DNA of 64,000 bases from a virus (taxonomy: Duplodnaviria > Caudoviricetes). A program made the position numbers and the translations under genes. The stretch covers positions 96,001 to 160,000 of IMG/VR virus record IMGVR_UViG_3300021387_003827; one strand, 5' to 3'. The notes under the pieces are model-generated. The model saw only the letters and a program-made list of their open reading frames with translations. It was not told the DNA's origin and searched no databases. Below, one piece after another: positions 1 to 64,000 of this stretch. Position 1 is the first letter of the stretch, and each line of letters opens with the position of its first letter.

Positions 1-3000
1 ATAAGCAAGTATCCGGGAAGTACATTAAATATAAGTAATAATAGTGTTCTTGAAACAGTTACCGTATCTGGGTTTGAAACAGTTATAATTAGTGGGTGTC
101 CTAAGTTAAATACAATCAATATAAATGATTCCGGAGTTCTTAAGACGCTGAATGTGGTTATTCCTCCATCTACGTCAACGGATGCTCCAAAGATGTTCAC
201 AATTGGTTCTGAAACTGGTGTTGTTAATCTAAGTAATCAAAGTGCTCTAGAATCCATAAAACTTCAAAGAGCCCTGATGACTAAGATCATAATGCCAGAT
301 AAATCGGTAAATCTTTATTCTGAAGCTTTTAGATATTGTGAGAATTTAAGATATTTCGATGGAAACGGAACGTATACTATCACAGGAACATATACTTTTG
401 CAGACTGTACGGACTTCACTCTTAGACAGAGCAATGGAGCCTGGAGTAATATCAAGGTGCCATCTTCATTGGGTGATATAAGTTACACTTTCTATATAGG
501 AAATACTAATATTCGAGGATCTATAGACCTTTCTGCGGCCCAACAGTTCCTTAGTGTATGTTGTGCGGGAGCTAATAATGTTATTAATGCTTCATATCTA
601 TTCTATAATCAAAGTATTGAGTATAGTAAAGAGAGATTCCTTTCAGAGTATAATAATCAAACTTGTTCTCTAAATCTTAGACAACTTAGGAATTGTAGAA
701 ATTATGAAAGGGCCTTCTATAATTGTCCGATAGATGCATATAATAGATTTATGTTCCAGGGATGCACTCCTTCTTATATAAATCTGTCATATATGATTGG
801 AGAGTATACAGCAAAGAACCCTTCAGCGACTGCAATTAGGGGCTGGGAAATTGTAGGTAGTGGAAAACAGCATGTTATATACGCTACCACAGACTTTCTT
901 TATGAGATAGTAAGTATTCTAAGCTCTATATCTCTATTTGATTATAATCAAGATAGTCTACACCTATGTTTCCTTAATCCTGAAACGAGAGGTATTCTAG
1001 ATAAGGTTGAAGTATCTAATGTATTTAATCCATTTGGCATAGTAGATGATGGTGCACAAAAATTCCCGTCTGTTCTGGGGTCTATTTCAAATTTTGAATT
1101 TTATACCCAACATGAGTTTGATTTTTCAGATACCTTTACTTCTTCATGGACTACAGCAAAAGCAAACGGTCTGAATATTTCTACTTTCATGTATTATGAT
1201 TCTTACTCTCATATCACGGACGGAACTTTAGATAGATTATTCTTCTATGTTCCTCTTGGCTCTGTTTCGTTATTCTTGAGAAATGCTCCAGGATATACGA
1301 GTAGGGTTGATATGAGTGAGTTTATAGATTGGGAACAGATCGGAAAATGTACTAATCTCTTCTATAGTGGTAATGATTATCAGAGTCTTGGATTCCCTAA
1401 GAAGATAGATGCAGATAGGTTCTTAGAGGTTTGGGATAATATCTTAAGAAAGATGAGGAGTTTCAATTCTAGTACTAGTTATGGTATAGGATATATATTT
1501 AAGAACTGCTATGTTTACGGGTGGAGAAATGATGAATTTTTCTTAACTGAAGATAGCTCTCTTGTTAATACTACTATACGATACACTGGTCACCTTTTCG
1601 ATGGTTGTAGATTCTTGGATAATGAGACAACTTCAATAGAACAGGAAAGATATGTCTCCATTACTCATGACTTCTTAAAACCTCTGCCGAGTCTTGTAAC
1701 TGCATTTTATGACTTCGCTAATATGGCTTGGGAGCACACTATTCCGTTTGATTTCTTCCAAAAAAGAAAAAAGAATACTCAAACCGTATATATCCAGCCT
1801 GCCGGAACTACTACTGCAGATCAAAGAAAAACAGCAACCCTAACGTATTATACTTATACTAAAGATATGAGCTCCATAAGTGCTTGTTTCTATAATATAA
1901 AGTTACATTACGGTGAAGGTTTTGATCCTAATGCTGAATATAATAAGAATAGTTTTGTTATGGCTACTGTCATAGGAGATGAAGACGGGATTTCTTATTC
2001 CTCCTATTATACCAGTAAGACAGCAACTAGAGCAACCCAACTTGAACAGGGAACGGAAATTTCAGATTGTCGTGAGGTTCAAAGCTATTATATTCAAACA
2101 GTCCGACCTTCTGGATGGAGCCGAGATCTTACTAACTATCAGAATGTAGATGGAAGTGGTAGATTATTTGTTGCACCTGATGTTTTATATGGTTTCCAGG
2201 AGAACACTACGGTATATATTACAAGTCTCTTTGGAAGCGGTTTGGGAGACAATGCCACAGTATTTACAGGAGTTATCCCTGAACACTTCCTAAAGCAGGT
2301 TAAAACTTCAAATATAAGTGGTATGTTCTCTAACCTGAACATAACTCCTAGAAAGCTTGGAGAAATTACCGTTCAGGAAACAATAGCTGGAGAACTTCAA
2401 TCAGTAACCCACGAATATTATTACTATATTCCTTCCAATTTTACAAACTATACAAATCTAGCTGGAACCTTTAATTTTCACCTTATTATTCCAGAAGTTC
2501 ATAGGATTCACTTCTACCTCTTCCTGAATGATTCTCTACCTGCCGGAGTTACATCCCTTAATAACTCTCTTCCGGATACTTCCAAGAGTTCTTTAATTGG
2601 CAATGACTCTGGTGATTATAGGTCTTGGAATGTAGACAGAGATATCAACTATGGAATTATGGTTACCCCGGAAATGAATGGATCTACTCTGGTTAGTGTT
2701 GATGATGGTATAAATATGTCTAATTTTAAATCATTAAAGTTAGATAACCTAATTGGACCCGGTTTAGCGACATTCTTGAGAGGAAAACTGTTCACTGGTT
2801 CTTCTGATCCTGGAGTTTCATGGAGTTCTGCCACATATCTTGCTAATCCTTCTTCGAATTATGTTATTTCGGTGGGATACTCTAATTATGGTGGACTATC
2901 ATACTCATTCCAACTCAGCTTACCGCTCTCAAATCAACACTTCTTAAGAAATACCGGCAGTGGTAACGGATGTTCTATACATTCAAATAGTGTTCTTAAC

Positions 3001-3063
3001 TTTAGTAGTCAGTCTATTACGGTTTGGGGACAAAGGTATTCTGGCGTAACATTTATAGAATAA
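1..3063 (+). CDS. Large leucine-rich-repeat (BspA-like) virion/adhesin-type protein, 5' end outside the window
   Basis: Frame is open from base 1; LRR-like segments (SGCPKLNTINI, AFRYCENLRYF, YLFYNQ, ACFYNI); lies in the tail gene cluster. Confidence 0.5.
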   Translation: MSKYPGSTLNISNNSVLETVTVSGFETVIISGCPKLNTININDSGVLKTLNVVIPPSTSTDAPKMFTIGSETGVVNLSNQSALESIKLQRALMTKIIMPDKSVNLYSEAFRYCENLRYFDGNGTYTITGTYTFADCTDFTLRQSNGAWSNIKVPSSLGDISYTFYIGNTNIRGSIDLSAAQQFLSVCCAGANNVINASYLFYNQSIEYSKERFLSEYNNQTCSLNLRQLRNCRNYERAFYNCPIDAYNRFMFQGCTPSYINLSYMIGEYTAKNPSATAIRGWEIVGSGKQHVIYATTDFLYEIVSILSSISLFDYNQDSLHLCFLNPETRGILDKVEVSNVFNPFGIVDDGAQKFPSVLGSISNFEFYTQHEFDFSDTFTSSWTTAKANGLNISTFMYYDSYSHITDGTLDRLFFYVPLGSVSLFLRNAPGYTSRVDMSEFIDWEQIGKCTNLFYSGNDYQSLGFPKKIDADRFLEVWDNILRKMRSFNSSTSYGIGYIFKNCYVYGWRNDEFFLTEDSSLVNTTIRYTGHLFDGCRFLDNETTSIEQERYVSITHDFLKPLPSLVTAFYDFANMAWEHTIPFDFFQKRKKNTQTVYIQPAGTTTADQRKTATLTYYTYTKDMSSISACFYNIKLHYGEGFDPNAEYNKNSFVMATVIGDEDGISYSSYYTSKTATRATQLEQGTEISDCREVQSYYIQTVRPSGWSRDLTNYQNVDGSGRLFVAPDVLYGFQENTTVYITSLFGSGLGDNATVFTGVIPEHFLKQVKTSNISGMFSNLNITPRKLGEITVQETIAGELQSVTHEYYYYIPSNFTNYTNLAGTFNFHLIIPEVHRIHFYLFLNDSLPAGVTSLNNSLPDTSKSSLIGNDSGDYRSWNVDRDINYGIMVTPEMNGSTLVSVDDGINMSNFKSLKLDNLIGPGLATFLRGKLFTGSSDPGVSWSSATYLANPSSNYVISVGYSNYGGLSYSFQLSLPLSNQHFLRNTGSGNGCSIHSNSVLNFSSQSITVWGQRYSGVTFIE

Positions 3064-3893
3064 TGATTAGAATAGGAACTAACTTTTCGTATAACGGAAG
3101 GCAGTATCTAGATGATCGTCAAGGTTTAGCCGATAATGCTCAAGATCTTCTGGGATGGGATATACTCGTCCCAGAGGGTTTTGAAGTATTTATGGGAGGC
3201 ACTTGGTATGTTTACGATAGTAATTATAATTCTCCACTCACCGGTCATTTTAAATTAAGACCTGGATTTGAAGAGTATAACGAACTTGCAAATGAAGTTT
3301 TTCCACTTTCATTCTCTTCATTTTCTGGAGGAGGAACTTTCGAAATAGGAAAAACTGACGTGCTTCCTAAAATTGATTGGGAACTAGAAAGAAAAGGAGA
3401 GCCAGTTTCTCCGATAAGTTCTACAGTTAATGGCTCTACTGATGGTGTGAATAGAGAGACTCTGTTATCTTTCGTATCTCCAGTTTATATATCAGAAAAT
3501 ACAAATTATATAGTACAATCTATAATTGGAACTGGAGCCAAAGCTACTAGAACTGCATCCTATAATTTCTACTATAAGAAATATTATGGTGTAAGTGCTA
3601 ATGAATCTCTAACTAATGAAGAAATTTTAGCTCTCTCTTCTACTTGGGCAACCTCTTGGACTATGTCTGATACTGTATTTGATTGTACAGGGGGAAAATA
3701 TCCATATTATATAATTCCTTCTGAGTTATATAGTGAGTCTACGTTTAAGGTATGGATAGGCGGTCTTAGAAACACTGATCTTGTTATATCTGATCAAGAC
3801 GTAACCAACTCATATGGTGTTTCCCATTCATATAAGATCATAAGACTTGGAACCCTACAGAGAGGAGTACTAAGTATAAGATTTTCTTCGTAA
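3063..3893 (+). CDS. Putative structural/tail-associated protein
   Basis: ATG overlaps the upstream TAA (TAATG); beta-rich sequence; context. Confidence 0.55.
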   Translation: MIRIGTNFSYNGRQYLDDRQGLADNAQDLLGWDILVPEGFEVFMGGTWYVYDSNYNSPLTGHFKLRPGFEEYNELANEVFPLSFSSFSGGGTFEIGKTDVLPKIDWELERKGEPVSPISSTVNGSTDGVNRETLLSFVSPVYISENTNYIVQSIIGTGAKATRTASYNFYYKKYYGVSANESLTNEEILALSSTWATSWTMSDTVFDCTGGKYPYYIIPSELYSESTFKVWIGGLRNTDLVISDQDVTNSYGVSHSYKIIRLGTLQRGVLSIRFSS

Positions 3894-3900
3894 AAAATAT

Positions 3901-3937
3901 AGAGCCCTTTCTTCACATAAGAGGATTGGGCTCTTTT
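3901..3937 (+). terminator. Intrinsic terminator
   Basis: AGAGCCC...GGGCTCT stem followed by T-run. Confidence 0.6.
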
Positions 3938-3953
3938 AATAAAATTGAAAATA

Positions 3954-4640
3954 ATGTCTAGAATTACTTTATCAAGATCTAGGAGTGTAGAGGAATCAAG
4001 GGCTGTTGCTCTCCTAAGACTAGATCAATATGAATTTAAACAAGGCGAGCCAGTTGTTGTATACTATCGAGACGGAGATAGCGTAGATTATATTTATGCT
4101 ATCGGTACAGGCGAAGGCAAAGGGTGGTATAAGATAATAACAACCGGACAACAAACTATAATTTGGTCTGTCGAAACTTCCCTTCCGGACATTTCTACAC
4201 TCATACACGGAGAAGTTAGACTATACAATGATGAAAATGGAGACTGGTATACTGTCCGTGCCATAGAAGATGAAACTACCGGAGATACCATTCGACAAAT
4301 AAGAATTCTATCTTCTGTCCCAAAGATCTTTATTAATATTCAAGACAACAGTATATGGGTATCTGATGAAGATAGAAAAGCAAGAAGAATAAACTCAATA
4401 TATACAAAGGAGGAAATAAATGAACTCCTTAGTGAAATTAAGTCTATAACCCTCGGAGATTTTAGTGAGGTTGCAGAGAAAGCTGATCGAGCCTATGCAA
4501 TGTCTACTGAGGCTAGAAGAGACGTTATTGATCTTACACAGAGAGTGGATGCAGCCGAAGGAGAGGTAAATATCATTAGTGAAAAGGTAGATGATATTCT
4601 TCCTATCGGATTAGACGAATTAGAGGAGGTATTAGTATGA
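3954..4640 (+). CDS. Tail-cluster protein with C-terminal coiled coil
   Basis: ORF; ends PIGLDELEEVLV; ATGA overlap with next gene. Confidence 0.6.
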   Translation: MSRITLSRSRSVEESRAVALLRLDQYEFKQGEPVVVYYRDGDSVDYIYAIGTGEGKGWYKIITTGQQTIIWSVETSLPDISTLIHGEVRLYNDENGDWYTVRAIEDETTGDTIRQIRILSSVPKIFINIQDNSIWVSDEDRKARRINSIYTKEEINELLSEIKSITLGDFSEVAEKADRAYAMSTEARRDVIDLTQRVDAAEGEVNIISEKVDDILPIGLDELEEVLV

Positions 4641-5443
4641 AATTTCTAAATATAGAAGGTGTTCGCCTGTTATGGTCTAGGGTTAAAGAATTATCCGCTT
4701 CAGAAAATACAGAGATATCCTGGGTTGATGATGCTCACTCTGGCCTTAAAATAACTCTTGTAACAGCAGAGGATGGACATAAGGTATATAATTTTGACAT
4801 ATCCGACGTTCAATCTATTAGTGAGTTCCAAAGTATCATAGCAAATTATATGACTTCCGCCGAGATAGAGAGCGAACTAGGAGAACTAGATTCAAAGATA
4901 GACTCTTCTGTTGGCGGAGTAGAAACTAAAGTTAACACCTTAATTGCCGATGATACTGGGAAAAGTGCTAGGGTTATTGCCGCCGAAGAATTATCTCGCC
5001 TATTAATTCCTGAAGGTGCTAAGGAGTCTCTGGATACGCTTCAAGAAATAGCAGATTGGATTCAGCAACACCCAGATGATGCTTCTGCAATGAATCAGGC
5101 CATTGAAAATCTCAAGACTTTTGTTGGAATTATTCCTCCTGGGGCATCGGCAACTACGGTAACTGAATATGCAGCAGAACTAGTTAGTGCCGAGAGATCA
5201 AGAGCAGAAGGAGTTGAGTCAGGGCATGGTACGAGAATAGGGGACCTAGAGACAAAAGTCGGATCTTCTTCTGTATCAGATCAAATCACCTCGGCTATCG
5301 GAGAATTAGATTGGGATGCAAAATCTTCTTCTGACAACCACTTCCTCACTGATATTAAGGTGGAAAATGGAAAGATGATTTCAAAATCTGATGTTGAAAT
5401 AAGACCGATATCAGAAGAATATTTAAATAGTGTTTTAGTATGA
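4637..5443 (+). CDS. Tail fibre-like protein
   Basis: GAKESLDTLQEIADWI motif typical of phage fibre proteins; N-terminal KFLxxEGxxLLWxxxK. Confidence 0.6.
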   Translation: MKFLNIEGVRLLWSRVKELSASENTEISWVDDAHSGLKITLVTAEDGHKVYNFDISDVQSISEFQSIIANYMTSAEIESELGELDSKIDSSVGGVETKVNTLIADDTGKSARVIAAEELSRLLIPEGAKESLDTLQEIADWIQQHPDDASAMNQAIENLKTFVGIIPPGASATTVTEYAAELVSAERSRAEGVESGHGTRIGDLETKVGSSSVSDQITSAIGELDWDAKSSSDNHFLTDIKVENGKMISKSDVEIRPISEEYLNSVLV

Positions 5444-6735
5444 TAGAGTATTTAAGTAAAGAAGGTATAAGTATTCTTTGGTCTAAGATTAAAAATAAGT
5501 TCTTAGATAAAGATGCTAAATATACTAAAGCTGAAATTGATAATATCATTGGAGAGATAGATTTCTTTTACATTGACCAAAACCTAAATACGCCGGGTAA
5601 AAGAATTATAACCAACACTTCCAGCCCGGTTCTTACAAAACTTAGACTAAGATCGCATAGATACTCTGGACATTACAAAAATTCGGTGATGTATGTATGT
5701 CAGCTTCTTGATTCTAATACATCATTGTTCTTTGACGGAACTACAAGCTCTTCCAACTATATAAATGGTAGACTTGACTGTGATGTGTGGATGAGACTTC
5801 CAGAATTTTGGTGGAAAGTATCTGAGATCTCTGTGGATAAGTGGATTCTTGGTATATCAACCTCGCCAATAGAAGGTTGGAATCATTGGGATGGAAATCA
5901 TCTTATTGGTGTTTATGAGGCATATTCTTCAACGCGGAATACGAGTGATACCGGATTTAAAACTGGATATAATTCTATCTCTATCGATGGAGAACTTCAT
6001 TCTTGGTCTGGAGTTGTATCTTCTGGTGCTATCTGTCAGGATTCATTTAAAATCCAGGCTAGAAATAGGGGAATTGGATTTTCTCTTGTAACTTGGGAAG
6101 AGCATTGTATCATGGCATCTTTGTTCTTCATGTGGTATGGTACAACTAATTCACAGGAAAAGTGTGGCTCAGGAACAGATGAATATAGAAAATCCTGTGG
6201 AAGAACAAATAGTTTAGGAATGACAGACACTGATTCAGAGACAGAAGGAAGTATAAATTTCTGGGGTCTAGAGAATTGGTGGGGAAATAAAGCTGAATAT
6301 ATAGATAACATATATTCATACCTGGAGGATAATACTCTCAAATCTGAAATCTGGGACATAGGAGGTACAAAATCTAGAATTTTGGAATTATCATCCTCTC
6401 AACCAATCTCCTCTGGATATAAATGCATCCTTGGAGAAAATCTAGACTATCTACCATCTGAAAATTCCGGATATTCTGATTCTCGTGGATATTGTGATGA
6501 AATAAAAGTATCTGGAGAAGAAAAACAGATACACATGATTGGAACCAGACAAGAATCAAGACCAGGGTATATCGGGAAAAGGTCAGGAAGGAATATAGAC
6601 ATTTCCGGAGGTATCTTATATTTAGACATGAGTTATCTTCAAGGATCTTCCTCTGACTATACCGGATCTCGACTCTCTTTCCATGGTAATATAGAAGAGC
6701 TCTCTGTGGCTGATTATATATCAATAGTACAGTAA
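5440..6735 (+). CDS. Receptor-binding-type protein with C-type lectin (FGE/Mtd-like) C-terminal domain
   Basis: DVWMRLPEFWWK, IGVYEA, NFWGLENWWGNKAEYID and terminal GSRLSF motifs. Confidence 0.6.
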   Translation: MIEYLSKEGISILWSKIKNKFLDKDAKYTKAEIDNIIGEIDFFYIDQNLNTPGKRIITNTSSPVLTKLRLRSHRYSGHYKNSVMYVCQLLDSNTSLFFDGTTSSSNYINGRLDCDVWMRLPEFWWKVSEISVDKWILGISTSPIEGWNHWDGNHLIGVYEAYSSTRNTSDTGFKTGYNSISIDGELHSWSGVVSSGAICQDSFKIQARNRGIGFSLVTWEEHCIMASLFFMWYGTTNSQEKCGSGTDEYRKSCGRTNSLGMTDTDSETEGSINFWGLENWWGNKAEYIDNIYSYLEDNTLKSEIWDIGGTKSRILELSSSQPISSGYKCILGENLDYLPSENSGYSDSRGYCDEIKVSGEEKQIHMIGTRQESRPGYIGKRSGRNIDISGGILYLDMSYLQGSSSDYTGSRLSFHGNIEELSVADYISIVQ

Positions 6736-6739
6736 GATT

Positions 6740-7642
6740 ATGGATAATTACAAATATTTTTCCGCCGAGGAAATATCATATCTTCTTGGGAAATTAATGC
6801 AAAAATTTGGTCCTCTTGCTGAACTAGAAGAGTTAACCAAAATTTTAAGAAGAAACCAGGGCATTGTAGTCTCAGGGAAAAATGAAATTTCCTTTGGTAA
6901 ATTTAATTCGACGGGAAATAATGAAATATTTTCTATCGGAGTAGGAACAGATGATGATCATAGAAAAAATGCTCTGGCGGTCCGGGAAGATGGGACTATT
7001 TTGGTAGGAGATTCGATTATAAGTGAGCCCCTTGTTATAACTACTGCCGAAAATCTAGAAACTTTAGCCATAGGTCATAAATTAATTCCTGGGACAATCT
7101 ATTATATAGAGAATTTTATAACCTCTACATCTCAGAGCGGTACAAAGTCTCTGGAATCACCACTAAATCTTATCCTTAGGGCGGCTACCGACAGTTCAAT
7201 TTTTGAAGATGGAATTGGAATATATGGACAAGAGATTCTAGATATAAAATATTCCTTAAATCTTGATGATAGATATTTGTGGTCCCCTAGTGGTGTTATA
7301 TATTGGATGAAGGATAAGAACGGAAACGAGGCACCATATGATTTTAAAAACATACAATTTTCTGATTCTATGGGTGGGTGGCACTATACTTTTGACGTAG
7401 GTATCTATAAAGACTGCAAAATAAAAAGCTCGCACCTATTCTATAACCTTCCTTCCACCTACCTATATTCTTCTCAGTCCTCCGATACTATATATGGTGT
7501 TTCAGTTGACTCCGGTGTTCGTGGGAAAGGCGTTAATGTGACAGTTCTCTCCGGGAATTCGTATGAGGTAAGAGTGAGTCTAAGATCGGACGGAAGTGTT
7601 GTCATGTATTGTGAGGCCGATTTAATAGATAATACAATTTAA
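6740..7642 (+). CDS. Tail fibre-related protein
   Basis: FSIGVGTDDDHRKNAL and GVIYWMKDKNGNEAPYDFKNIQF motifs resembling Bacteroidota phage fibre proteins. Confidence 0.55.
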   Translation: MDNYKYFSAEEISYLLGKLMQKFGPLAELEELTKILRRNQGIVVSGKNEISFGKFNSTGNNEIFSIGVGTDDDHRKNALAVREDGTILVGDSIISEPLVITTAENLETLAIGHKLIPGTIYYIENFITSTSQSGTKSLESPLNLILRAATDSSIFEDGIGIYGQEILDIKYSLNLDDRYLWSPSGVIYWMKDKNGNEAPYDFKNIQFSDSMGGWHYTFDVGIYKDCKIKSSHLFYNLPSTYLYSSQSSDTIYGVSVDSGVRGKGVNVTVLSGNSYEVRVSLRSDGSVVMYCEADLIDNTI

Positions 7643-7643
7643 T

Positions 7644-8942
7644 ATGGAGAAAATATATAATACAAAATCAGAATGGAATTCAGAAACAAAAACAGAACCA
7701 ACTATAGGATTAATAAAACAAACAGGAGAAGTTTTATATTCTGGCGGGATTAACTTTTGTACTTCCAGCCCGAAAATAGGAGATGCTTTATATCTTGATT
7801 CTGATGGTAAGCCTAAGGCAATTACTTTAGAATCATATACTCCAGCATCAATTCCTTCGGGCTGGACCCCCGTTGGATCTGTATATAATGTCACCGGGAA
7901 AGAGATTTGGGTTGTTGCTAAAGATGGTGCCTCAAAAAAATGGGCAGCTATACGACTTTGGGAAGTAAGTGGATATAATCTCGATGAGGCAAGTCATACA
8001 GCTACTTTCACCTTCTGTAATTCTTCGTCTGTTCGAACTGAATATCCATTCACATATTCAGCTACAACCAAGGAAGAGTTTTGTAACCAGCTTGATACGT
8101 GGCTTAGGGAAAATAATCCAGAGAATTATAAACCGAGGGCATATATAAAAGATGGTTATGTGTATCTTGCAGCTGACAATTATGCTTGGTGGCAACAGGA
8201 CTCATATACAACCTGTAGTGGATTAACTCTCACCCACTGGAGTACGCCTATTTCTAGAATTCCGGCAATATCACGTACACCACAAAATAATACTTTCAAG
8301 AATGTATATTGTATAGTTAATAAAGAAAGAATTAAACAGTGGGGAGGAAGAACGCCGTCCTCCAATGTAAGTCTCTCTGCAGTAGATACTCCAGTATCTA
8401 AAAACGCATTTAAAACTTCCTCATACTGTGATCTTATTCGGAACACATATGGAGACTATGATACATATCTAGATGCTGTTACGGCTCAACACCCGGCATC
8501 TAATGGATCTGTCTCATGGAGGAATGTCGGTCATGCAAAAACTCAGGAGTGGTGTTCCTTTACATACATAACTTCTTCAGGGAGCGAGGCACTTCTTTTC
8601 ACGGCGGCTAATTATGCAAATGATTATGGAATCCCTGACAGTCAATACTTTGCACCAGGAAATTGGTGGGTACCGGACGTAGACGAGATAATGTATATGA
8701 TGAAAAACATTACATATGGCTTATCTGGAGTCTCTATGGCTGATGCGGATCCGGTGAATAGGTGCCTGTATTTTATGGGAGGCACCGGAATAAGTTGCGC
8801 CGCTAGCAGATGGAGTTCTGTTCGTTACTACAGTTACAATTGCTGGTATTGTAACGGTAATGGTTACTTGAACGGCGTCAGCTTCAGTAGCTCGTTAATG
8901 GTGTCCCCGGTTTCCCGCCTTCTGAAAAGCGACCTCGATTAG
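7644..8942 (+). CDS. DGR target protein 1 (receptor-binding, C-terminal variable region)
   Basis: 3' end contains VR1 matching the TR; WWVPxxxEI...RWSS CLec-like motifs; paralog of 9375..10664. Confidence 0.9.
   Translation: MEKIYNTKSEWNSETKTEPTIGLIKQTGEVLYSGGINFCTSSPKIGDALYLDSDGKPKAITLESYTPASIPSGWTPVGSVYNVTGKEIWVVAKDGASKKWAAIRLWEVSGYNLDEASHTATFTFCNSSSVRTEYPFTYSATTKEEFCNQLDTWLRENNPENYKPRAYIKDGYVYLAADNYAWWQQDSYTTCSGLTLTHWSTPISRIPAISRTPQNNTFKNVYCIVNKERIKQWGGRTPSSNVSLSAVDTPVSKNAFKTSSYCDLIRNTYGDYDTYLDAVTAQHPASNGSVSWRNVGHAKTQEWCSFTYITSSGSEALLFTAANYANDYGIPDSQYFAPGNWWVPDVDEIMYMMKNITYGLSGVSMADADPVNRCLYFMGGTGISCAASRWSSVRYYSYNCWYCNGNGYLNGVSFSSSLMVSPVSRLLKSDLD
8799..8917 (+). repeat. DGR variable repeat VR1
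   Basis: 119-nt ungapped alignment to TR 11514..11632; 14 mismatches, all at TR adenines. Confidence 0.97.
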
Positions 8943-9030
8943 AGGGAGCGTCTCTGATTTAGTCGAGCGTTAGCGAAGACTTCTGAGGAGCGAATTGTAT
9001 GAGCGACGATAGTTAAATAAATATAAAATT

Positions 9031-9378
9031 ATGAATATAAAAAAAGTTCTAAGTGGGATAAAAACCTACATAGATAAAGTAATATCTAAACTATCCACCA
9101 CAGATTTAGTTGTCCCTACTGCCTATAAAGATTTAGATGAAAGGATAAAATCATTAGAAAATATACTTCTCTCTGGATCTTCGCGTGCAGGCGACTTAAA
9201 AGCAGATTCTTTGGATGGAAATGAAATAACTAGATTTGGTAAGAGTATAGTTCTTTATGGTTCTGGTGCCCCCACAGTAATTCCTGACTTTATCGGTCAG
9301 TTTTATGTGAACATGTCAGGACCAGCTCTATACTACGCAACTGGAACGGACTCAACCTCTAATTGGAAACAAGCATGA
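9031..9378 (+). CDS. Small tail-associated protein
   Basis: GSGAPTVIPDFIGQFYVN motif; lies between the two DGR targets. Confidence 0.6.
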   Translation: MNIKKVLSGIKTYIDKVISKLSTTDLVVPTAYKDLDERIKSLENILLSGSSRAGDLKADSLDGNEITRFGKSIVLYGSGAPTVIPDFIGQFYVNMSGPALYYATGTDSTSNWKQA

Positions 9379-10664
9379 TAGAAAAATATGAAAATGAGGC
9401 AGCCTGGAATTCCGCAGAGAAGACAGAAAATACATTAGGCCTTATTCAAAATACTGGAGAAATAAAAACAAAAGGATTTAATATAATAACTAAAAGTCCT
9501 AAAGTTGGTGATGCTATATATCTAGACCCGAATAACGATATTAGGGCAATAGAACTTGACTCTCTTACACCATCACTTCTCTCTGACTGGACTTCTGTTG
9601 GCTCTGTTTATCATACGGAAGGAGATAATATATGGATAGTTGCGAAAAATGGTGGGTCTTATAAATGGGCAGCTGTTGCTATATGGCGAGTGACTGGATA
9701 TACTTTAGATGGAACTTCTAGGACTGGAGTATGGGAATCCTATCAGGCGGCATCAACAACCACAGACAATACTTTTACATATTCAGCAACAACAAAAGAA
9801 GACTTTGCATCTCAACTTCATACCTTTATCTCTGCCATAGACTCGAGTATATATAACTACAGTGCTTATGTAAATACCGATGGTGAGGTTGTAATTCAGG
9901 CCAATATATATAATTCATATTGGCAGAATTATCCTTCATTTACATCTGGCCTATCAAGTACTATTTTTTATAATAACCCTAACCCCACAATAACATGGAG
10001 TCCAACTATGGATGGATTTCATATTATATATTCCACCTGTAATAAAAAAAGAATTAAACAGTGGGGAGGAAGAAATGCGCCGACTTCAGAGGTTCCTTGT
10101 CCGAATAATACACCAATATCAAAGGCCAGTTTCGAAGCTAATTCTAATTATGTATCTAGGTATGGAGATTATGAAACCTACTTAGACCAAAACCAATCTA
10201 GATGTCCTTCTGGTTGTGGGGCAGTATCACATAGAGATAAAGGAAAAGAGTATACAAATGCTCTTATCGGAAAAACCTATATAGATACCTCTGGGACGAC
10301 AAGGCCATTTTATTCGGCGGCAGAATATGCTGTTGGATATGGATTTTCGGGGAATACAAAACTATCGGCCGGGAAATGGTGGGTACCCGATCTTGAAGAA
10401 ATAGTTTATATGATGAGAGACACTACTTATGGTCTTTCTGGGGTTTCTGCTGCAAATGCCGACCCTGTGAATAGATGTTTAAACCTCATGGGTGGATCTC
10501 TTATTTCAGCGACCGCTTACAGATGGAGTTCTGTTCGTTGCGACAGTTACCATTGCTGGAGTTATGACAGTATTGGTTACTTGTACATCGACAACTTCTA
10601 TAACTCGTTTATGGTGTCCCCGGTTTCCCGCCTTTTGAAAAGCGAATTGTATGAGCGACGATAG
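9375..10664 (+). CDS. DGR target protein 2 (receptor-binding, C-terminal variable region)
   Basis: ATG 9375 (ATGA overlap); paralog of target 1; carries VR2. Confidence 0.9.
   Translation: MIEKYENEAAWNSAEKTENTLGLIQNTGEIKTKGFNIITKSPKVGDAIYLDPNNDIRAIELDSLTPSLLSDWTSVGSVYHTEGDNIWIVAKNGGSYKWAAVAIWRVTGYTLDGTSRTGVWESYQAASTTTDNTFTYSATTKEDFASQLHTFISAIDSSIYNYSAYVNTDGEVVIQANIYNSYWQNYPSFTSGLSSTIFYNNPNPTITWSPTMDGFHIIYSTCNKKRIKQWGGRNAPTSEVPCPNNTPISKASFEANSNYVSRYGDYETYLDQNQSRCPSGCGAVSHRDKGKEYTNALIGKTYIDTSGTTRPFYSAAEYAVGYGFSGNTKLSAGKWWVPDLEEIVYMMRDTTYGLSGVSAANADPVNRCLNLMGGSLISATAYRWSSVRCDSYHCWSYDSIGYLYIDNFYNSFMVSPVSRLLKSELYERR
10509..10630 (+). repeat. DGR variable repeat VR2
   Basis: 122-nt ungapped alignment to TR 11511..11632; 14 mismatches, all at TR adenines. 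Confidence 0.97.
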
Positions 10665-10689
10665 TCCTGCGCAGTTGTACGCGCAGGAC
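10664..10689 (+). promoter_or_regulatory. GC-rich hairpin/cruciform downstream of VR2 (DGR target recognition element)
   Basis: GTCCTGCGC-agttgtac-GCGCAGGAC perfect 9-bp stem about 34 nt after the VR, no T-run. Confidence 0.7.
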
Positions 10690-10731
10690 CTGATAAATCG
10701 TGGAAATAATATCTATTAAAATTGTTTCATT

Positions 10732-11397
10732 ATGAACAAGAATAACAGTCCACTATCTTCTAAAGTGGCGGGATTTAGAAAAAGTATTAAGAAAAGAAGC
10801 AGAACCACTAGATTACCAAAACCAAAGACAGGGGTAGACCTTGTTGTGGAAATGAAAGCAATGCATAAATTATTACGTGGCTTAATATCTAAGAATTTAA
10901 TTACTTATGATAGAGAGCACCTACTAAAAGATATGATCGAATATTGTCTTAATATTATTTTCAGATTAGAACAATGGAGAACAGTAAAAGCTAAAGATGT
11001 TAAAGAAAGATTTAGAGTGTGCGAAATTTCCTATAATGAGTATGTAAAATTAAAATACTCACTTAGGTTAATTGTAGAAGACCCAGACCTTCATTTAAGA
11101 GGCCAGAAAAACCAAATAATTGCAGAAGTCTTAAATATTATATCAAGAGCTGATGAAGGTTTTAAGAAATGGTATACATACTCTTATGAAACATATTATA
11201 AAGCTTTTAGTGTCCCGTTTGGATTTAGTGATGTTTCGCCTATATCTAATCCAACAGTAAATAGCCAGACTGGTTCTAATATTAATCCCTTTTTATGTCG
11301 AAGTGAATCAAATGCTATAGCAGGGAAATCCTTCGACTATAATCAATCTGGCATAGTAAACGGTGGAGATGGAGAATCCACCGAGGATATAGACTAA
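10732..11397 (+). CDS. avd: Accessory variability determinant (Avd-like four-helix bundle)
   Basis: Basic helical protein between target and TR; LKYSLRLI...W pattern. Confidence 0.7.
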   Translation: MNKNNSPLSSKVAGFRKSIKKRSRTTRLPKPKTGVDLVVEMKAMHKLLRGLISKNLITYDREHLLKDMIEYCLNIIFRLEQWRTVKAKDVKERFRVCEISYNEYVKLKYSLRLIVEDPDLHLRGQKNQIIAEVLNIISRADEGFKKWYTYSYETYYKAFSVPFGFSDVSPISNPTVNSQTGSNINPFLCRSESNAIAGKSFDYNQSGIVNGGDGESTEDID

Positions 11398-11510
11398 GTT
11401 CTATATTCGACATTGAAACAAATCCTTATTAAATAATAATGGGAATCATAGGTAGCAACAACACTGATTTTACATTAAGTTGACCCTACCAACATCAAAT
11501 TTGATTGGGA

Positions 11511-11632
11511 ACGACCGCTAACAGATGGAGTTCTGTTCGTTACAACAGTAACAATTGCTGGAATTATAACAGTAATGGTTACTTGAACAACAACAACTTC
11601 AATAACTCGTTAATGGTGTCCCCGGTTTCCCG
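11511..11632 (+). ncRNA. DGR template repeat (TR)
   Basis: AAC/AAT-rich master copy of VR1 and VR2; diverges from them after GTTTCCCG (IMH* vs IMH). Confidence 0.97.
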
Positions 11633-11645
11633 ACATTATTATATT

Positions 11646-11957
11646 ATGGATATTATAAGTCTCCTTGAGGCCTACAAGATAGCTAGAAAATCTAATATAG
11701 CTAAAGCATTTGTTTCCATAGATAACTTAAACAAAATACCAAATAAAGAAGATAGAGTAATTGATTTTCTCCAAACTGTTAATTCTTATCTTGGTATGCT
11801 TAGGAATCGGAATAGTTATGGTGCACTCTTAGAACTACTACGATATGTAGACCCTGAATGGTGGTTATACTTTACTATAGCAATAGATAAGAATACTAAG
11901 AAAATTAAGAAGGTTGTCTTGAAGGATCAATATAAAAAGAAAAGAATTATAGTATGA
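11646..11957 (+). pseudogene. DGR reverse transcriptase remnant, in-frame internal deletion (103 aa)
   Basis: Canonical RT position right after the TR; N-term LLEAYKIARK and C-term FLQTVNSYLGMLRNRNSY resemble DGR RT ends; no YxDD or palm. Confidence 0.8.
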
Positions 11958-12160
11958 AAAGCGCAGAAACCAGAATTCATGAGGCCCAAGAATACCTTAA
12001 TGCAACTGATTATAAAGTAATCAAGTGGGCAGAGGGTGTAGAAGAGCCAGATGAAGAAATAAAAAGAAAACGTCAGAAAGCCAGGGACACTATAAATGAG
12101 TGTCTGAATGAAATCAAGTCTAGGCCGGTGGATCCTGATGAATTTCTTAGAGAGGTGTAA
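11954..12160 (+). CDS. Tail fibre assembly chaperone-like small protein
   Basis: LNATDYKVIK...RQKARDTIN motif. Confidence 0.6.
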   Translation: MKSAETRIHEAQEYLNATDYKVIKWAEGVEEPDEEIKRKRQKARDTINECLNEIKSRPVDPDEFLREV

Positions 12161-12177
12161 AAACCTCTCTTCTTTTC
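12149..12177 (+). terminator. Intrinsic terminator ending tail/DGR operon
   Basis: AGAGAGGT-gtaaaa-ACCTCTCT followed by TCTTTT. Confidence 0.7.
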
Positions 12178-12192
12178 TTCCCACCCCCAGAC

Positions 12193-12204
12193 TCTTATAA
12201 TTGA
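12193..12204 (+). promoter_or_regulatory. Phage promoter motif copy TCTTATAATTGA
   Basis: Matches the recurrent YCTTATWNNTGW motif; directly after a terminator. Confidence 0.65.
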
Positions 12205-12225
12205 AACTATAAAATAATACAAAAT

Positions 12226-13512
12226 ATGCCAAAGAAAATTACATGGATTAAAAACGGATCAACTTTTACTAGAGCAGAAGGAGAAGTATCTGCTCTATCT
12301 AAGTTACCAAAAGCAATTTATACAATAAACTTCAATCCGATGGCGGGTTGGTCTATTGAACATTTTGCAGATAAGTTTGAATTTGGTTATAAGATTTACG
12401 GTCTTCAGGAGGAATTCATTAAGTACATTATTAATACCTGGGAGAATACTACAGGAAATCTTGGTATACTCCTTAATGGAATCCGTGGAACTGGTAAAAC
12501 TGTAACAGCAAAGATACTCTGTAATACTATTCCTGATCTTCCCGTTATTTTAATTAAGAATATGGGAAATTATAATCAGGGTATGATAGAGTATATCGGC
12601 GCATTTAATTTTGACTGTATTCTCCTGATAGACGAGTTTGAGAAAGAATTTAGTAAGGAAGACTCCACTATTCTTCAGCTAATGGATGGTGTTTACACGA
12701 GTGGTCATAGAAAAATATGCCTTCTCACGACTAACACTTTATCTGTGAATGAGAATCTCCTGGATCGTCCTACGCGAGTGAGATATGTAAAGAAGTTTGG
12801 AAATATTGATCTGAAATCCGCGACAGAGTACCTTGAGGATAATCTTAATGATAAATCTCTGATTAATGAGATTATATCCTACACAGATACCCTGAAGATC
12901 TCAACCATCGATATTCTGAAGATGATTGTGGAGGAGATCAATATTCATGGTATAGATGAATTTAGAAAATCAAAGAATTTCCTTAATATCTCTACAAACG
13001 ACTACTCTTATAGGACTATATATTGTTCAATTGAAGGTGGAGAAGGAATTAAGAAAGTACAAACCTACTGTAATGAGAAAGGCTGGGCACTGAAAGACTT
13101 CTTCAAAGCCACACTAATGACGAGGAAAAATCCAATGTATAGTCCATATATCAAAGACGAGGACAACGTAACAAAGGCTGAGAAGGAGAAACTAGAAAAA
13201 TATCAAGAATGGTGTGCTCTTAGAGCAGAACTACAGAGAATGTGTATTATTAGCCCAGGATATAACACCATAGAAACTGAAAGAAAAATCAATAACTATA
13301 AAGTTGGTGATATTTTCATTCAACGCATAGATGATTATGATCCTGATGAGTCTTATGTTGAGAAAATTATATATCTCGAAAAAGATTTTATTATATCTCA
13401 GCAAGAGTATAAGGATGGTAGAGTTTATCTGAATGGATACATTATTGAATCCTATTCTCAGAGCAGTATTTATGGAACCGGCGGCCCTGGAGCTATAATT
13501 AACGTTTTATAA
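12226..13512 (+). CDS. AAA-family ATPase
   Basis: Walker A GIRGTGKT, Walker B LLIDEFEK, LLTTN, DRPTR. Confidence 0.85.
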   Translation: MPKKITWIKNGSTFTRAEGEVSALSKLPKAIYTINFNPMAGWSIEHFADKFEFGYKIYGLQEEFIKYIINTWENTTGNLGILLNGIRGTGKTVTAKILCNTIPDLPVILIKNMGNYNQGMIEYIGAFNFDCILLIDEFEKEFSKEDSTILQLMDGVYTSGHRKICLLTTNTLSVNENLLDRPTRVRYVKKFGNIDLKSATEYLEDNLNDKSLINEIISYTDTLKISTIDILKMIVEEINIHGIDEFRKSKNFLNISTNDYSYRTIYCSIEGGEGIKKVQTYCNEKGWALKDFFKATLMTRKNPMYSPYIKDEDNVTKAEKEKLEKYQEWCALRAELQRMCIISPGYNTIETERKINNYKVGDIFIQRIDDYDPDESYVEKIIYLEKDFIISQQEYKDGRVYLNGYIIESYSQSSIYGTGGPGAIINVL

Positions 13513-13513
13513 T

Positions 13514-15634
13514 ATGAAAGACCTACTTCAAAAACAATTCGACAAGCTTCAAGAGACAGGAATGCTCTTTAGAAGCGAGATTTCTGGAGATAAACTCTGG
13601 GAACTATATATGAAAGGATTTGGACAGGATCCTATATATCTATGTCCAGATTCCAGTGAGCATAATTGTAATAATTGTCATAATTTTATCAGAAGATACG
13701 GAAATATCGTAGCTCTTGATAAGGACTTAAACATTATGACATTATTCGATAACTGTTCCGATCCAGAGTACAAGAACTCCTTTGATCTTATGTCCTCTGA
13801 ACTTAAAGGTGCAAAGATTCAAAGAGTATTCAAAGAAACGTGGGACATGCTTAATAAGCTGCCCTATGAAAGAATCACCAAGAGAAATACTAAGTATCAG
13901 CTTGGTGTAGCTTCGAATGTAAGAGTCTTTACTCCTGAGGATGTTAAGAAATATGGGTCTGTAGTTAAAGCCGGGAGCACGACAACCTTTGAGCACTTGT
14001 CCATGGTCGTTGACTCCATTTATGTGGATACAACAGGGGCTAGTATAGAAAATATCGAGGCTAGATATCGGGAAGATAAAAATGTCTTCAAGAGAGCGCT
14101 AGACGAAATCCCGGTTGATACATTACTTCTTGTAAAGGATCTTATCAATCAGGGGTCTCTCTTAGATGGAACGGCTCATCTGCATAAGATAGAGGCCATG
14201 ATTCCAATCGCTCAGGAATATGAAAACGTTCCGAAAGACAAAGAAGACAACTGGGCCTGGGTACAATCATATGAATTTAAGTACGCCAGATTTAGAAATG
14301 AGCTGATCGGGGTATTATGCTCTGACTTAGCACAGGGAGTAGAACTCAATAAGGCCGTACAGGATTGGAACAAGAGAGTAGATCCTGCAAATTATATGAA
14401 GGCTACTGCTCCTATCACCAAGCAAATGATTTCTGAAGCAAAGAAATTCATTGAGGACAACGGATACGCCGAGTCATTTACACGTAGGGTAGCTACAATA
14501 GATGATATCAAAGCTTCTGACATCCTTCACATAAACTCTGGTGATGGGAAAATTAACCCAGTATCTGTGCTTGATTCTCTTGCTCCGACCGCACCCACAA
14601 GACATAAGAAGTCTGAGTTTGACGGGGTAGAAACCGTGTCCATAGACAAGTTTATGAAGGATATTCTACCAGGGTGTACCAGTGTTGAAGTATATTTGCA
14701 GTCTAAGCACGCAAAGAATTTCGTTACATTGACTACGGCAGAGAATAAAGACTCCAAGCCTATATTTAAATGGCCAAATAATTTCTCGTGGACTTACACC
14801 GGAGGCCTCGCTGGTAAGAGCCAAATTAAAGAAGCGGTTAAGAAAGCCGGTGGATTTGTAGATGCCCCGTTCCGATTCTCTATAATGTGGAATGAAGACG
14901 GAAGAAGTATCGTGGATCTTGACGCGCATGCTATAGAAGGAGGCGGTGGCGGACATATCTATTATGGAAGCTTTAGGTCTCCCAACCATACGAATTTTGG
15001 TGGCACTCTTGATGTTGATATGATTCGACCTACGGAGGTTGGTGTAGAAAATATTTTCTGGAATGACATGTCAAGAGTGGCCGATGGAACATACAAGTTC
15101 TTCATTAGAAACTTCGATGGAGGAAATTGTAGTGGAGCAAAAGCGGAAATCGCAATTGGTGACTCGGTATTTCAGTACTTTGTTCCAGGATGTGATCTTC
15201 ATGGACACGTTGATGCTCAAATTGCAGAAGTTACTATCAAAGATGGAGATCTCTCCTCGATTAAGCAATCCAAGTATCTTACTTCAGAAGATGCCGTAGG
15301 TATTGAAATATTTGGTCTAAAGACCGGAGAATTCCAAAAGGTAAATCTAATTTGCCTTAGTCCAAATCATTGGGACAGTCCTGTAGGAAATAAACACTAT
15401 TTCTTTATGTTGGATGGTGCAAAGAGTCCAGAATCAATCAGAACCTTCCACAATGAGAACCTAATTCCTGAACTTCTCAACCACAGAAAGGTCATGGAAG
15501 TCTTAGGAAATACAACTAAGGCTGAATCAGTGAAGGGTCAATTATCCGGACTTGGATTTGACTCCACAGTACGAGACGAGGTTATTCTTCGACTTAAAGG
15601 ATCATTCAAACGTTTAATAAAAGTAACATTCTAA
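13514..15634 (+). CDS. Conserved large-phage hypothetical protein (Cys/His N-terminus, DLDxH..LDVD..VENI domain)
   Basis: HNCNNCHNF; DLDAHAIE, LDVDM, VENIFW; GNKHYFFML. Confidence 0.7.
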   Translation: MKDLLQKQFDKLQETGMLFRSEISGDKLWELYMKGFGQDPIYLCPDSSEHNCNNCHNFIRRYGNIVALDKDLNIMTLFDNCSDPEYKNSFDLMSSELKGAKIQRVFKETWDMLNKLPYERITKRNTKYQLGVASNVRVFTPEDVKKYGSVVKAGSTTTFEHLSMVVDSIYVDTTGASIENIEARYREDKNVFKRALDEIPVDTLLLVKDLINQGSLLDGTAHLHKIEAMIPIAQEYENVPKDKEDNWAWVQSYEFKYARFRNELIGVLCSDLAQGVELNKAVQDWNKRVDPANYMKATAPITKQMISEAKKFIEDNGYAESFTRRVATIDDIKASDILHINSGDGKINPVSVLDSLAPTAPTRHKKSEFDGVETVSIDKFMKDILPGCTSVEVYLQSKHAKNFVTLTTAENKDSKPIFKWPNNFSWTYTGGLAGKSQIKEAVKKAGGFVDAPFRFSIMWNEDGRSIVDLDAHAIEGGGGGHIYYGSFRSPNHTNFGGTLDVDMIRPTEVGVENIFWNDMSRVADGTYKFFIRNFDGGNCSGAKAEIAIGDSVFQYFVPGCDLHGHVDAQIAEVTIKDGDLSSIKQSKYLTSEDAVGIEIFGLKTGEFQKVNLICLSPNHWDSPVGNKHYFFMLDGAKSPESIRTFHNENLIPELLNHRKVMEVLGNTTKAESVKGQLSGLGFDSTVRDEVILRLKGSFKRLIKVTF

Positions 15635-15638
15635 AGTT

Positions 15639-16046
15639 ATGTACAGAAAAGCATTAAAATTAAAACTCAGATTCATGTCGGCTCAGGGCCCTCTTACTAC
15701 AGAGATGCTCTTTGATGTGAAAATTACAACCTTAGCTAAGATGGTTAAGGATCAAAGAGACGAGGTCAAGAGATTACAGGGGTCCGATGACTCAGAGCTT
15801 GACTTCTTGGAAGAAAAAGAAGTCTCTGAAGAACTCGCCATTGCAAAGCTCAAGTTTGACGTTCTGAAAGATGTGTATGTCTCGAGGCGTGATGAAATGG
15901 AAAGTGCCAGAAAAGCTGAATCAAAGAAAGAAGAAATCAAGAAACTGGCGGAGCTCATCGAAAAGAAAAAGAATCAAGAGCTCGAAAATCTCTCCGTCGA
16001 CGAGCTGGAGCAAAAGATGCGCGAACTTCAAGGCGAAGGAAAATAA
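15639..16046 (+). CDS. Coiled-coil hypothetical protein, partner of the upstream gene
   Basis: KLRF..QGPLTTEMLFD N-terminus, charged helical C-terminus. Confidence 0.7.
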   Translation: MYRKALKLKLRFMSAQGPLTTEMLFDVKITTLAKMVKDQRDEVKRLQGSDDSELDFLEEKEVSEELAIAKLKFDVLKDVYVSRRDEMESARKAESKKEEIKKLAELIEKKKNQELENLSVDELEQKMRELQGEGK

Positions 16047-16050
16047 AATT

Positions 16051-16075
16051 AGAGAGGGTAATCCCTCTCTTTTTT
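16051..16075 (+). terminator. Intrinsic terminator
   Basis: AGAGAGGG-taat-CCCTCTCT followed by T-run. Confidence 0.8.
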
Positions 16076-16086
16076 CTTATATATGA
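16075..16086 (+). promoter_or_regulatory. Phage promoter motif copy TCTTATATATGA
   Basis: Motif ends 2 nt before ATG 16088. Confidence 0.7.
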
Positions 16087-16087
16087 T

Positions 16088-16420
16088 ATGATGACAACTG
16101 TAATATACTATGAAAGAAGAGGCCATGAAGACAAAGGGGTATTCGGAGGATTGTCTGGATGGATTGAAGATAGTACAGATTGGTGTAAGATATATGATAT
16201 AATAAAACAACTACAAGAGAATACTCCCGGACTGATAGATGATAACACGGTTGTATATACGAACTCTGGTATTTATTATGTATATGGATATTCAGAAAAA
16301 GATCTAGAGTCTTATGCATTTGTAAAGTGTAATAAGAGACTACCAGCCAGAGAAAAAGTTATGTCTTGGTTGATGGAAAACTTTAATGTAATAAAGGAAT
16401 GCTGGAAAAAGAAGAAATAG
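16088..16420 (+). CDS. Hypothetical protein
   Basis: ORF with its own promoter motif and a downstream hairpin. Confidence 0.6.
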   Translation: MMTTVIYYERRGHEDKGVFGGLSGWIEDSTDWCKIYDIIKQLQENTPGLIDDNTVVYTNSGIYYVYGYSEKDLESYAFVKCNKRLPAREKVMSWLMENFNVIKECWKKKK

Positions 16421-16457
16421 TACTCACACAAGGAATACTATTTCTCTTTATTTTTTT

Positions 16458-17099
16458 TTAGTTCTCTCTATTCTCTTTTTCGAGTTCTAAGAGTCTAAAA
16501 TATCTATCAACTGCAGCATATGAAGTAAGATGATATTGTAATCTATCCTTAACTTCATTATCTGAACCATAAGATATAATAAGATCCTCAAAATCTATTA
16601 CAGAATCTTTAAGAACTAATTGCAATGTCTCTGAATCAAGATATTTCTGGGCGGTACCAGGATTTAACTCAGCCAGGGTAAGATGTGGAGTATAAGAATC
16701 AAACTTACTTGGTACTTCATACTTTACTGCAAGGCCTTTATTGATTAATCTTAGATACTTAAATAACCCAAAATCTTCCTTCATTTTCAGAACAACATAA
16801 TCAGACTCGTTCTCAAACTTTCCCAAGTCAAATATATCAAGGACATTTTCTTCCCTCTCCTCCTCAAGATATTTAAGAAATTCTGTGGTATCATCATAAC
16901 CAAGAATATCTTTAATATCGTTTAGAAGATTAGTTCTGGGAATATCTCTTCCTTGAGCATACAAGAGAGTTATATGGGAATCGAGCTCTATTCCGGTATC
17001 CTTAAGATCGGAATCATCAAAAATAGCCGACAAGGACACAGGAGTTTGTAAATTAGCCGTTAACATTAAACAGCTATTCAGATTTCCTTTATTTTCCAT
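16458..17099 (-). CDS. 2H phosphoesterase (LigT/Acb1-like)
   Basis: Two HxT motifs: SHITLLY and PHLTLAE. Confidence 0.8.
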   Translation of the reverse strand: MENKGNLNSCLMLTANLQTPVSLSAIFDDSDLKDTGIELDSHITLLYAQGRDIPRTNLLNDIKDILGYDDTTEFLKYLEEEREENVLDIFDLGKFENESDYVVLKMKEDFGLFKYLRLINKGLAVKYEVPSKFDSYTPHLTLAELNPGTAQKYLDSETLQLVLKDSVIDFEDLIISYGSDNEVKDRLQYHLTSYAAVDRYFRLLELEKENREN

Positions 17100-17105
17100 A
17101 ATTCA

Positions 17106-20100
17106 CTATTTTTGATTCTTAAGACGAAACTTAGTCTTCATCTTATTTAGATCAGACTTAAGACTAGATCCACCTTGATTATATCCAGCATCGTTCTTCA
17201 CAGCCATACCAAGACCAAGGAGATTATTAAGGAACAATTGATTCTGTTCTTTTGCAGACTCATTTCTTGCTTCGTTTATATAATCTTTGGCATTTCTAGC
17301 TAGAAGAACGCTCAATTCCATCTCACCGATCTTCTGTCCGGTGGTCCTATATCTACCCTTTCCTAAGATTGGTTCATCTTTTCTAGGGGATATGTCGACG
17401 CCGTATAGAGATGTTGTTACTTTATTAGAATATGATGGAATATGATATAGCTCTTCCAAAGTCATCCAACCAACCTGTAAGGGCTTATCAACTTTTGTAT
17501 ACTTTCCTTGAAGATTTTTTACTATCTTATCATACTCTTCTTCACTTAGATTTTCCTTGAGCTCGTCCATATCAGTTACCTGTATAGACGGCATAAGAAT
17601 TTCGCTCTGAGACTCTAAACCTAAATCCTCCATCCACCCTTGAACTTTGGCTGGGGTGAAATCAGAGAAGCAACCTACATTAAAGTAGTATACCTCCTCG
17701 ATTGGCTTAGTTTCATGAAGTTTTATAAAATCCTCAACATCCATCTTAGTATATCGGCCGGGATAATACTTTTCAAGAAGCGGCATTATTTTCTTTTGAC
17801 CAGTCTTTGTCTTTCTATACTCATCAACTAGATCGTATAATTTATGAGCTATGTTTCCCAAAGACTGCTCAAGAAGGACACCAGCAATTTTTCGGTTAAT
17901 GGTTGAGTAAGGATTCATAACAACCTCTACCCTATATTGTTTACCAGTACCTTTCTCTACCATAATAGGCATAAGTTCATCAGGGAATACCTTTGAAACT
18001 ACACCTTTACCGCCATATCTATTAGTGACCTTTGAACCAACCATTAAGATAGTTTTCTTTATAAGACGAATTCTGACGGTGTATACAACCTTATAATCTT
18101 TAGAATCCATTATAATTGGATCTAAACGATCTGATGCTATATACTCAGGGAATTTGTCATATATAATTTTCCTATCTTTAGTTGATTCGTACTCTGAGAT
18201 AACATGTTCCGACTGACGAGAGAAAGAATAGTCTGGTTTCTTTACTGACTTAGGAATAGTAGGATTTTTCATTTCCTGGAAGATAACATCAGATACATAG
18301 GCTTCATCAATGTTATTTGGAACTTTCATACTTCCCTCTACCGTATATTCAGTAAGATCTTTTCCCTGTTCTCCAAATAAGCCACCAAGTTTATCATTAA
18401 GGGCTTTATTTATCTCATCCAGTCGAACAGCCTTAAAAAATGTAACTATAGAATCTCCAGACTTGACTCTCGTACCAATAGGAACAACCCACTTAAGAGC
18501 TGCACTATTCTTTACGTTAAATGTCAGGTCTATGATAGAGTAGTGTGCCATTCTGTTAGCATAGGATTCAGAAACAACAAGGGCATCTTCATTTACAAGA
18601 CCAAATTCAGCATGGAAGAGAACCAAAGTATTCAATCCGGCCTTGTATGTATTATCACCTAGTCCCACTGCTCCAGTTATGATATCTCCCTTCTTGACAG
18701 TCTGACCTTTCTTAACTTTCGGTTGGGTATAGACAGAGACATCATTTATGGACTGAATTGCTGTTCTCCTCAGCACATCTACCTCAGATTTATCCGGAAG
18801 TTCGATAATAACCTTATCCTCTGTGATATCCTTAACTTTTCCCTCAGGATAGTTAAATCTTTCATTTAAGATGTTATCATCAAGCTCCATAGAATTTCCG
18901 GTATCTACTAAGGGTCTCTGTGCATGAACTAGAGGAATACTTTGTTTAAGCATTGAAGTACCCATAGACATACGAACAGAGTCAGTATAGTTTATGAATG
19001 GAATACGCCTTGTTGTTTCACTAAGGCGATAATCAGGGTGCAGGTCTAAGAGTTCCACCTCTTCAACCGGAACCATAATTCTCTTCATTCTATACTTAAC
19101 TTCTACTTGACCCTTATCATCCGGCTTTATAGTATTGGTGTTATAGTCAAGATATTCTGAAGCACATACCTTTGAATTGAGATAGTCTATATAAGGAATC
19201 TCAACAACAGCCCAATCCTTAGTCATCACCTTAAACATAACACCCTCATCTGTAATCCTGGTAGACACAGTAAGAGCATTCTGTAGGTTAGTATTCTGGT
19301 TGATTGGAGTATCTACGATATCTATAAGATCTGAAAAGGTATTATTAAAGGCTACAGTTTCTGGAATAACTATTTTACTTCCTACACTTTGAAGATTTAT
19401 AGCATTTACACCAGAAGCAATCTGTAGGTTAGAGTCGCCCTTACTATTATTATCTCCTTTAAAGAATCTAAATGCAAGTGTAGATATTGGTCTTATTTCA
19501 TCTTGTAGTTTAGAGTTCTTGGTCCAGTATGAAGTAATTCGTTTTCTAGCACTATAATAATTCTTTTTATTATTACTGCGGAAAAGATACTGCATAAAAG
19601 CCACAGGAACTGATTCTACAGTTTTATCGATAATAAGGTCCTTTAATCTATCATCTCCAAATGCTAAACACTCCTGAATCAACTGTTGGGTAATATATTC
19701 TGGAACATAGTTTAGATCAAGTTTAATCTGAAATTTCTTACTCTGATACTCGGTCAATTTCAATGCCTCTCTGTCGGGATATGAATCTATCTTGTCAAAA
19801 GGTATTTCAGTTTTCCATCGAGTAGCAAAAGGATTATCTTGATCTTTCATCTTGAGAACTCCTTTCTTGATGTCGTATCGCCTCATAAAGTCAAAATTAA
19901 CAATATGCTCACCTGTACCAGACATCTTAATACGACAATCATAGTCAGAGCCCATCCTGTTAGTATTGATTCTATATGCTCCCTCTAGAATGAATGCTCC
20001 ATCGATTTCTCTAGGAACTTCAAAATAGGACTGATATATTGTAGGATCATCATTAATCGTATAATCTAGAATGACACGAAAGACGGCAGTTAGCTCATTC

Positions 20101-20258
20101 TCAATATAATATGAGGCAGGCTGAACCGGATCGTCTGCTATGTGCCATTTAAGGCTTGTCAATTTAGCCTTAGGATTATATATATCAGTTGCATTAAAGA
20201 ATCTATTTACTATTATATCTGCTCCTTGATTTTTAAAATATTCGTTAAAACTACTCAT
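17106..20258 (-). CDS. rpoB: Phage DNA-directed RNA polymerase beta-like subunit
   Basis: MLKQSIPL, NEDALVVS, GSKVTNRYGGKGVVS, MNPYSTINR, GQKIGEMEL correspond to conserved beta motifs. Confidence 0.95.
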   Translation of the reverse strand: MSSFNEYFKNQGADIIVNRFFNATDIYNPKAKLTSLKWHIADDPVQPASYYIENELTAVFRVILDYTINDDPTIYQSYFEVPREIDGAFILEGAYRINTNRMGSDYDCRIKMSGTGEHIVNFDFMRRYDIKKGVLKMKDQDNPFATRWKTEIPFDKIDSYPDREALKLTEYQSKKFQIKLDLNYVPEYITQQLIQECLAFGDDRLKDLIIDKTVESVPVAFMQYLFRSNNKKNYYSARKRITSYWTKNSKLQDEIRPISTLAFRFFKGDNNSKGDSNLQIASGVNAINLQSVGSKIVIPETVAFNNTFSDLIDIVDTPINQNTNLQNALTVSTRITDEGVMFKVMTKDWAVVEIPYIDYLNSKVCASEYLDYNTNTIKPDDKGQVEVKYRMKRIMVPVEEVELLDLHPDYRLSETTRRIPFINYTDSVRMSMGTSMLKQSIPLVHAQRPLVDTGNSMELDDNILNERFNYPEGKVKDITEDKVIIELPDKSEVDVLRRTAIQSINDVSVYTQPKVKKGQTVKKGDIITGAVGLGDNTYKAGLNTLVLFHAEFGLVNEDALVVSESYANRMAHYSIIDLTFNVKNSAALKWVVPIGTRVKSGDSIVTFFKAVRLDEINKALNDKLGGLFGEQGKDLTEYTVEGSMKVPNNIDEAYVSDVIFQEMKNPTIPKSVKKPDYSFSRQSEHVISEYESTKDRKIIYDKFPEYIASDRLDPIIMDSKDYKVVYTVRIRLIKKTILMVGSKVTNRYGGKGVVSKVFPDELMPIMVEKGTGKQYRVEVVMNPYSTINRKIAGVLLEQSLGNIAHKLYDLVDEYRKTKTGQKKIMPLLEKYYPGRYTKMDVEDFIKLHETKPIEEVYYFNVGCFSDFTPAKVQGWMEDLGLESQSEILMPSIQVTDMDELKENLSEEEYDKIVKNLQGKYTKVDKPLQVGWMTLEELYHIPSYSNKVTTSLYGVDISPRKDEPILGKGRYRTTGQKIGEMELSVLLARNAKDYINEARNESAKEQNQLFLNNLLGLGMAVKNDAGYNQGGSSLKSDLNKMKTKFRLKNQK

Positions 20259-20608
20259 TATAATAGTGTTTTAATATTGATTTGTTTATATTCACAATCT
20301 ACCGAATTAAAAAACTCCTCCATCTCTTCTCTTATCTTGTCCTTTAAATCTCTAGCAGCAACATATTCTTCCATAGGTAAATTTCCTTGGCACCTTATAA
20401 AAGCATCAAAGGAAACTAGGTAATTATACGTGTCTTTGAGTTGATATAGGACAAGCTTTACAGAAAATCTCTCATATTTTTCCGGAATACAGGTCTTAAG
20501 GGATTCATAGAAAATATCCCTTGCCTTTTTTATATCCGGTTCCTGAGAGTCTAAGATGTTATATGGAATTTCATAAGCCAAGGATATTTTATAATAATTA
20601 TTACTCAT
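20258..20608 (-). CDS. Hypothetical protein in RNAP operon
   Basis: Translationally coupled to rpoB. Confidence 0.65.
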   Translation of the reverse strand: MSNNYYKISLAYEIPYNILDSQEPDIKKARDIFYESLKTCIPEKYERFSVKLVLYQLKDTYNYLVSFDAFIRCQGNLPMEEYVAARDLKDKIREEMEEFFNSVDCEYKQINIKTLL

Positions 20609-20612
20609 AATC

Positions 20613-20846
20613 TTAAAAATTATCCAAATTCATTAGGTTTCCTCCAACCAACTTCCCCGCTGGCTTATCTGGAGTATTCCCCTCTGACTTATTACTTTCT
20701 ACCTTCTTCTTTTTTGTAGATTCAGGTACATTCTTAACTAAAGAAGGGGAGGTGGAAGTGTTACAAACCACCTCTCCATCTCTTCTTATTGTAATGTTGA
20801 TACTGAGCTCTCTTTCAAACTCAGGCACTTCAAATTCTATCTTCAT
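20613..20846 (-). CDS. Hypothetical protein in RNAP operon
   Basis: TAATG overlap with the rpoC stop. Confidence 0.6.
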   Translation of the reverse strand: MKIEFEVPEFERELSINITIRRDGEVVCNTSTSPSLVKNVPESTKKKKVESNKSEGNTPDKPAGKLVGGNLMNLDNF

Positions 20847-22052
20847 TACTTTATATCTAATTGATCCTGAAGTAATAGACCGAGGATAGTATTTGTCATG
20901 ACGTCACCCTCAAGATGGATTTCTCCCTTAAGAGCTTTATCAACAATACGAGAGCTATAACCATAAGATAGCGCAGTATAGAATGAATCTCTATTAAGAA
21001 CACTCTGCTGAGTTCCCTGATATTCAATTTCTTCTATCTTTGATGTCTTAGGATCATATACTACTTTAGTTAATCCAGTAAACAAGAGTTCTATAATTTC
21101 TTCCTGAGTTGAGGAATATGATGAAATTCCGGTCTTAGCGAAATCACCATCAGTAAGTGAATATAGTTGTTTTCTGAAGATTAGATAGATTGTATTAAGA
21201 TCAGTTCCCAGCTCTGATATCACATGAGGCATATTTTCAACGCCAGAACATATCCTATCATACTTAGATACGGAAGCTCCATCTGGGAAATAGTACATAC
21301 ACAAAGGATTGTACTGATACTCTCTACCATTAATCGTAACTTTTATATCACCACGATCAGTTTCTTCATAGTGTATAGTTCCTGACTCTAGAGCATAGCA
21401 ATCGGAAACTATAACATTTTCTTTTTCGAAATACTTAAGGCCAACACTTCCTTTAGCTCTCATCAAGGATACCATTGCATTAAGTTTATAGATAGGAGAA
21501 GTCGTATTATAAGCAACACAAACATTTTCGCCTTTCTCAAACTTATCTTTATTTAGAGTAACTAAATTATCGGGACGGGGATATTTTAATTCTTCCCCAC
21601 CACGGACTCTAAGGTAAATCCATCTTCCCTCCTCTCGGAAAGTACAGGATTTAGGAGCAACAAGATATCCAGTTCTATCAAGGACTCGCTCGTGACCACC
21701 ATGCTTTAATCCAAGAGCAGCCTGAGTAGTTCCTTCAGAGAATGATGTAGCTAATGATAACCCAATAGCACTGCCGTCTGTAAAATCAGTCATCTTATAC
21801 CCGAGAAGATCTGGAGTAACTACACTTAAGTTTCCTTTATTCTTAGTTACAATAGATCGGACGGGTACTAGATCATCTTCATTAGGTTTAGCAATTGGAG
21901 TTGTTGGATATTTCTTACCGTTGGGAGCTGTTCTTCCTAAGGCTTTATACCTAGGAATCATAAGTCCCGGATTGTCAGGATCTTCTCCATCATGATAAAC
22001 AAAATTATTAAGAAGGAAAGATATCTGACGAGTTAAGTAACCAGACGACGGA
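20846..22052 (-). CDS. rpoC: RNA polymerase beta'-like subunit, exon 2
   Basis: Frame open upstream of 21961: PSSGYLTRQI (bridge helix), GLSLATSFSEGTTQAAL (trigger loop). Confidence 0.9.
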
Positions 22053-22415
22053 CATGTAGAAATTTTAGGAGAGGATTATATTTCTACCTCGGCTATATTT
22101 CTATAACCTATTAGACTATACCATGAACCCGCTATATGGTCCCATTAGTACTTAGTCGTTGAGCTTATTATTCTTCTCGCTAGAAGAATTCTTAAGGCGA
22201 TAAAATTCATTGATTTCGCCCATTAATTTCGACATAGCCAAAATAACTGTAACTAGTGCCGAAGAAACTTTTACAAAAACTTCTATTCTATTCATTTAAT
22301 AATAAGTTGCTGATTTAATTTGTAGGGCCTGATTACATTTACCACCCTATCACCTTATTCCAGCATTTTTCTAATGTTTTATAGTGACGCTCCGTTTATT
22401 TCCGTCAGTTACTAA
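22053..22415 (-). ncRNA. Group I self-splicing intron (363 nt) in rpoC
   Basis: P AAATGCTGGAA, Q AATCAGCA, R GCTCAACGACTA, S GGTATAGTCT; P1 with U-G at 5' splice site; P10 ACGGA/TCCGT; terminal G; splicing restores the frame (SGV-PSSGYLTR). Confidence 0.93.
22152..22295 (-). CDS. 47-aa hydrophobic peptide ORF inside the intron
   Basis: ATG..TAA ORF MNRIEVFVKVSSALVTVILAMSKLMGEINEFYRLKNSSSEKNNKLND between Q and R. Confidence 0.4.
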   Translation of the reverse strand: MNRIEVFVKVSSALVTVILAMSKLMGEINEFYRLKNSSSEKNNKLND

Positions 22416-24559
22416 ACGCCACTTTGCTTAATCGATTGCAAAGATCTATTTTCAATAGCATGAAATCTATATTCATCCTCAGTCATACCACTAAGAAGTG
22501 ATCCATGTGTTATGATTGGCTGTTCATCTACACCACTAATAATAAGTTGTGGCATATTCATAGATGATATAGAAGAAATCTTTACACGACCTGCACGATT
22601 AAGCTCATTCTTTAGGTCGTCGGAGAATGTTGCCTCTACTTCCTTTTGATATTGGTCATAAAGTGGAGTAATTAAGGCAGTTTTTTGTTGGTCCGTGAGA
22701 TCCGGAGAATCAACAATTTTTCTAAGCTTTTGATATGTCTCAGTGTTTGTGTCCGTAAATAGGGTATCAAAAGAGAAAGTAACTACACCTGCCAGAGACA
22801 CTACACGAAGACAAAACTTCTGTAATTCTCTTCTCTTTTCAATACCATCTTCAGGGAAATCACATAGATATGCAGAAAGCTTGGTTGCAGCCTTAGCATC
22901 CATTCGTGTATACATATCTTTGGTAAAACCGAGATCATCCATATCCCTCTCAAGAATCTTAGATATTCTGATTTTACCATAAGTCGTAATCTTACTTTGA
23001 TAATCTACCTTACCAGCTTTTCCTGTAAATACAATAGGCGTACCAACCTTAATTGTATGATCAACCTCCACATCACGAAGAAGTTTCACATAATCATCAT
23101 AGAAATATCTTGGTTCCTTTAACTCTTCTGGATCTTCTGGAGTCCATTCAGTGGCTACGGCAAGACCATTTAATGTTTCATGATTTATAGTTGGAATAGG
23201 AGCACCATTCTTTTTATAGAATGTTACATACCTTGGAGACATTTGTCTATATGTATCTTCTTTGGCAGATTCAGGAACAAGCTGAATTGAAATAGTATCA
23301 CCATCGAAGTCAGCATTTAAAGGAGTACAAATACTAATAGGAAATTTCAAAGCATACTCGTCGTCTACCAATCTTACCTTAAGACAGAACATACTGTACT
23401 CATGAAGAGAAGGCTGGCGGTTAGCTAAGACTACCTGATTTTCCGCGTACTCTTTAAATAACTTTTGGGTCTCTGGATTGAAAGCCTCCAATTTAGTTGC
23501 CTTAAGTGCTTCTTTCTTCGTGAAATTAAGCTTGCTCATTAGATATTCACAGAATCCCTCTCTCATCATCTCATAAGCGATGTGAGTAGGAACACCGATC
23601 TCATCAATAGCCAGGTCAACAGAAGGAACAATTGGACAACGGGCAGAGTTTTTGGTACGTACCGCATAAAGGTTTCGTGCTAAATTCTTTTTTGAGGTAT
23701 TAAGAAGCTCAGTCGCCTCTGTTTTACCAGTATTAAGGAATGCTCGAAGTAGTGCTGTATACCTAACCCTTTCTCCAGGAGTCTCCAGAGAATTCATAAT
23801 GTCTTCATAGTTCATTGAATTAGATACCTTGTCTTCGACACAACAAAGTCTAATCACAATACTATACCATACAGACATTGGGTGAGTTCCCATTACTTTC
23901 TTATCCCCCTTATATCCAACTGTGAAAGGACGCATCATAGCTGGGAGTACAAGATAGTAACGATTAATTAGTTTCATAAATCCCGTGAGCCTGTCGGGAA
24001 AATGTTCAGAGATAATTTTAATTAATCCTTCATAAGAACATTTATTTTCATCAGTTATAAATTCAGATATTTTAAGCTCTTTCTTAGTTGGATTGTAATC
24101 AAACTGACAAGAATCAAATACCTTAATTCCTAACTTCTTGGCTCCTCTGCTGCTATATCCTCCCCTCTTAAGATCATCGGCCGCAAAATCAAGGACAATC
24201 TTCGTATCCGAGAATATATCATCAAAAGTTGCTTTAAAGATATCAAATCTAAGCTCGTTGAGATAATAAAAGGGAAGTTCTATTCTAGCAAATCTTCTTA
24301 AACCTTCTTCCATAGTAAATACCCTGGCACCACAATTAGGGCAAGGTTCAGAAGAAGGTTGTCTAATTTTACCACATATACATCTATCCGCAATAGGTGA
24401 TCCAAAGACATCCACGTCGTAAACACCACCAGGAATAGGTTGTGGGGTATTAAACTTTAGATTTAAATCTCGATGGTCGAAAAGAATTCTATCTTTACCA
24501 TCACTTCTAGAATAATCTACAATAGCCTCATCTGTTAATAGTTCAAGAGATACTGGCAT
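22416..24559 (-). CDS. rpoC: RNA polymerase beta'-like subunit, exon 1
   Basis: Zn finger CICG..CPNCG, NRQPSLH, catalytic NADFDGD; spliced product 1116 aa. Confidence 0.95.
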
Positions 24560-24561
24560 AC

Positions 24562-25671
24562 TTAATTATTTATAACTGGTTCCATATCTTTCCAAATTAC
24601 TCGAGAAGCAACCTCAGAGTCAACGGGAGTATTATTCTTAGCCCACTCCTTATAGACCTGTTTTACATCTGCTATAGCATCAGATCTAGTTTTATCCTTG
24701 AGCTTTTCATAAACTCCTGCTTCTTCATCTATGACTACTTCTATATAATCGGAAATGACATCTTGCGTAATAGCTTTAGAGGTGTTAGTAAATCTACCTC
24801 TATACTCTCTATAAACAACCACATCATCATAAGTAAGATCGAGGTCACTATACTCAGATGATGTACGGATTTCGGCGGGTTCTTTTACAAACCAGGCGAG
24901 CTGCATTTTTCTAACCCTATCTGCAACTTTCTGTCTACCTAAATCTTCATATTTTCTTGCTAACTCTTCTACAACATCATACTTTGCCTTGGTTATTTCC
25001 TCCATAGCCCTAGAAATCTGATCTTGATATACTTTAGGCATGGTAGGACAATTAATAACCAGGTCGTACATTCCTGAAGAGAATAAGAAAATAATAAACG
25101 CCGGGATTTGACGCTGTTTTCTCTTTTTAGACACAACGGAATCTTTAGATAGATCTCTGTTTGCAAGATAATCAATGAATCGTGCAATCTGTTCTCTAGC
25201 TTCTTCTGCAAAAACTCTATTAAATCCATAATCTTCATCAAGGTCAAGGTCTATATCAAGATCTTCACCCTTTAATGGAGTATCAGGAGTATAAATAGAA
25301 TTAGACATTCTAGAGTGACCTTGTTTTCCAAACATCTCATTAACAATTAATGATATTGTCGACTGAGATGTATGCCTTGGATTTGCTGACACCACTGTAT
25401 AAGCCGCATCAAGAATCGCATTTTCACTTTTCTTACCTGCGGCTACTACATCATCATAAGCAGTAATAAGCCAGGCCTCTCTTTTGGTCAGTTTATTCTT
25501 ATACTTAGATACATCAATGTCATTTGGACTACTCTTTTCGTCATCATCAGAATCGCTAGAACTGTCAGAATCATCGTCATCATCATCAGGGGGCTTAGGA
25601 GCATCTTGTGGACCATAAAATCCATCTTCGATCAGCTCTTCGTCATCTTCTAACAAATAATCATCTTCCAT
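24562..25671 (-). CDS. Acidic-N-terminus helical protein, first gene of RNAP operon
   Basis: D/E-rich N-terminus; 2 nt from the rpoC start. Confidence 0.7.
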   Translation of the reverse strand: MEDDYLLEDDEELIEDGFYGPQDAPKPPDDDDDDSDSSSDSDDDEKSSPNDIDVSKYKNKLTKREAWLITAYDDVVAAGKKSENAILDAAYTVVSANPRHTSQSTISLIVNEMFGKQGHSRMSNSIYTPDTPLKGEDLDIDLDLDEDYGFNRVFAEEAREQIARFIDYLANRDLSKDSVVSKKRKQRQIPAFIIFLFSSGMYDLVINCPTMPKVYQDQISRAMEEITKAKYDVVEELARKYEDLGRQKVADRVRKMQLAWFVKEPAEIRTSSEYSDLDLTYDDVVVYREYRGRFTNTSKAITQDVISDYIEVVIDEEAGVYEKLKDKTRSDAIADVKQVYKEWAKNNTPVDSEVASRVIWKDMEPVINN

Positions 25672-25731
25672 ATTCTTTTAATTCATATTTAAAAATTTAA
25701 TAATCAGGGGCAGAAAAACTCTGCTCCACTA

Positions 25732-25764
25732 TCATATATCAGGATTTATCGTCCCCAGAAGCGC
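25732..25764 (-). promoter_or_regulatory. Extended promoter of RNAP operon
   Basis: GCGCTTCTGGGGACG-N6-CCTGATATATGA; near-identical layout at 54622..54654. Confidence 0.55.
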
Positions 25765-25798
25765 GTTTTTTCAATTTGGACGAAAAAAAAACAAGTTG

Positions 25799-26113
25799 CT
25801 ATGGACAACCTTGTGGTGTTCTTTCTATTTTTTCTTTGAGGAGATACATTCCATTCACAACAGCATCTCTAAATGCATTGAAGGATTTTTCATAAAACTC
25901 TGACTCTTTATATGAATCAGTTTCTTTATCCAGGGCCTTTGAATAATATTTGTTTCTGTAAAGATTATACTGAATAAAAACTTCTATGCCATTTTCACTC
26001 AAGAAGTCAAATATCTCTGCATATGTAATTTCATCTATATTTCCTGATATTTGAACCCCAGAATCAATAATAGATTCCTTTGATACATTATCTAATTTTC
26101 TAGTGTACTCCAC
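25799..26113 (-). CDS. Hypothetical protein
   Basis: ORF in co-oriented cluster. Confidence 0.55.
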   Translation of the reverse strand: MEYTRKLDNVSKESIIDSGVQISGNIDEITYAEIFDFLSENGIEVFIQYNLYRNKYYSKALDKETDSYKESEFYEKSFNAFRDAVVNGMYLLKEKIERTPQGCP

Positions 26114-26325
26114 CGTGTTAAAATTAATTCCTGTAGTTGAGGAGGTATCCCCACTTCTTGAAGACTAATTTCCTTCTTCGTCTCGGGCAGCTCTAGATAT
26201 AAAACTGTTTCTGCCTCGGGGAAAAACATAATCTTCTGCCCTATAAAATCTGAATAATTTTCAGGAGGAATAGAAAACATATGTAATCCTCCCTCCTGAT
26301 TTTTCTCTATATAAAACGATATCAC
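26092..26325 (-). CDS. Hypothetical protein
   Basis: ORF in co-oriented cluster. Confidence 0.45.
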   Translation of the reverse strand: MISFYIEKNQEGGLHMFSIPPENYSDFIGQKIMFFPEAETVLYLELPETKKEISLQEVGIPPQLQELILTRWSTLEN

Positions 26326-26328
26326 TTT

Positions 26329-26697
26329 TTACTGTTCATTTCTTTCTTCCCACCGTTTCTGCTTTTCGGCGCGTCTCTCCATTTCTTTCGGAAGATATTC
26401 ATCGCGCAAAGGAGACACAACAGTAGCATAGAAATAATTCCAAAGACTGTCAGGCAATCCAAATTTTACTTTATTTGAAATACCGGTCCACTTCTGTTTA
26501 ATCTGATCTACGGCATTCTGAAATCCCTTAACATTCTCCCCATCTCTGTTATATTCTGATGTTCCGGGGAGATTAACTTTAAAATACTCCAGTGCTGATT
26601 TGAACTCTTTAGTGATATCCTCAAGAAACTTATCTTGTTTCTTAGTAGCCCAACCATTTCCCAGGTTGTATTTCTTTATAAAATCTAATGGTTTCAT
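26329..26697 (-). CDS. Hypothetical protein
   Basis: Promoter motif CCTTATTAATGA at 26699..26710 directly upstream. Confidence 0.65.
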   Translation of the reverse strand: MKPLDFIKKYNLGNGWATKKQDKFLEDITKEFKSALEYFKVNLPGTSEYNRDGENVKGFQNAVDQIKQKWTGISNKVKFGLPDSLWNYFYATVVSPLRDEYLPKEMERRAEKQKRWEERNEQ

Positions 26698-26701
26698 ATC
26701 A

Positions 26702-26839
26702 TTAATAAGGAATTCGTAGGAATAAATTTCCTAGCTGCAATATAACATTTCCTATAAATATTATCATAGTGCCAATAATTATAAAGGGCGCTGCGATAAG
26801 AAATGATAATATTTTAAGAATTGAATTTAAGAATCGCAT
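26702..26839 (-). CDS. 45-aa hydrophobic membrane peptide
   Basis: MRFLNSILKILSFLIAAPFIIIGTMIIFIGNVILQLGNLFLRIPY fills the gap between genes. Confidence 0.45.
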   Translation of the reverse strand: MRFLNSILKILSFLIAAPFIIIGTMIIFIGNVILQLGNLFLRIPY

Positions 26840-27056
26840 CTTCCAGGTTTCTAGTTTCATATATAGCCTCGGCGTGATCTTCTATATAAAAGCTTACGCT
26901 GGGTACTTCTTCTATATGCGTAACAGATATAAGCTTTCTTCCGTTCCCGTTAGAAGCTATAACATTTTCAATACTACAAATAAGATCTTCTATTTTAACC
27001 ATAACTTCATTGTTCTTTAAATACTTCACACGCGATACATAATCATAATTCACCAC
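26814..27056 (-). CDS. Hypothetical protein
   Basis: Tightly packed ORF. Confidence 0.5.
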   Translation of the reverse strand: MVNYDYVSRVKYLKNNEVMVKIEDLICSIENVIASNGNGRKLISVTHIEEVPSVSFYIEDHAEAIYETRNLEDAILKFNS

Positions 27057-27264
27057 TCTCTTTCGCGTGTTTTAAAGCTTCCCAAAAACCTATTGAGGGA
27101 TCACATCGCAATTCCCAAAACCCAACATTTGTCGAGTCTTCAATATTTGTAATTGGGTAGTCTGGTTGTGCATGTCCTCCCATATTTATCATAATAAAGT
27201 CATCATCATCAACCTTCTCAAGTTCTTTAAGTAACTCTCGTTTAGTAAATTTATAATATCCCAT
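27043..27264 (-). CDS. Hypothetical protein
   Basis: Tightly packed ORF. Confidence 0.55.
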   Translation of the reverse strand: MGYYKFTKRELLKELEKVDDDDFIMINMGGHAQPDYPITNIEDSTNVGFWELRCDPSIGFWEALKHAKESGEL

Positions 27265-27267
27265 AAT

Positions 27268-27453
27268 TTAGTTTTTATCTCTGTGTCTGTTACGCCATAT
27301 TTCGGACACTTTACAAAAATCATCATCATTCAGCGTCCAGATAACACACTCAAATAATAGTTGCCTTTTCTTTGGAACTATTGCTATTACTCTATCAACA
27401 TCAAGTTCACATTCACCATACTGTGGATGTGTAATTGTAACTATTCTATCCAT
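27268..27453 (-). CDS. Hypothetical protein
   Basis: Tightly packed ORF. Confidence 0.55.
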   Translation of the reverse strand: MDRIVTITHPQYGECELDVDRVIAIVPKKRQLLFECVIWTLNDDDFCKVSEIWRNRHRDKN

Positions 27454-27456
27454 TTT

Positions 27457-27690
27457 TTAATACATTTCTATTGCTAAAAGATAAGCCAATATAGTGATAG
27501 GCCAGAAAGCTATTAATAACCCGTCAACAAATAACTCTATAAAATCATTTGTGTCATATAATATCCCTAACTTATCACAAATTATCGTTCCTAACAATGA
27601 ATATAGAAGGAATGCCAAAATAATCAATACTATCATATCACTATAAAAGGCTTTTACCTCTCTTCTCTTCTCTTTATAGAGACTATACAT
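27457..27690 (-). CDS. Small membrane protein
   Basis: Two hydrophobic segments, FWPITIL. Confidence 0.55.
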   Translation of the reverse strand: MYSLYKEKRREVKAFYSDMIVLIILAFLLYSLLGTIICDKLGILYDTNDFIELFVDGLLIAFWPITILAYLLAIEMY

Positions 27691-28879
27691 CTCTCATCTC
27701 CAGTTTTATACCTTCGCCCTTATTATATGGTCCCCACATAGTTAGCTCCAAATCGAAAGAACAGCCGTCTACAAAGGTACAATTAATAATTGGATTTGGA
27801 TTTTTAATTATCTCGCATCGATTAAGCAACTCTTTATCGGTCAAGTTTATGTAATCGTACGAAGAATTCTTTATTTCGTTTTTATAGAACTTTAAAATTT
27901 CCTTCTTATTTCCTAAGTACTTCCAATAGCTGTCAGTAATCTTAACTCTTCCATCAACAACTTTATACGTAAACACGCTAGCATCAGCGAATGTATGACG
28001 ATAGCTGGTTGAAGCAAATAGTTCTAAGATTTCAATAACTCCATTATCATGCTTCTTTACAAAAAATGCAGTCCTTCTATAAACATCCCAGTAGGTAGTA
28101 TTTGGAATAGTAGTAAAGGTCTTTATATCGAAGTCTTCTTTTGAGCTAATAGCGACATTAGGATTTATCTCTATTTTCACTACATTCTTTCCATCACTCT
28201 CGAATACGGACCCAACAAGTCGATCCTGGGCTGCCTTAAGCAAATCAAGATCTGCCGGGTGCTGTTTATCAACTACCCAACATAAGGTCTCAAGTCGATT
28301 GTTGTAACAGAAGATGATTATCTCCATGGTATCAGGATCAACCCAAAGATCTATTGTGGATGTGCTGCGAGAGGTTATAGTGTTTGGAGTGGTAGTCTTC
28401 CCGATATATACAAGCTCCTTGTCAATATCCTTCTCTGCACAGCCAGAAGCTCTGATATGGTATCTATTCCCAGGAACTAATTCCTTTTCACTTGAAATAG
28501 TTTCTACAACTTTCATGGATTTAGTAATCGGGACAAGTCCTATATCATTCTGGTGTAAGCCAGGGAACCAGAAGTGATTATTGTATTCGGCTATAGAGTA
28601 TTGTATCTCACTATCGATTACTCCATTATTGATACTAGAATGTTTTACTAGATCTATAAAATCATTATAATCTATAACAACATGAAATCCTCTTGGATCC
28701 ACCAGTCTTATGAATGGAGCATATTCTTCTCCACCATAGAAACATCTAGGTTCAAACATGGGAAAATTAGCCACCACGCCGGAGACCGGAATATTACGAA
28801 ATTTTTTCTTTTCCCCTTTTATGAATACCTCTATAAATTCAGGTATCTCTTTTACTTTAATAAAATCTTTACTTTTCAT
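27683..28879 (-). CDS. Hypothetical protein, DPRGF family paralog 1
   Basis: ATG 28879 directly after promoter CCTTATTTATGT; NxPxSG..DPRGF motif. Confidence 0.7.
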   Translation of the reverse strand: MKSKDFIKVKEIPEFIEVFIKGEKKKFRNIPVSGVVANFPMFEPRCFYGGEEYAPFIRLVDPRGFHVVIDYNDFIDLVKHSSINNGVIDSEIQYSIAEYNNHFWFPGLHQNDIGLVPITKSMKVVETISSEKELVPGNRYHIRASGCAEKDIDKELVYIGKTTTPNTITSRSTSTIDLWVDPDTMEIIIFCYNNRLETLCWVVDKQHPADLDLLKAAQDRLVGSVFESDGKNVVKIEINPNVAISSKEDFDIKTFTTIPNTTYWDVYRRTAFFVKKHDNGVIEILELFASTSYRHTFADASVFTYKVVDGRVKITDSYWKYLGNKKEILKFYKNEIKNSSYDYINLTDKELLNRCEIIKNPNPIINCTFVDGCSFDLELTMWGPYNKGEGIKLEMRDV

Positions 28880-28931
28880 ACATAAATAAGGAAACAAAGA
28901 GAGGATCTAGATATCCTCTCTAATGTTTTTT

Positions 28932-29318
28932 TTACAGAGTCTTGAGAATCTCATCAACGGCGTGATCTTCCGTGTAATGCTTCTCTAACTCGGCCTTTTT
29001 CTCCTGGAGTGATCTTCTCTCAGCATTGATGTTATTGAGGGCTACCTGAGTCTTGATCCCGGTTTTCCACTCTGAGATCTTGTAGCCGTCAATCTCTAAC
29101 TCGTCCTCTGTCATGCCAAGTTCAGCTTTGGCCGTTGCATACTTCTTCTCCAGATCGTCCATCTCGATATACTTCCTGGCGAGATCGGAGTTTTTGTGCA
29201 TGACGGACAGCGAAGAAATCTCCTGTTTCGGGAGTGCTTTCTTCTTGTCTTCCAGTTCTTTCAGTTTAGCGTCAATTTTAGCTACGCCACCTTGGATTTT
29301 TGTGTCTCTTGTTTCCAT
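28932..29318 (-). CDS. Coiled-coil hypothetical protein
   Basis: ORF followed by hairpin near 28900..28920. Confidence 0.65.
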   Translation of the reverse strand: METRDTKIQGGVAKIDAKLKELEDKKKALPKQEISSLSVMHKNSDLARKYIEMDDLEKKYATAKAELGMTEDELEIDGYKISEWKTGIKTQVALNNINAERRSLQEKKAELEKHYTEDHAVDEILKTL

Positions 29319-29322
29319 TGTC

Positions 29323-30486
29323 TTAGAAATCTAAATATTGTGTTAATAAGTTTTCTCCTGATACTATATTTCCGTTACTAAGTATACAATCACAGTAGGA
29401 ACACCAGCCACAAACCTGAACATTCTCAAGATTGGCACATTCCACACTATTATCATCTATAGTCCTATTTAATTTTTTACTAAGACTATTTATCAGATCA
29501 ACTTTTGAGAAATCGGAACCACAGTCTACCGTTCCACTAGTAAAATACTTACCCTTAGTTAAATAGCCATTCTTAATCTCTATAACATGTAGGGTAACAT
29601 CCACCATAAAATGGGCGGGAAGTAATTCATATTCCGTCGTCATTAAATACGGAGAGCGCGGTTTAGTATCTCTCTCAACAAGCCCCGTCAGATGAATCAC
29701 CTCGATTATGTCTGATTTCACCCGATTTATAAGTACTACCTTGCCCGTCACTCTCTGTCCGTAACTATCCATATCAATGCCAGACGGGAAGAGAGTTGGA
29801 ATAATCTTTGAAAAATCTATTCGAGGTAAATCTGATCTTATTCTTAATCCAATAACCGCTATATCCTTGTTTCCTTTGTAGGATGATTTTAATGCTCCTA
29901 ACGCTTCAGAATACAGATCGGGATCATCCACTTCTGTATCCTTAAAAACCGAAGCATCCTGTATTGATACTGCAGCTATATATCTTTCTTCGGGGTAAGC
30001 AAATATATGACGATCCCTGAATACTCTATCATAGTCAGATCTCCATGGAAGACGGCCGAGATATACGACCGTTTGAAAATCATCAAGCGTATATACTTCC
30101 CCTGGCCTTAAATCTTCCACTGACTTTAATACTTTCCCAATCTCATCAATCATCTTAGGGGTCAGTAATATCCAGGAATTACTTCGGTCGTTAGGTCGGC
30201 CATAAATCAAATCCTCCTGAATCACTCCCCTCTCTATCGTTATCTCCGGAAATAATTCATCCAGATTCGATATAATACAAGAGAATCCACGAGGATCTTT
30301 GACAATTACAGATTTAAAAGTATTGATTCTGGTGATAACAATTCCAGAAGTAGGCACATTATTTATTTCGCTTTTTCTTTCATCAGGGGCGAATTTAGAT
30401 ATGTTATCCTCTAACCACAAATCATCGTCCCTACCGTGCCGTTCAAAACTAATTATTTTTAACTTTTCTAATATAATTCTTCTCAT
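29323..30486 (-). CDS. Hypothetical protein, DPRGF family paralog 2
   Basis: NVPTSG..DPRGF; promoter CCTTATATATGT at 30488..30499. Confidence 0.7.
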   Translation of the reverse strand: MRRIILEKLKIISFERHGRDDDLWLEDNISKFAPDERKSEINNVPTSGIVITRINTFKSVIVKDPRGFSCIISNLDELFPEITIERGVIQEDLIYGRPNDRSNSWILLTPKMIDEIGKVLKSVEDLRPGEVYTLDDFQTVVYLGRLPWRSDYDRVFRDRHIFAYPEERYIAAVSIQDASVFKDTEVDDPDLYSEALGALKSSYKGNKDIAVIGLRIRSDLPRIDFSKIIPTLFPSGIDMDSYGQRVTGKVVLINRVKSDIIEVIHLTGLVERDTKPRSPYLMTTEYELLPAHFMVDVTLHVIEIKNGYLTKGKYFTSGTVDCGSDFSKVDLINSLSKKLNRTIDDNSVECANLENVQVCGWCSYCDCILSNGNIVSGENLLTQYLDF

Positions 30487-30509
30487 TACATATATAAGGA
30501 AAAGAGATA

Positions 30510-30938
30510 TTAGACATACATTCCAGCCGGCGCCTCTAAAGCTAAGCCTTTTTCAATCAAGCCACGATAATCAAAATGATGAGAGTTAAGAAAATCAAGT
30601 TGTCTTAATGGATAAAACATATAAAGCCCGTCATGAGATAGCCCATGTCCATCAAGAATAAATTTTGCATATTTTGACAAATCTTCATCGCATAGTTTTC
30701 TTAACTCTTTTTTCTCTTCTTCAGTCATACTTGACATAGGACGCAAGTATGGTCTAACAGTTTTTATGTCTACTAAATTATTTCCAATAGTGGCCCAACC
30801 AATATACCACCCTTTGAATGTTCCAAAAACTCTTTTTAAACTTCCATCCATTTGTTTTAAAATGCCACTACAATTAACTCCATAAGGTACTCTTGCATAA
30901 ATGTCTGCGAGGAGCATTTGTCTTTCTTCTAGTGTCAT
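30510..30938 (-). CDS. Hypothetical protein (PYLRxMSSMTEEE family)
   Basis: Paralog of 33519..33995; ends GLIEKGLALEAPAGMY. Confidence 0.7.
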   Translation of the reverse strand: MTLEERQMLLADIYARVPYGVNCSGILKQMDGSLKRVFGTFKGWYIGWATIGNNLVDIKTVRPYLRPMSSMTEEEKKELRKLCDEDLSKYAKFILDGHGLSHDGLYMFYPLRQLDFLNSHHFDYRGLIEKGLALEAPAGMYV

Positions 30939-30994
30939 ATTACATTAATTCCTCCTTTATTGCGTTTTTCCAAGTTCAAAGATTAGTTTCATAA

Positions 30995-31246
30995 TCACTT
31001 AAAATATGAAAATTCATCTTTGATTCCTAATGCTATATCTATAAAATATTTTGCATCATCCAATTGCATCCAATCAAATGAATTTCCTTCACACTCATAA
31101 ATGCCGCTAAGTGCCTTTTCTCTTAATTCTTCATTATCAGATACAGCTTTTATAGCTTTCTCTACTCTTGTAATATGAACATATAAGCCAGATTGTGTAT
31201 TAGATGACGCTTCTTCTAAAAAATTATATGCTTCTTCTCTTGTCAT
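30995..31246 (-). CDS. Hypothetical protein
   Basis: ORF. Confidence 0.55.
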   Translation of the reverse strand: MTREEAYNFLEEASSNTQSGLYVHITRVEKAIKAVSDNEELREKALSGIYECEGNSFDWMQLDDAKYFIDIALGIKDEFSYFK

Positions 31247-31248
31247 AT

Positions 31249-31317
31249 CTATTCATCCTTTCTTGCATTAAGCCTATCAAGTTCTACTTTCAACTCATGT
31301 TCTTCAATGTATTTCAT
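31249..31317 (-). pseudogene. 22-aa mini-ORF, probable internally deleted gene
   Basis: MKYIEEHELKVELDRLNARKDE. Confidence 0.4.
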
Positions 31318-31321
31318 AAGA

Positions 31322-31465
31322 TTAAATGTGATTTTCAAGTATTTCAATCGCCTTTTTAAGACCATCCTTGAAGCCTTCTGTATAGGCACTTCCACTCATC
31401 ATAATAGGTGCATTCTCGATGGCTTCTTCAATTTCTTCTCGCCACCCATCTGAAATAAAATCCAT
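31322..31465 (-). CDS. 47-aa hypothetical protein
   Basis: MDFISDGW...EGFKDGLKKAIEILENHI fills the gap. Confidence 0.5.
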   Translation of the reverse strand: MDFISDGWREEIEEAIENAPIMMSGSAYTEGFKDGLKKAIEILENHI

Positions 31466-31468
31466 ATC

Positions 31469-32125
31469 CTAAAGTAATTTTTGAAGGTCAGCATAAAGGT
31501 CTGTTAACGCGTTCCACGCATCAGAACCTTTTTCTGCATTTTTAATGGCTCTTCTCAGTCCTTGAAAGTGTTCCTCTCTGGGCTTCCAATTATTCGGTGA
31601 TTTCATACGACGGTGGAGGGATTCGAGCCAGTCAATACATTTATATAAATCGTTTGCATCAAGACAACTCGCATTAATATATCCTATGCAATGATCCATG
31701 ATTCTCTCATCTTCCTCGCTCCACTCTTGATTTGACTGAGGACGGAGGGATTTGAGGAATTTAGCCGTGCGACTCTCTGTGCCCCATTCCTTTTCCGCAG
31801 CAAGAATTGCATTATTAAGGTGAAGTTTATCATCCTCACTCCACTCTGCGGGCTTCTGATTTTTCTCCATTTCGTACATTGCCTCCTCTTTCCCAGCCTG
31901 AATACCGAGATTAAATTGTTTCTGTGCCTCGTCTTTCTGCTTTTCGAGATAGGCAACAGCTTCGTCTTCTGTAACACCATTAATAAGTGTTCCATCCTGG
32001 TGTTTTGCTGTACCGATAGCATAACTTATTGCTTCCCTTATCTTCTCATCTTTTGAAACAAAGATAACCTTATTACCTACAATCTTGGCCTCACAGCCTT
32101 CCGGGATTTCAATTTCATTTTTCAT
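31469..32125 (-). CDS. Hypothetical protein with WSEED repeats
   Basis: EWSEDDK, EWSEEDE, WKPREE repeats. Confidence 0.7.
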   Translation of the reverse strand: MKNEIEIPEGCEAKIVGNKVIFVSKDEKIREAISYAIGTAKHQDGTLINGVTEDEAVAYLEKQKDEAQKQFNLGIQAGKEEAMYEMEKNQKPAEWSEDDKLHLNNAILAAEKEWGTESRTAKFLKSLRPQSNQEWSEEDERIMDHCIGYINASCLDANDLYKCIDWLESLHRRMKSPNNWKPREEHFQGLRRAIKNAEKGSDAWNALTDLYADLQKLL

Positions 32126-32127
32126 AT

Positions 32128-32526
32128 CTAAATCAAATTTTCAAGACAGTATTTAATAGCTGCTTCACAGGCTTCTTCGTAAGATTTTCCTTGATAGTCA
32201 AATCTCAACGCTTTCTGATAAACATTCGAGTTTTCATTAGTTTCCTCATACATTGGATTTATATTTCCCCACCACGCGTCTTTATCATAATCATATGTAC
32301 TTCTGACTTCTAGTTTATGTTCTTTTCTCAACCACTTCATAGTCATTTGAAGAGTTGGACAACAGATAAAACAAAAATCAGGTTGAATTATTTGATGGTT
32401 AGTTCTATTACTTGTTGGAACGTACTCCCCGTTTTTATTATATCCCAAATAACATATTTCATTAAACCCCTTTTCTTTAAGGAGTTTAGCTGTTTCAAAA
32501 CTAACGTAATCTTCTTGTATATTCAT
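32128..32526 (-). CDS. Hypothetical protein (EDYVSFETAKLLKEKGF family)
   Basis: Motif resembling a Bacteroidota phage family. Confidence 0.7.
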   Translation of the reverse strand: MNIQEDYVSFETAKLLKEKGFNEICYLGYNKNGEYVPTSNRTNHQIIQPDFCFICCPTLQMTMKWLRKEHKLEVRSTYDYDKDAWWGNINPMYEETNENSNVYQKALRFDYQGKSYEEACEAAIKYCLENLI

Positions 32527-32527
32527 A

Positions 32528-32839
32528 TTATTCTATTTTAGAAATATCGTGTGGATTTTGTACAATTGATTGCGTAACTTCATCAAAAATATCAAGATAA
32601 TCAGCCTGTCTTTCTGTGCATCGTTTATATTTCTTACATGCTTTCCAATATGGAGAAATAAATTCTCTGTTATCAATTGTTTCTGGAAGCTTATTATCAA
32701 ATACACAGCACAGAGCCATACCATCATATCCATGAGGAACTTCACCATCATCATGTACATTAAATGCATATTCATCTATATACATGCATGTATGACAACA
32801 TTCTATATTTTTGTTGAAATGTAATCGTTTCAAACTCAT
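32528..32839 (-). CDS. Cys-rich hypothetical protein
   Basis: CCHTC..CC..C. Confidence 0.55.
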   Translation of the reverse strand: MSLKRLHFNKNIECCHTCMYIDEYAFNVHDDGEVPHGYDGMALCCVFDNKLPETIDNREFISPYWKACKKYKRCTERQADYLDIFDEVTQSIVQNPHDISKIE

Positions 32840-32849
32840 ATGGCATTAG

Positions 32850-32906
32850 TTATTTGTGTACATTCTGTTTGGCCACTTCAAAACTAACGTAGTCCTCTGT
32901 GATCAT
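32850..32906 (-). pseudogene. Truncated paralog of 32128..32526
   Basis: MITEDYVSFEVAKQNVHK*; DNA matches the start of the full gene. Confidence 0.7.
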
Positions 32907-33244
32907 TTATTCTGTCTTTTATTGTAAAACTTATCTTTGAATTTTTTATGATAGTATCTACCTCCAACGAAAACTTTTCCACAAATATCGACGGTAAAAC
33001 CATCTTGAATTCTTACGATATTTTCTCTAGAAGGTTTGTCGGTTAAAATGAGTATATATGGCCATCCACATATACTTTTAACATATTTTATCGCAGCTTT
33101 CCGTAGTCTCATTTTCTTATTGATTAAGATATGAGAATAGGTTAATTCTATAACCTCGACTGGATATTCATAATCAGGTCTATCATCAAACTCTTGTGAA
33201 CTTCCCCTAATTTTGAACAGATTTAGTTTTGTGGTTGCTTTCAT
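32903..33244 (-). CDS. Hypothetical basic protein
   Basis: ATG 33244 (MKATTK). Confidence 0.5.
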   Translation of the reverse strand: MKATTKLNLFKIRGSSQEFDDRPDYEYPVEVIELTYSHILINKKMRLRKAAIKYVKSICGWPYILILTDKPSRENIVRIQDGFTVDICGKVFVGGRYYHKKFKDKFYNKRQNK

Positions 33245-33245
33245 C

Positions 33246-33281
33246 TTACTTGGTTTTATACATCCCCTCAGGTGCTTCAAT
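33246..33281 (-). pseudogene. 3' remnant of a LALEAPxxMY-family gene
   Basis: IEAPEGMYKTK* matches the C-termini of 30510..30938 and 33519..33995. Confidence 0.65.
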
Positions 33282-33282
33282 T

Positions 33283-33516
33283 CTACCGAACATATCCATA
33301 TTTCTTTCTTACGCTTTTATCTTTTAAATATTCATTATAATGTTCAAGCATTATAGGAATAATATTTTCATTATCAATCCCTACATATGGGTCATTATCA
33401 AAACTATTCACATATGCTTCACACCAAATAGGACTTCCATTTTCAAGTAATGTATAATCATTATAATATTTATTATTTCTCCAAAAATTTAGTCTAGAGA
33501 TATGATACTTCATCAT
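33283..33516 (-). CDS. Hypothetical protein
   Basis: Very AT-rich ORF. Confidence 0.5.
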   Translation of the reverse strand: MMKYHISRLNFWRNNKYYNDYTLLENGSPIWCEAYVNSFDNDPYVGIDNENIIPIMLEHYNEYLKDKSVRKKYGYVR

Positions 33517-33518
33517 TT

Positions 33519-33995
33519 TTAGATTTTGTACATATCTTTAGGTGCTTCAAGCGCGAGCCCCTTCTCGATTAAACCATGATAGTCAAGATGATGAGAGTTA
33601 AGATAATCTATTGCCTTAGTTGTATCTTCTGCTGATATACTTCTAAACCCATCAAAGCAAATTTTACCTTTTCCATCTGACCCAATATGAATCCATTCTC
33701 TTAATGTAAACCACTCTTCCTCTGTCATACTTGACATTGAGCGAAGATAAGGCCTTACATTGCACTCATCGATATCAAAACCACCACATCTTACATCATA
33801 TTGAGCGATAGGTTCACTAAGCTCATCTATGATTACTCTATTTTCTTGTGGATATACAGCGTATAAGACGCCTGTGAGAAATCTACCGTCTCTGTAAGAA
33901 AGTTCACTGGTAGAATCATCTCTTTTTGGCTCAGTTAAAGAAACTCTAACACCATATGGCAATCTAGCACATAATTCTTTTATAAGTAACTCCAT
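33519..33995 (-). CDS. Hypothetical protein (PYLRxMSSMTEEE family)
   Basis: Paralog of 30510..30938. Confidence 0.7.
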   Translation of the reverse strand: MELLIKELCARLPYGVRVSLTEPKRDDSTSELSYRDGRFLTGVLYAVYPQENRVIIDELSEPIAQYDVRCGGFDIDECNVRPYLRSMSSMTEEEWFTLREWIHIGSDGKGKICFDGFRSISAEDTTKAIDYLNSHHLDYHGLIEKGLALEAPKDMYKI

Positions 33996-34474
33996 ATGTC
34001 TTTAACATTGTGTGTTTTACAATATTTATTATATACACTATCATTCCTAAATACAATAAGCTCCGTTGAGACAGCATCTCCATCTTGGCCTATATATAAC
34101 TTAGACCCCTTTGGAATAACAGCAATAAAGACCTCTTCATCAGGTGGTGTGATCTTATATGATGGTGAGAAATCAACAAATGAATGAATTCCTTCGTATA
34201 TATAACGATGCCCAGGAAAATATCCCAATCCCAGCTTTGATTTTTGTCGAATCATTCCTTTTCTAAACCACAATACCTTCCTCATGTAAGGTGTTTTTGT
34301 AATACCAAACATAGGTTTCTTGAGGAGCTTATAGACCTTCAAGTCCTCTTCTGCAATAATTGGCCTATAATAACGTGTATTACCATGCAATTCTATATCC
34401 TCGTCACGATTACCTAAGGTTGGTATTGGTATGTGTAATAATTGATGTAATTTATAATTAATTTCTAAACACAT
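33980..34474 (-). CDS. Hypothetical protein (MCL..IAEEDxxVYK..EGIHSF..IPKGS family)
   Basis: Promoter CCTTATAAATGA at 34477..34488. Confidence 0.65.
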   Translation of the reverse strand: MCLEINYKLHQLLHIPIPTLGNRDEDIELHGNTRYYRPIIAEEDLKVYKLLKKPMFGITKTPYMRKVLWFRKGMIRQKSKLGLGYFPGHRYIYEGIHSFVDFSPSYKITPPDEEVFIAVIPKGSKLYIGQDGDAVSTELIVFRNDSVYNKYCKTHNVKDIWSYL

Positions 34475-34524
34475 AATCATTTATAAGGAAAATAAAGAAG
34501 GACTTTTACATCCTTCTATTTTTT

Positions 34525-35124
34525 TTAATCAAAATCAGTATAATAAATTCTCTTTATATCTTTTGCTCCCGGGTATACTTTCTCCAGCTCTTCTAGGGCC
34601 GACAAAACTTCTGGCTCTGGATAAATACTTTGTTCAGGCCATATAGCAAAGCAGTCTCTTGAATCACTGAGTATAAGATCTAAAAGTTCTTGATTCCCCA
34701 GATTCCATTTCTTTGTACTGAGAATACCGAGTCTTACACCATAACCATCATGAATATCTACAATTACTTTAAAGTCTCTTAAGAAACATGATTCATTTAC
34801 ATCAGGATGAATAAAGACAAGTTGATCTATATCTTCAGTGGACCCCTTATATGAATCTATCCAGGACATCCAATTCTTAATACCAAGGATAAATTTCTTG
34901 ATATCATCAATAGAATATTTCCAAAGCTCTAACTTCACATGTCCATCACCTGAAGTCCCTAAAACCTCCTCTTGAAGACGGGGAGAGTAAAATTCTAGCG
35001 ACCACTCATTATTATCCTTACACAAGTTAATGCCAGTAATGAAATAAGTTCCTCTCCAACCCCAGCAAAGATCTTCCCAATTTAACTCGGGCAGGCTTGT
35101 TCTAATTAATTCTTCTTTCGTCAT
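34525..35124 (-). CDS. Hypothetical protein
   Basis: ORF; downstream hairpin near 34496..34520. Confidence 0.6.
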   Translation of the reverse strand: MTKEELIRTSLPELNWEDLCWGWRGTYFITGINLCKDNNEWSLEFYSPRLQEEVLGTSGDGHVKLELWKYSIDDIKKFILGIKNWMSWIDSYKGSTEDIDQLVFIHPDVNESCFLRDFKVIVDIHDGYGVRLGILSTKKWNLGNQELLDLILSDSRDCFAIWPEQSIYPEPEVLSALEELEKVYPGAKDIKRIYYTDFD

Positions 35125-35692
35125 ATAATTTATAAATTTTTTCTCTTGCTTCGTTATACTTATCCATGTCACCGGTTATCATGGATTTATGTTCCTCCAT
35201 AATATCAACCATTTTCTTTACAGCACAAAGCCAATCATCCTTGATATCGTCTGGAACAGTACATAACCCAGAATACTCACTTATCGGATAGAATTTAATC
35301 GGTGTATTTGGAGCCAGTTCTAATTCCTTCTTAATATCAAAGTCGGTCATTCTATTCTCGATATCAAAAGTCATCCTGACATACTTTATTGTTTCTTTAT
35401 TATGTTGGATTATATATTCTTTGGCACCTTTATGATTAGTATAAAGGTCAAGGATACCTTTAACAAGTCCTCCCTCTTCCCATTCTGAAATAAGGTATTG
35501 TTCGAGATGTTTTATGATTGCATCCTCTACAGTAGTGACATTATGGGCTTCAAATAATGATATAAGTTCTCCATTCTCCCATTCATATCCATTTCCACAT
35601 ACACAAAACCAATGATGATATACCGAGAATGCATTTGGAAATATTCCCGGGAAATTAAGTAATGCTATTCTAAGTGTCTTTTCTACATTCAT
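35102..35692 (-). CDS. Hypothetical protein
   Basis: ORF. Confidence 0.6.
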   Translation of the reverse strand: MNVEKTLRIALLNFPGIFPNAFSVYHHWFCVCGNGYEWENGELISLFEAHNVTTVEDAIIKHLEQYLISEWEEGGLVKGILDLYTNHKGAKEYIIQHNKETIKYVRMTFDIENRMTDFDIKKELELAPNTPIKFYPISEYSGLCTVPDDIKDDWLCAVKKMVDIMEEHKSMITGDMDKYNEAREKIYKLYDERRIN

Positions 35693-35694
35693 AC

Positions 35695-36288
35695 TTAATC
35701 AATATAACCTTTATCTTCATACCAGACCCTATGAAGGTATTTCTCAAGAGTCCAATCATTATCATATAAAGGATTTCGTACAAACTTATAATTAGTGTAT
35801 CCTTCTCTGTATTTTCTAGGGTAATTCATTTCAGTTATATCTATACCTTCTATAAGGGCATGAAGTATTGTAAGATTTTTCTCTGTTGTCTCAATGAACT
35901 TCCCTAAATATTCTGATCTTTTCCAATTTGATTTTAGAGCCCACATTATTCCCCTAAGATCATGAAACGACTCATTAATCAAGGCAATATTTGGATTAGA
36001 CCATATCTCGGTGATATCATTGAAGTGAAAATAACCATCTGGAAATGACGAATCCTTATAATGAAGCCATCTGTCATGTATAGATCTATAGTAGAGATAA
36101 ATTCCTTCTTTAGATAATTCGTACGTATCATAGACATACTTTCCAATGATATTATCTAAGCCTTTATCACACAATTCATAATACTCATCCAGGAGATAAA
36201 GTTCTGGACTCTTTCTGAATGGATGATTTTTAATTTTATCATGAAGAAGGCTAAGTTTATTTATTGTCTCTTCACTTATCGGTTTCAT
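35695..36288 (-). CDS. Hypothetical protein
   Basis: ORF, ATGA overlap with the RNA ligase. Confidence 0.6.
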   Translation of the reverse strand: MKPISEETINKLSLLHDKIKNHPFRKSPELYLLDEYYELCDKGLDNIIGKYVYDTYELSKEGIYLYYRSIHDRWLHYKDSSFPDGYFHFNDITEIWSNPNIALINESFHDLRGIMWALKSNWKRSEYLGKFIETTEKNLTILHALIEGIDITEMNYPRKYREGYTNYKFVRNPLYDNDWTLEKYLHRVWYEDKGYID

Positions 36289-36962
36289 TTTTCAATTAAT
36301 TTAGCCTGTTTCCAATTCTCAGTCCAATGTTTATCAGTTTGAACATGATTTGGACGAACCCATTTACATACATTCTTTGAAAATTCATCTATAGGAAATT
36401 CACATGTATTCCGAAGAACGATTCCTTCGATAGTGCTTCCATACGTAGATGGTCCTTGTGTATATTTCATTACCAAGTCCTTAAGTTGATCCTCACTATT
36501 TATAATCCCTCTCCATAATTCAGGAACATGTGGAAGACCTAGAATAGATGAATAGGCCTTAACATCATCCCAAGACATCCAGACGTAAGATTTATCATCT
36601 CTAATGCCAAAAATATGATAATAGGCTGGAAGATTCTCATATATAATCGAATGAATACCAAAGAGATTTTCCCCGTATATCCATTCATCTTCCCCGATTA
36701 GATTTCGTACCCTCCAGAAAAGACCAGAATCTCCCCATATATTCTTAGACCAGGGATTTCGTGTAGGTGCCCCATGAGAACGAGCAAATACATCATTCCG
36801 GTTTATGCATATATTTTCACCATCAAGCTTTTCTGTTATAACTATTTCTTTTCCCATGTAATATCTAAACCAATCTCCTGACAACTTCTTATCATCTGAA
36901 GTAGTTCCCGGAGACCAAGGTAAATGATATGTTCTAGGATATTTATGATTTATACTTTCCAT
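36285..36962 (-). CDS. RNA ligase family protein (Rnl2-like nucleotidyltransferase)
   Basis: KYPRTYHLPWSPG, TEKLDGEN, YGEN, EGIVLR, KWVR motifs. Confidence 0.85.
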   Translation of the reverse strand: MESINHKYPRTYHLPWSPGTTSDDKKLSGDWFRYYMGKEIVITEKLDGENICINRNDVFARSHGAPTRNPWSKNIWGDSGLFWRVRNLIGEDEWIYGENLFGIHSIIYENLPAYYHIFGIRDDKSYVWMSWDDVKAYSSILGLPHVPELWRGIINSEDQLKDLVMKYTQGPSTYGSTIEGIVLRNTCEFPIDEFSKNVCKWVRPNHVQTDKHWTENWKQAKLIEK

Positions 36963-36993
36963 CACATATAAGGAGGAAAACCCTTATTAATGT
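36962..36993. promoter_or_regulatory. Back-to-back divergent phage promoters
   Basis: CCTTATATGTGA (-, 36962..36973) and CCTTATTAATGT (+, 36982..36993), each abutting an ATG. Confidence 0.75.
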
Positions 36994-37491
36994 ATGAAAG
37001 AAGAAGAAAAGATCATAGAAGAAATACTTAAAGGAGATAAAAATACCATACAATATAGGCTCTTGGTTTCTGGAAGAGTAGAGAAAATCATTGAAAGATA
37101 TGGTATAAGTCTCATCGAACTCCTAAAAGAACTTGGAGAGAATGAAACCCTACGGAATGAAGTAGAAACAGAACTTTTCCGATATAGGAGGTTGGAAATT
37201 ATACCAGAGGCTGTTCCATATCTAGTAAAAGGAACAGATGCAACAACGGGAGAGAGTGTTATAGGATTTCCGTACGTCTTCATGAAAAGGTCAGATTCTG
37301 GTGGTGTGGACTTTTGTAATGTTATCTTCACCCCGGTAGTAAATGACAAAGATCAAACTATAGACACGGATATACCTTCTAAATATGGTATGGCGTTTCC
37401 GTTGGAGGAGATGCACATAATATCGGGGAAAATGTATAAGTGGATAGGAAAAGATGAGAATGGTATAAATTATTTTGAAGGAGAGGATTAA
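36994..37491 (+). CDS. Hypothetical protein
   Basis: Promoter-abutting ATG, terminator downstream. Confidence 0.65.
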   Translation: MKEEEKIIEEILKGDKNTIQYRLLVSGRVEKIIERYGISLIELLKELGENETLRNEVETELFRYRRLEIIPEAVPYLVKGTDATTGESVIGFPYVFMKRSDSGGVDFCNVIFTPVVNDKDQTIDTDIPSKYGMAFPLEEMHIISGKMYKWIGKDENGINYFEGED

Positions 37492-37519
37492 ATGTGCCTC
37501 TTCTTTTTTTTTAACGTCA

Positions 37520-37865
37520 AGGGAGTATGAAGCAGAGAAGAAGGCTATCCGGAGCGTAGGCGGAGGATAGTTTTCTTCGATGCTGAATTCCCGGAGAAAA
37601 ACAGAACTTGGTCGCCGCCTACCCCTCCTCCGGCCACTTCGCTTCGCTCAGTACCCGGCGACCAAGTCCACGCTGCGCTCACAAAATTCTCACTACGTTA
37701 CGAATTTTGATATCGCTTCGCTCCTTGAAAAAGAGATATGAGGTATTATTTTAAAATTAAATCTGAACGACGCACGGCTGAACGAAGTGAAGACGGGCGG
37801 AGTGAAGTGGGTTATTTTTTATACATATATACAATCGATTTTCATTCCAAGTAAAATAACCCATT
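37520..37865. other. GC-rich non-coding hairpin array (candidate replication origin)
   Basis: Four inverted repeats and several GAGCGAAGCGA/GAACGAAGTGA motifs upstream of a helicase-like gene. Confidence 0.5.
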
Positions 37866-37964
37866 TTTTGCTATTTTGAAGGAGTTAAACCCTAATTAAT
37901 GATGATAGAAGGGATGCCTTCGGCCTCCCTTCCCCGATTTGAAAATATTAAAAAATTTTTATAT

Positions 37965-39986
37965 ATGAAGAAAGATAAGATAATTGTTCCGAAAGGAATT
38001 AGATTTTTAGGTGAATGGTCAGATTTTTCTCTACCATCTCACCCATGCATCATTAATAAACAGATTACTGGTTGTGGTTTTACTGAATATTGTATTACCA
38101 ATAACCAAAACCTAATCCTCTGTTCTCCCCGTAAAATCCTCCTAGAAAACAAAGAAGAACAACATCACGGGAATGTTTATTATGTAAAAAATAATTTGGA
38201 GAAACAGCCAAATTTTGAGAAGGATCTTAATAAGAATAAGGAAGATCTTACTCCAGAGGGTGGAATTATTGACTATACTTCTGAGGAAATAAAAAGGTTA
38301 AAGAGTGGTATTAAATCTTATATAACTGGGTGTATTGTAGAAAACCGCCCATGTAAGATTCTAGTTACCTATGATTCTTTCCGACTAGTTAAAGACTCTA
38401 TAAAAGAGATGGATTCCCAAAATATTAATATTGGGATGTTTTCTGTGGTTGTAGACGAGTGGCAAGCAATTTTTGTTGATAGTACATTTAAATCGTCTAC
38501 AGAAGTTGACTTTGTTTATCAGCTCCAGGGTATTAATAATCTTTGTTTTGTTTCAGCTACGCCCATGATAGATAAGTACTTGGAAATGCTAGACGAATTC
38601 AAAGATTTACCCTATTATGAATTAGACTGGGCTGCAGATGATCCATTAAGAATTACTAAACCTTTTCTAGAGGTTCATCCTACTGGTAAGTCCATAGTTT
38701 CAATTGCCGCGGATATCATAGATCAATATAGGCAAGGAAAGGGTGAAGTCTTTGCTTTCAGAGATAATAACGGAGATATTCAAGAGATAGAGTCTAAGGA
38801 GGCTGTATTCTTTGTCAATTCGGTGAAGAATATTTGTGATATAATCAGAAAGGCAAAACTTAATCCTTCTGAAGTTAATGTCTTATGTTCTAGAGATCCA
38901 GATAATAACAAGAAAGTTAAAGCTGCTCTTGGTGTTAAAGGTAGAGGTGTGGATGTGCTAGGTAAAGTTCCGACAAAAGGAGAGCCGCATAAAATGTTTA
39001 CCCTATGCACAAGAACGGTATACTTAGGGGCGGATTTCTATTCCACTAATGCTAAGTCCTATATCTTTAGTGATGCCAACATAGACTGCTTAACTGTCGA
39101 TATTACCTTGGACTTACCACAAATTCTAGGCCGACAGAGACTTGAGAGCAATCCTTGGAAAAACAGGGCAGAGTTATATTATAAAACCCTGGCTGACAGT
39201 AAGGAGGAAACCCTAGAAGAACTTAAGGCCAGAATAAATGAAAAAGAGAAAGCCACTAATGATATCCTCCTTTCTTTCAGTCTTACACCAGAAGAAAGTA
39301 GACATTCGGTAGCTAGAAAATATCAACGAGACGCTAAGAACTCTAATTATAAGTATGATTATGTGGCTGTTAATGTTCATGCTGGGAAAGATTTAGTCCC
39401 TGTTTTTAATAATCTGGTTAAAATTTCAGATCTTAGAAATTATGAGATTCAGCAGGTTGATTATAAGGATAGATTTAGTGTTATGAACTCCCTAAACGGC
39501 GGAGGAAATAATGTAATCTTGACAAACATAGATATGGTTATTCAAGATATTCTTAGTCTTCCTGGTTTTCCCGAACGAATGAAGTATATTTATGATCTCA
39601 AGTTACCCGAAAATATAATAGAAATTGTTTTATCAAGAATTCCTATAATATATGGTAATTTCTATAGATCTGTAACCCCCGAAGAAGCTAAACGACTATC
39701 ATATCGAAAGGGAGAACTGGAAAAGAGGTACGACAGAAGTATGAATAATCAACAGGTAGATACGGATAATCTTAGAGGCATGATATATCGAGAATTTAAG
39801 GTAGGGTCTAGATATACTAAGTCCTATATAAAAGAGAAACTTGGGGAAATATATAATGATTGTGGTTATATAAGAACCCCAAAAGCGAATGATCTCGAGG
39901 AATATTTTGAGTTATCTGACTGTAAAATTCAGAATAAAGAGACAGGCAAGAGGGATATGTCTTTTGAAATATTAAAAAAGAAATAA
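37965..39986 (+). CDS. SF2 helicase-like protein (possible origin-binding/replication initiator)
   Basis: TGCGFTE (degenerate Walker A), TYDSF, VVDEWQ, VSATP, FFVNS, QILGRQR. Confidence 0.75.
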   Translation: MKKDKIIVPKGIRFLGEWSDFSLPSHPCIINKQITGCGFTEYCITNNQNLILCSPRKILLENKEEQHHGNVYYVKNNLEKQPNFEKDLNKNKEDLTPEGGIIDYTSEEIKRLKSGIKSYITGCIVENRPCKILVTYDSFRLVKDSIKEMDSQNINIGMFSVVVDEWQAIFVDSTFKSSTEVDFVYQLQGINNLCFVSATPMIDKYLEMLDEFKDLPYYELDWAADDPLRITKPFLEVHPTGKSIVSIAADIIDQYRQGKGEVFAFRDNNGDIQEIESKEAVFFVNSVKNICDIIRKAKLNPSEVNVLCSRDPDNNKKVKAALGVKGRGVDVLGKVPTKGEPHKMFTLCTRTVYLGADFYSTNAKSYIFSDANIDCLTVDITLDLPQILGRQRLESNPWKNRAELYYKTLADSKEETLEELKARINEKEKATNDILLSFSLTPEESRHSVARKYQRDAKNSNYKYDYVAVNVHAGKDLVPVFNNLVKISDLRNYEIQQVDYKDRFSVMNSLNGGGNNVILTNIDMVIQDILSLPGFPERMKYIYDLKLPENIIEIVLSRIPIIYGNFYRSVTPEEAKRLSYRKGELEKRYDRSMNNQQVDTDNLRGMIYREFKVGSRYTKSYIKEKLGEIYNDCGYIRTPKANDLEEYFELSDCKIQNKETGKRDMSFEILKKK

Positions 39987-40004
39987 ACCTCGATTTCCTT
40001 ATAT

Positions 40005-40087
40005 ATAGAGTGGTAGGTTTTTATCTATCAATCGTCTTCAACACAACACTAGGAGCGGTCAGTTGTGATAATTAACCGCTCTTTTTA
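40005..40087 (+). ncRNA. Candidate small RNA / attenuator leader
   Basis: Promoter motif 39997..40008, 5' hairpin, terminator 40053..40087. Confidence 0.4.
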
Positions 40088-40101
40088 TTTTTTTATTATT
40101 T

Positions 40102-40476
40102 ATGGAAAAATTAAGTATACGTGATTTACTTCCTGGTCATTGGATAAGAAGTTATGGAGAAAATGACCAAATTCTTGATATAGACCAAAGTGAAGATGGA
40201 AAGTGGTGGTTTTTCGCCAAAGAACATAATGCCTGGTGTGATTGTGATGAAATATATCCAATTCCTCTAGACTCATATATTTTAGAGGAAACTGGATTTA
40301 TAAAAGCGGCGGATGGATCTTATGTAATGGACGATGTTAAATTATATCCTGGTTTTAAGATTATACAGTGTGGCAAAAGGCTTATTTATAGTTCTGAATC
40401 CACTATAGCCGTCCACCAATTACAAGATATTTTCAGGTTATGTGGAATAAAGAAAGAAATAAAGGGACTAATTTAA
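40102..40476 (+). CDS. Hypothetical protein
   Basis: PIPL..ILEETGF..VHQLQ motif family. Confidence 0.65.
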   Translation: MEKLSIRDLLPGHWIRSYGENDQILDIDQSEDGKWWFFAKEHNAWCDCDEIYPIPLDSYILEETGFIKAADGSYVMDDVKLYPGFKIIQCGKRLIYSSESTIAVHQLQDIFRLCGIKKEIKGLI

Positions 40477-40493
40477 AATCCCTTTATTTTTTT

Positions 40494-41153
40494 TTAAGAT
40501 CCAATATCAAATGTTATAGCTTTTCCTTCATCAAAGACATTAACACCTTCCAGAACAAGATCTCCTATATGATGTCCCCAGATTCCGAAAATTCCACTAG
40601 TTATATTTCGATTTATGAGAGGACAGCCTGGGTTTATATCACACATTCTCCCCGACTTTACTGGTGATGTTTCTTCTTCCAGTCTATAAATCTCTATATA
40701 ACCATCAACGAAGGCTTCTATGAAATCTGCACTCATTGTTATCTCCTCTGTGGTTTCAAATATGGCAGTTCTACTTAGAGGATATGTATAGTAGAATTTT
40801 GCACCCTTCGGAATAGGATAGGGGAGTGGATTATTATGAGATTTAGCCCACTCCATTGTTTCTTCTTTATGTCCGGGTGCAGCAAAGCGAAAGTTTGAAT
40901 ATTTCTTTTCATTAAGCTCATCCCAAATCTTTCTATCCTCTTCAGAAAGTGGATCCTTTATCACATTATTCTCGCTCTCGTCCGGCTTCTTCCCCCAAAG
41001 GATATCACTAATTCTATCCCATTCTTTTTGATCTTCCGGAGATAACTCATTCTCTAGACAAAATCCTAAGGCCTTGACAGTAAAATTCTTATCAGGAGTC
41101 CTCTGTTCCTTCCAGATCTTCTCTTCTTCTTTTTCTTCCCTTAACTTTAGCAT
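40494..41153 (-). CDS. Hypothetical protein (start uncertain)
   Basis: C-terminal GIFGIWGHHIGDLVLEG. Confidence 0.55.
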   Translation of the reverse strand: MLKLREEKEEEKIWKEQRTPDKNFTVKALGFCLENELSPEDQKEWDRISDILWGKKPDESENNVIKDPLSEEDRKIWDELNEKKYSNFRFAAPGHKEETMEWAKSHNNPLPYPIPKGAKFYYTYPLSRTAIFETTEEITMSADFIEAFVDGYIEIYRLEEETSPVKSGRMCDINPGCPLINRNITSGIFGIWGHHIGDLVLEGVNVFDEGKAITFDIGS

Positions 41154-41472
41154 AATTTTCTTTTGTATACTCCCAGACCGGTATAAAGAGATCATAACCA
41201 TCATCATCTTCGAAGTGGTTTATTTCTTCATCATATTCATACCAAAATTTTGTTCTGGGATATGTAAATTTTTCTCCATCCCATGTAGCTACCCTGGCAT
41301 TTCTACAGTACCCTATATATTTCTTTCCGGGTACAAGGTCTTTCTTTGGTATAGCTCCACAAGATATTAATTTTTCCACATAGAGCTTATATTCCTCCTC
41401 CGGAACGATTGGAGGGCTAGGAATATCGTCTATACATTCAAAAGGTTGTAAATTTTCCCAATATTCATCCAT
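41092..41472 (-). CDS. Hypothetical protein
   Basis: Promoter TCTTATAGGTGA at 41474..41485; YIGYCRNARVATWDG. Confidence 0.65.
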   Translation of the reverse strand: MDEYWENLQPFECIDDIPSPPIVPEEEYKLYVEKLISCGAIPKKDLVPGKKYIGYCRNARVATWDGEKFTYPRTKFWYEYDEEINHFEDDDGYDLFIPVWEYTKENYAKVKGRKRRREDLEGTEDS

Positions 41473-41518
41473 ATCACCTATAAGAAAAGAAAGGGAGTTT
41501 TACCTCCCTATTTTTGAT

Positions 41519-41845
41519 TTATTCTCCCAATATTTCAGTTGTTATATTCTGTTCCTCTTCCGTTTCGATATCAGAGATAATAACTTTAACTGGTTCTATA
41601 CAATGTTCGTGATCTCCCCAGTGTCTCATAGATTCATCCATAGCATTAGAACACTCTTTGATATATTCTCTTATTCTTTTTGCTATAGAATTCTCATAGC
41701 CAATATAAGGACTGGAATCACAAGTAACTTCAAATCTAATTCTAACAGCCAGGTTTTTCGTTTTCTTATCTAGGTCAGGGCTGTTTGGAAATCTATCTTC
41801 TGACATTGGATATTCCTTTTCTAGTTCTTCTTTACTTAATATCAT
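41519..41845 (-). CDS. Hypothetical protein
   Basis: ORF. Confidence 0.55.
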   Translation of the reverse strand: MILSKEELEKEYPMSEDRFPNSPDLDKKTKNLAVRIRFEVTCDSSPYIGYENSIAKRIREYIKECSNAMDESMRHWGDHEHCIEPVKVIISDIETEEEQNITTEILGE

Positions 41846-41848
41846 ATA

Positions 41849-42418
41849 CTAGCCAAATTTTACATATACATCATTATTATACTTTTGCCAGAAATTCTTA
41901 ATTACTGTTTCCATTTCCGGCGAATATCCTTCAACTCGACACATTGCATCGATATAGTATTCAGAGATTATCCTTCCTTGCTTCTCTTCTGACTCCTTTA
42001 TCCATTTAATAAACTCTTCCGGATCTGTAAAGGACTCTTCAGGATACCCATATATTCTAACGGGCACATCGAATCCGCACTGAACATAGATTTTATCTCC
42101 TATGACTTTGTAATCTACGTCCTCAAAATAGTTATTGTATATTCTGACAAGTTCTGACATAGTTGTGCAGTTCTTTAATTTATCTACACACTCTGTATCA
42201 TTTCTTACCCAAACAAGAACGTCGCTTTTCTCGATTCCTTCGCCATAGCCACTCTTAAAATCTTTGTAAATCTTCTCAACTATCTCCTGTTCCGACAACT
42301 TAGGATAAGACTGCCGTGCGAAAGATCCTCGTCCAAGTTTCTTTGATATTAATTTATTTTTGGTCTCTTCAAATTCACTATCATTAAGTGCTCTATATGA
42401 CCACGTATGACATCCCAT
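41849..42418 (-). CDS. Hypothetical protein (MGCHTW...FG family)
   Basis: Promoter TCTTATAGATGA at 42438..42449. Confidence 0.65.
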   Translation of the reverse strand: MGCHTWSYRALNDSEFEETKNKLISKKLGRGSFARQSYPKLSEQEIVEKIYKDFKSGYGEGIEKSDVLVWVRNDTECVDKLKNCTTMSELVRIYNNYFEDVDYKVIGDKIYVQCGFDVPVRIYGYPEESFTDPEEFIKWIKESEEKQGRIISEYYIDAMCRVEGYSPEMETVIKNFWQKYNNDVYVKFG

Positions 42419-42466
42419 AATTTTTTATAATCTTAATTCATCTATAAGAAAAATAAAGGGAAGATT

Positions 42467-42760
42467 TTACTCTTCCCCTATAAATTCTTTTAATTGCTCT
42501 TTAGTCATCATCCCAACTCGCCTGTCTGTTTCAATACCATCCTTGTAGCGAATTAGGGTAGGAACATTTCGTATACCAAGCTCTTCTACCATGTCTTCAG
42601 CTTCTTCAGCATCGACAAGGTAAAACTTAATTCCCGGATATTCTGGTTCGAGTTGTTTAAGATTCTCCTCGACTAACTTACATGGGCTACAAAATCCAGT
42701 TCCAATTTTAACGAGCGAATTTGTTTTCTCGATTTCTTCTAATTTAGTTATTTCTTTCAT
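42467..42760 (-). CDS. trxA: Thioredoxin
   Basis: FCSPCK, GIRNVPTL. Confidence 0.85.
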   Translation of the reverse strand: MKEITKLEEIEKTNSLVKIGTGFCSPCKLVEENLKQLEPEYPGIKFYLVDAEEAEDMVEELGIRNVPTLIRYKDGIETDRRVGMMTKEQLKEFIGEE

Positions 42761-43413
42761 TTCTTATATAGTTTACAATGACATTCACCGGTTTCTCTAT
42801 ATTCTAAGCAAGGACATATAGTATCAGGAGTATGATCAAGCCGACAAGGACAATACTTTTCACCATATTTCTCCTTGTTTCTTTCTAATCCATTCCTTAT
42901 CTTCTTGACGTGTTCTAGATCATCATTTAACTCATACTTAGCCTTCCCGTCTAAAGATCTCCAAAACTTAAACGTAATGTCTAATCTCTCTCCGTCTATG
43001 ATCCGATAAAGAACCTGATTAGTTGTTGTCTTATTCAGTGGGCCTTTTTCAGCTATATACGGTCCTACTTTTATATAATCGAAGTAGGCATTATAATCAT
43101 CGGGGACTTCAAGGCGGCCGGAATATAAGGCTGTTTTTAATCCATATTCCTTTCTTACGATCTGGGCAAGGGAGAGTAGTGATTCCTTGTCTCTCCCTTC
43201 ACCCATAAATGATACGCAAGTAATTCCTGAGTTCTTCTTAATCAAACAGCCTAGAACTTCGGCCGTTAATTTTTCCCCCGTGTCAGTTTGAAGATAAGGG
43301 CTGTGACATCCAACACACGATCCGGGGCAGTTTGAGATATTAAGGGCCATCGTAATCTCTTCAGGCACCTCTGAAAAAACTATACTTGTATCTTCTGGAA
43401 CGTATTTAATCAT
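42757..43413 (-). CDS. nrdG: Anaerobic RNR activase fused to a ferredoxin:thioredoxin reductase catalytic-type domain
   Basis: Radical SAM CPGSCVGCHS, KVGPY..TTNQ; C-terminal YCPC..ICPC..CHC. Confidence 0.85.
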   Translation of the reverse strand: MIKYVPEDTSIVFSEVPEEITMALNISNCPGSCVGCHSPYLQTDTGEKLTAEVLGCLIKKNSGITCVSFMGEGRDKESLLSLAQIVRKEYGLKTALYSGRLEVPDDYNAYFDYIKVGPYIAEKGPLNKTTTNQVLYRIIDGERLDITFKFWRSLDGKAKYELNDDLEHVKKIRNGLERNKEKYGEKYCPCRLDHTPDTICPCLEYRETGECHCKLYKK

Positions 43414-44500
43414 CTTTTAAAAAATCTTGACCTGTTTTACTTCTAAGTTCTTCTATTTGTTTTCTGGTGTATCCGTGAACTTTAAACAAATGGCAGTCTT
43501 CACAGTAAGTTATTAGGTTATCCAAATCATTTACTCTGTGATCGGATTTCATTATTCTTAAAAGTTCTTCTGCCTGCTCAGGATTATTTACATCAAGTTC
43601 AGGATGTTCATTTAGTATTTCGTTGTATATCTTCCATAGAGGAATTTTATGATGAACATGAAGGTTTTTAGTGTTCCCACATCCATCCATTTGACAGACG
43701 TGATTGTCCCTTTCTAACACTTTTTTGTGAATGTTATCCCTAGAGTATGCCCTTAACCTTTCATAGATTGGGCTAACTCCTTTCCAGTGTGGGCTTTTTT
43801 CTCCACATAAAAGTTTAGCGGCCTCGACCTGTGTTCTTCTAGGAATACCGAATCTGTCAAGAGCTTTTTTAACTGTTTTGACGGTAACCCCGTAGTCCCT
43901 AGATAACTCAGACAGAGATTTTCCCTGTTTTATATATAGTTCTTCTAATTTTGCTTTATCTTTAAAATCCTCTGGGAGTTTTTTATCTACAAAGTCAATC
44001 TCTCTTCTCTGAAGTTTACTAACTTTTTGTTTAGAAATAGCACGCTTGACAGCCCTTTTGGGAACTTTGAGGTACTTAGACATTTCGTCAACGCTCATGT
44101 CCTTAGTAACCCACAAATCATAGATTACTTCATGGTTGTCCAGATCAGGATTATAATATTTTTCCCTCCGTTTTTCATGTATAACTAAATCTGACTCATG
44201 CGGGGTCCTGGTAGCTATTCCCAGGCTATTAAAAGCTTTTCTCACATAGAAAATAGTAGTTCCTAGTTTGTCTGCAATGTCTTCCTTGGACATCTTCTTG
44301 TTTGTATATAAATCATACAGAAACTCTTTGTTTCCTAGTTCAGGTACCAGCGAATTTGGATTTTTCATAGGTATCCCTAAAGAGGATAGCTTTCGATATG
44401 CTTTTTCTTTAGGGATACCTAATATTTCAGCAATTTTCTTTGTAGATAATTTCTTATTTATTCTTAGATCATATAAATATTCATAACTATAATTATTCAT
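43406..44500 (-). CDS. Free-standing HNH endonuclease with four HTH-like repeats
   Basis: RDNHVC..C..HVHH..NLITYCEDCH; LYxLY..S..IA..LG repeats. Confidence 0.8.
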   Translation of the reverse strand: MNNYSYEYLYDLRINKKLSTKKIAEILGIPKEKAYRKLSSLGIPMKNPNSLVPELGNKEFLYDLYTNKKMSKEDIADKLGTTIFYVRKAFNSLGIATRTPHESDLVIHEKRREKYYNPDLDNHEVIYDLWVTKDMSVDEMSKYLKVPKRAVKRAISKQKVSKLQRREIDFVDKKLPEDFKDKAKLEELYIKQGKSLSELSRDYGVTVKTVKKALDRFGIPRRTQVEAAKLLCGEKSPHWKGVSPIYERLRAYSRDNIHKKVLERDNHVCQMDGCGNTKNLHVHHKIPLWKIYNEILNEHPELDVNNPEQAEELLRIMKSDHRVNDLDNLITYCEDCHLFKVHGYTRKQIEELRSKTGQDFLKDD

Positions 44501-47500
44501 TATACTATATCTTCTTCATCTTTTTTGTGGAACACTCTCTTCTTAGCTTCCTTAAATCTTTCTTTACTGTACGCACTAAGAGGGCGGAGGTATCCAATAA
44601 TTCTAATCCACCAGTCCATATTATGACTTCCACAGACTGGGCAAACTTCGGCAGGACCATTTACAACATGGGAACAGTCAAGGCAGACGCTTACGGGCCT
44701 GTTAATGGTCCAGTAGCTTGTTTTATTCGCAGTTGAATAATCTATTAATTTCATGTACTGCTCAAAGCTTAAGTCCTCAAGCATGTTTAAGTGACAAGCC
44801 TGACCGCCTGATGTATATGCGCTAGTGCACTCTCCATGAAGGTACATTTTATCCAAGACAGAGACTTTATTATCCCAAGGATTGAAGAAGTAGCTTGAAT
44901 AGAGGTTTCTATCTGCTGGAACATAATACCCGTCTTTCTTATCCTTCTGATAATACTTGACTGCTAGATTCTCCCCAGGAATTGCTTCGCTGTTAAATAG
45001 GAATGGTCTCTTTTTATCCTTGATAGAGTGAAGTTTATTCTGTTCTTCGATAGTCGACAGGAAGATCTGAAGGAACTCGATGTAATCATCATTTTTTGTA
45101 GGTTCGAACCCAAGAAACATTGCTGCTTCCTGATATCCAATATGACCAATCGTACTATATAGCTTCTTCATAAAGATATATCCACCATTAGAGGAAGCAA
45201 ACATCTTCTTATCTTCGAGATCATAGAGCATAGTCTTAAATGCGATATGATATTTATACACCCTTTCAAGAATGTTTATAAGATAGTTCTTAAATCCTTG
45301 CTTATCTTCTTCGGTAAACTTTCTGTGCACTCTTCCATCTTCCTCAATATAGTCGGGATGCTGTTCACGAATATACTTCTGGGTGATTCTATTAATGTTG
45401 AGAGTTATAACATTACAGGATCCCGTCATAATTCCCTGAAGGCCGTTTACTGAAGAGAACGTATTTTCAGTTATTTCGTTCAGGACTCTACAGTTGTGAG
45501 TTATGAGCCCTGAAGGAAGTGTGAAGTAAGGCTCCTTTTCATTCTTACACTCAATACAATAAACATTGTCAGTGTATTCTACTTTTTCAATACTTTTGAT
45601 CTTAAAGTATATTGAATTATTCTTTTTTATCCAGGTATGGTCTGGGTTCTTATTTATTCTATGGTTAGCTGGCTCATACCAACGAACGCAATATAGAGGA
45701 TAGTTTCTGTCATATTCCTCTCCGCGAATAATAACCTTTTCATCTGTTCTATCACTAATATCAATGATAGACTGCATACCTAGGGAAGTTATTAGGACTT
45801 CCATATCTTCAGCAAGTTTGGGGCTAGTTGTATAGCATCTGTTTGAGTTTCCTCCGTCAGTATTATACCACCCATCAAGAATTCCCTTCCTAAACTCCAC
45901 TGACTGAAGAAGGCAATTCAGGTTTAGCTCTTTATTAAATGCATATGTTCCTCTTCTCCAATTGGTCCACCTCATAATGAAGGCTGCGGTTTCTTTAGAC
46001 GACAGTCTTACCGGATATACGTTATTGTGAACAGACCCTAAGCGAGGAGCATTAGAACCGCCAAGTTGATTATTGGCACGTTCGAGCCTTTCTAATAATT
46101 CTTGATATTTGTTTTCATTTTGTGAGTATATTATATCGTATACTGTTCCCCTAATTTCAGACCCAAACGAACCATCTCCTAGAAAAGCACCAACAATAAA
46201 TCCCTGATCATAGGTTAAGTGCTCATCATTTTCTGGAATTGCATTTAGTTCCATTGTATTAAACATGAGATAGTCGTCAGTAGTAAGCTTATCAGTGGTT
46301 TTCTCTCCATCTAGGGTTACATTTATATGGTTATCGGTCATTACCAACTCTTTATTGTTGGAAGTAATAACCCTATACATATCCCTATTAGGAAGTTCAA
46401 TTGCTTTGCCACTAACCCAGCTTCCATTATGAAATATCTTAAGGTTTTTCTTAGCAGGTTCCCAAGGAAGATCGTACAGCTCTTTGAGTGTTGTAAGATT
46501 AACACCAGAAGTAGATGATTTCCAGAGAACTTTTTGATCCTTTGAGAAACAGCAACTAGCCAGCGATGAGGGATTATTACTGTTATACAAGAAGTGAGAG
46601 CTTCCCTTACTCCACTCTTCTGCACAGAGCTTTTTATAATCTTGATCAATTATGTCTTTTCCATCATTTACTACAGCAATAGTGGTAACTGGGAATGTAA
46701 GTGGCTTGATTAGATTTAAGTCTCTTCTCAGTTTAAGAATAATTCTCTGAACACAGTCTACTTCTTCCCAGGTGCACTGTGTCCCATCCGGATAATAGAA
46801 ATCTTTAAATAGTGCATCAAAGTAGGTGTGGTCATAAATTGATATATTAGTAAATGGGCTATTACTGTTTCTATTTCCGGCTGGTTGATTAACGCCATAT
46901 ATAAATTGTTTAATAGCCTTTTTGATTTCAGATCTAACTGTTTTTTCTTTCTGACATGGGCCGGTACTTACAACATCATCGATATGCTTTACCCAATCCT
47001 TTCCATACTCCATTCTGATATAATAGATTAGGGCTATTTGATACTCGCCGAGAGCAACAGCACCCTTACATTGCGCAGATAGGAGGAAAGTCGCATTGGT
47101 AAGCTGGCCAGAGAAAGACTGAAGATCATTTGGTGCTGAGGGAGTTACTCCATCCAGATTTCCTACTCCACCTGCCATTAAAGGGTATAGACTGACAGCT
47201 TGGCAGTAGTATTTAAGCGCAGGTGAACTTGCCTCATCATGGGTATAAATTATCCCTTCCTCTAGGTCTTCTTTATAATTATTTGCCACCTCAGGGTAAA
47301 GTTCATGAAGCTTATTCTTCATTCTCTTTCTCTGAAGATTTCTATTCTTTGTCTTAAATACCTCTCCCTCCAACGATGCTACGCTCTTTTGAGACATATT
47401 TGCATTTGGATCGGTCTCTGAGGCTGTCGCAGCATTGTCTGTAGTATCTACATAGTCCTCCATGTATTTCTCACGATCTTTTAAAAATGCATCGTCTTCG

Positions 47501-47736
47501 CCATATGCAATATATGCCTTCGCAGCTTTCTTTGAATAATCCATCAAGAGCTCTTCAACCTGATCTCTAATTTCTTTGGTTGAAATGCCACCATAGAGAG
47601 ATAGTGAATTACAAATATCCTCTCCTATCTCTTCATTATAGGGCTGCTTTGATTTCTTAAATGCAGCATAAATACCGCTTTTAACTTTGTCTGCGCTAAA
47701 CTCTTCAAACAGACCACTGCTTTTCTTTACTTCCAT
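44500..47736 (-). CDS. nrdD: Class III anaerobic ribonucleotide reductase with ATP-cone and intein
   Basis: YTHD, TFPVTT, SC/CR active site, PGENLA, CxxC..CxxC, RIIGYL glycyl loop. Confidence 0.95.
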   Translation of the reverse strand: MEVKKSSGLFEEFSADKVKSGIYAAFKKSKQPYNEEIGEDICNSLSLYGGISTKEIRDQVEELLMDYSKKAAKAYIAYGEDDAFLKDREKYMEDYVDTTDNAATASETDPNANMSQKSVASLEGEVFKTKNRNLQRKRMKNKLHELYPEVANNYKEDLEEGIIYTHDEASSPALKYYCQAVSLYPLMAGGVGNLDGVTPSAPNDLQSFSGQLTNATFLLSAQCKGAVALGEYQIALIYYIRMEYGKDWVKHIDDVVSTGPCQKEKTVRSEIKKAIKQFIYGVNQPAGNRNSNSPFTNISIYDHTYFDALFKDFYYPDGTQCTWEEVDCVQRIILKLRRDLNLIKPLTFPVTTIAVVNDGKDIIDQDYKKLCAEEWSKGSSHFLYNSNNPSSLASCCFSKDQKVLWKSSTSGVNLTTLKELYDLPWEPAKKNLKIFHNGSWVSGKAIELPNRDMYRVITSNNKELVMTDNHINVTLDGEKTTDKLTTDDYLMFNTMELNAIPENDEHLTYDQGFIVGAFLGDGSFGSEIRGTVYDIIYSQNENKYQELLERLERANNQLGGSNAPRLGSVHNNVYPVRLSSKETAAFIMRWTNWRRGTYAFNKELNLNCLLQSVEFRKGILDGWYNTDGGNSNRCYTTSPKLAEDMEVLITSLGMQSIIDISDRTDEKVIIRGEEYDRNYPLYCVRWYEPANHRINKNPDHTWIKKNNSIYFKIKSIEKVEYTDNVYCIECKNEKEPYFTLPSGLITHNCRVLNEITENTFSSVNGLQGIMTGSCNVITLNINRITQKYIREQHPDYIEEDGRVHRKFTEEDKQGFKNYLINILERVYKYHIAFKTMLYDLEDKKMFASSNGGYIFMKKLYSTIGHIGYQEAAMFLGFEPTKNDDYIEFLQIFLSTIEEQNKLHSIKDKKRPFLFNSEAIPGENLAVKYYQKDKKDGYYVPADRNLYSSYFFNPWDNKVSVLDKMYLHGECTSAYTSGGQACHLNMLEDLSFEQYMKLIDYSTANKTSYWTINRPVSVCLDCSHVVNGPAEVCPVCGSHNMDWWIRIIGYLRPLSAYSKERFKEAKKRVFHKKDEEDIV
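45493..46551 (-). mobile_element. Intein (353 aa) with LAGLIDADG endonuclease in NrdD
   Basis: Starts CFSKDQKV, TDNH block B, GAFLGDGS and DGWYNTDG, ends ITHN before Cys. Confidence 0.93.
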
Positions 47737-47742
47737 AATATA

Positions 47743-48315
47743 TCAATAATTTTTACACATATATTTTAGCCCTAGACTTTCAATATATTCTTGGGCATTT
47801 GTTATAGTTCTTACGTCGGTTATTTGATTATATTCCGACGTAAATTTAATATAGTCCTCCTGCTCACGTAAATAATCTTCAACTCCACCAGGAAATGCAT
47901 CTCTCCTGTGTGGCTCTGATAGAATTATGTCGCGAATGAAGTCTATATCTTTGTTTATAAGAAGAATTTTTTCCGGATTAGAGTCTCCACAAAATTCTAG
48001 TTCTTTCTTAACTAGTTCTTTGATATTCATTACTCCTACTCCAAAACCCTTCTTAATTCGATAAAAAACAGCATCGGTAACCCCTCTTTCCACTAGAAGA
48101 TCTGATGTTGTGGATGATATATTCTTTAGTGTGCATAGGTGAAGAAGAGCATAATTTAAATCGTTATACTCAGGCCTATACTCACCAAGAACTTCCTCCA
48201 TATCCTTCCAAGTCTTAATTAGGGATCGACATACTGAATAATTTGTTTCTTTTTGTCTTTTGTCTAGAGTTATTGATTTAAAAGTTCCAGACATTCCATA
48301 ATAAAATTCTACCAT
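47743..48315 (-). CDS. P-loop nucleoside/nucleotide kinase-like protein
   Basis: GMSGTFKS, LVERG. Confidence 0.6.
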   Translation of the reverse strand: MVEFYYGMSGTFKSITLDKRQKETNYSVCRSLIKTWKDMEEVLGEYRPEYNDLNYALLHLCTLKNISSTTSDLLVERGVTDAVFYRIKKGFGVGVMNIKELVKKELEFCGDSNPEKILLINKDIDFIRDIILSEPHRRDAFPGGVEDYLREQEDYIKFTSEYNQITDVRTITNAQEYIESLGLKYMCKNY

Positions 48316-48434
48316 ATATTATTTTGACAGAGATTGTATATCCTCTGTCATTATTAAGAAACAGAACCCCTATTGAGAGCAAAAATGTAGGAAAAGAAAT
48401 ACCCCATCGCTTTTGGCAGTGGGATAAGTTTCTT

Positions 48435-48947
48435 TTAGAATAAACTTAAGAGATTTTCAATGTCCCCCAGGTCATTATTCTTTACCCTTGTTTCTTCAGT
48501 GGTAACCATTTCTTCTTTAGAGACATCATAATAAGAGGTTCCTGGGAAGACTATTTCTTTTTTCTGGATTGCAATTTTTTCCTCATAATTTTCAGAGGCA
48601 ATCTTAAATTTGCCTACCCAATATTTAGCATACTCTCCTTCAACACTTTCCGGATCATATGGCTCTTCAAACAGACCTTCCTTAGGACGAGGACATTCAA
48701 ACCTTATCGTTATATCTGTATCGTCCTCCATACTGGTCTGTTGAATTTCCCAAAAGAAATAATCTTTCTTTGAGTTATATTTATAAGTTCCATTAGCACT
48801 GAGGAGATCTTCCCAAATATTCGGAATAAGACTTACAACATTCGTAACGGAACCAACAAGGGAACCTGGAACTATGAGAACCTGTTCCTGTACTAAAGCA
48901 TCACCATTAATCCAAGCTTGTCCCTTTATAGTTTTAGATTCGCTCAT
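48435..48947 (-). CDS. Acidic hypothetical protein
   Basis: ORF flanked by hairpins. Confidence 0.65.
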   Translation of the reverse strand: MSESKTIKGQAWINGDALVQEQVLIVPGSLVGSVTNVVSLIPNIWEDLLSANGTYKYNSKKDYFFWEIQQTSMEDDTDITIRFECPRPKEGLFEEPYDPESVEGEYAKYWVGKFKIASENYEEKIAIQKKEIVFPGTSYYDVSKEEMVTTEETRVKNNDLGDIENLLSLF

Positions 48948-49008
48948 ATCTATCTAAATTAAATAAGAGGACAACTCGAACCTAATCGATGATATCCTCT
49001 TTATCAAA

Positions 49009-50025
49009 TTATACTGCTCCTTCCTTAAGCAGTTTATCTCCGATCTTAAGATAAGAGACTGCATTAAAGAACTCAGCATCTACTTCAGGGAGTTGTATGA
49101 ATGACACTGGGAAATGCTTTTCTATTTCAGTTATGACTCTAGGATCATTTATATATTTCTTGAATAGATAAGCTCCACCCCCACATACAAGAACACCCTC
49201 AATATTATCAAGGACACTCTGATATTTCTCTTCAATTAGATCAAGTATTTTTCCGATATACATGACAGAAAATTCATCTAATTGCTGGGAAAGATCGTAT
49301 TTTCTTCCTCTCCTTGTCCATATTCCATCAGATTCCATTATAGTCTGTGCCTCTTTTACAGTAATCTTAACTCCATAAGTCTTAAATACATAGTCTACAA
49401 TACAGTGGGCTATATAAATAACTCCTGTTCCTTGAAGACCGATTGAAGACTTGGAGGAGGCTACTTGATTTGCAACATTAGAGAAATCTGCGGTATTCAT
49501 TCCAAGGTCGGCAATGAGATAAGAACTCATTAACCTACTGTATCCTTTTCTATTTGTTTCTCTTGGATTTAAACCAAATTCGTTATAGCACTGTTTACAA
49601 GCTAGTCCCTGAGGAAGACAGATGAAGTAATTTGTAGACGGATCAATCATTAAAGTATTATAAAGATACTCCAAAAGATCATCCGCTTTATCCATATATG
49701 CTAAGGACAAACCAATTATAATATGTTCAGGGTTAAATTTTTTCATGAGATAAGAAATCCAAACCGGAGTTATAGTCTTCATATCTTCATAAGTCTCTAG
49801 GGGGAGTATATTTTCTCTACCAACCCTAAGAGCCGTTTCACCAAGAACATAAGTATCAGTTCCAAGCTTAAACATCACGTCATCATCAACTTCAGATGCA
49901 TCATCAATTTTAGAAACCGCTGATAAGAATTTTAAAAATCTAATTCCACCGGTTTCATCATACATTGCACATTTTATTGAACCATATCCTGTATCTACTG
50001 CTAAAATATTTACTTTCTCATCCAT
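49009..50025 (-). CDS. ParM/StbA-like actin-family ATPase
   Basis: AVDTGYGSIK, LPQG, ADLGMNTAD, VCGGGA, FFNAVSY. Confidence 0.85.
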   Translation of the reverse strand: MDEKVNILAVDTGYGSIKCAMYDETGGIRFLKFLSAVSKIDDASEVDDDVMFKLGTDTYVLGETALRVGRENILPLETYEDMKTITPVWISYLMKKFNPEHIIIGLSLAYMDKADDLLEYLYNTLMIDPSTNYFICLPQGLACKQCYNEFGLNPRETNRKGYSRLMSSYLIADLGMNTADFSNVANQVASSKSSIGLQGTGVIYIAHCIVDYVFKTYGVKITVKEAQTIMESDGIWTRRGRKYDLSQQLDEFSVMYIGKILDLIEEKYQSVLDNIEGVLVCGGGAYLFKKYINDPRVITEIEKHFPVSFIQLPEVDAEFFNAVSYLKIGDKLLKEGAV

Positions 50026-50030
50026 AACTT

Positions 50031-50408
50031 TTATTCTAGTCTTTTTAAAATATTATCAAAACTTTCAATAGCTTCTTTTTCTAATTTCCAACTATTAATA
50101 TATTTCTTTAGTTCAGTTTTGAGATACTCTAAAGGCATTTTTGGAAGAAGTGCTGTATATGAATTAGCGATTATATATCCGACATTATATTCATTTAGGG
50201 GTAATCCTGTTTCTGAATAATTTCGAGATACTACTAATTGATACAGCCCACTTTTATCCCTATTTCCTAGATTTCTATAGGCAAATATTAGTTGTCCTCG
50301 GAGAAGGGATTCATAAATAGTTCCCCACACCGAATTAGCTACATCTTGAGCATCTTTCCAACCGTAGACATATTTTAGTCTTTCAACTTCTTTTTCTTCT
50401 TCCGTCAT
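50031..50408 (-). CDS. Hypothetical protein
   Basis: ATG 50408 just after the dut stop. Confidence 0.6.
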   Translation of the reverse strand: MTEEEKEVERLKYVYGWKDAQDVANSVWGTIYESLLRGQLIFAYRNLGNRDKSGLYQLVVSRNYSETGLPLNEYNVGYIIANSYTALLPKMPLEYLKTELKKYINSWKLEKEAIESFDNILKRLE

Positions 50409-50412
50409 AATA

Positions 50413-50847
50413 TTAAAATTTTCCTGATTTACCAAAGCCAGATAGTCCTCGATCAGTATTTTCATCAATATATAATACTTCTTCAAGGGTATCTCTATAT
50501 ACTTTAGAGAGAACGATCTGTGCAATTCTTTCCCCAGGCTCTATTGTTACTTCTTGATTACTAAGATTTATGAGGATTACTTTAACCTCATTTCTATAAC
50601 CTGCATCAACGGTTCCTGGGGTATTAAGAACTGTAATACCTTCTTTTATTGCAAGTCCACTTCTTGGTCTTACTTGAATTTCCAAATTATCTGGAAGCTC
50701 AAAGAAAAGGCCAGTCGGAACTAAGGCCCTTTCAAGCGGCTTTAGTATAATAGGATCTTCAATATTTGCTCTGACATCCATACCAGAGTCTAAGTCTTTG
50801 GCATAGGTTGGAAGATCATATTTTGATTTGTTTACTACTTTAATCAT
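50413..50847 (-). CDS. dut: Trimeric dUTPase
   Basis: SGMD, RPRSGLA, GTVDAGYR, RIAQ, RGLSGFGKSG. Confidence 0.95.
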   Translation of the reverse strand: MIKVVNKSKYDLPTYAKDLDSGMDVRANIEDPIILKPLERALVPTGLFFELPDNLEIQVRPRSGLAIKEGITVLNTPGTVDAGYRNEVKVILINLSNQEVTIEPGERIAQIVLSKVYRDTLEEVLYIDENTDRGLSGFGKSGKF

Positions 50848-51335
50848 ATTGTAAAGAATGATGTTCCCGTTTTATTAAATCCAATGAGGTGTAGGTTATT
50901 ATCATCATCTCTAAAGAAATCTACTTCGCCGGTATATTTTTGTATTTCGGCGTAGCATCCTTTAGCTATGTCTTTTTTCCAGTCTGGATTATATTCATAC
51001 ACTTCATTGAGAATAAACACTCCAGAATTTCCAGAGTCGGCGGAGAATGTTCCAATTTGATTATAGGGATATCCAGAGAAAAGGAGTTCTCGCCTCAGGC
51101 TTGCAGCTTTCGTGAGTTTCTTAACAAAAGATATTAAACCTTCTTTCGTTTCAAAACCAGAAATCTCATATACTTCCCAAGATCCGTCTCCTTGTCCGGT
51201 AGGTTCCCATATATAATCTGTGATATTTTCTTGATCTATTGTACGATTGTCAAGATCCCAAGACTTTCCCCAATCATCTTTCTTCGCAATATATCCTGGG
51301 TCTGTGATAAGTAGTGATTTACGTGCTACTTCCAT
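50844..51335 (-). CDS. Hypothetical protein
   Basis: ITDPGY, GDGSW, FSADSG. Confidence 0.65.
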   Translation of the reverse strand: MEVARKSLLITDPGYIAKKDDWGKSWDLDNRTIDQENITDYIWEPTGQGDGSWEVYEISGFETKEGLISFVKKLTKAASLRRELLFSGYPYNQIGTFSADSGNSGVFILNEVYEYNPDWKKDIAKGCYAEIQKYTGEVDFFRDDDNNLHLIGFNKTGTSFFTI

Positions 51336-51768
51336 ATTTTAATTTTATTTTTAACCTAAACCACCACGAATTCCCAGATATAAACCTCATACTTCCTATT
51401 AATTCTGGTCCTTTCCAAATTTCTCTGACATTAACATAGTATATATCAAAACCGAAATTCTCAGGACTTAAACATACTCTATCTTCAAGTAGTTTTCCAG
51501 AATTTATTACCTCTTGTAGATTAGACATTAAGATATCATAATCCTCCGGAAGAAGATATGTTGGCTTCTTTATGTCCTCAAGTGCAAAACAATAATAATT
51601 AGGCATACTCATTCTTACAGATTTTCCCTTCTGATCAAAGACTAATTGCCTGGATTCTATATCGTATGACACTTTTATTGGACTTGGGTGGTTGGTTATG
51701 ATTGTATTTTGATTAAATTCAGTTAAAGAATTAAAAATTTCTATGAGATCATTTTGTAATGTCGTCAT
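51319..51768 (-). CDS. Hypothetical protein
   Basis: Operon ORF. Confidence 0.6.
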   Translation of the reverse strand: MTTLQNDLIEIFNSLTEFNQNTIITNHPSPIKVSYDIESRQLVFDQKGKSVRMSMPNYYCFALEDIKKPTYLLPEDYDILMSNLQEVINSGKLLEDRVCLSPENFGFDIYYVNVREIWKGPELIGSMRFISGNSWWFRLKIKLKYGSST

Positions 51769-51770
51769 AA

Positions 51771-52394
51771 TTAATTTTCACTGGTTGCACAGAATACATC
51801 AAAATTCACCATATCGAGAATCTCATAAATTCTACCAACAAGAGCAGAATTTACAGATCCAGAGACATTCTTAATTCTGTCAAGATTCACAATAAGATCA
51901 GTGAAAGGATTCTTCATTCCTGCAAACTTATCAGGATCAAAAAGACCAGAATTATTGATGATTTGTTTAATTACTTCGATGATGTCTTGATCCGGGTTAG
52001 GTATAATCTTAATGGCGGTCGGATAGTCAAATTGAATAAAGTTATTATCAACTATATTCCACTCGACCATATCACCACTAGGAACACCGGTGGGATTATC
52101 TTCATCATCGGTTACATTCTGAATCTGAACTTTATATCCTGCCTTCTCAAGATAGTAATTAACACAGGCAAGATCTTTTCTAGTCATAGTAGAATCAGAA
52201 TTAATAAGTTCAGCAAGAGGGCCATCTGAAACACCGCCAGTCATAAGAGACAGGTTGTTCTTCAGGAACCCTTTTACAAACTCTTCGATACTCACGCCAA
52301 GACTTTCTCTGTCAAAGCGATTTCTTGCGATACATGCTCCTACCTTTGCATTAGAGTCACCGGCAGGAATTGAATAAAGGTTAACTTCAATCAT
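51771..52394 (-). CDS. Hypothetical protein
   Basis: Operon ORF. Confidence 0.65.
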   Translation of the reverse strand: MIEVNLYSIPAGDSNAKVGACIARNRFDRESLGVSIEEFVKGFLKNNLSLMTGGVSDGPLAELINSDSTMTRKDLACVNYYLEKAGYKVQIQNVTDDEDNPTGVPSGDMVEWNIVDNNFIQFDYPTAIKIIPNPDQDIIEVIKQIINNSGLFDPDKFAGMKNPFTDLIVNLDRIKNVSGSVNSALVGRIYEILDMVNFDVFCATSEN

Positions 52395-52396
52395 TT

Positions 52397-52783
52397 TTAA
52401 AAATTTAATAGTTCATTCATGTACGGGTCACATATAACTAGATATATAGCCCATAGTCTTTCTTCTAAGTTCGATGAGGAAAACAATAATTTTTCAGTTC
52501 CAGAGAAGGTACCTGTCACGAGTATTGCGTCATAGATCTCTGAAAAATCTACATCTTCCCCATTTTGCCAATCTATCTGTTTATCTATAAGATATGCTTC
52601 AAAACTTCCATTATTACTGAGCCTAGGATCAAAGATTTCAAATTCCTTTATCCCAAGCGAATTTTTAAGAAGTTCCCAGAAATTTGATATTCTGGCAGTA
52701 TATCCAAATTGAGCAGATAGAAGTTTATATACCTCTTTTACAGTATTCGTATAGTCTTTATCGTTTTTATTTTTTACGAACAT
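52397..52783 (-). CDS. Hypothetical protein
   Basis: Operon ORF. Confidence 0.6.
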   Translation of the reverse strand: MFVKNKNDKDYTNTVKEVYKLLSAQFGYTARISNFWELLKNSLGIKEFEIFDPRLSNNGSFEAYLIDKQIDWQNGEDVDFSEIYDAILVTGTFSGTEKLLFSSSNLEERLWAIYLVICDPYMNELLNF

Positions 52784-54276
52784 GATCCTAAGTATATTTC
52801 ACGTAAGGCTATCCAGGATGCTTTCCAAACTAAATTTAGATTTCGTTCCTGTAGCTCTGTTCCCATATAAGATTTTAAGATTCTGTAGTAAGCGTTTTCA
52901 TCATTTAGCTCAACTGCTCTCTGAAGATCTGGAATTGATATATTGGTATTCTCCCACTTGAATCTATCAATGACTAAGAACTTATTAAGATCCAAGTCCG
53001 TTGATATATTATCAAGACTCCGAAGATATTTTCTCATCCTTGCCAGTCTTTCCGTGCATAAAGGATTTCCACATTTGAGGTTTGATCCATAAATGTCTTT
53101 TTCAGAAAGTTTATACCCACATGAACAGGTTGGCCAAGAATAATTTCCATCTCCGGGCTTAAAACATTCTCCTATCTGAGGAATAGTTGAGTTGGCTAGG
53201 ATAACTGAAACTTCTGCCCCTGGAGTTATATTTTTCTTTATAAGTTTAGATACACTTCCAGCACTTGGTTTAGTTACCGTAGTTCCGTGCAGTATTACAG
53301 GATCAATTAATACATTGGCAGACCATGAATCTTTTCCTTTAGGATTTTGATTATTCCACCGTATTCCTTTAACTGTTGTCTTTATTACGGCATCGGAACC
53401 AGCACCTGCACCAGCAAATTTTAATCCTCTTACTACTTCCCCTTTCTTTGTATATTGAATCCATCCGTCATTTAGGAAAAATCCGGTGGAGGTCTTTGTA
53501 TGATCTGTCTCACAATAGCCTGGATTCTTTTCTAGTTCCTCTAGGGTAAATATATCGGCAGGCGCGAATTTTATGTGGCCATCGATATCAGATACTACAG
53601 TAGGAAAAGATTTGATTACGTCTCTATAATCCATTTGGGAAATTGCTATACCCGACGGAGAATCATCACAGTAATATCTATAGGCTCTAAGAGTAAGAAG
53701 ATTTTTAGCATCTTCAATGATATCGTCCTTTTTACCATTGATAATTCCATTTACTTTCTGTCGTGCACGTTCAGGATTTAAATTTCCTATTCTATCAAGA
53801 TCTATAAGACACTCACATTGAACTGCCACAATACCTGTCGGAAATTTAGGAGCAAAACCAAGCCCTAGAATTTTCCAAGATTGATTAATTCCATACCCAA
53901 GAGATGAGTTTCCACAAGTAACTGCCTGTTTAGGAACTCCAGTAGCTGGATCTATATAAATTGCAAGAGAAGTTCCGTCATATTTTAAAAGATAGTATGA
54001 ATCATTCCCACAAGATTTTATAGCATCAAGCATCGACCCTACCACCTTCTCTTTTTTAAATTTTGTTATATATTCATTTTTATATCTCTCTCCTTTTGGG
54101 AAAAATGTTTCAAATATATAATCTCTTACAATAAATTTGTCTTCCTCTATGGCCCTTTTTTCTAGTTCATCATATTCAGAATCACTAAGCCCTGTTGGAA
54201 TACTATCAACATAATAGTCTTTGGCCGCCTTTATCAGGACAGCCCATTTTTCTAATATATTATTTTCAATTTTCAT
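52774..54276 (-). CDS. ligA: NAD+-dependent DNA ligase (divergent, no BRCT)
   Basis: YY..SDSEYDEL domain Ia, KYDG, OB fold IPQI, Zn finger CSCG..CGNPLC. Confidence 0.85.
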   Translation of the reverse strand: MKIENNILEKWAVLIKAAKDYYVDSIPTGLSDSEYDELEKRAIEEDKFIVRDYIFETFFPKGERYKNEYITKFKKEKVVGSMLDAIKSCGNDSYYLLKYDGTSLAIYIDPATGVPKQAVTCGNSSLGYGINQSWKILGLGFAPKFPTGIVAVQCECLIDLDRIGNLNPERARQKVNGIINGKKDDIIEDAKNLLTLRAYRYYCDDSPSGIAISQMDYRDVIKSFPTVVSDIDGHIKFAPADIFTLEELEKNPGYCETDHTKTSTGFFLNDGWIQYTKKGEVVRGLKFAGAGAGSDAVIKTTVKGIRWNNQNPKGKDSWSANVLIDPVILHGTTVTKPSAGSVSKLIKKNITPGAEVSVILANSTIPQIGECFKPGDGNYSWPTCSCGYKLSEKDIYGSNLKCGNPLCTERLARMRKYLRSLDNISTDLDLNKFLVIDRFKWENTNISIPDLQRAVELNDENAYYRILKSYMGTELQERNLNLVWKASWIALREIYLGSCS

Positions 54277-54333
54277 ATCATTTATAAGAAATTAAAAGAT
54301 AAAAATATTTCTATTCCTATCTTTTAATTATAA

Positions 54334-54606
54334 TTATCCGAGGAGTTTTTCTAGAATAATAGCCCTAATTTCTTTCTGGAAAAGATCATAGCAGTTATCT
54401 TCCTCCGGAATATATGAATCTCCGGGCTTGACAGCAGCAGTGTACTCTTCTCCATCATCATTCTTTCGTACTATTAACTTATATCCTCTCTTCTGAAGGA
54501 AAAAATCAATCTCCTCATCCGTCCACAATAGACCAAATGGCCTGTCAGCCATTAGAAAGCTCATTAATGGGTTAATTCCACCCATCATATTTTCTTCGTC
54601 TCCCAT
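54334..54606 (-). CDS. Hypothetical protein
   Basis: Own extended promoter at 54622..54654. Confidence 0.6.
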   Translation of the reverse strand: MGDEENMMGGINPLMSFLMADRPFGLLWTDEEIDFFLQKRGYKLIVRKNDDGEEYTAAVKPGDSYIPEEDNCYDLFQKEIRAIILEKLLG

Positions 54607-54665
54607 ATATTATTTTTTATATCATAGATAAGAAATACACGTCACCAAAAGCGCAAAAAATTAAA

Positions 54666-54693
54666 TAACCGTCCCCGAAAAGGGAAACGGTTA
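54666..54693 (-). terminator. Terminator of groESL
   Basis: TAACCGT..CCC gaaaa GGG..ACGGTTA hairpin. Confidence 0.6.
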
Positions 54694-54698
54694 TGATA

Positions 54699-56312
54699 TT
54701 ATTTATCTTCCTTAGCTGGTTCATCAACAATAGAGCAGTCAACAAGGAGAATCATAGAGGCCGTTGAGATAGCTACTTCAAGAGCCACTCTAATCACTTT
54801 TGCAGAGTCAAGGATACCATCATCGATAAGATTACAGAACTTTTTGATTTTTGCATTAAAGCCATAATTCTCTCTCTTACTCTTTTCAACGGTTTCAAGG
54901 ATCACGTCAGATTTGGCACCGGCATTTTCTGCGACGGTTCTTGTGATGGTCGGAAGTGAGGAGAATACAATTTCTGCCCCAAGTTTTTCATCGCCCTCCA
55001 AAGTCTTCCAGAATCCTGCATCCTTATAGGCTTCTTTGGCTCCCTTAAGATAGATATAACCACTACCCGGAACGCATCCTTCAGAAATTGCACACTTAGA
55101 GGCCAGGATTGCATCGTCTACAGTCTGTTTTCTATTTTTCTTTTCAGCGTCTGTAGCACCACCAACTTTAATCACAGCAATACCACCGGCCAGACTTGCA
55201 AGTCTTTTCTCAAACTTAGTCTTATCATAGTCACTGATATCTGGACTTGCAAGACGTAACTTAATTATGTTTGCCCGATCTTGAATTTTTGTAGGATCGC
55301 CCTGACCTTGATAGATTATAGTGCTATCTCTAGATACTACAATCTTCTCAGCAGCACCAAGATGTTCTAAAGTAGCATCCACCAGAGATACACCATTTTC
55401 CTTGCAGAGATGAGTTGCACCGGTTGCCACGGCTATATCTTCCATGATATTTTTTCGTGAATCACCAAAATCTACGCCCTTGACTACACAACATCTGATA
55501 GCTCCGCGAACCGTCGTATTATAGAGAAGCATTAAATTAACGTTCTCATCAATATCATCGCAGACAATAAGGAAAGGACGGCCGGATTTAGATAAGTTAT
55601 CGAGAATATTTGCAATCTGTGCTACATTGGAAATCTTTTCACCAACTACCATTACGTAGCAGTTCTCCATTACACAGGTACCATCTTCTTCGGTTGCATA
55701 ATTAGGACTTACCCAACCACGGTCAAGCTTCATACCAACAACGGTGTCAATTACAGTATCAAGACCCGAAGCCATATCAGCGGTAATAACACCGTTAATA
55801 CCAACCTTGGACATCCCTTCTACAATGAGATTTCCAACTTCAGGATCATTGTTTGCAGAAATCGTTGCCACCTTTCTTATCTTTTCAAGGTCTCCGTCAA
55901 TGGGAATTGCTTTTGTTTTGATATAATCTTCCATCCATCGACCTGCCTTTAACATACCTGCCTTAACCTCATTCATATTGGCGCCAGAGTTAATTGCCCT
56001 CTGCCCCTTTTCAATGAACTCTTTAACGAGGATAGTTGTGGTAGAAGTAGCATCACCGGCCACAGATTCAACCTGAGAAGCAGCTTTTTTTATGAGTTGT
56101 GCACCCATATTTAAAGCTGGATCACTGAAAGATATGGACTTACAGATAGTACTTCCATCTCTACTAATATCGGGAATACCAAAATCAGTAGAAATTGCTA
56201 CCGCCTTTCCAGCAGGACCAAGGCTAACTTTAACTGCGTTAGCTACTTTGATAGCACCTTCGATAATTTCTCTTTGTGCTTTGTTTCCGTAATTAATAAT
56301 TTTTCCTTCCAT
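54699..56312 (-). CDS. groEL: Chaperonin GroEL
   Basis: SLGPAG, AGDATSTT, ATISANND, GGIAVIKVGG, DDAI, GILDSAKV. Confidence 0.95.
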   Translation of the reverse strand: MEGKIINYGNKAQREIIEGAIKVANAVKVSLGPAGKAVAISTDFGIPDISRDGSTICKSISFSDPALNMGAQLIKKAASQVESVAGDATSTTTILVKEFIEKGQRAINSGANMNEVKAGMLKAGRWMEDYIKTKAIPIDGDLEKIRKVATISANNDPEVGNLIVEGMSKVGINGVITADMASGLDTVIDTVVGMKLDRGWVSPNYATEEDGTCVMENCYVMVVGEKISNVAQIANILDNLSKSGRPFLIVCDDIDENVNLMLLYNTTVRGAIRCCVVKGVDFGDSRKNIMEDIAVATGATHLCKENGVSLVDATLEHLGAAEKIVVSRDSTIIYQGQGDPTKIQDRANIIKLRLASPDISDYDKTKFEKRLASLAGGIAVIKVGGATDAEKKNRKQTVDDAILASKCAISEGCVPGSGYIYLKGAKEAYKDAGFWKTLEGDEKLGAEIVFSSLPTITRTVAENAGAKSDVILETVEKSKRENYGFNAKIKKFCNLIDDGILDSAKVIRVALEVAISTASMILLVDCSIVDEPAKEDK

Positions 56313-56317
56313 GTTAC

Positions 56318-56569
56318 TTACAGTATTACAATTACTTCACTTGTTGTTATTACTCTGTACTTAATTCCATCCTCCACGATCTCTTTTCCAGCTCCAGGAT
56401 AGAATCGGATCTTGTCTCCAACTTTGACCTCTTCGACTTTAGCTCCGACACTAATAACTTCACCTGTTTCATAGCCAAGTGTGTTTTCAGGAATTTCAAG
56501 GTTACCTATTTTCTTATAGGCTCCTTCATTAATAACCTTAATAAGAATTTTTGATTCAATTACTTTCAT
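56318..56569 (-). CDS. groES: Co-chaperonin GroES
   Basis: GEVISVG..VKVGDKI; adjacent to groEL. Confidence 0.85.
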   Translation of the reverse strand: MKVIESKILIKVINEGAYKKIGNLEIPENTLGYETGEVISVGAKVEEVKVGDKIRFYPGAGKEIVEDGIKYRVITTSEVIVIL

Positions 56570-56601
56570 AAGTTTTTATTTTAATATCAAAGATAAGAGA
56601 A

Positions 56602-56901
56602 TTACTCCTCAAAAAACGCAAATTTTAATAATTCTGTAGATAATGTTTCAAAGGACACCGGAAATCTTATTTTCCTTGTTCTTTTAATCTCAGAATTGTC
56701 GTCAAGACGGTATAATATTAAGTTTTCTTGATCATAGCACTTAATTACCATTGATTGTATTCCATCTAGAAATACATAGAATGCCCCGAGATGAAACATT
56801 ACTATGTAAGTATTGTAAAATATATTCTCTATTAGAGGAATATTTTTAATATCTAAAATCTCTATAGGATTTGAGAAAATAGTAGTATCCTGGTCCACCA
56901 T
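56602..56901 (-). CDS. Hypothetical protein
   Basis: ORF. Confidence 0.45.
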   Translation of the reverse strand: MVDQDTTIFSNPIEILDIKNIPLIENIFYNTYIVMFHLGAFYVFLDGIQSMVIKCYDQENLILYRLDDNSEIKRTRKIRFPVSFETLSTELLKFAFFEE

Positions 56902-57289
56902 TAAGATCTGGTTTTATATCGATTTTATAAACTGGCCACTCCTGGTTAATTGGGGGGATATCTATTACATCATTCCACCTTCGTAATATTCTATCGGGGT
57001 CAAAGAAATCCCAACCTTTCCCTATTCCTTCTATGGTGGCTGATTTTCCATTGACCTTTAACATCACTGGGGCTTCATCATCAGACCCTGTAAAAAATCC
57101 TGGGTCATATATAAAAATATCACCATCTACAATATCTTTAAATGGAAAGATCGTCATGTGTTCATTTCTTATCCCTGGAAATCCAAGTTTGAGATCAGAT
57201 AAACGGTCCTTCATTATATTAACTTGGTGAGGCCAGTCTTTGTATCCGAAAGATCTAGATATCTTTATTAATACCTCATCATTTACCAT
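56846..57289 (-). CDS. Hypothetical protein
   Basis: ORF. Confidence 0.55.
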   Translation of the reverse strand: MVNDEVLIKISRSFGYKDWPHQVNIMKDRLSDLKLGFPGIRNEHMTIFPFKDIVDGDIFIYDPGFFTGSDDEAPVMLKVNGKSATIEGIGKGWDFFDPDRILRRWNDVIDIPPINQEWPVYKIDIKPDLNGGPGYYYFLKSYRDFRY

Positions 57290-57533
57290 AAGAGATCATT
57301 TTATTGTAGAAATTATCTGGATCATCCCAATATACCTCAAGGCAATATTTGAGAAATTCATAATCTTCTCCCTTATCATCCTCAAGATCAGCATTAAGAA
57401 GACTAGATATAATCGATTTTCTTAACATTCCGATCTTAAGAAGACATAGCTGATTTCTTTCTTGAGATCCCGATATAATTATTTCTTTAATCTTTGTGCT
57501 TAATTCTGTCAAAGATTTTCTCGAGCTCTTCAT
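57279..57533 (-). CDS. Hypothetical protein
   Basis: ORF. Confidence 0.5.
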   Translation of the reverse strand: MKSSRKSLTELSTKIKEIIISGSQERNQLCLLKIGMLRKSIISSLLNADLEDDKGEDYEFLKYCLEVYWDDPDNFYNKMISYGK

Positions 57534-57741
57534 CTTCTCTATCCCTAAGTTCTGCCAGACTAAATATCACTAGGTCCTTTAGACTATCAATATTCAGGTT
57601 GGTATCTCTTTTTTCATTATTAATAGTATATTTAATATGTACTTCAAAGTTTCTACCTATTCCTAGAACTTCTTCAATTAACCTAAGATTTTCTAGCCTT
57701 TTCTGAAGTTTCTTTAATTCTTTATTATATTCCTCTTTCAT
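57487..57741 (-). CDS. Hypothetical protein
   Basis: ORF. Confidence 0.5.
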   Translation of the reverse strand: MKEEYNKELKKLQKRLENLRLIEEVLGIGRNFEVHIKYTINNEKRDTNLNIDSLKDLVIFSLAELRDREDEELEKIFDRIKHKD

Positions 57742-58000
57742 ATAATTCTTTCATCCTAAGAATTGTTTCGTCACATTCCTCGGGGGTTACTTTTGATTTA
57801 ATTATATTTATTAGTTTTATAAAAAAATCACGTTCCTTGTTTTCTTTAGGAATTTCTTGAATAAGCCCAACCAAGGATTTTCTATATTCTCTAAGAACGT
57901 GAATATATACCGCTCTTTCTCTAGTATCGATGAGCCTGTAATATACTATGTTTCGTCCTTTAGCAAACATAGTTCTTATTTTAAATTCTAAATCATTCAT
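57725..58000 (-). CDS. Hypothetical protein
   Basis: Promoter TCTTATTTATGA overlaps ATG 58000. Confidence 0.55.
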   Translation of the reverse strand: MNDLEFKIRTMFAKGRNIVYYRLIDTRERAVYIHVLREYRKSLVGLIQEIPKENKERDFFIKLINIIKSKVTPEECDETILRMKELYERGI

Positions 58001-58030
58001 CATAAATAAGAGTTAAAGCCTTAAATATAA
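58000..58030. promoter_or_regulatory. Back-to-back divergent phage promoters
   Basis: TCTTATTTATGA (-, 58000..58011) and CCTTAAATATAA (+, 58019..58030). Confidence 0.6.
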
Positions 58031-58031
58031 G

Positions 58032-58631
58032 ATGAAAATAATAGATAATAAGAAAGACTATTATGATTATGTAAGTGGAATATACGGAGTTGATGAGGAT
58101 ATAACTTATGATAGAAGAGGGTCAATTCCGTCTAAGCAAATTAAAGAAACCATCCATGAGTTTGATAATGAAGTTTTACCATACGCTACGGATGAGTGGA
58201 CGTATATAACGGTAGTAGCTGGAATGAAGGTCTGGAATATAGAACTTCATAGAGAAATTGTAAGTGGAAAAATTAATCTCTCTGCAAGATTGTGGACTGG
58301 AATAAGAACATACAAAGTGTACAAATACCTTCCTCCCAGCTTTCCTTTTTCAGAGCACCCTGAATCCTATTTATCAAAAGAATCACCACTCGTGCTTCTA
58401 GTGAATGTAGATAGGTGGTGGGGAGTAAAGGGGAAGGTAATAAAAAATCCAATTCTCTCTGGTCTCCCAATCGTATCACTCCTCCCGGCTGAAGAGGTGT
58501 GGCAAGGAATCTATGATTACCTGATTAAAATACGAGAGCCGGATATAACAGATAATAGAACAGATATAGAGAAACTGGAGGCTCATGGATTTGATAAAAA
58601 GACCAGTTTTAGAAAAGATAAAAAAGAGTAG
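58032..58631 (+). CDS. Conserved phage hypothetical protein
   Basis: MKII..KDYYD..YG.D and HGFDKKTSFR motifs. Confidence 0.7.
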   Translation: MKIIDNKKDYYDYVSGIYGVDEDITYDRRGSIPSKQIKETIHEFDNEVLPYATDEWTYITVVAGMKVWNIELHREIVSGKINLSARLWTGIRTYKVYKYLPPSFPFSEHPESYLSKESPLVLLVNVDRWWGVKGKVIKNPILSGLPIVSLLPAEEVWQGIYDYLIKIREPDITDNRTDIEKLEAHGFDKKTSFRKDKKE

Positions 58632-58655
58632 AAATTAATCTACTCTTTCTTTTTT
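58622..58655. terminator. Bidirectional terminator
   Basis: AAAGAGTAGA-aattaa-TCTACTCTTT between convergent genes. Confidence 0.75.
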
Positions 58656-61263
58656 ACTCAACTCCTACAGTTATGGAGTCGTCTTTGAGGTCCACCGAAA
58701 TCTTCTTTTTCCCATGAAGATCATCGATATTCAGCAATTCTTCACAGATCTTATCGACAATACATTTGTCTATTTCTGTCTGAAGATTTCTTGCTCCATA
58801 TCTCTTATCTACCCTATCAAGGACATACTTTTTGGCTTCTTTTGTAAGAGACACTGACATTCCACGCTTCTTCATTCTTTCTTTAAACTTGGTAAATTCG
58901 ATATCAAAGATTTTATCCATCTCTTTATCACCAAGACTATTGAATACGCAGATTCCGGTGAGTCGTCCGATAAGTTCTGGAGGAAAGCTCTTATTTATAG
59001 CCTTCATAATTACGGACTTATCCTCCTTTGATTTTGTTTCAGCATCCTTCGTTCCAAACCCAATTCCATCACCCTTAAGAACAAGCTCTTTAGTTCCGGT
59101 ATTAGAGGTGAAGATTATAACTGCATCTCTAAAGGACACTTCGATATTATTTGAAAGTCTTATGAATCCCGTTGATAAGATGTTCAAGAATACGGATTTG
59201 ACAATTTCTGGTGCACACTTATCGATTTCATCTACAAGGAGAACTATACTCGGGCGTTCTCTCACTTTGTCAAGAAGCGGCGGGTCATTATATCCAACAT
59301 AACCACTACTTGAGCCTAGAAGTTTAGAGACGGCGTGGTGTTCATTGAGCTCTCCGCAGTCGATTCTCAGCATAGCCTTTTCATCACCAAATATATTAAT
59401 TGCTACCTGTCTGGCTAATTCAGTTTTACCAACACCGGTCGGACCACACCATAAGAAGGAGGCGATGGGTTTTGTTTCATCTCTAAGCCCAAGATAACTA
59501 CGACTTAAAGACTTACATACATCTTCTATAGCCTCTTGCTGGCCGATGATAACTTTCCCGAGATTAGCCTTCATTCCACGAAGTTTAGAAAGTTCTGGAT
59601 TTAATATCTTATCCACCGGAATACCAGTAGACTTTGATACGATATCTGCCACAGTATCTATAGTTACCTCTGGCCAGGCGTCTTTCTTTCCAGGACTGAG
59701 AAGATTTTTAAGTTCTTCCCTAAGTTTTTCTTCTTCGCTCTTCTTTTCTCTGGCTTTTACAAAATCAAGATCCTTTGTAAACTTGACTTTTTCCTCCTCT
59801 GCTGTTTTGATCTTAGTTTCAAGTTCCTTTATCTGATCCTCATTTCTTGCCACAGAGAGTTTAGTTTGAGCTCCGGCGGTATCCATTAAGTCTATCGCCT
59901 TGTCTGGATTTCTTCTGTCATAGATATACTTCTCACTCCATTCAGCGCAAGCTTTAAGGACATCAGCGGTATACTTAACATGATGAAACTCTGAATATTT
60001 CTTACTAAGACCTTTGAGAATTTTAATTACTTCTTCAGTTTTTGGCTCTTCAACTAGGACTTTCTGAAACCTTCTCTTTAGTGCTCCATCCTTTTCAATG
60101 TATTTTTTATACTCGTCAAGAGTTGTTGAAGCAATAACCGTGATTTCGCCTCTTCCAAGATATGGCTTTATAAAATCGGCCATAGAAGAAGAGTTATCAG
60201 TTGCAGCTTGGTGGAACTCGTCGATATAGAGAATAATATCTTTATTTTCAACAAGCTCTTTACATATATTTTGAATTCGCTCTTCCCACTGTCCTCTAAA
60301 TTGAGTTCCAGAAAGAAGACCCATTGCGGATACAGAATATATTTTCTTATCTTTTAGTTCTCTTACTGTATTTCCATTAGCAAGATTTTGTGCCAGAGCC
60401 TCAACGATAGCGGATTTTCCAGCTCCAGGCTCACCTAAGAGAATGGCATTGCATTTCTTTCTACAGCATAGAATTTGTGTTAACTGCTGCAGCTCTTTAT
60501 CTCGGCCAACAACAGGGTCATAGTCCCCGTTTTTAGCTTTTTCCGTCATATTTACCCCGAACTGATCTAGTGTCGGAGTTTTTGAATTAGGATCAACTCT
60601 CTTCGATGCAATAGGGCCCTCTGATCCAGCGTTCTCAAATCTCCTCTCATCATCAGACTTATCAGAGTCTTTATCCTCTGGAGAATCGTTGTTTCCGAGA
60701 AGCTGATCTATGAATCCCTTAGGAATACCAGCATTATCTGCTATTTTCTTAAGTCCATTTAATTTTTTATCTTGGAAAGTCTCTGAGGTAATGGAGTATT
60801 TTTCTAAGATTCTTATACTCTCCTCATCTTTTTCCAATAACATAGAAGGAATCATATCATCCGCCGTAAGCTCGTCTCCAATTTGACCTCTTAAGACAGA
60901 AGACACCATTTCTCTGCCCTTTTTTGCCCTTTGAAACACTCTTTCCAATGAATCTGATAGATTGATTTCCTCTCCTTTATCAAATAAATTGCTGAGAATT
61001 GATTTCTTTCTTTCAGAGAGAACTAATTCCCATACCTCTTCCATCATATTTAGAATATCTCTCTGAGGGAGTTGATGAATTAATTCATAAAATTCCGGAG
61101 ATTCATAATCTATGTCCTTTCTGCCAGAATTATAATGATATAAAGCAGAATATACAAATAGATTAAGTGAAATTTCTTTTAGATTGATGTCTTGGGCAAA
61201 ATCGTGGGAAACATTAAATAACATTGAAATTTCCCGTGACATATTGAATGATTCTTTTGACAT
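58654..61263 (-). CDS. clpC: ClpC-like AAA+ unfoldase
   Basis: GEPGAGKS, YIDEFH, coiled-coil M domain, GPTGVGKT, ClpP-docking GIGF. Confidence 0.9.
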   Translation of the reverse strand: MSKESFNMSREISMLFNVSHDFAQDINLKEISLNLFVYSALYHYNSGRKDIDYESPEFYELIHQLPQRDILNMMEEVWELVLSERKKSILSNLFDKGEEINLSDSLERVFQRAKKGREMVSSVLRGQIGDELTADDMIPSMLLEKDEESIRILEKYSITSETFQDKKLNGLKKIADNAGIPKGFIDQLLGNNDSPEDKDSDKSDDERRFENAGSEGPIASKRVDPNSKTPTLDQFGVNMTEKAKNGDYDPVVGRDKELQQLTQILCCRKKCNAILLGEPGAGKSAIVEALAQNLANGNTVRELKDKKIYSVSAMGLLSGTQFRGQWEERIQNICKELVENKDIILYIDEFHQAATDNSSSMADFIKPYLGRGEITVIASTTLDEYKKYIEKDGALKRRFQKVLVEEPKTEEVIKILKGLSKKYSEFHHVKYTADVLKACAEWSEKYIYDRRNPDKAIDLMDTAGAQTKLSVARNEDQIKELETKIKTAEEEKVKFTKDLDFVKAREKKSEEEKLREELKNLLSPGKKDAWPEVTIDTVADIVSKSTGIPVDKILNPELSKLRGMKANLGKVIIGQQEAIEDVCKSLSRSYLGLRDETKPIASFLWCGPTGVGKTELARQVAINIFGDEKAMLRIDCGELNEHHAVSKLLGSSSGYVGYNDPPLLDKVRERPSIVLLVDEIDKCAPEIVKSVFLNILSTGFIRLSNNIEVSFRDAVIIFTSNTGTKELVLKGDGIGFGTKDAETKSKEDKSVIMKAINKSFPPELIGRLTGICVFNSLGDKEMDKIFDIEFTKFKERMKKRGMSVSLTKEAKKYVLDRVDKRYGARNLQTEIDKCIVDKICEELLNIDDLHGKKKISVDLKDDSITVGVE

Positions 61264-61317
61264 ATTGTATTATTTTAATCAAATATAAGAATTTAAAAGG
61301 TGAGTATTCCCCACCTT

Positions 61318-63099
61318 TTATCTTATATAATCTGTTTTTTGATCCTTCCAGTTTATATCTGCCTGAATATCACCATCATTGTAGTATCTCAGGTCTAATT
61401 TTTCAAACCCCGAAAGATCTGACAATTCTCTAGCCAGGTTAGCGATTTTATGTACGATCTCCCTTGATTTTCTATATTTTATCATTCTAAGATAAATTTG
61501 AGGATATTCTATCGGACTTACCTGTATAGAAATTTTTCCTTCTGGCATCTTGAAGTCTCCATTCTCTATTTCGTATGCATACTCCCAAGGACTAGGTCTA
61601 TTTTCATCATCTAAAGGACGATCTGTTGCTCTAAGAACATCCCCATCCTTGAATATAGTAATGGATCTTCCCTCTCCAAAGGTTTTATCGTATTTCTCGA
61701 ATAGATCTTCTTTCGTAAGATTTGGATCTTCATCAAACCAGTCTTGGAAAATATCTTTTATGTATCCAATAGTTTTTCCTGCCTTGAGATTATATCTTGT
61801 CATAATAGATGCTCCGGAAACTGGCTGAAGGATTTTATTCTTCGTAATTCCCAGTCCCCTTTCAATCACCTCATTCCACTTTTCCCAGAATGATTTAGTT
61901 TGGCCTGGCATATTATATTCTGGTGCATGGGAGAGGTTGTCTGCATTAATAAGAATCATTAAATCCTCTAAATATCTACCACACTCTCTATAAATTTTTC
62001 TCGTTGTTTTCAAAGATCCGGTATATGTATGAGAACTATAATCATAAAGAGATTTAATTCTCATGTGATTTTGAATAAGATCTTTGACATAAGATATAGT
62101 GTCGTTTGAATAGTGCAGCCTAGAGAGAATAATTTCTGCCATATCAGCGCTATATAATTCATGAAGGTGATATGAAAAATGACCGTCTGGCTCTACTTTA
62201 TGATTCCTATATTTGGATATATCGTGAAGAAGGGCCGCTAAACGTAACTCTAGTTCTCTATAATTCACTCTTGTTTCTGATACTATACTTAAAACACTAA
62301 GAAGGTGTTCAGATAGTGTCATTGAGTGGTATTTGGAGTTCTGATTGAAATCCCAGCCTTCTTCAAGTTCAGGAATTATATTTTCCAAAAGACCAGAGGC
62401 ATGAAGATCTCTGATTGCACCAACTGGATCATCAGAAGTTAGCATTTTAGAGAACTCATCATTTATCCTCTCTTTAGATAATTCATAATACTCCTTGTAG
62501 GGCTTAATCTTTTCAAGAACGAATGGCATTATTGTAAATCCTTTCTGATAAGCAAATCTAAAAGCCCTTAGCATTCTTAAAGGATCATCTCTAAAGGTCA
62601 ATTCTGGATCAAGTGGAGTTCTTAAGACTTTATTTTTCACATCTTCAATCCCATAACCCGTCGGATCTAAGATTTCTTCAGTAACTACATTCATATACAA
62701 TGCATTACAACAGAAATCCCGTCTCTTTGCATCTTCTTGAATTGATGTATACTGGATAGAGTCTGGCTTTCTTGGTCCCTCATTGTAAGATTCTGTTCTA
62801 GGAATCACACACTCTATGTCAATTGGACCGGAGGGAAGGATAAGAGAGAATTTTGCAGTACCATATCTAAGATACACAACAAAATCTTTAGTTACCTCTG
62901 ACCAATTTTTCTTAAGATATTCCATAAAGTCGGCAGATCCAGTCGGAGAATCTATACACAGATCTATATCTTTTATTTCCCTCTTGAGGATAAGGTCACG
63001 TACTGCTCCACCAACCATGTATACATCCTTATCTTTTCCCCAAGAAATAACTATTTTCTTTAATAAATTTAATGCTTGATTATATATTAAATCTGTCAT
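61318..63099 (-). CDS. cca: CCA tRNA nucleotidyltransferase with HD domain
   Basis: VGGAVRD, DIDL, RRDF, DDPLRMLR, LLHDISK; ATG 63099 after promoter TCTTATATTTGA. Confidence 0.9.
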   Translation of the reverse strand: MTDLIYNQALNLLKKIVISWGKDKDVYMVGGAVRDLILKREIKDIDLCIDSPTGSADFMEYLKKNWSEVTKDFVVYLRYGTAKFSLILPSGPIDIECVIPRTESYNEGPRKPDSIQYTSIQEDAKRRDFCCNALYMNVVTEEILDPTGYGIEDVKNKVLRTPLDPELTFRDDPLRMLRAFRFAYQKGFTIMPFVLEKIKPYKEYYELSKERINDEFSKMLTSDDPVGAIRDLHASGLLENIIPELEEGWDFNQNSKYHSMTLSEHLLSVLSIVSETRVNYRELELRLAALLHDISKYRNHKVEPDGHFSYHLHELYSADMAEIILSRLHYSNDTISYVKDLIQNHMRIKSLYDYSSHTYTGSLKTTRKIYRECGRYLEDLMILINADNLSHAPEYNMPGQTKSFWEKWNEVIERGLGITKNKILQPVSGASIMTRYNLKAGKTIGYIKDIFQDWFDEDPNLTKEDLFEKYDKTFGEGRSITIFKDGDVLRATDRPLDDENRPSPWEYAYEIENGDFKMPEGKISIQVSPIEYPQIYLRMIKYRKSREIVHKIANLARELSDLSGFEKLDLRYYNDGDIQADINWKDQKTDYIR

Positions 63100-63114
63100 A
63101 TCAAATATAAGAAA

Positions 63115-63151
63115 AATAAGATACCTAGAACCCATTTCTGAATTCTAGGTA
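63115..63151 (-). terminator. Intrinsic terminator
   Basis: TACCTAGAA..TTCTAGGTA stem, T-rich tail on the minus strand. Confidence 0.7.
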
Positions 63152-63480
63152 CAATCTCCTAAGCAGCCATGATCAAACAGCCGCGGTATAACTGCAAAAC
63201 CGCTACACCCCGAAAGGTGATAAACTTTAACCATGGATTTTGTCTATCTTTAAGTCTTAAGCTTATAATCTTTTTCTGGTTCATGAGCTTTAAACTTTAA
63301 ACTTTCTAGCTTTTATCTTTAAGCTTTCATCATCATTAAATAAACGTAGTGCTTTTCAACAACACTAAGATGAATAACTTTAATTATAAAGCTAACAGGC
63401 TTTGTTTTTACCTCTCATGCCTGCGTTAAATATGAGGGCGTTATTTTTAGCTATTTTCGCTTAAGTATTGGTTTTGAATA
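63152..63480 (-). ncRNA. Putative structured ncRNA with 7-nt periodic AAAG repeats
   Basis: No ORF; multiple helices with minus-strand G-U pairs, UUCG loop, repeat tract 63245..63327. Confidence 0.6.
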
Positions 63481-63509
63481 TATATAAAGGATAGCCTATT
63501 ATATAGTGA

Positions 63510-64000
63510 TTAATCATCGACGTCGATGAATGTTGTAGAGTTAGACTCAGACAACGCGAAATCAACATTTGTGTTAAAATCTTGAATTTCTTTCTCGAGT
63601 GCTTGGATCTTATCACTTAGGCTGATCGGATCTACAAAACTAACTTCGTAGAGCTTCTCCATACTTTCCAAAACCTTCTTTTCGACTTCAGGATCCTTAG
63701 ACGCACCAGCAGTGGTCATATTTTTCACCTGTTCGTCAATTCGTCTACGATTTTCTTCCTCTGCATTATCGTATTCCCTTTGAGCCTTTGTTTGCAGGTT
63801 CTTCATGAAATTGAGGCGGTCTTCCTTGAAAATTATATTATTCTTCATAATCAGGGCTTCCTCAACAGTCATTTCCTTGTCGCCGATCTTGACCATAGTC
63901 ACAGCATTAGATTTCTCAACCTTCACCTTTATCTGGTGAATTCGATCTTCCAATGCAGTAACCTTCTGCCATTGTTCTTTTGCTTTATCAGCAAAATCTT
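63510..64000 (-). CDS. DIP1984-like coiled-coil protein, 5' end outside the window
   Basis: Frame open to the window end; SNAVTMVKI..MTVEEAL and VDFALSESNSTT motifs. Confidence 0.65.
   Translation of the reverse strand, partial: DFADKAKEQWQKVTALEDRIHQIKVKVEKSNAVTMVKIGDKEMTVEEALIMKNNIIFKEDRLNFMKNLQTKAQREYDNAEEENRRRIDEQVKNMTTAGASKDPEVEKKVLESMEKLYEVSFVDPISLSDKIQALEKEIQDFNTNVDFALSESNSTTFIDVDD

Follow-up and report, generated by a model that had tools for sequence, protein, structure and literature searches.

Probable recent, strain-specific deletion of the reverse transcriptase core in an otherwise intact phage DGR

A DGR cassette in which the template repeat (TR), both VRs and the neighbouring genes look undamaged, but the reverse transcriptase (RT) is shortened to 103 residues, raises the question of whether such an element is still diversified by an enzyme acting from elsewhere, whether its short RT product has acquired a role, or whether the element has simply stopped. 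This situation is found in the window, by which we mean the whole analysed stretch of 64,000 nt (positions 96,001 to 160,000 of the IMG/VR record IMGVR_UViG_3300021387_003827). Its + strand carries two paralogous target genes, a gene for a 221-aa protein, the TR, the 103-aa ORF and a gene for a 68-aa protein, in this order (Table 1). An earlier note, made from the letters of this DNA, had offered three readings of the locus: a recent deletion, a non-autonomous DGR using an RT in trans, and an assembly artefact. Its phrase that the deletion “locked in successful receptor variants” is a speculative gloss.

Table 1. Features of the DGR locus, in window coordinates
Feature	Position	Strand	Details
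DGR target gene 1	7644..8942	+	432 aa; VR1 8800-8917 at 3' end; 14 mismatches to TR, all at TR adenines
DGR target gene 2, paralogue of target 1	9363..10664	+	VR2 10510-10630; 13 mismatches to TR, all at TR adenines
Accessory gene, possibly Avd-like	10732..11397	+	221 aa; in relatives of equal length, 96% identity
Template repeat (TR)	11512..11632	+	121 nt; 37 adenines in 119 compared positions
RT remnant ORF	11646..11957	+	103 aa; ATG 11646, stop 11955-11957
Deletion junction	11695..11697	+	11695 last left-flank base, 11697 first right-flank base
Downstream gene	11954..12160	+	68 aa; ATG overlaps RT stop as ATGA

The repeats themselves bear the hallmark of DGRs, differences between TR and VR that are confined to adenines, and they do so for both VRs. 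All 27 mismatches fall on TR adenines, while none was registered at the 82 other positions of either VR (0 of 164 in total), and the probability of such a distribution by chance is about 2e-14. The G+C-rich 3' end of the TR (11613-11632) is common to both VRs. The word ATGGTGTCCCCGGTTTCCCG is shared by TR, VR1 and VR2 and is followed by CCTTYTGAAAAGCGA in the VRs and by ACATTATT in the TR; judged from the letters, this divergence after a shared 3' end fits, as expected, the relation of IMH to IMH*. Only one base separates this TR from the TRs of its relatives. At TR position 120 (window 11624; VR1 8909; VR2 10622) there is G here, C in the group of the related contig L001 and T in the group of L039 and L056, and in every strain for which VRs were available they carry the base of their own TR. 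Information therefore passes from TR to VRs within each lineage, and since both VRs of the window carry the private G of 11624, the last homing used the strain's own TR rather than that of a sister phage. Copying into cDNA seems to start at most about 8 nt from where the TR/VR homology ends, and so nearer to it than in BPP-1, if the strain-matched base is a proper guide. In one more contig, L044, a second strain-matched TR/VR marker lies 3 nt upstream of position 120.

The origin of the 103-aa ORF became clear from a 392-aa relative, P0001, found by a search limited to longer proteins. It is encoded on the syntenic contig L001, whose DNA runs collinear to that of the window for about 20 kb (96% identity), with the RT at the exactly matching position. 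BLASTP aligned residues 1-16 of the ORF with residues 1-16 of P0001 (16/16) and residues 17-103 with residues 306-392 (83/87, 95%), so that the collapse of the RT to an in-frame protein made of its two termini, as it had been described, is confirmed. In terms of codons the product consists of RT residues 1-16, an Asn17 whose codon is formed by AA of the left flank and a new T (base 11696, absent from both flanks), and RT residues 307-392, i.e. the thumb or C-terminal region. The DNA flanks thus place at 11695-11697 a junction that the earlier note had put near 11690-11697. Compared with 12 full-length loci, against all of which the junction is identical, RT codons 17-306 are removed, which shortens the gene in frame by a net 867 nt (289 codons). 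The lost part takes in the entire RVT_1 region that Pfam recognises in P0001 (residues 62-295, E 3.5e-16) with the motifs KLDIKGFF at 129, AIGFLIWQ at 209 and FVDD at 242 (P0001 numbering), in agreement with the absence of fingers, palm and YxDD reported before. An adjacent RT with an intact catalytic core is therefore present in the sister strains and missing from the window, and the cassette of the window is a disabled DGR, not a functional one.

P0001 has its best PDB sequence match in 8ub7_A (E 2e-15), an entry entitled “DGR ribonucleoprotein reverse transcriptase”. Scans of the 103-aa ORF against Pfam, PHROG and NCBIfam gave no match. An HMM of the clade's RTs recognised the ORF with E 1.8e-24, as the only match in the 183-kb record, so that the homology was revealed by this HMM and the full-length allele only. 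The retained part includes NSYLG..R..N.Y, the most conserved thumb motif of the clade in an alignment with IMG/VR RTs of 24-32% identity. Relative to its relatives it differs by 2-9 synonymous and 2-3 non-synonymous codons, all for an allele from one strain. An AF2 model based on a 12-row alignment is all-helical and of low confidence (mean pLDDT 54.7). A microhomology-mediated deletion was considered for the junction and rejected: the 6-7-mers ATCTAAA, CTAAAGC, ATAGCTA and AGAACC are shared near both breakpoints, and none of them yields the observed junction. The longest word common to both flanks is 7 nt.

The same junction was registered in a 37-kb Logan contig from SRR873601 (L043/L046), in a 3.2-kb contig from JGI 3300002641 (L047) and in the IMG/VR record, and the exact product in its 114-aa form, called from the ATG at 11613, is encoded also on two contigs of 0.2-1 Mb; a contig of 318,918 bp is among its carriers. 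The junction contigs match the window without a single difference (100% identity), also in the VRs, for 12,666 nt and 3,159 nt, so that the deleted allele belongs to one strain. All of these identical contigs may come from one sample. Only one VR haplotype of this strain has been recorded, and the protein clusters contained no member that combines its non-VR sequence with another VR. The earlier note had held that monomorphic VRs together with a strain-unique deletion would favour simple decay; one haplotype in one strain is what was found, though the monomorphic VRs are weak evidence because of the possibly common origin of the contigs.

Every other relative found keeps the full-length RT. 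At least 12 related contigs with 96-97% identical DNA encode a 392-aa RT at the same position; P0007 is present on 13 contigs, and P0008, P0010, P0011 and P0013 are further full-length forms. Both breakpoints have the same sequence in all full-length relatives. A 52-aa protein grouped in the RT cluster, P0009, turned out to be unrelated to the locus. In one contig, L039 (1600-1610), the RT DNA is of full length, but loss of 1 nt in an A5 run splits it into ORFs of 280 and 96 aa; with coverage of 2.6x, the loss reflects either an error of sequencing or an RT inactivation that occurred independently, as a second one, in the phage group.

Among the RT-intact strains the target-1 proteins have 0 differences in 385 non-VR residues and 9-12 differences within the VR, and the target-2 proteins have 0 differences outside the VR versus 15 within it. 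These comparisons of translated sequences show strong VR turnover in the sister strains: the element is active when intact. Many contigs of RT-intact relatives stop inside VR1, VR2 or the TR or at their borders (L049, L051-L056, L059, L060 and L045), and the Logan contig of the deleted strain passes through both VRs. Such a pattern would fit VRs that are heterogeneous within samples in the RT-intact strains only, but assemblies could also be interrupted by repeats as such.

The deletion could have affected more than the protein. In BPP-1 synthesis of cDNA requires nearly the whole 144-nt spacer located 3' of the TR (PMC6182149). The distance from TR end to RT start is 19-50 nt across the clade and 14 nt here, and with the TR ending so near the RT start a comparable RNA element would lie inside the first RT codons. 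For the RNA of the full-length allele, taken from the TR end to +175, the predicted folding was better than that of shuffled sequences (z = -2.4), with a 14-bp hairpin at RT +60 to +92. RNA of the deleted allele, in which the deletion starts at +50, folded no better than shuffles (z = 0.1). In L001 the predicted 14-bp hairpin is enclosed by an outer GAGGCCU/AGGGCCUC stem at 10022-10100 (RT +22 to +100). Nucleotide diversity among relatives is low in the same part of the gene: there is 1 variable site in RT +0 to +120 versus approximately 4 per 60 nt elsewhere, and the predicted hairpin, located in the first 100 nt of the RT gene, coincides with a stretch of unusually low diversity. In distant members of the clade the 5' part of the RT gene revealed no evident common hairpin. 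One predicted fold and low diversity are thus suggestive of a spacer-like priming element overlapping the RT ORF, which we regard as a candidate.

The remaining parts of the cassette are in place. The earlier description of TR, VRs, IMH and coupling to the next gene as intact, with no drift at bases other than A, stands, and accessory gene, TR and ATGA overlap are all preserved in the deleted strain. Target gene 2 encodes 433 aa from the TTG at 9363 and 429 aa as called from 9375; neither target protein belongs to a Pfam or PHROG family. Each VR is followed by one copy of a 34-nt direct repeat (window 8980-9013 and 10632-10665, 91% identical). This repeat could provide a route to loss or gain of target 2, or to assembly collapse. 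In two relatives, L050 (1-2725) and L045, a single target gene precedes the accessory gene.

The label “avd” given to the accessory gene before can be kept only in part. An AF2 model places helices at residues 34-53, 61-82, 90-116 and 126-158, followed by a disordered tail, so that residues 34-158 are predicted to form a four-helix bundle, and a structure search of the Atlas gave as its top match a PF05635 four-helix-bundle cluster (TM 0.77 by target). However, HMMs of Pfam, PHROG and NCBIfam did not match the protein, and in a Foldseek search of the PDB the model gave nothing significant, Avd (4dwl_C) standing at rank 24 with E 0.43. The protein is possibly Avd-like, which on this modelled fold makes a reasonable lead rather than a result. 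The 68-aa downstream protein weakly resembles a PHROG family annotated “tail fiber assembly” (phrog_4912, E 2e-5). Overlap of its ATG with the RT stop as ATGA is kept in all relatives, and a terminator-like hairpin follows the gene at 12149-12170. An Rfam search of 10400-12400 found no match. The promoter-like motif reported upstream of the TR is indeed present at 11423-11434 but is not enriched: as scored with one degenerate pattern, 2 matches were obtained versus 0.87 expected, and 23 of 100 shuffles also reached 2.

The phage is a large, rumen-type one, and the window lies on an IMG/VR record of 182,986 bp. This record, with an exact 88-nt repeat at its ends, is assigned to the class with direct terminal repeats. 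Its completeness according to CheckV is nevertheless 49%, and there are near-identical or related contigs as long as 318,918-355,017 bp; for both reasons the record may be incomplete despite the terminal repeat and may represent approximately one half of a genome that measures some 350 kb. RNA-polymerase beta-like subunits are encoded by the phage (window 17106-20258 on the - strand and neighbours; PF00562 on a 1050-aa protein), and with RNA-polymerase subunits of its own it looks like a large phage of lytic type. According to an earlier survey, DGRs of phages are confined to temperate phages (PMC6199706). Immediately after the DGR operon and the gene of an AAA ATPase (12226-13512) there is a conserved gene for a 706-aa protein (13514-15634), which matches phrog_1735 (E 2e-191) and DUF8224 and has no assigned function. 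Close relatives of the phage were absent from IMG/VR and INPHARED in the scans made: blastn of the locus found no match among INPHARED phages, and searches of IMG/VR by accessory protein, junction word or IMH word found no relatives. Metagenome contigs scanned with the IMH word gave three matches, all of them unrelated chance ones.

How the short RT is to be understood depends first of all on whether the junction is real. If the true genome had a full-length RT, the assembler must have skipped 867 nt; with flanks that share words of at most 7 nt a de Bruijn graph needs junction-spanning reads to join them, the T at 11696 belongs to neither flank, and the junction is agreed upon by three separately produced contigs, with two larger ones encoding the same product. 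The short shared words and the identical junction in three contigs make an artefact very unlikely, and this third reading of the earlier note can be considered effectively excluded. A real deletion may still leave a working element if the RT is supplied in trans, by the unseen part of the genome, by the host or by a co-infecting RT-intact sister phage, and a sister could help either with its own complex of TR RNA and RT or with its RT acting on the TR RNA of this strain. Such a non-autonomous DGR would agree with cis-acting parts that are all intact apart from the RT and with VRs devoid of drift. Samples of the same kind commonly contain RT-intact sisters (96-97% identity) whose TR deviates at one base, the avd-TR-brt set of BPP-1 is stated to work in trans from a plasmid (PMC5758913), and if the 183-kb record is incomplete an RT could sit in the remainder. 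In the 182,986-bp record, however, PF00078 had no match, the clade HMM applied with filters off to all six-frame ORFs returned the remnant only, and the deleted RT segment was not present elsewhere. The private G at 11624, and not the sisters' C or T, in both VRs points to a last homing from the strain's own TR; the deletion takes away the predicted hairpin with its low-diversity stretch, at the site where BPP-1 has its essential spacer (PMC6182149); and one VR haplotype is on record. We consider continued diversification in trans unlikely.

A more specific form of the same idea, a helper-dependent DGR in a large phage of lytic type, where the RT would act in trans and the protein made of N-terminus and thumb would be retained as an adaptor or competitor, appears distinctly unlikely. 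With no second RT in 183 kb, a low-confidence fold and the hairpin removed, diversification by an RT in trans, the second of the three readings offered before, gained no positive support. It is also conceivable that the 103-aa protein itself has a function for which it is retained; it could, for example, bind TR RNA or the accessory protein, either as a regulator or so as to inhibit the DGR of a sister phage in a dominant-negative manner. Preservation of the frame and of both termini, and the conserved thumb motif in the retained part, speak for this. But one deletion in three is expected to be in frame, translation of the overlapping downstream gene explains the frame equally well, the model of the protein is of low confidence, and the allele occurs in one strain only, so that we regard such a function as highly improbable.

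Based on these data one can assume, as a probable explanation, that a phage DGR which was active before and is otherwise intact lost its function recently through a deletion specific to one strain, with both VRs frozen. This single deletion removed all RT fingers and palm and left the enzyme dead, after which the element would be unable to make its own cDNA and both VRs would stay as written by the last homing event. The 103-aa product would then have no role of its own. Its in-frame structure could have arisen by chance or been selected, as ribosomes would still reach the ATGA overlap of the 68-aa gene; since translation up to this overlap is preserved, selection for expression of the downstream gene is enough to account for the retained frame. 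Another possible consequence of the deletion is damage to an RNA element after the TR that cDNA priming requires. We infer that the event was recent from the complete absence of non-A mismatches in both VRs and from the undecayed state of the other parts. Undamaged VRs are equally compatible with an element that is still active and with one that stopped recently. In the literature, truncated DGR RTs accompanied by intact TR and VR were read as “very recent inactivations” (PMC3521204). Of the readings proposed in the earlier note it is therefore the recent deletion that agrees with the data, as the allele is restricted to one strain, relatives at 96-97% identity keep the 392-aa gene and the VRs show no drift at other bases. 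Disabled DGR RTs with clean TR/VR pairs have already been published (PMC3521204), and there is no new mechanism here.

The importance of the locus is modest and lies in the fact that nature has cleanly knocked out the RT of a phage DGR for which many RT-intact sisters at 96-97% identity are available. Such pairing is useful for estimating the rate of VR turnover with and without the enzyme, and for locating RNA elements of cDNA priming in a clade whose TR abuts the RT start. A cassette of this kind would escape RT-based DGR finders despite its perfect TR/VR pair.

Among known systems BPP-1 (mtd - avd - TR - brt; 8UB7 and related structures, Avd 4DWL) offers the closest parallel in organisation. 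In both cases a tail-fibre-type gene carries at its 3' end a VR into which the TR is copied, altered at TR adenines only, TR and VR diverge after a G+C-rich shared 3' end, and a small helical accessory gene is located 5' of the TR; bRT is, moreover, the protein of the best PDB match mentioned above for the sister-strain RT. The two differ in that the catalytic core of the RT is deleted here, two paralogous targets are present instead of one, the accessory protein has 221 aa and lacks an Avd HMM match, and the TR end is separated from the RT start by 14 nt versus approximately 144 nt. BPP-1 is a temperate podovirus, whereas the phage studied here is a large one with RNA polymerase subunits (PF00562). 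In RT sequence the nearest proteins of GenBank phages are those of Bacteroides phages F1, F2 and F4 (34-36% identity over 92% of length), and in IMG/VR those of uncultured gut and rumen phages (34-48%). They resemble the clade in the 19-50 nt spacing between TR and RT and in the AQ/WQ form of motif 4, but the identity is just 34-48% and the phage genomes are small. The truncated-RT DGRs collected by Schillinger et al. (2012, DiGReF, PMC3521204) are alike in that the RT is disabled and the TR/VR differences are still limited to adenines. Those cases arose from transposon insertions, nonsense mutations and frameshifts, whereas here the RT was hit by a single internal in-frame deletion, and beyond them the present locus has many intact sister alleles for direct comparison.
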